Shown here: positions 1 through 20,000 of the stretch, one piece after another
Layout: the number at the start of each line of letters is the position of its first letter
Numbering within the stretch: position 1 is the stretch's first letter
The notes under the pieces: model-generated
Database searches by the model: none
Told to the model about the DNA's origin: nothing
Seen by the model: the letters and a program-made list of their open reading frames with translations, nothing else
DNA from: an uncultured virus (IMG/VR IMGVR_UViG_3300038312_000396)
Lineage: Duplodnaviria; Heunggongvirae; Uroviricota; Caudoviricetes
Virus record (IMG/VR): IMGVR_UViG_3300038312_000396
Direction: 5' to 3' (one strand)
DNA: 20,000 nt
Made by a program: the position numbers and the translations under genes

Positions 1-201
1 TACTAACCACATATCCTCTATTAAATGCTTAGATTCTACAATGTTAGTTTCCCCTGCGGTAGTAATACTCTCTACTTCTATTAAGTTATATGAAGAAGTA
101 GACGCATTATATCTTTGTTTGTAGTAATCAAATATCATCAATGACATTTTTGAGTAAGAACAATTCAACAAAACAAATTGATTGTCTTCTTGTATACTCA
201 T
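1..201 (-). CDS. Hypothetical protein, 5' part (runs off the window edge)
   Basis: Not in the ORF track. ATG at 201-199 follows RBS AGAGGG about 10 nt after the MTase stop. The frame is open to base 1: MSIQEDNQFVLLNCSYSKMSLMIFDYYKQRY...SKHLIEDMWLV. Confidence 0.7.
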   Translation of the reverse strand, partial: MSIQEDNQFVLLNCSYSKMSLMIFDYYKQRYNASTSSYNLIEVESITTAGETNIVESKHLIEDMWLV

Positions 202-211
202 TATACCCTCT

Positions 212-2056
212 CTAATTAGCATGACTATACACTCCTAAGTTAATAACATCATTTGCAAGTTTCTTTTTAAACTCTATCAATCTCTCAAAATACCCACGCT
301 CTATTTCTTCGAGTTTTAACTCTTTTAGCATATATCGGATTTGAACCCAGCCTGCATCCCAACAGTTCATATGGTAGTTTTCAGGCATCTTTGTCCGATA
401 CTTTAGAGTGTCTATGTTCGCTTTACAACAGTAATCGTACAACTCCTGAGCTTCGGGGGATACTCCCTTTAGTATAGCGTTTTTCACATACTTATCATAA
501 AATACATTCTTATGTCCATACTTCCCATAATCAGTAGTTAACAAGTCTAAACCCTGATCTTCTGCGGCTTTTAAAATCCTATTCGTGTCCATATAAAACA
601 TGGTATTTCTTACATTTTCCACATTCCCAGTGTCTACCCTTGCTGAAAACTGATAACTCTTTAAATCAAACAAACTAAATATCAAAAAATCACGTAACAA
701 TTCTTCTTCAACTTCTCTTTCAGGCTCTATTGGGGTAGACATATTTAATCCAAAGTCACCCCTGTCGGTAATTGACCTATGCGCCGCAAACATGGTGATT
801 GCTCTTTCCAAATTCTCCTTTGTTATATCTATGTATCCCTCAAAAGTTATTGGTCTGGTAGAAATAATTGCTTTTCCATTCTTTGCAAGAGTGTCTACAA
901 AAGATGTGTACGCAAAACTATTTACACTTGCTTTAAGAATTTTAACTGGTTTGCTGTTAAAGAATTTATAAGCTGGCATTTGCACATAATAGTCAGCTTC
1001 TTTCGACTTCGCCCACTCACTAATCCGTCTTTCTTTTGTCTTGAATAAACCCAACTCCATTTTCGACACTTCTCTAACATTGCCTTTACTGTCAAGTCCA
1101 ATACGTTTTATGCAACCATCGCCTATCTTGTTTACCTCAAGTTGTTTATGAGTGTAGGCAACAAATACTATACCCCAAAACTCACTGGATGTGGTGTCCG
1201 CAAACTCATTACTGTTGAAAACGATACCCTCTTGAAAATCCATATACTTCTGGATGTATGACAGCAATCCCGTGTTGTCTTTTAAATAAGTTGCCGGGGA
1301 GTATACCCCCATAACTGAATTCGTTAAATTATGAACCCTTATAAAGTCTACCACTTTAAATATAAATTGGGTGTACAGATCTCCTGTTGCCTTTCCTAAT
1401 CCTAATTCTTTCATCCATAGACTTGTTGTTGTTTCTGGTGCAAAGCTCTTAAACGGTGGATTGAAGAAAAACAGTATCTTTTCATTATTTTTTACTGCCT
1501 TTTGTAACTTATCCGGTAAAGTGTCTAAAAACCCTGTGTTAACACTATCATAATCAATAGAACACAAAAAGTCACAATTAAACATTGTGACTTCGTCAGA
1601 ATAAAACTCAGTGTTTCTAATTAAGTCGATGTCAGATTTATTTAATGTGCTAAGATAAACCTTACTTGGATTAAGGTCTTTAGCACTTCTTAACAAATTC
1701 CCTGTTCCGCACGAAACGTCCCAAACATGGCAATCTTTTAAATCTATATACTGTCCCACAATCTCTCTACCATATTGAGCTAATGTTTCAGGGGTAAAAT
1801 ACTCCCCCCCTGCTTTTCTAACTTCTGACGGAACATATCTGTCTTTATTCTGTAATAAATCTAACTGCTCCTTTTCGGAAATGTCAAAAGTATCATTTAT
1901 TAACTTAAAATATAGTTTCTCAATAGACGATAATTCCCTAAAGTCTGGTCTTATAATACCTGTAACGAATCTTGAAATTACTTCCTGCACGTTATCAGTT
2001 TTTACCGCATTTATCGACTTGTTGAAATAATCAAAATATTCCTGTCCAATCAACAT
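212..2056 (-). CDS. SAM-dependent DNA amino-methyltransferase (m6A, gamma-type motif order) with C-terminal putative target-recognition region; no nuclease domain recognised
   Basis: Motif X GEYFTP, motif I VWDVSCGTGNL, motif IV FFNPPF and DLYTQF follow the order seen in type IIG/IIL-like MTases. RBS GGGGTGG upstream. Confidence 0.85.
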   Translation of the reverse strand: MLIGQEYFDYFNKSINAVKTDNVQEVISRFVTGIIRPDFRELSSIEKLYFKLINDTFDISEKEQLDLLQNKDRYVPSEVRKAGGEYFTPETLAQYGREIVGQYIDLKDCHVWDVSCGTGNLLRSAKDLNPSKVYLSTLNKSDIDLIRNTEFYSDEVTMFNCDFLCSIDYDSVNTGFLDTLPDKLQKAVKNNEKILFFFNPPFKSFAPETTTSLWMKELGLGKATGDLYTQFIFKVVDFIRVHNLTNSVMGVYSPATYLKDNTGLLSYIQKYMDFQEGIVFNSNEFADTTSSEFWGIVFVAYTHKQLEVNKIGDGCIKRIGLDSKGNVREVSKMELGLFKTKERRISEWAKSKEADYYVQMPAYKFFNSKPVKILKASVNSFAYTSFVDTLAKNGKAIISTRPITFEGYIDITKENLERAITMFAAHRSITDRGDFGLNMSTPIEPEREVEEELLRDFLIFSLFDLKSYQFSARVDTGNVENVRNTMFYMDTNRILKAAEDQGLDLLTTDYGKYGHKNVFYDKYVKNAILKGVSPEAQELYDYCCKANIDTLKYRTKMPENYHMNCWDAGWVQIRYMLKELKLEEIERGYFERLIEFKKKLANDVINLGVYSHAN

Positions 2057-2085
2057 TATATTTCCACCCCAATAACAAATATTTT

Positions 2086-2964
2086 CTATTTATTATTAAG
2101 ATAGTTTAGAAACTCACTGCTAGTCATTATTGGTATTCCTAACTTTTGTGCTTTAACGACTTTACTTGTAAGGTCGCCTATTCCTTCCCACAAGAGTATG
2201 TCAACGTTTAACGATAAAGTTTTTATTAAGTTAATATACACCTTACCCCTGTATAAACCGTTTAATGTCTTTATAAACGCCTCTTTGGATGGATAATTCA
2301 AAATACCCCTTGATATTACTATACTAATCTCTTTTGTTACGCTCACAACATTGAGGTAATTTTCCACATGCTCTAAAACTTCACGCTCTTGTAAAAGTCC
2401 CTCAAATACCTTTATGGCAGAAATGTTATAATCTTCTTTTTCAATAAGCCCTAATTGCTGTTCAATAAAAGAAATTCCATAGGTATCTAACGTTTCAAAA
2501 AGTTCAGTGAAAGAGTCTAAACCTTTCATAATTTTCATTGCATTATCCCTAATAGCAGGGATGTTTGCCGCCCTCAAATATTCCCATAATTGAAGCTCTT
2601 TAGCCTGCACTTGATTGTAGAAATCTATCGACTTTTCCATAGATATGTCATCTGCTAAAACCCCATCTTCGTCCGGATTATATACAAGTAACTGCAAAGG
2701 GGATTGAAGTTCAAAATGGTTTACAATCTTTAACGCATTTACGTCACCAATACCTATTATTATCAAATCTTTACACATTTGTACTAACCTTTTTGCCACC
2801 TTGTATGCACAAAATTCATTACTACAAACAATACTTGTTTTTTCTTCAGTTAACGTAAGTTCGCTGCCACAATCGCAGTATTTATTACAGTTAAGTAAGT
2901 TAACCATTCGCTTATCCAAGTATTTTTCATACTTAATAACGTAATCACTGAAAGTGTAAACCAT
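2086..2964 (-). CDS. C-terminal half of a split NAD-dependent DNA ligase (Cys4 Zn finger, helix-hairpin-helix, BRCT)
   Basis: CDCGSEL...VCSNEFC matches the LigA CPxCGS..CxN..C finger. IIGIGDVNALKI and NIPAIRDNAMKI are HhH-like. The C-terminus SKVVKAQKLGIPIMTSSEFLNYL is the classic LigA BRCT ending. It has its own RBS (AAGGGGGAG) and ATG. Confidence 0.85.
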   Translation of the reverse strand: MVYTFSDYVIKYEKYLDKRMVNLLNCNKYCDCGSELTLTEEKTSIVCSNEFCAYKVAKRLVQMCKDLIIIGIGDVNALKIVNHFELQSPLQLLVYNPDEDGVLADDISMEKSIDFYNQVQAKELQLWEYLRAANIPAIRDNAMKIMKGLDSFTELFETLDTYGISFIEQQLGLIEKEDYNISAIKVFEGLLQEREVLEHVENYLNVVSVTKEISIVISRGILNYPSKEAFIKTLNGLYRGKVYINLIKTLSLNVDILLWEGIGDLTSKVVKAQKLGIPIMTSSEFLNYLNNK

Positions 2965-2979
2965 TTTAACTCCCCCTTA

Positions 2980-4257
2980 TCAAGCTTTTTCAAGTTGTTG
3001 CTTTATGTAACCAGGAAATTTTCTTGCTACAAAGTGTGGATTTTCCAGTTTTTTAAATTCTTCTTTCGGCATGTGTAACTTCTTCATTGCGTCTATAATA
3101 GTATTCCCAAGTGTAAGCACTTTCTTAAACTTCACTATCTCATCCCTATCTTCTATTTTGCCTAGAAATAAATCCCCCGAAGCATACAAATGTACTAATT
3201 GATGGCAATTTAAACACAGTGTGATTCCGTTTTCCATCGAGTCCTCGCCACCCAAACTAACAGGTACAACGTGGTGGAAGTCAAGCACATACATATGCTT
3301 TTCACCGCTTATATCAAGGCAACACTGACAAGAGTATCCATCTTTTATCATTCTTGCTTTTCTAAGTGCAGGATCAACTGGTTTTCTGTCTCGTGATACT
3401 TGTTTCTTATTTTGACGGATTTCCGAAGTCCTGTCCATTTCTTCTATTTCTGAAAGATCAAGAGTCTCCATATTACAGTTAGCTAGATTTAATAATGCAG
3501 CTATTTCATCATCCTCTAATCTCTCACGTTTCATAGGTTCAGCAGAATTTTCTACAACCTTAACAGCTTCATCAAATCCGCCTGTTTCACCTACACTGAA
3601 CATTAACTCTTCTTTCTGATCTAGTAATTCCTGCCTAGTGACCTTTTTTCTGATCATGTCTAGTTTTTTATAAGCTTGGTTTATGGTGATAGTGCCCTCT
3701 AAAAGCTGATCCCGAATGTCAATCATGTCTGATTCTGATGCCCTCATTACCTCAACCAGTTTTGTGTATTCCCCTGGTCTTAGATTAAGTAAATACTCTA
3801 TTAACTCAGGTGAAAAATTAACCATTTTTGATTCAAGAAACAGGGATGTATCCCACACTTCACCTATTGTGTAAGGTTCATATTGGTTAAGTATCAGTTC
3901 TAAATATGGAATAGCTTTCTTTGCTTTGGCTGAGTCATCAAAATTGTAAACCAATGATTGTAGTTCTGTAAACCCATTCTTTAATGCTGCATGTACACGC
4001 CTTATGCCGTTAATTAATATATATTTCTTTTTATTTTCTGTGCGCATAAGAATAGGTGGTACTAATACCCCTAGTTGGGCTACAGATGCTTTTAAACCTT
4101 TTAACCCCTGTTTCCTTGCTCTGTTTGGCGGTACAATAATATCCTCTACATTTACTTTTTCAAGTGAGATAAAAGGTTTAACAACCTCAAAATCTGTAAA
4201 GGCATTCTCAAATAAATCAACTCGTTCTTTTACACTTTCTTTCAGTATCTCATTCAT
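2980..4257 (-). CDS. ParB/Sulfiredoxin N-terminal domain fused to a C-terminal HNH endonuclease
   Basis: N-terminus LKASVAQLGVLVPPIL...LINGIRRVHAA (ParB GxRR motif). Central helical region with ITINQAYKKL. C-terminus CQCC...DFHHVVPVSLGGEDSMENGITLCLNCHQLVH is a Zn-binding McrA-type HNH. RBS AGGGAG. Confidence 0.85.
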   Translation of the reverse strand: MNEILKESVKERVDLFENAFTDFEVVKPFISLEKVNVEDIIVPPNRARKQGLKGLKASVAQLGVLVPPILMRTENKKKYILINGIRRVHAALKNGFTELQSLVYNFDDSAKAKKAIPYLELILNQYEPYTIGEVWDTSLFLESKMVNFSPELIEYLLNLRPGEYTKLVEVMRASESDMIDIRDQLLEGTITINQAYKKLDMIRKKVTRQELLDQKEELMFSVGETGGFDEAVKVVENSAEPMKRERLEDDEIAALLNLANCNMETLDLSEIEEMDRTSEIRQNKKQVSRDRKPVDPALRKARMIKDGYSCQCCLDISGEKHMYVLDFHHVVPVSLGGEDSMENGITLCLNCHQLVHLYASGDLFLGKIEDRDEIVKFKKVLTLGNTIIDAMKKLHMPKEEFKKLENPHFVARKFPGYIKQQLEKA

Positions 4258-4309
4258 GTAAGCACAACTCCCTACTATTCACATTTTACCAGCCTAAACA
4301 CATTAGCGG

Positions 4310-4327
4310 TATTTATTATAATAAATA
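4310..4327. promoter_or_regulatory. Perfect 18-bp palindrome containing a TATAAT -10-like hexamer, upstream of ParB-HNH
   Basis: TATTTATTATAATAAATA is its own reverse complement and lies about 55 nt upstream of the ParB-HNH start. It is A/T only and no clear -35 was found. Confidence 0.35.
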
Positions 4328-4376
4328 ATTGTACTTATCTTTTTTAATACTGTTACACACCCTAAAAACACTACGC

Positions 4377-4871
4377 CTAACTGTTACTTAATTTTATTAT
4401 TTCAAGTATCTTAACACATTTTGTATCTATTACTGCGAATTCAGAACAAGCATATCCCCAATACTCCATGCCATGTACTGCCTGTATATTATTGTTTACT
4501 AGCCATTTATACGCCTTTGATGAAATTGTTCCAAGAATAAGATCAGGTTCACGCAATTGAGGTAAATTTTCTAAACTTAGTTTAAAATTTTTTGTTACAA
4601 AAGAACAACTGTGTGCTAATGTGCCGGATTGATCAAAGAACATTGAATCGTATTCTCCCAAGTTTAATATTACACCACTAAATGTACACCTGTAGCAGTA
4701 CTTTGCATGACAACCGTACTTCACCATTCCTTTGTCCCACATCGGTGTAAAATACACCCCATACCCTGATGCTTGTGAATATTCACGTTTAGGTTTCACA
4801 TGTCTAAATTCAGCTATGTCTTTACTGTTAGTGAAATGATATATCTCTTTGTTTTCAACAGTATGTATCAC
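4377..4871 (-). CDS. Putative ADP-ribosyltransferase-like protein (H-Y-E clade)
   Basis: IYHFT...GYGVYFT...YCYRC...SEFAVID..CVKIL follows the YHGT / G.G.YFT / E.VVFD..IKI pattern of phage ART-like domains. The GTG start sits 1 nt after the ligase-N stop, with RBS GGGGGAG (translational coupling). Confidence 0.55.
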   Translation of the reverse strand: MIHTVENKEIYHFTNSKDIAEFRHVKPKREYSQASGYGVYFTPMWDKGMVKYGCHAKYCYRCTFSGVILNLGEYDSMFFDQSGTLAHSCSFVTKNFKLSLENLPQLREPDLILGTISSKAYKWLVNNNIQAVHGMEYWGYACSEFAVIDTKCVKILEIIKLSNS

Positions 4872-4872
4872 C

Positions 4873-6153
4873 TTACTCCCCCAATTCCATTAATTTATAT
4901 AATGTTCCGATAACATTGCCATCTGCGTCACAAGGTATTATCCCCGCTTCACCACCATATTTAAAGTGTATTGTTTCACCCTCATACGCTTCAAGTAATT
5001 CAAGTGCTGCAAGATTATACAGAGGTACATTCCTGACAGTATTTCCGTTTTCCACAACAACAGGTCTAACAACTGCTTTTGGTGTAATCTTCGACTTTCC
5101 TTGACAAAACTCTATTTTTTCAATTATTGAAGAATACACTTCCTGTTGCCATTTACCCATTTTTAAAGCAACATTGCCTCGATTAATAGTTGTGTCACTT
5201 CCAAGTGAGTTAAATATGCCTACATCATTTATTGAAGTCACAATACCATCTGTATCATATTGATACGTCTCTTTATGCTCTCCTAAAACATCTAGTATTT
5301 CTTCTATGTCATCCTCAAAAGAACCAAACGGCGCTATTGTAGCCGTGGCGTATAAAGGTACTTCAAAACCTAAAGATTCTAAATACTCAAATTTTTCTTC
5401 TAAAGTATTGAATTGATGCACATTGTCCCCATATATGTCATATGCAACAAAATTTAATAGCTTCATTTCATCTTCTGTTGCGTAAGGTCTAATTAAAGAA
5501 GATACTGCTGAAAATACCGACTTTATATCAGGGTTAAATTTACGGGCTTTACTTAAAGCATGCTTGTTTAGTACAATTTCCCCCCTTAATTCTACCAATC
5601 CTAAACTACTTAATTTTGTTAAATTTTTATCGGAAAGTATAACACTTAAATGGTTAGTCGTATCTCTGCCCCTTTTATACCTGCCTTTTGTACTTGCAGA
5701 AACAACTTTACCGTCATGTATTGCCGCTCTACCAGCATGCCCATTTAACTTGAAAGAACTAACACACTCAATTTCCCTGATACCCTTTTGTTTTACTAAA
5801 TCCTGCAACTCTTTTCTAAACCTATCTAAGTCTCTCATTTCTTTTATCGTTTCAATAGACTTCATAGGTATTTTAGTTAAGTACTTATCTTTATCCTTAT
5901 CAATTTCACCATAATCCATAGCGTAAACTTCATTTAATACGTCTGCATCAGGCTTTAATTTTTTTAAAATCCCTCTCAGCCTATCATATAACGTGTTTGA
6001 TACTTCTTCCTCGCCTTTTTCATATGAAATATTATAGTCTCTTACTTTATCAGTCAGTGTTTCTACAATCTCGTCTACAGTCCCCTCTAGTTGATCTTGC
6101 GAAATTCCTAAATTTGATAGTAATATCCTATCTTGTACATTGAATTCTATCAT
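4873..6153 (-). CDS. ligA: N-terminal half of a split NAD-dependent DNA ligase (domain Ia, adenylation domain, OB fold)
   Basis: Ia YNISYE...VSNTLYDRL, then PMKSI, motif I FKLNG, motif III ELRGEI, motif IV DTDGIV and motif V VALK. OB region GKSKITPKAVVRPVVVENGNTVRNVPLYN...GEAGIIP. It stops before the Zn finger. Confidence 0.9.
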   Translation of the reverse strand: MIEFNVQDRILLSNLGISQDQLEGTVDEIVETLTDKVRDYNISYEKGEEEVSNTLYDRLRGILKKLKPDADVLNEVYAMDYGEIDKDKDKYLTKIPMKSIETIKEMRDLDRFRKELQDLVKQKGIREIECVSSFKLNGHAGRAAIHDGKVVSASTKGRYKRGRDTTNHLSVILSDKNLTKLSSLGLVELRGEIVLNKHALSKARKFNPDIKSVFSAVSSLIRPYATEDEMKLLNFVAYDIYGDNVHQFNTLEEKFEYLESLGFEVPLYATATIAPFGSFEDDIEEILDVLGEHKETYQYDTDGIVTSINDVGIFNSLGSDTTINRGNVALKMGKWQQEVYSSIIEKIEFCQGKSKITPKAVVRPVVVENGNTVRNVPLYNLAALELLEAYEGETIHFKYGGEAGIIPCDADGNVIGTLYKLMELGE

Positions 6154-7039
6154 GTGTAGTCCTCCAATCTTTGAAGTTCTTAAGACCTGAAATTGAACGC
6201 TCTACTTGTTTTGGTAATGCAAGACAATATAAATTTTCTTCATTTTTTACCCTATCTGTGATTCCGTACCGCACTAAGTCCAACCCTAGTTTTTTAAAAT
6301 TACCAATGTTTATTAAGCATAGCATTGTTTTTTCATGTCCTTTATAAAACCCCTTTACCGTTGATTCTATAGTCCTGTTATACTTGACCTCTAAATGCTC
6401 AAAACCATCATCTAAAGTTTCTAACATTTGATCTTTTAAACTTTCATTCAAAAAATAAAAACTAATAAGACCTAAACGAAAGTTCTTTATGTAATTATTT
6501 TTTTCTGCTGTAGATATTACGTTAACACCACTGTTTATTTCATAGGCGTGGGTATACGCTATTCCCAATGAGTCATATACATCATCCGGTACACCCATCT
6601 CTAAAAACTCTGTTATATTATAAATGTGACCTAACGCTTCTTGTACTGCTTCTTTATGCCTACCTGTGATGCGAATAGCTTCATTTACTATCGCTAATAA
6701 CTTAGATTTCCATTCTGTGTTAGGTATTTTATAAATATCGAACACCACATCGGGATACAGCATTTTTATGTCTTCTGCACACTCATTCAGTATTATTAAC
6801 AACCTACTAGTGTCAAAATTTACCGAACCAAAAACATCTTCTATTACAACATCAGTAACGTCATACTTGTCAATTAACTTAGCTAAATACTTTATAAGTC
6901 TTTTTCTTACAGATGTTACGTCTCTTTCATCCTTATTGATTAAAAAACCAGTGTATAACGGATTATAGTCCAAATCCAATATTGAACACCCTGTACTGCT
7001 TTTCGATATATCTGCTCCCAGTATGATTCTTTTATTCAT
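6128..7039 (-). CDS. ruvC: RuvC-like Holliday junction resolvase (RNase H fold) with ~130-aa C-terminal extension
   Basis: ILGADISKSSTG, VVIEDVF, IPNTEWK and DDVYDSLGIA supply the D-E-D-D catalytic pattern. It overlaps the ligase start by 26 nt. Confidence 0.75.
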   Translation of the reverse strand: MNKRIILGADISKSSTGCSILDLDYNPLYTGFLINKDERDVTSVRKRLIKYLAKLIDKYDVTDVVIEDVFGSVNFDTSRLLIILNECAEDIKMLYPDVVFDIYKIPNTEWKSKLLAIVNEAIRITGRHKEAVQEALGHIYNITEFLEMGVPDDVYDSLGIAYTHAYEINSGVNVISTAEKNNYIKNFRLGLISFYFLNESLKDQMLETLDDGFEHLEVKYNRTIESTVKGFYKGHEKTMLCLINIGNFKKLGLDLVRYGITDRVKNEENLYCLALPKQVERSISGLKNFKDWRTTHDRIQCTR

Positions 7040-7052
7040 TGTCTAATACCCC

Positions 7053-7685
7053 TTATTCTTTTAAATATCTTTTGAATATTTCATTTAATTCTGAATTCTT
7101 TAAGTCAATTTCTTTACCATGTATTATTATCATATCAAAAAGACAATGCACTTTTAAGTTAGCCTGCGATACCCTTTCGTTTAAATTATATAATCTTTTG
7201 TTTGTGATTACATTTGTCTTGTCCTGCCTTACCTTTTCCATTAATTTGCTACGTCTTTCTTTATAGTCCTTTATCTTGCTTTTAATGTCTTCCTCAATAA
7301 TTTCTAAAGTATCAGATTCATCTACTATAAACTTAGGAATTTCCACCTTATACATGTTAGCCAAATCTAACAAGGCATCCACATAACTTACTTTGCTCTT
7401 TAATTGTATACTCATAAAGGCTCTGTGTATACCTATAACATTACCGCCCACCGAACAACCAAAACAATTAGCAAAATTTCTTTTCTTCTCGTATGAAAAG
7501 GATGGATCAGTGTCATCATGAAAAGGACAAATTATCGCACTTACGGATATATCCTTGTTTGCATCGCCCTTATACTTCTTAGGATATGCAGGTATTATAA
7601 CCTTGTTTATATGCTCAGGTAACGAAACCTTTTCAACTATCTCGTTTTCAGCTTTTTTATATAATGTCTTGTTAAAAATATACAC
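7053..7685 (-). CDS. Stand-alone DnaG-type CHC2 zinc-binding-domain protein (no TOPRIM/catalytic primase core)
   Basis: ICPFHDDTDPSF...NCFGCSVGGNVI...VSYVDALLDLANMYKVEI is a DnaG ZBD signature. The start is probably a GTG at 7685-7691 after AAAGGTGG, because the ORF-track ATG at 7754 lies inside a terminator hairpin. Confidence 0.8.
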   Translation of the reverse strand: MYIFNKTLYKKAENEIVEKVSLPEHINKVIIPAYPKKYKGDANKDISVSAIICPFHDDTDPSFSYEKKRNFANCFGCSVGGNVIGIHRAFMSIQLKSKVSYVDALLDLANMYKVEIPKFIVDESDTLEIIEEDIKSKIKDYKERRSKLMEKVRQDKTNVITNKRLYNLNERVSQANLKVHCLFDMIIIHGKEIDLKNSELNEIFKRYLKE

Positions 7686-7737
7686 CACCACCTTTATCTC
7701 TAACCAACATTGTTTAATTAAATTTAGTTGTGCGAAC

Positions 7738-7775
7738 AGAAAACCTGTAAACATTTATGTGTTTACAGGTTTTCT
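7738..7775 (-). terminator. Intrinsic terminator (possibly bidirectional)
   Basis: Perfect 16-bp inverted repeat AGAAAACCTGTAAACA / TGTTTACAGGTTTTCT with a 6-nt loop; T-rich ends on both strands. Confidence 0.8.
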
Positions 7776-7828
7776 TCTCGAAAAGACAAGGTATATTTTT
7801 AAAGGGGTGTTAACCTGATTTGCTTAGT

Positions 7829-8383
7829 TTATCTTTTGATTATGACAGGTGTTATTACCGCTGTCATGCCTGATGAAAGCCTCGCACTTTCAATATCAAA
7901 ATTTAACTGTATTCCCATTGTCTCTGCAATTTCTTTTGCATGTTTGTAAGACAATCTAAATGCAGGATACTCCATCATATTGTTTCCGACTAATTCACGT
8001 ACCACAGGTACTTTATTCACACAATAAAGCCCTATGATAGCTTTAGTGCTTTTATTTTGTCTCTTTAAGTACTTCTTAAATTCTTCAATTGCCAGTCTTT
8101 GCTGTTTTTTGTAAAGTACTTTGTCTTGTTCAACGTTCACTGCTGAGATTTTGCTTTCAAGTGAACCCATAACCTTAGCGTATACATCATGGGTAATAAA
8201 AACTATTTTCCCGTTTTTAACACTCACAACCTGTATGTTTTCTGCCCCTAACTCTTTTTTAATGTCATTCAACATTCCTTTTCTTTTGTACGTCTCGTCT
8301 GAGTATATACCCCATGTGCACCCAAATACATAATTTGGTGCTATATCCCCTAGAACGAATTCATGTGCTATACTAAACCCCAT
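7829..8383 (-). CDS. Hypothetical protein
   Basis: Long ORF co-oriented with its neighbours. The strong RBS AAGGGGGA precedes the ATG at 8383 (ORF-track start is 8413). No motif recognised. Confidence 0.75.
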   Translation of the reverse strand: MGFSIAHEFVLGDIAPNYVFGCTWGIYSDETYKRKGMLNDIKKELGAENIQVVSVKNGKIVFITHDVYAKVMGSLESKISAVNVEQDKVLYKKQQRLAIEEFKKYLKRQNKSTKAIIGLYCVNKVPVVRELVGNNMMEYPAFRLSYKHAKEIAETMGIQLNFDIESARLSSGMTAVITPVIIKR

Positions 8384-8460
8384 GTCTGCATCCCCCTTAT
8401 TCCCACACTCCATAAAATAATTGATCTTCGTTATAATTTAACTTTTTGTCTATATATTTT

Positions 8461-9939
8461 TTATTCCTGTACTATTTCACCAAAAAATGAACATACCCCT
8501 ATGTTCCCTACCATGTAGAAAGGTGAAAAGTACTTTCCTACCCTTGATGGTATGGGTAATACCTGTACCCTGCCTAACTGTAACTCTTCTTGTGTTGCGT
8601 ATAGTCCTATATTTTTGTCAGGTGTTTTAATTGTCTCGTATGTGCCGCCCCCAGAAGTTCTTAAATCAATGTCCTTACCTTGATGTAATGCGTCAACTAT
8701 ATCTGCTTTAAACTGTGCAGGTAAAATAGTAGCAAAACCTAATTTCTTCTGTAACCTCAATAACCTAACATAGCCCAGTTCTAATGCCTGTGTCTTAGTG
8801 ATTTTAGTGTAGTCTATGAGTCCTAAATAATCCACTACAAGTAAATCGAAAGGATCAGTCTCATACGCTCTTTCTAACTCATCTAAAAAAGTATCAACAT
8901 GACAAGGTTTGTCAATAAACTGGATACTCCCATAATCAGGATTAGTTATTAAATCATAATAAGAAGCAAATTCAGCTTGCCTATATTCCTCTGATGGGTA
9001 TAACTGTTTCTTTATTGTTTCCGAATCCAGTTCAACATAAACATTATCCTCTGAATTGTAATAGTAATCAAAATGTCTAGCTCTCAATAAGGGTGTCCAA
9101 GTTAAATGATTCCCCTCTAATACCCATATTGCCACTCTTTGTTTATTGACTACTACCGCTCTATGAGCTAAGTAGGCTGAAAATCTCGTTTTACAAGACT
9201 TTGCAGGTGCTAGTAAAGACACCATTTCACCAGAATATATCGCACCATATGCTTTGTCTAGAGGTCCAATTCCAAAGTCAGTAACTTTTCTTAATGTGTT
9301 TTTATCTGATTCTGTACTTTCTTTATAGTAGTCTAAGTCTAGTTTAAATACCCCTCTGTGCTCTGTTTCAGACGATATTATTAAATTGTCTAACTTTGTA
9401 AATGCTTTACTTAAATATTGTTTTGTATCGTCATATCCTTGTAAGGTTTTCTTACCCTGCTGTACACCATCCAACATTATTGTGGTTGCAGTATCAATTT
9501 CTTTAAGCGTGTATTCCGCTTTAAATCCGTCAATATACCCTTTTACAGCGTCTTTGAAAGTCTCAAAAGACACAATTTCGTCAGCTATCTCATTGTATAC
9601 CTCTAAACAGCTGCTTATAAAGGCTTCAACAGAGGTCATCCCCTCGCTCTCTCCCCCTATTAATTGCCTGTAATCTTCCATATTTATTAACTTTGATTCC
9701 TCAAACTTACCTTTGTTACGCTCCAAAGTGGAAAGTAACGAATCTTCTGAAATAACATAAATCTCTTTCCGTGCACTTATTAATGAATAAAAAACTGAGT
9801 ACTCGTTTTTAAATATGTTTTCTCTTACCTTTGTCTTTAGATAATTGTGACATAACTTTATGTTCTCTAGTAGTTGCTTATCGTCTACCGAAATTTCTCT
9901 GTAAATTAACCCCCCAAAAATAGTCTTGTCAAACTCCAC
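8461..9939 (-). CDS. dnaB: DnaB-like (SF4) replicative helicase, divergent
   Basis: DFGIGPLDKAYGAIYSGEMVSLLAPAKSCKT (H1), IWVLEG (H1a), LLVVDYLGLI (H2), ILPAQ (H3) and DLRTSGG..TPD...SRVG (H4), with a helical N-terminal domain. Confidence 0.85.
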   Translation of the reverse strand: MEFDKTIFGGLIYREISVDDKQLLENIKLCHNYLKTKVRENIFKNEYSVFYSLISARKEIYVISEDSLLSTLERNKGKFEESKLINMEDYRQLIGGESEGMTSVEAFISSCLEVYNEIADEIVSFETFKDAVKGYIDGFKAEYTLKEIDTATTIMLDGVQQGKKTLQGYDDTKQYLSKAFTKLDNLIISSETEHRGVFKLDLDYYKESTESDKNTLRKVTDFGIGPLDKAYGAIYSGEMVSLLAPAKSCKTRFSAYLAHRAVVVNKQRVAIWVLEGNHLTWTPLLRARHFDYYYNSEDNVYVELDSETIKKQLYPSEEYRQAEFASYYDLITNPDYGSIQFIDKPCHVDTFLDELERAYETDPFDLLVVDYLGLIDYTKITKTQALELGYVRLLRLQKKLGFATILPAQFKADIVDALHQGKDIDLRTSGGGTYETIKTPDKNIGLYATQEELQLGRVQVLPIPSRVGKYFSPFYMVGNIGVCSFFGEIVQE

Positions 9940-9968
9940 CTAGCCCACCTGTCTTTCCCCTTGTCCTA

Positions 9969-10163
9969 CTAACTCTTAGTATAGAATACTGTCCAATCTG
10001 AGTAAGCAATTATCCTCAAGATGTTTCTTGCTTCAATCAGTGTCAGATTGTCAATAAACTCACCAATCTCAGGCATACTGCCCGATTCAACTTTCTTTAT
10101 TAAAGCGTCTAATTTTACCCTTGCTGCTGTAATCTCGTCATGTACTTCCTCACCACTTCCCAT
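9969..10163 (-). CDS. Small hypothetical protein
   Basis: 64-aa ORF with RBS AAAGGGGT, co-oriented with the cluster. Confidence 0.65.
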   Translation of the reverse strand: MGSGEEVHDEITAARVKLDALIKKVESGSMPEIGEFIDNLTLIEARNILRIIAYSDWTVFYTKS

Positions 10164-10225
10164 TTTTTATACCCCTTTCTTTAAGGATTAAGAGAGCCTT
10201 ATCTTTTGTGTTGTGACCTTTTATC

Positions 10226-10477
10226 TTATGCTGTAACTTTACTGTTAGTCTGATGTGCAAGTATGTTTTTTATCCTGTCATACCAAGAAATTAATCTAGG
10301 TTCTGCCTCTACTTTTGTTCTTATACCGCAAACATCACACTTAAAATGCAAGTATTTACTGCCTTGTACTGTCTCTACTTCCATGTAATCGACACCATTT
10401 AATTGATGCCCACAAAGACAGCGAAACGGTATCTTTTGTATAGGTATTTCAGTCTTTCTCATAATAGTTGCGTTCAC
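10226..10477 (-). CDS. Small putative Zn-ribbon protein
   Basis: FRCLCGHQL...FKCDVCG (CxC...CxxC). GTG start after GGTGGT. Confidence 0.65.
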   Translation of the reverse strand: MNATIMRKTEIPIQKIPFRCLCGHQLNGVDYMEVETVQGSKYLHFKCDVCGIRTKVEAEPRLISWYDRIKNILAHQTNSKVTA

Positions 10478-10549
10478 TTATACCACCGTCTTTCGTCTCT
10501 TTGTTTCTCTGTTTACTCTCATTAGTTTACTGCTCTCTCACTTATGTTT

Positions 10550-10801
10550 CTATTTCCAGACAAAGCCCTTTTTCCTACAATATGCTCTGTCAACAACAGA
10601 CGTATTAACCGCTTCTACAGACATATCTTGTCTTCCAAGCTTTAAGTTTAACTTATGCGCAGCTCTATTTGCTGCTTCTAGGTCTTTAAAACAAATTGCG
10701 GTAGATAGCCCAACACTATCTAAGTCGGAAAAGTATGCGAATTTATCGCATATGCCTAAAAATACACCTTTATTTTTATTAACGACTATGTAATTACTCA
10801 T
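10550..10801 (-). CDS. Small hypothetical protein
   Basis: 83-aa ORF with RBS GAGAGGT. Confidence 0.7.
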   Translation of the reverse strand: MSNYIVVNKNKGVFLGICDKFAYFSDLDSVGLSTAICFKDLEAANRAAHKLNLKLGRQDMSVEAVNTSVVDRAYCRKKGFVWK

Positions 10802-10908
10802 TTAATTGTACCTCTCACATGTCTACTGATCTTTGTTTAATTCTAATACTATCGTTTGTATACTCCCACACAAAAATATCTTTCTTCATTGTGAAAGTAC
10901 TTGTAGAC

Positions 10909-10951
10909 AAAAAAGTGAATAGGAATCCACATAGAATCCCTATTCACTTTT
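10909..10951 (-). terminator. Intrinsic terminator after topoisomerase subunit A
   Basis: AAAAGTGAATAGG...CCTATTCACTTTT(TT) inverted repeat 5 nt after the stop codon. Confidence 0.8.
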
Positions 10952-10956
10952 AAACC

Positions 10957-13080
10957 TTATACCAACGCTAATGCCACATTAGTTGCCTCTCCTGATTTAT
11001 AGTTTACAGCACAGTCTAATGTCACAAGTTGCATATCTCTAATGTTGTCTATTTTTCCTGCAAATACCGCAGTTTTAGCGGTCTTTGACTTACGAAGTAT
11101 ATCTGTAAACTTAACTGTTGCCTGTTTTCCAAGTAATGATGTAACTTTTACGTACACATTATCGCTGTCTGAATCTGCAAACTCTATTGAACCAATATAA
11201 TTCCCGTCTGCAAATCCTTTTTGTATGTACTTCTGCTTACGTTTATCAGTAACAAACTCATTACTCGAAACAATACAAATTCTACCGTCATCATCACAAA
11301 ACACATATGTCATATCAGGTTTCCAGAGTTTAATATCAATTATTTCAGCATCCTCTATCCCAAAATCCGATAGAATGAATACCCCTGTTTTCTTACCAGT
11401 AGTATACTCTATATTTTCCAAGTATACCTTATAAATTTCACCAGTTGAGGCGAACAACATTATAACATCATTTGCCTTGCAGTTTACGTTGTATACACAG
11501 TTAGACGGCATTTTTGCGTTCATACTATTCTTGTATATAAACAAATCTTCCGTGATGCCAATTTGAACATTTGACCTGTCAACTGGTTTTTCATAAATAA
11601 CTGTAACAGGTGTCAAATCTTCGGGATACTCGTCATATATAACTGACTTTTGTCGATACCCTTTTTTCTCAAACTTAACCTGTAGCCCCGATAATTCATC
11701 AACAATGAAAGGTACTGGATCAAGTACAATTTCCTCAGCACGTTGAAGCTCTTTTGTTAGGTTTACTAACTGCTCTTTTTTCTGTTCAAGCGAAAACTTC
11801 CTTATGTCTTTTATTTTTAAGTCCAATAAGAATTCAAATATCTGCTGATTGAATGGTGTAACCCTTGCTTTTAAGTAGTTGTAAAGCACAATATCATTGT
11901 CCTCATTCTTAACAAGTTTAACCCATTCATCAATATCAACTTTTGCCATAAAGCTCATGTATGCTTGTAAAAACATCAGCTTACTTTCCAAATCTTCAAC
12001 AAGTAACTTAAAGTGTTTACTTACAACTGCCTTACGCCATTTACACCACTCTATAAGTAAGTGTCTTACACCTATTTGTTTTAGGGAATTCCCGTCTATT
12101 ACATTAATGTTTACCGGGTAATTCTTCTGTAGGTCTGATTTATTCAATATGTAATTAACTACAGCATCAGGTTCTCCGTTGAGTTTTATAACAAGTTTGA
12201 AACCTTTAATGCCTGATTCGTCTTTAGCTTCAATAAACCGTGTTCTAAAATAATTGTCCCGTTTCGCCAACTTATAAAGCCCATCAATAACATTTTCAAT
12301 TATAACTCCATAAGGTAACTCGGTAACAACCATTTCAAAATATCTACCTTTTTGTTCGATCGAATAAGTAGCATATATCGGAATTGATCCTTTACCTCTT
12401 GTCCATATTTCTTTCATGCTCTCCCACAGTGCTACAATACTCCCGCCAGTCGGAAAGTCAGGTCTCAAATCCATGTAATTAAATTCTTTTCCTTGTATAA
12501 CCGCCTTTGTAGCCTCAATTAAGTCAATCACATTAAAGGATGGAATTGATGTTGCAAACCCTACCGCAATACCCTCTGTGGGATTTGCTAAAACCGCAGG
12601 AAAATTGACAGGTAACGCCTTTGGTTCTGTGTTTTTGTTATCGTACGATGGTAACATTTCAACAGAGTCTAAGAACTCAAAATATTCCTTAGCGTGGTCT
12701 TCTAACATAGCTTCTGTATAACGTGGTGCGGCACTTGCAAAATTAGATGTTACTGAACCAAAGTTTCCTTTTCCATAAATCAACGGAAAGTTCCATGCAC
12801 CATACTTGTCTGTCATTCTAGTCATAGTCTCGTATATAGCCATGTCACCATGAGGATGCAACTTCATAACTTCACCAACAACGTTAGCACTCTTTGTCTT
12901 GTTATTTAACAACTTCTGCTTGTACATTGTATACAGAATTCTTCTTTGAGATGGCTTTAACCCGTCCTGTAAGTCCGGTATAGCCCTGTCCAATAATACC
13001 TTTACCGCATAAGGCATGTAATTACCGTAAATAACATCCCTTATATCTGTGTCTACAACTGTCTGTTTTGCTAAACTCAT
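10957..13080 (-). CDS. Type IIA DNA topoisomerase subunit A (GyrA/ParC family; topo IV-like, no GyrA-box)
   Basis: DRAIPDLQDGLKPSQRRILY, KSANVVGEVMKLHPHGD, catalytic AAPRYTEA, GIAVGFATSIPSFN and PDFPTGG. Likely ATG at 13080 after AGGTGGGTG (ORF-track start is 13092). Confidence 0.95.
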   Translation of the reverse strand: MSLAKQTVVDTDIRDVIYGNYMPYAVKVLLDRAIPDLQDGLKPSQRRILYTMYKQKLLNNKTKSANVVGEVMKLHPHGDMAIYETMTRMTDKYGAWNFPLIYGKGNFGSVTSNFASAAPRYTEAMLEDHAKEYFEFLDSVEMLPSYDNKNTEPKALPVNFPAVLANPTEGIAVGFATSIPSFNVIDLIEATKAVIQGKEFNYMDLRPDFPTGGSIVALWESMKEIWTRGKGSIPIYATYSIEQKGRYFEMVVTELPYGVIIENVIDGLYKLAKRDNYFRTRFIEAKDESGIKGFKLVIKLNGEPDAVVNYILNKSDLQKNYPVNINVIDGNSLKQIGVRHLLIEWCKWRKAVVSKHFKLLVEDLESKLMFLQAYMSFMAKVDIDEWVKLVKNEDNDIVLYNYLKARVTPFNQQIFEFLLDLKIKDIRKFSLEQKKEQLVNLTKELQRAEEIVLDPVPFIVDELSGLQVKFEKKGYRQKSVIYDEYPEDLTPVTVIYEKPVDRSNVQIGITEDLFIYKNSMNAKMPSNCVYNVNCKANDVIMLFASTGEIYKVYLENIEYTTGKKTGVFILSDFGIEDAEIIDIKLWKPDMTYVFCDDDGRICIVSSNEFVTDKRKQKYIQKGFADGNYIGSIEFADSDSDNVYVKVTSLLGKQATVKFTDILRKSKTAKTAVFAGKIDNIRDMQLVTLDCAVNYKSGEATNVALALV

Positions 13081-13204
13081 TACTTCACCCACCTTAAATA
13101 AAAAACTTGATATACCTATATAATTAAAGTATCAATTAATTATCATGTATAACCTTTAATATCCTTTACCTTAAAAAACAAATTCTCACAATAAAAACTA
13201 GTAA

Positions 13205-14635
13205 TCACTCTTTAATCTTGTAACAATAAGTTTCGTCACCGTTTTCAGTCTCGTAAATAATTGTGTGGTCTCTAAAATTAACAGAAACAATTTTACTTGC
13301 ATTTATAGATAGATACATGTTATTATCAACATGATATACGTCAAACAAGTGATTTTCTTTATGTAATACTACTATAATAGCATCATCTTGATGTTCTTGG
13401 TCTTTACTGTATTGTGAAAAGGTATTAACAACAGTCTGAAAATATATTGGAGGTACAATCACCTTACAATTTACCATTAAGCCATATCTATTGTTCCTTT
13501 TAACTTTGTAAATCTGTAAAGAGCCATATGTTCCCGACAATGCCCCATTAAATGCTAAAGTTACGATATTTGAGTAAAGACTCCCAACTAATGGGTCACC
13601 TGTGTATTCATTGTTACAAGTATCTGAACCATAAGCAAATACCTTAAAGCTATTACCTTTATGCACCACAAAATTATCTTTTGTAAACTGACAAAAATCC
13701 GAATCCACATAGGTCTTCACAGGTAAATAATGTGAAACCGATTTGTTACTGTCTTTCCATAAAACCTCAAAATTAAATCCTGCTATCGCCTTGTCCTTAG
13801 GTATTATGTACTCGTTTTCTCTTAAATATTCTAGTAGGTCAATTAACTTAGTGCTTGTCCAAGTGTTTAAATTTGTTTTTCTTTCCCAGTCTATACTTGC
13901 TGTCACTGTCATTTCTTTATCTAAAAAAATAATTAATTCAACATCTTTATTGTGAATGCAATTATATTCACTGTCTAATTCATTATATAACCCAGTTACT
14001 ATATTTTTTACTTTTACATTTATTTCTCTAAGTTCATCCCACGGAATATACTCGTCAAAATAGTCTATTCCCTCTTCAATTAAACAATATCCCTCTTTCT
14101 TTTTTAAACACACTAATTTCTCGTTATACACTTCTAGTGTGTTGTGCCTTTGTAAGTACAGCCTACACTTATCATTTTTAATACCCTCTGTTCTCGCTAA
14201 TACTTTGCATCCCTCGGTATTTACCACGCTTTCAATTTCTCCCCTACTGCCTAAATAGTACACGTTGTTATTCCCATCTGTTAAATATAAAAAGTTCCGG
14301 TTATCTACAGAATTAACAAGCCCTTTAAACCTTATATTTGTATGTAACACCTTGCAGTTAACGGAATCAACCACACGTAGACCGTCAAAGATATCTCCTG
14401 TATAAATTACAAGTAGTTCTGAATTGTACAAAGTATATAAAAGATCGTAACTTATTTTAAAACTACCATCTAGGGTAGTAATTAACCGAATTTCAGGAAA
14501 TACCATCAAGTTATTTTTCACCTTATAGTCTGTAACTTTTCTACCATAAAGTACACTTAAGGTGTGACACACATCCATTCGTTGTTGCAAATCTTCCATT
14601 GTCTCGTCAATATCTAAAATACCAGTTTCAGTCAT
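13205..14635 (-). CDS. Hypothetical beta-strand-rich protein, with one WG-repeat-like segment
   Basis: 476-aa ORF rich in Y/V/I short-strand patterns. KVKRNNRYGLMVNCKVIVPPIY resembles WG beta-repeat units. Confidence 0.7.
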   Translation of the reverse strand: MTETGILDIDETMEDLQQRMDVCHTLSVLYGRKVTDYKVKNNLMVFPEIRLITTLDGSFKISYDLLYTLYNSELLVIYTGDIFDGLRVVDSVNCKVLHTNIRFKGLVNSVDNRNFLYLTDGNNNVYYLGSRGEIESVVNTEGCKVLARTEGIKNDKCRLYLQRHNTLEVYNEKLVCLKKKEGYCLIEEGIDYFDEYIPWDELREINVKVKNIVTGLYNELDSEYNCIHNKDVELIIFLDKEMTVTASIDWERKTNLNTWTSTKLIDLLEYLRENEYIIPKDKAIAGFNFEVLWKDSNKSVSHYLPVKTYVDSDFCQFTKDNFVVHKGNSFKVFAYGSDTCNNEYTGDPLVGSLYSNIVTLAFNGALSGTYGSLQIYKVKRNNRYGLMVNCKVIVPPIYFQTVVNTFSQYSKDQEHQDDAIIVVLHKENHLFDVYHVDNNMYLSINASKIVSVNFRDHTIIYETENGDETYCYKIKE

Positions 14636-14814
14636 TTTATTTCCTGCTTTCTAATTGGGATAATAATTATATAAGTAAATACGGATTATAAAAAGGTTTT
14701 CCAAAGAATATGTGAGTACAAGTTTAACTAGTTGTCATACTTTAACTCATTTTTGAGCAAAAGCCTAGATCAACCTCAACACTTTCTGGAAATCCTTATA
14801 TGTTAATTTAGATA

Positions 14815-14854
14815 AAATAAAAGGAAATTTTCCTAACTGTTAAGTTAGGAAAAT
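14815..14854 (-). terminator. Intrinsic terminator overlapping the stop of topoisomerase subunit B
   Basis: 12-bp stem ATTTTCCTAACT-TAAC-AGTTAGGAAAAT (14827-14854) followed on the minus strand by TTCCTTTTATTTT. Confidence 0.65.
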
Positions 14855-16791
14855 ACCTCTGCCAAATTCATGTTTTTCATATAATCTACTATCAATGTTT
14901 TTCTTTCCTCTAAATTGTCTCCAAGTAAAGCATTAAATATCCATGATGTCATTTCCTCATGTTGTTCTTCGTCATACTCTACCCGTACAAGTCTTCTGGT
15001 ATCTGGACACATCGTAGTCTGCCACATCATGTCTGGATTATTTTCACCAAGACCTTTAGATCTATTCACAGTGTGACGTACTCCTTTTGCATTTAAACTC
15101 TCTACAATGCTGTCCTTTTCTTCATTTGAATAAGCAAACAGGGATTCTTTACTTGTCTCTATTTCAAATAAAGGTGATTCTGCAATATAAACTCTGCCTT
15201 GCTTTAATAGTGCAGGATATAACCTGTAAAAGAACGCTAGTATTAATGTTCTTATCTGGAAACCATCCTCGTCAGCGTCTGTACATATAACAAACTTTTC
15301 CCACTCCCGTATGTCACCAAATGATACCCTGCCTACTCCCCTTAATTCCACGTTCTCATTAATGATTTTTATTAAACGCAAGATTATGTCGTTTGAAAGT
15401 ATTTGTGTAACATCCGACTTCAAACAGTTCTTAATTTTACCTCTTACGGAAGTGATTGCTTGAAACTCACTGTCTCTTGCTTGTCTACAAGAACCCATAG
15501 CAGAATCTCCCTCAACTATGTAAAGCTCTCTATTATAATTACTTCTGCAATCAACAAACTTGTCAATAGGAGAATTATCAAATTCCTCAATTTTTTCCTG
15601 TGCCTTTTTAATTTGCTTTTTCAATTTTGCAGCTGTCTCTTGCGCTTTTTCATGTACGTCAATTACTTTTTTAAAGTAGTCTCGAATTTCTTTATTCTTT
15701 TGAAATATCTTACCAATCTCAACACTAAGCACTTCTGTGAGAACCGTTTCTAGCCCTTTGTTTAAAACTGTTCTTTTTGCCTGTCCGTCATAGGATGTTG
15801 AAGTTGAGCGAGTGAATATAAATGCACTTAGATTACCCTCTAAATTGTAGATGTCTCTAAGATACAATCCTTTGTCCAGTGATTCGCTTAAACCTCTACC
15901 TACCCCTTGAAATAAAGACTTTGAATGTATTCCCCCACGACTTCCTTTGTCAACTTCAACCATGTTGTGGAAGAACCTAACTTCACCACCATTTTGAACA
16001 AACGCAAAAGCTATTTTATACTCGTACCTGTAAGCATCACTACCATCTCTTTTATCGGATGTTGTTCCGCTACCCTCTGTGAACAAGTAGTCTGAAATTA
16101 CTTTTTCTTTGGTCTTGTCCTTTAACACTTCTTTGTAATCTTTTGAACCTATTACTTCGGTTTCACCTGTAACTTCATCTTTAAAGTTAAAAGTGACCCC
16201 CGATGCTAGTGCCATCCCCTGTATTGTAGGTATAAACCAATTATCATCTATTTCTATTTCGTCAAAAACTTCTAAATCAGGTAGCCAACGTATCCTTGTG
16301 CCTGTTTCGGATGGATTATCTGAATTAGTTATGCTAAGTTCTGTAACTGGATCGCCTTTTTTAAAACTTATCTTATATGTCTTTCCCCCACGTTTAGATT
16401 CTACTTCCATGTATGTAGACGCAAACTGTACAACCGTAAGTCCTACTCCGTTTAACCCTACTGACATGTCATATTCTGTACCACTATACTTACCGCCTGC
16501 AAATAATTGTGTGAATATCAATTCCCAATTATATTTGCCCTCTTTTTCATTGTAATCCATTGGTATGCCCCTACCTCTGTCTACTACCTCTAATGAATGG
16601 TCTGCATACCTTGTTATGTCAATTACTTTACCAAAACCCATAGACGCTTCATCTAATGAGTTACCGACAACCTCAACTACAGTGTGTTTAACAGCATTAA
16701 GATCGTGTGATTGCAACCATATGTCTGGCTTTAATCGTACCTTTTCTTTTTCCGACAGTGACCGTATATTAGTCTCCGATAAATTACTCAA
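14845..16791 (-). CDS. Type IIA DNA topoisomerase subunit B (GyrB/ParE family)
   Basis: GHKL motifs EVVGNSLDE, DRGRGIP, AGGKY and GLNGVG. TOPRIM motifs IVEGDSA, SVRGKIKN and TDADEDG, then RSKGLGE. Likely TTG start at 16791 after GAGGGGTGA (ORF-track start is 16800). Confidence 0.95.
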   Translation of the reverse strand: MSNLSETNIRSLSEKEKVRLKPDIWLQSHDLNAVKHTVVEVVGNSLDEASMGFGKVIDITRYADHSLEVVDRGRGIPMDYNEKEGKYNWELIFTQLFAGGKYSGTEYDMSVGLNGVGLTVVQFASTYMEVESKRGGKTYKISFKKGDPVTELSITNSDNPSETGTRIRWLPDLEVFDEIEIDDNWFIPTIQGMALASGVTFNFKDEVTGETEVIGSKDYKEVLKDKTKEKVISDYLFTEGSGTTSDKRDGSDAYRYEYKIAFAFVQNGGEVRFFHNMVEVDKGSRGGIHSKSLFQGVGRGLSESLDKGLYLRDIYNLEGNLSAFIFTRSTSTSYDGQAKRTVLNKGLETVLTEVLSVEIGKIFQKNKEIRDYFKKVIDVHEKAQETAAKLKKQIKKAQEKIEEFDNSPIDKFVDCRSNYNRELYIVEGDSAMGSCRQARDSEFQAITSVRGKIKNCLKSDVTQILSNDIILRLIKIINENVELRGVGRVSFGDIREWEKFVICTDADEDGFQIRTLILAFFYRLYPALLKQGRVYIAESPLFEIETSKESLFAYSNEEKDSIVESLNAKGVRHTVNRSKGLGENNPDMMWQTTMCPDTRRLVRVEYDEEQHEEMTSWIFNALLGDNLEERKTLIVDYMKNMNLAEVFS

Positions 16792-16933
16792 AAAAATCAC
16801 CCCTCAAATTTTAAATATTTATGAAACTACCCTTTTTATCATTACAGTACTAATTTTATACAAAGTAAATAAGAATTAAATTAAGTATAAGAATTTCAAT
16901 TACCCTTGATACCCTTTTGTACTTCTTATAACA

Positions 16934-16984
16934 CGAAAATTGAAGTGTATTTATGTCTTGAAAACGCATAACAACACTTCAATT
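16934..16984 (-). terminator. Hairpin / probable terminator after the membrane-protein gene
   Basis: AATTGAAGTGT (16938-16948) pairs with ACACTTCAATT (16974-16984), with inner TTATG/CATAA pairing. Confidence 0.55.
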
Positions 16985-17042
16985 CTCTATTATCTATGTC
17001 ATGCTGTTCTTGAATGTCCTTAGAAAAACCAAATATCACTTC

Positions 17043-17582
17043 TTATGTAGCTTGATTGCTTTCTGCACTTCTATTCTTTAGACTTTTCTCAGGTATAACA
17101 AGTGACACAACTGTGTTAATCGCTAATATTATAGTTGTAATTGCAGAAACATAATTAAGTATGTGTAAGTGATAAACAAACCACATTATTTGTGTTATTA
17201 ACATAGACCATTTCAAGTGTTTAGGTTGTTTAGCAATAAGCATACCTAAAGTATAGCCTACACTCGCCACACAAGGTAATACTGAATAAAAGCTATCGAC
17301 AAAAGGGATGTTCACTATAAACGTAATAGAGATCAAAAATATAGTGTGCCATTTTGAATCCCATTTCTTCAGTACAAAAATGTTCCTAGTCAATGTAACT
17401 ATGCTAGATATTGCCCCTGTGAATCCTTTTAACACCAAACAACTCACTATGTCTACTATCTTTTTCCAGGTCTGTATCTTTACCATACCCTCTTTGGTTT
17501 TTGAGTAAACCGATATAGCAAACAATATTGAACCTACTGCACCTAATATGTTACCTAACACAACCACAGTACCACCGCCCAC
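17043..17582 (-). CDS. YgjV-family-like inner membrane protein
   Basis: About 6 hydrophobic segments with the pattern GNILGAVGSILFAIS...LVLKGFTGA...TRN...LP...W.VYH...Y typical of YgjV-type proteins. The true start may be the GTG at 17567. Confidence 0.7.
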   Translation of the reverse strand: MGGGTVVVLGNILGAVGSILFAISVYSKTKEGMVKIQTWKKIVDIVSCLVLKGFTGAISSIVTLTRNIFVLKKWDSKWHTIFLISITFIVNIPFVDSFYSVLPCVASVGYTLGMLIAKQPKHLKWSMLITQIMWFVYHLHILNYVSAITTIILAINTVVSLVIPEKSLKNRSAESNQAT

Positions 17583-17592
17583 TTATCAACTT

Positions 17593-17625
17593 AAAAGAAA
17601 AAGCTGATACTCCCGTCAGCTTTTC
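17593..17625 (-). terminator. Intrinsic terminator
   Basis: Minus strand AAAAGCTGA-CGGGAGTA-TCAGCTTTTTCTTTT. Confidence 0.75.
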
Positions 17626-17656
17626 ACTTTATATTATTTAATTTAAAGTCGATAGT

Positions 17657-18481
17657 TTATTCAGCACTAACTTTAATGTCTATGTTGAATTTACCGTCAA
17701 TCATATCTAGCACCGCAAGTACATACTCCAAGCACGAATCTTTATCGGAAGAAGTTATGCTGAATGAAACATTATCAAACTGACTAATTTTAGATTTTCC
17801 AGTCGTACTATTTACTGGCGTATCTCTTTTTTCCTCAATAGGCGTAATAGGGGCTGTATCTTTTTCAATGAAAGCTTCTTTTTGAGGTAAAACTTCTTTT
17901 TTAATGTCGGTTTTCCCCGCCGATCTAAGTCCCTCAAATGCTCCATACTCCGCTAACTTCGTTTGAACATCCTCGTTTTCAATGTCAATGTTCGCTCTCT
18001 TCGCCCACGATACAATAGTGTTTGGCTGATACATGTATATAAGTCCTCTTTCTGTTTTACGCCTTGCCAAGGAAAGTAAATCAACTATTTGTTGCTTTTT
18101 TACTCCCCAGTGAGCCGCATAGAGATTTATATTTTGCCGTATCTCTTGATTGTAAATAAACTTAATTGTAGCAACTGGCAGGAAACGAAGTTCATCCCAA
18201 TTTAAGAGATTTAAAACTTCCTTAATTTTTATCCCTCTGTCTGTTAAATGGGGTTTAAGTTTATACAATACTAACCCCAATTCCTCTGCTTGTAAATAGT
18301 CTCTCATGTTATACACCTCAACTTTACTTGGTTTAGTATATTCTCTGAGTGCCTTACCGCTTAAATAACTAGACGGCGTTTTAAGGGTGTGTATATACCT
18401 ATTAGTGCGCATACCCCTTACACCGCTTGCTGTCCTTTTCTTTTCCCTAACTTCCTGCTCAAATAATTTCCGTACAGTCAA
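17657..18481 (-). CDS. Hypothetical protein with basic N-terminus, possibly nucleic-acid binding
   Basis: TTG start after AGGGGTGGTG. The N-terminal LFEQEVREKKRTASG...KTP..Y...VEVYNM pattern recalls uncharacterised Firmicutes phage/plasmid proteins (from memory, unverified). Confidence 0.7.
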   Translation of the reverse strand: MTVRKLFEQEVREKKRTASGVRGMRTNRYIHTLKTPSSYLSGKALREYTKPSKVEVYNMRDYLQAEELGLVLYKLKPHLTDRGIKIKEVLNLLNWDELRFLPVATIKFIYNQEIRQNINLYAAHWGVKKQQIVDLLSLARRKTERGLIYMYQPNTIVSWAKRANIDIENEDVQTKLAEYGAFEGLRSAGKTDIKKEVLPQKEAFIEKDTAPITPIEEKRDTPVNSTTGKSKISQFDNVSFSITSSDKDSCLEYVLAVLDMIDGKFNIDIKVSAE

Positions 18482-18526
18482 CTTTTCACCACCCCTTTTT
18501 AACCTATTACAGCCTAAGTGTGAAAA

Positions 18527-19435
18527 TTACCACCTGTCGTATTTCACCCATCTAATTAAATATCTATTCAATAAATACGCAAGAAGCTCTGAAATTATTT
18601 CTTTTGCCTTACACACCGGACACTTCCTCTGTAATAAACTTATATACGTGTCGTGAGCGTATTTAATACATTCATGTATACTTTCAATTTCTGTTAAGTT
18701 AACTACAGTTACACTTTCTTTACGATTCTCAAAATAACTCTGTACCTTTTGCATTATATTCTCTGTGTTACTTATCTCAATAATGTCGACAAAGCTATCC
18801 CATCCAGGATTAACCCTATATTCAACTCTATATGCTTTAGTCTTATCTCTTGTAGCTTTTTTATACCTTTGGTCTTCTTCCTCAAATTGTGCTTCTAACT
18901 CTACAGGCGTGTCAAATTCACCAAACACTTCATTACTGTCCAGTGCTTTAAAAACATCGTTTTCACCAGTAGAGCATACACCCTTACTTGCACACTCTGT
19001 AGTCTCTTTTTTATTATTTTTCCATATAGGGAAATAGTTATCTACAACGTGCATATGTAAATCCTCGTATACTTGTTGCGCCCGTTCCTTTGAACAGCCC
19101 CATATTATCATGTGTTGTTGCTGCATCTCAAACATACAATCGAGATACGTATCTATATTCGTTATCTCTACAACTTTAAATATTTCGGTCAACTTATCTT
19201 TACCTAAGTTTCCATCCAAATCTTTATATGCGTTCGTTAATATGTTAACTGCCCCATCTTTACTGTAAGCCTCATATATTTCAACATTAACAAGATCGCT
19301 TTTGTTATCCTTGTACTCTAATCTGTACAACCTAAGAGGCTGTCCCTTATAATATTCCTTTAATTTTTCATCTTCTTCCATGAACTTCATAAGCTTTTTC
19401 CAGTAGTACCCCTTGGATTTGTTGTTGTCACTCAT
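18527..19435 (-). CDS. Hypothetical protein with two diverged internal repeat domains
   Basis: RBS GAGGT. YRLEYK...KVVEITNIDTYLDC...GCSKERAQQVYEDL aligns with YRVEYR...TVVNLTEIESIHEC...KCPVCKAKEIISEL. Confidence 0.75.
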   Translation of the reverse strand: MSDNNKSKGYYWKKLMKFMEEDEKLKEYYKGQPLRLYRLEYKDNKSDLVNVEIYEAYSKDGAVNILTNAYKDLDGNLGKDKLTEIFKVVEITNIDTYLDCMFEMQQQHMIIWGCSKERAQQVYEDLHMHVVDNYFPIWKNNKKETTECASKGVCSTGENDVFKALDSNEVFGEFDTPVELEAQFEEEDQRYKKATRDKTKAYRVEYRVNPGWDSFVDIIEISNTENIMQKVQSYFENRKESVTVVNLTEIESIHECIKYAHDTYISLLQRKCPVCKAKEIISELLAYLLNRYLIRWVKYDRW

Positions 19436-19670
19436 AAATATGACCTCACTTCCACATTAAATTGATTCGAATGATTTCCTATATCCTTTGTAACTAATCT
19501 TGTGATCTGTAACCCCACATACACACGTTATTAACAATGTGACCCTTTAACTCCTCATCTTGTGGCACTCTTTCACCTATTTAGTTTACATGACTTACTC
19601 CCATTTGTTGAGATTCAACGAAATAGCATTTTCATTAAATGAGTTTCACTAATATTATACTTATATGGAA

Positions 19671-19721
19671 TAAAAAAATCACCCTGTACTCTATTCCTTA
19701 CATAGTCCAAAGTGATTTTTT
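19671..19721 (-). terminator. Probable intrinsic terminator
   Basis: Minus strand AAAAAATCACTTTG...CAGGGTGATTTTTTT, a stem with G-U pairs and a T7 tail. Confidence 0.6.
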
Positions 19722-19775
19722 CGTGTCTAATTTATTTTTTGCAATTTAATATTGAAGTATTTTTAAGTCAATAAA

Positions 19776-20000
19776 TTATTGAAACAAATTCACCTGCAAG
19801 TGGACAGTGTTTGAATAGGCATACCAAACACCTTTTGTCTCTAAATCTTTCTGTAACTCTAAACGCCCAAGTCCGCTATCTTTAGCAAATTTATTGACCG
19901 CATGATCTACTCTTTTTGCAAATATTCTGGTTATATACTTAAATCTACCATTAGTTATGTCGTACACATCATACATGTGTTCTACCGTTCTTTTTTGCAT
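19776..20000 (-). CDS. Hypothetical protein (may extend beyond the window)
   Basis: Open frame of 74 aa reaching the window edge, followed by a terminator. Confidence 0.6.
   Translation of the reverse strand: MQKRTVEHMYDVYDITNGRFKYITRIFAKRVDHAVNKFAKDSGLGRLELQKDLETKGVWYAYSNTVHLQVNLFQ

Follow-up and report, generated by a model that had tools for sequence, protein, structure and literature searches.

A probable two-protein NAD+-dependent DNA ligase, with a nuclease gene between its genes, in an uncultivated large phage

The window analysed in this study is a stretch of 20,000 nucleotides from an uncultured virus of the class Caudoviricetes. It holds two minus-strand ORFs, here called LigN and LigC, that match complementary parts of the NAD+-dependent DNA ligase LigA, and both are present at the positions listed in Table 1. 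The locus does not conform to a LigA made as a single polypeptide, since the two ligase ORFs lie 1.9 kb apart with two further ORFs in between. Both ligase genes have their own Shine-Dalgarno-like sequence, start and stop, and the intervening ORFs carry ribosome-binding sites of their own. No terminator-like site was found on the gene strand between positions 1900 and 7200, which, together with the tight spacing of starts and stops, fits a single transcription unit. The same layout is found in a second contig (L009) that is 98.65% identical to the window and in dozens of related contigs, and is therefore neither a chance pattern nor a fault of assembly.

Table 1. Genes of the split ligase locus, with positions in the window
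Feature	Length	Position	Strand	Content
LigN	426 aa	4873..6153	(-)	Domain Ia; NTase with Lys135 nucleophile (5749-5751); OB fold; ~19-aa tail
ORF164		4377..4871	(-)	GTG start one base past the LigN stop; possibly ADP-ribosyltransferase-like
PH		2980..4257	(-)	Nuclease gene with ParB_N (3910-4131) and HNH (3190-3330)
LigC	292 aa	2086..2964	(-)	29-aa leader; Cys4 zinc finger (2809-2877); HhH; BRCT

A first-pass annotation, made from the sequence alone, had proposed that LigA is broken here at the linker between the OB fold and the zinc finger, with domain Ia, the adenylation domain and the OB fold in one ORF, and the Cys4 finger, HhH and BRCT in the other. It also described each half as having its own ribosome-binding site, start and stop plus a short end unrelated to LigA. 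Domain mapping of both ORFs bears this out. On the 664 positions of the NCBIfam LigA profile PRK07956, LigN covers 3-376 and LigC covers 400-663, so that the halves lie end to end and rebuild one LigA in the right order. Similarly, LigN covers positions 9-372 and LigC covers positions 397-654 (E = 3.6e-11) of the 656-position phrog_3869. The Pfam models for OB, ZBD, HhH and BRCT all fall below their thresholds on these two proteins.

The adenylation domain of LigN is recognized by Pfam DNA_ligase_aden at residues 94-331 (E = 6.2e-18), and the protein matches phrog_3359 (E = 1.1e-24). A LigN profile aligns with residues 4-378 of E. coli LigA (4glx; E = 4e-29) and with 9hu3_A (E = 1e-25). Pfam DNA_ligase_OB reaches 17.8 bits (E = 0.0031), below its curated 32.9. 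An OB fold is present after the NTase domain, as the profile alignments run to residue 378 of E. coli LigA and to position 376 of the NCBIfam profile; LigN then continues past its GGEAGIIP motif into the short tail.

Several catalytic residues of LigA are retained in LigN. Lys135 is invariant in the 30 clade members and aligns with K115 of E. coli LigA. The equivalents of E. coli K115, G118, E173, D285, G286 and K314 are invariant among 14 sequences (alignment A6), and motifs III (E173), IV (D285/G286) and V (K314) are thus all preserved. The aspartate of motif I is absent, as 30 of the 30 aligned clade members carry K-x-N-G-H, compared with K-L-D-G in the LigA proteins of E. coli, T5, PA1C, LIS04 and Y3. 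Alanine scanning of E. coli LigA reportedly showed this aspartate to be essential. Neither R200 nor K290 of the E. coli enzyme has a conserved equivalent in the clade, and K290 is also lost in the single-chain enzymes of LIS04 and Y3. In domain Ia of E. coli LigA, NMN is bound by Y22, H23, D32, Y35 and D36. The equivalents of D32, Y35 and D36 are invariant or nearly so, and those of Y22 and H23 are not conserved across the clade. Nine pairwise comparisons gave dN/dS values of 0.024-0.149 for LigN.

LigC has no Pfam match, and its assignment draws on profile and structural comparisons. It matches phrog_3498, which is of the T5 ligB type (E = 7.1e-11), and a profile built from 58 sequences aligns with residues 403-661 of Thermus filiformis LigA (1dgs; E = 1.3e-17) and with 9hu3_B (E = 3.7e-17). 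The AF2 model of LigC (pLDDT 94.9) has as its best Foldseek matches E. coli LigA (9a6z_B; E = 1.8e-8) and subunit B of the PR1 ligase (9hu3_B; E = 5.3e-8). By VIA-align, the same model superimposes on the HhH region of Deinococcus radiodurans LigA (residues 438-593; Z 12.5, rmsd 3.1, 147 residues) and on the BRCT domain of RFC1 (Z 9.6, rmsd 1.9, 74 residues). The four cysteines C30, C32, C47 and C52 are the only invariant columns among 58 LigC relatives. The 29 amino acids that precede the first of them are predicted to form a strand and two helices in the AF2 model. LigC is also under purifying selection, with dN/dS values of 0.015-0.121 (9 pairs). Every Pfam ligase model misses this family, and its members are easily left as 'hypothetical' in annotation.

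The gene PH lies directly upstream of LigC in the window. Pfam identifies an HNH domain (E = 7e-9, residues 310-356) and a ParB_N domain (E = 2.1e-8, residues 43-116) in its product. The G-x-R-R box and the HH...N...H residues are kept in 18 aligned homologues with the exception of L007, which has lost the HNH catalytic histidines and retains the gene. In L015 and L050, two ORFs stand in place of the intact gene. The dN/dS values of PH, 0.016-0.148, indicate purifying selection.

A set of 84 related loci was sorted into 33 clusters, none of which holds a fused gene or an adjacent LigN/LigC pair. Relatives of the N half among the 120 matches listed are 357-497 aa long (lengths of 234-746 aa were searched), and relatives of the C half among the 150 matches listed are 146-534 aa long (searched without a length filter). 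No fused ligase occurs among the 120 N-type and 153 C-type relatives listed, and none of these has the other half. The gap from LigN to LigC measures 1689-4830 nt in 33 loci, and the ParB_N-HNH gene usually lies within it, the commonest gene order being LigN, PH, LigC. One cluster has the order PH, LigC, LigN, which rules out cis-splicing in that cluster. In 8-9 clusters there is no LigC within ~10 kb of LigN, so co-expression of the two is not a given. The tail and the leader differ in length among clade members. Of the 44 loci with a LigC gene, 42 (12 of 13 clusters) have PH upstream of it on the same strand, and the other two offer less than 1.5 kb of upstream sequence; PH keeps this place even where LigN sits elsewhere. 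The distance between PH and LigC can be as short as 9 nt or as long as 3789 nt, and unrelated ORFs occur within it. The split at the linker between the OB fold and the zinc finger, common to all 33 clusters, is old and fixed in a whole phage clade.

Two-subunit NAD+-dependent ligases are already known. The T5 genes ligA and ligB are named as ligase subunits A and B in PMC3632103, and the PDB entry 9HU3 is titled 'PR1 phage heterodimeric DNA ligase in complex with 21-mer nicked DNA' (see also 9I5I). As in these phages, the N-terminal protein described here comprises the adenylation and OB domains, and the C-terminal protein the zinc finger, HhH and BRCT. The break also falls in the same linker: T5 LigA ends ~9 residues past G-G-V-I-P and LigN ~19 residues past G-I-I-P, whereas T5 LigB starts 8 residues before its first cysteine compared with the 29-residue leader of LigC. 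The present system differs in its gene layout. Its gap of 1.9 kb with two ORFs compares with ~200 bp in T5 and in a Klebsiella T5-like phage, neither of which has an HNH gene between the halves, whereas here a ParB-HNH gene is kept within the gap or close to it. T5 and the Klebsiella phage agree with the view that T5-type ligase genes are adjacent, but in Vibrio phage VPT02 one 187-aa ORF separates the two ligase genes. Motif I likewise reads KxNGH in this clade and KLDG in T5.

Single-chain LigA proteins of bacteria and jumbo phages (E. coli; phages PA1C, LIS04, Y3, RisingSun and others) have the same domain order of Ia, NTase, OB, zinc finger, HhH and BRCT, and share the catalytic lysine, the equivalents of E173, D285, G286 and K314, and the Cys4 finger. 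However, they are single polypeptides of 639-716 aa, and their identity to LigN is only ~25%. The best tree unites the 30 clade members (SH-aLRT 100) and places three T5-like LigA proteins apart, together with seven single-chain LigA proteins (94), so that single-chain enzymes come between the two split groups. An AU test of the clade and the T5-like splits as one clade does not reject a single origin (p = 0.298).

Given these results, we consider it likely that the locus encodes a two-protein NAD+-dependent DNA ligase, with a nuclease gene between its genes, in an uncultivated large phage. By homology and precedent, the two products together probably make up one LigA as a heterodimeric ligase, and the pair is predicted to have NAD+-dependent ligase activity. 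LigN would transfer AMP from NAD+ onto Lys135 and carry out the chemistry, and LigC would provide the half that binds DNA in the clamp formed around a nick by single-chain LigA. The proteins are made separately and would come together on a nicked substrate without a covalent bond, as the ligase subunits of T5-like phages do. Points that weigh against this reading are the asparagine in motif I, the missing R200 and K290 equivalents, the 8-9 clusters with no LigC near LigN, and the sub-threshold Pfam matches.

In Aeromonas phage Aeh1, a gene is reportedly split by a free-standing HNH endonuclease (nrdA-a / mobE / nrdA-b). The present locus is similar in that an HNH-family ORF lies between separately translated halves of an essential replication-related enzyme. 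On this model, a selfish and still mobile homing endonuclease split a single-chain ligase, and the halves re-associate only as a side effect. The broken copies of PH and the copy lacking the HNH histidines are in keeping with such an origin, as is a patch of divergence that separates the window from the sister contig of 98.65% identity. In this pair, mismatches are concentrated at positions 3001-3500, the part of PH that holds HNH and the C terminus (25 and 18 in the two 250-nt bins, compared with 0-6 in other full bins except for 11 at 10501-10750), and dS is 0.141 for PH, 0.023 for LigN and 0.035 for LigC. This excess suggests local recombination. However, no unsplit allele was found among the relatives listed or the 33 clusters. 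Across 14 representatives, the identity matrix of PH tracks those of LigN and LigC (Pearson 0.96-0.97; 0 of 2000 Mantel permutations as high), such that the clade-wide matrices agree even though the HNH part is a divergence hot patch between two sister contigs. Unlike the Aeh1 case, the nuclease co-diverges across a deep clade and carries ParB_N, and the halves can occur in another order or at a distance of more than 10 kb. Moreover, PH remains upstream of LigC where LigN is elsewhere. Co-divergence with both halves and purifying selection argue against a recent homing-endonuclease insertion, as the first-pass annotation had implied by analogy with Aeh1, and we regard the mobile-element explanation as unlikely. 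T5-like phages break LigA at the same place without an HNH gene between the halves, and thus PH need not have caused the fission. Inherited vertically and under selection, PH has remained linked with LigC. It may derive from an endonuclease that inserted at this site and was later domesticated, or it may be a nuclease that came to occupy an intergenic gap already present.

The linkage of PH to LigC raises the further idea that LigN, the ParB-HNH protein and LigC form one module that makes and seals DNA breaks or nicks. PH would then be a site-directed nuclease or nickase tied to LigC, and the split of the ligase would allow one BRCT/HhH subunit to serve both cutting and sealing. Its near-constant place upstream of LigC, the co-divergence and purifying selection of all three genes, and the 9HU3 title, in which a heterodimeric ligase of the T5 type appears with a 'phage nick sequence', are consistent with this proposal. 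If it is true, the module could set or control specific nicks in the phage's DNA, of the kind seen in T5-like phages, and the clade-wide change of Asp to Asn in motif I could reflect an enzyme tuned for that task. We nevertheless view the proposal as doubtful, because the spacing between PH and LigC is variable and interrupted by unrelated ORFs, L007 keeps PH without its catalytic histidines, and linkage alone is weak evidence of joint function. It is still less probable that LigN alone is a working minimal Ia-NTase-OB ligase and LigC an independent DNA-binding protein or BRCT scaffold. The clusters without a nearby LigC and the variable tails and leaders would agree with independent proteins. 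However, Ia-NTase-OB fragments of LigA self-adenylylate but bind and seal nicked DNA poorly without the zinc finger and HhH. LigC also keeps the complete C-terminal architecture of LigA including the invariant Cys4 finger, and the T5-type precedent was solved as a heterodimer on nicked DNA. We found nothing in favour of an artefact or decay, whether by misassembly, pseudogenization of the ligase or an intron or intein that joins the halves, and consider this extremely improbable. Two independent contigs (L009 and L010) and dozens of related ones share the layout, the junctions PH/LigC and ORF164/PH are each spanned by contigs of other runs, both halves are under purifying selection, and gene order is permuted in one cluster. 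A search of Rfam families, including introns, gave no match at E<=1 between positions 1800 and 6400, and the tail and leader (~48 aa in total) are too short for an intein.

Fission of LigA at the linker between the OB fold and the zinc finger extends beyond T5-like phages. A second, large group of uncultivated phages has it as a fixed trait, and there the two ligase genes are never neighbours and are sometimes reordered or far apart. The group offers natural material for asking how a ligase core and its DNA clamp come together when nothing covalent joins them, whether the motif I aspartate is truly indispensable, and why a ParB-HNH nuclease gene travels with the clamp subunit.

The second ORF in the gap, ORF164, has no Pfam or PHROG match at default thresholds, with Pfam Tox-ART-HYD1 reaching only E = 0.22. 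Its AF2 model is unusable (pLDDT 43.9), and the homologues found make up only two clusters. In the ESM Atlas it comes closest to the cluster of an AcrIF11-type ADP-ribosyltransferase (score 0.95; 197 of 256 features in common), and ART-PolyVal clusters come next.

Profile mapping of the two ORFs supports the proposal in the first-pass annotation that one NAD+-dependent ligase (LigA) is divided between two genes, with LigN (domain Ia, adenylation domain and OB fold) as its N-terminal part and LigC (Cys4 zinc finger, HhH and BRCT domains) as its C-terminal part. On phrog_3869, a full-length phage LigA profile of 656 positions, LigN covers positions 9-372 and LigC covers 397-654, and on the NCBIfam LigA model (664 positions) the two ranges are 3-376 and 400-663, respectively. 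LigN also matches Pfam DNA_ligase_aden (E 6.2e-18), but its match to the Pfam OB model is under the cut-off (E 0.0031) and LigC has no match in Pfam. A profile of 58 LigC relatives aligns with residues 403-661 of T. filiformis LigA (E 1.3e-17), and the four zinc-finger cysteines are the sole invariant columns of the 58-sequence alignment. The AlphaFold2 model of LigC (pLDDT 94.9) has E. coli LigA and PR1 phage ligase subunit B as its top Foldseek matches. Within this model, residues 49-208 resemble the LigA HhH domain (VIA-align, Z 12.5) and residues 211-292 resemble BRCT domains (Z 9.6).

Each half had been described as having its own ribosome-binding site, start and stop, and this description holds. 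A Shine-Dalgarno-like sequence is present for every gene of the locus individually, and therefore each gene is translatable separately. The LigN stop is followed after 1 base by the GTG start of ORF164 (a small gene between the halves), and the stop of the ParB_N-HNH gene (PH) is followed after 15 bases by the LigC start. Promoter-like sites are no commoner than in shuffled sequence (21 versus 23.0), and no promoter is claimed for the gap. The division of the NAD+ ligase into two genes is real and clade-wide, and the predicted enzyme is quite probably a heterodimer resembling that of T5/PR1.

The LigN/LigC split is a property of the whole clade. LigN was searched against 5.8 billion proteins at E<=0.001 and over a length range (234-746 aa) that includes single-chain LigA lengths, yielding 162 matches; all of the 120 listed have lengths of 357-497 aa. 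All 30 N-type relatives that were aligned end shortly past the OB-fold G-G-E-x-G motif. A LigC profile search of 1.84 billion representatives, conducted without a length filter, yielded 540 matches, of which the best 150 are 146-534 aa long (median ~306). Among the matches listed, N-type proteins are free of C-type domains and C-type proteins are free of N-type domains, and the additional regions of longer C-type proteins (P0135, P0152 and others) matched no family in a Pfam scan. The LigN-matching cultured phages (jumbo phages and others, ~25% identity) have single genes encoding 639-716 aa.

Loci from 4 IMG/VR and 80 metagenome records were scanned with LigN, PH and LigC profiles; L005 and L051 are one contig, and L009 and L010 represent the window's phage. 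A LigN ORF is present in 83 loci (L085 has none), which form 33 clusters at a LigN identity of at least 80%. The order LigN-PH-LigC is found in 11 clusters, and LigN-PH followed by the sequence end in 3 more. One cluster of 11 loci has the order PH-LigC-LigN, with LigN 1.9-2.8 kb downstream, and another (L032 only) has LigC 8.8 kb upstream of LigN. PH and LigC are both missing within ~9.9 kb on each side of LigN in 8 clusters and within -9.85/+6.98 kb in 1 (L057), and the flanks of 8 clusters are too short for judgement. The LigN-LigC gap measures 1689-4830 nt in 33 LigN-first loci and 1940-8814 nt in 11 LigC-first loci. Neither a fused gene nor directly adjacent halves occur in any of the 33 clusters. 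A single-protein scan of viral contigs yielded no locus.

Cis-splicing that joins the halves is ruled out by the permuted gene order in the cluster that has it, and no Rfam family is matched in the ligase region. The tail of LigN and the leader of LigC add up to ~48 aa, which is less than an intein would need. Contigs from four DNA runs are fragmentary and show no joints; the only junctions they span are LigC/PH and PH/ORF164.

A two-gene LigA split is already known from phages T5 and PR1. In T5, ligA (323 aa) and ligB (259 aa) lie ~200 bp apart, and a Klebsiella T5-like phage has the same layout. The products of the T5 genes are named subunits A and B in PMC3632103. In the T5-like Vibrio phage VPT02, a 187-aa ORF without a Pfam family (L090:3673-4233) lies between the two ligase subunit genes, and therefore T5-type halves are not always adjacent. 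The first-pass statement that T5-like ligase genes are neighbours is accordingly correct for T5 and the Klebsiella phage and incorrect for VPT02. A search with T5 LigA yielded 1117 phage records at E<=1e-8, 526 of them at least 60% identical. PDB entries 9HU3 and 9I5I, released 2026-01-14, are titled ‘PR1 phage heterodimeric DNA ligase in complex with 21-mer nicked DNA containing phage nick sequence’; a literature search for the paper behind 9HU3 found none.

The T5 break falls in the same linker, with T5 LigA ending ~9 residues past G-G-V-I-P and T5 LigB starting 8 residues before its first Cys. A tree was built from 42 N-terminal regions, leaving out Campylobacter phage A11a because no long ORF spans its match. 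In it, the 30 members of the clade group together (SH-aLRT 100), and the three T5-like subunits form a separate group placed with seven single-chain LigAs (94). A tree that holds all split forms together is not rejected by the AU test (p 0.298). Unlike the T5/PR1 enzyme, that of the window clade is encoded by non-adjacent and reorderable genes, is accompanied by a co-inherited ParB-HNH gene, has a leader on LigC, and carries Asn instead of Asp in motif I.

This motif reads K-x-N-G-H in 30/30 aligned clade members (window 5743-5751(-), LigN residues 135-137), whereas it is K-L-D-G in the LigAs of E. coli, T5, PA1C, LIS04 and Y3. The Asp-to-Asn change is accompanied by a Leu-to-His change after the Gly. 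For E. coli LigA, the Asp at this position is an essential residue; a search for literature on mutagenesis of E. coli LigA Asp117 found nothing relevant. Equivalents of E173, D285, G286 and K314 are invariant in the LigN alignment, and the domain Ia equivalents of D32, Y35 and D36 are conserved. The LigC leader is modelled as a short strand and two helices (pLDDT >90), and together with the LigN tail it might serve as a candidate docking element.

Of the 44 loci with a LigC gene, 42 have PH on the same strand 9-3789 nt upstream of it, and the other two have <1.5 kb of upstream sequence each. An alignment of 18 PH homologues shows conservation of both the G-x-R-R box of ParB and the HNH residues, except in L007. 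Among 14 representatives, matrices of pairwise identity are correlated between the three genes LigN, PH and LigC (Pearson 0.96-0.97), and none of 2000 Mantel permutations comes as high. In nine closely related pairs, the dN/dS ratio of PH is 0.016-0.148, that of LigN 0.024-0.149 and that of LigC 0.015-0.121. This co-divergence and the low dN/dS of PH indicate that it is an old, vertically inherited gene under selection and not a recent invader. Thus, an HNH insertion that split the ligase, as had been suggested from the precedent of Aeh1 nrdA/mobE, is not borne out as a recent event.

However, a comparison of the window with its sister contig L009 points against a vertical-only reading of PH. 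Mismatches pile up at 3001-3500, the stretch encoding the HNH domain and the C-terminal portion of PH (25 and 18 per 250 nt), whereas other full bins hold 0-6 per 250 nt, except for 11 at 10501-10750. For this pair, dS is 0.141 for PH, 0.023 for LigN and 0.035 for LigC. The mismatch patch and the high PH dS suggest local recombination. The differences at 3001-3500 are mostly synonymous. A complex prediction for LigC with the ParB-HNH protein scored 0.01 against a mark of 0.32, which is evidence neither way. Among PH homologues, the 532-aa ORF at L007:11956-13551 is still full-length but carries QQ in place of HH and so lacks the catalytic histidines of HNH; in L015 and L050, the PH gene is fragmented into two ORFs each.

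Read along the gene strand, the genes of this region make up a phage replication module. All long ORFs are on the minus strand, and GC content is ~34%. The closest named phages are <40% identical to the window, even for the topoisomerase, and megablast against the phage collection gave no match; the metagenome loci L010 and L009 are 100% and 98.65% identical, respectively.

Coordinates of genes in the window, and of a recurrent protein in relatives
Feature	Coordinates	Strand	Remark
Imp-YgjV-family protein, 179 aa	17043-17582	(-)	Pfam E 4.5e-20
GyrB-like topoisomerase II subunit	14845-16800	(-)	
476-aa ORF	13205-14635	(-)	no Pfam or PHROG family; separates GyrB-like from GyrA-like
GyrA-like topoisomerase II subunit	10957-13092	(-)	
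DnaB-like helicase	8461-9939	(-)	
Stand-alone DnaG-type zinc-ribbon protein, 233 aa	7053-7754	(-)	Pfam CHC2 E 4.3e-14
RuvC-like resolvase	6128-7039	(-)	
LigN	4873-6153	(-)	
ORF164	4377-4871	(-)	
PH (ParB_N-HNH protein)	2980-4257	(-)	
LigC	2086-2964	(-)	
N6-methylase-like protein, 614 aa	212-2056	(-)	weak Pfam N-6 DNA methylase match, E 5.9e-5; directly downstream of LigC
390-460-aa protein, one BLAST group	L006:14558-15865, L007:14210-15562, L022:13840-15012, L053:14502-15812		
390-460-aa protein, other BLAST group	L048:13089-14462, L070:13421-14758, L086:13408-14751		

The zinc-ribbon protein comprises the CHC2 ribbon only, without a Toprim domain, and adjoins the helicase gene; stand-alone primase zinc ribbons are mentioned for jumbo phages in PMC7824862. 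Imp-YgjV is a bacterial inner-membrane family, found here within a phage replication region.

ORF164 has only two homologue clusters and no family match in Pfam or PHROG at default thresholds; its best Pfam hit, Tox-ART-HYD1, reaches only E 0.22. The fold model failed (pLDDT 43.9), and a PDB profile search gave no match at E<=10. Its nearest ESM Atlas cluster is an AcrIF11-type ADP-ribosyltransferase (score 0.95, 197/256 features common), and ART-PolyVal clusters are also found. These ESM Atlas features offer a lead that ORF164 may be ADP-ribosyltransferase-like, in which case a gene for an NAD+-consuming enzyme would adjoin that of an NAD+-dependent ligase.

The other ORFs in the gap differ among relatives, and most are without a Pfam family. 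The protein of 390-460 aa, which also has no Pfam family, recurs in several relatives as the immediate upstream neighbour of LigC and is absent from the window. In the permuted cluster, L025 encodes an isochorismatase-family protein (L025:5168-5677, Pfam E 1.3e-22) in the interval from ParB-HNH to LigC; its interval from LigC to LigN contains the gene of a non-specific endonuclease (L025:8102-8833).
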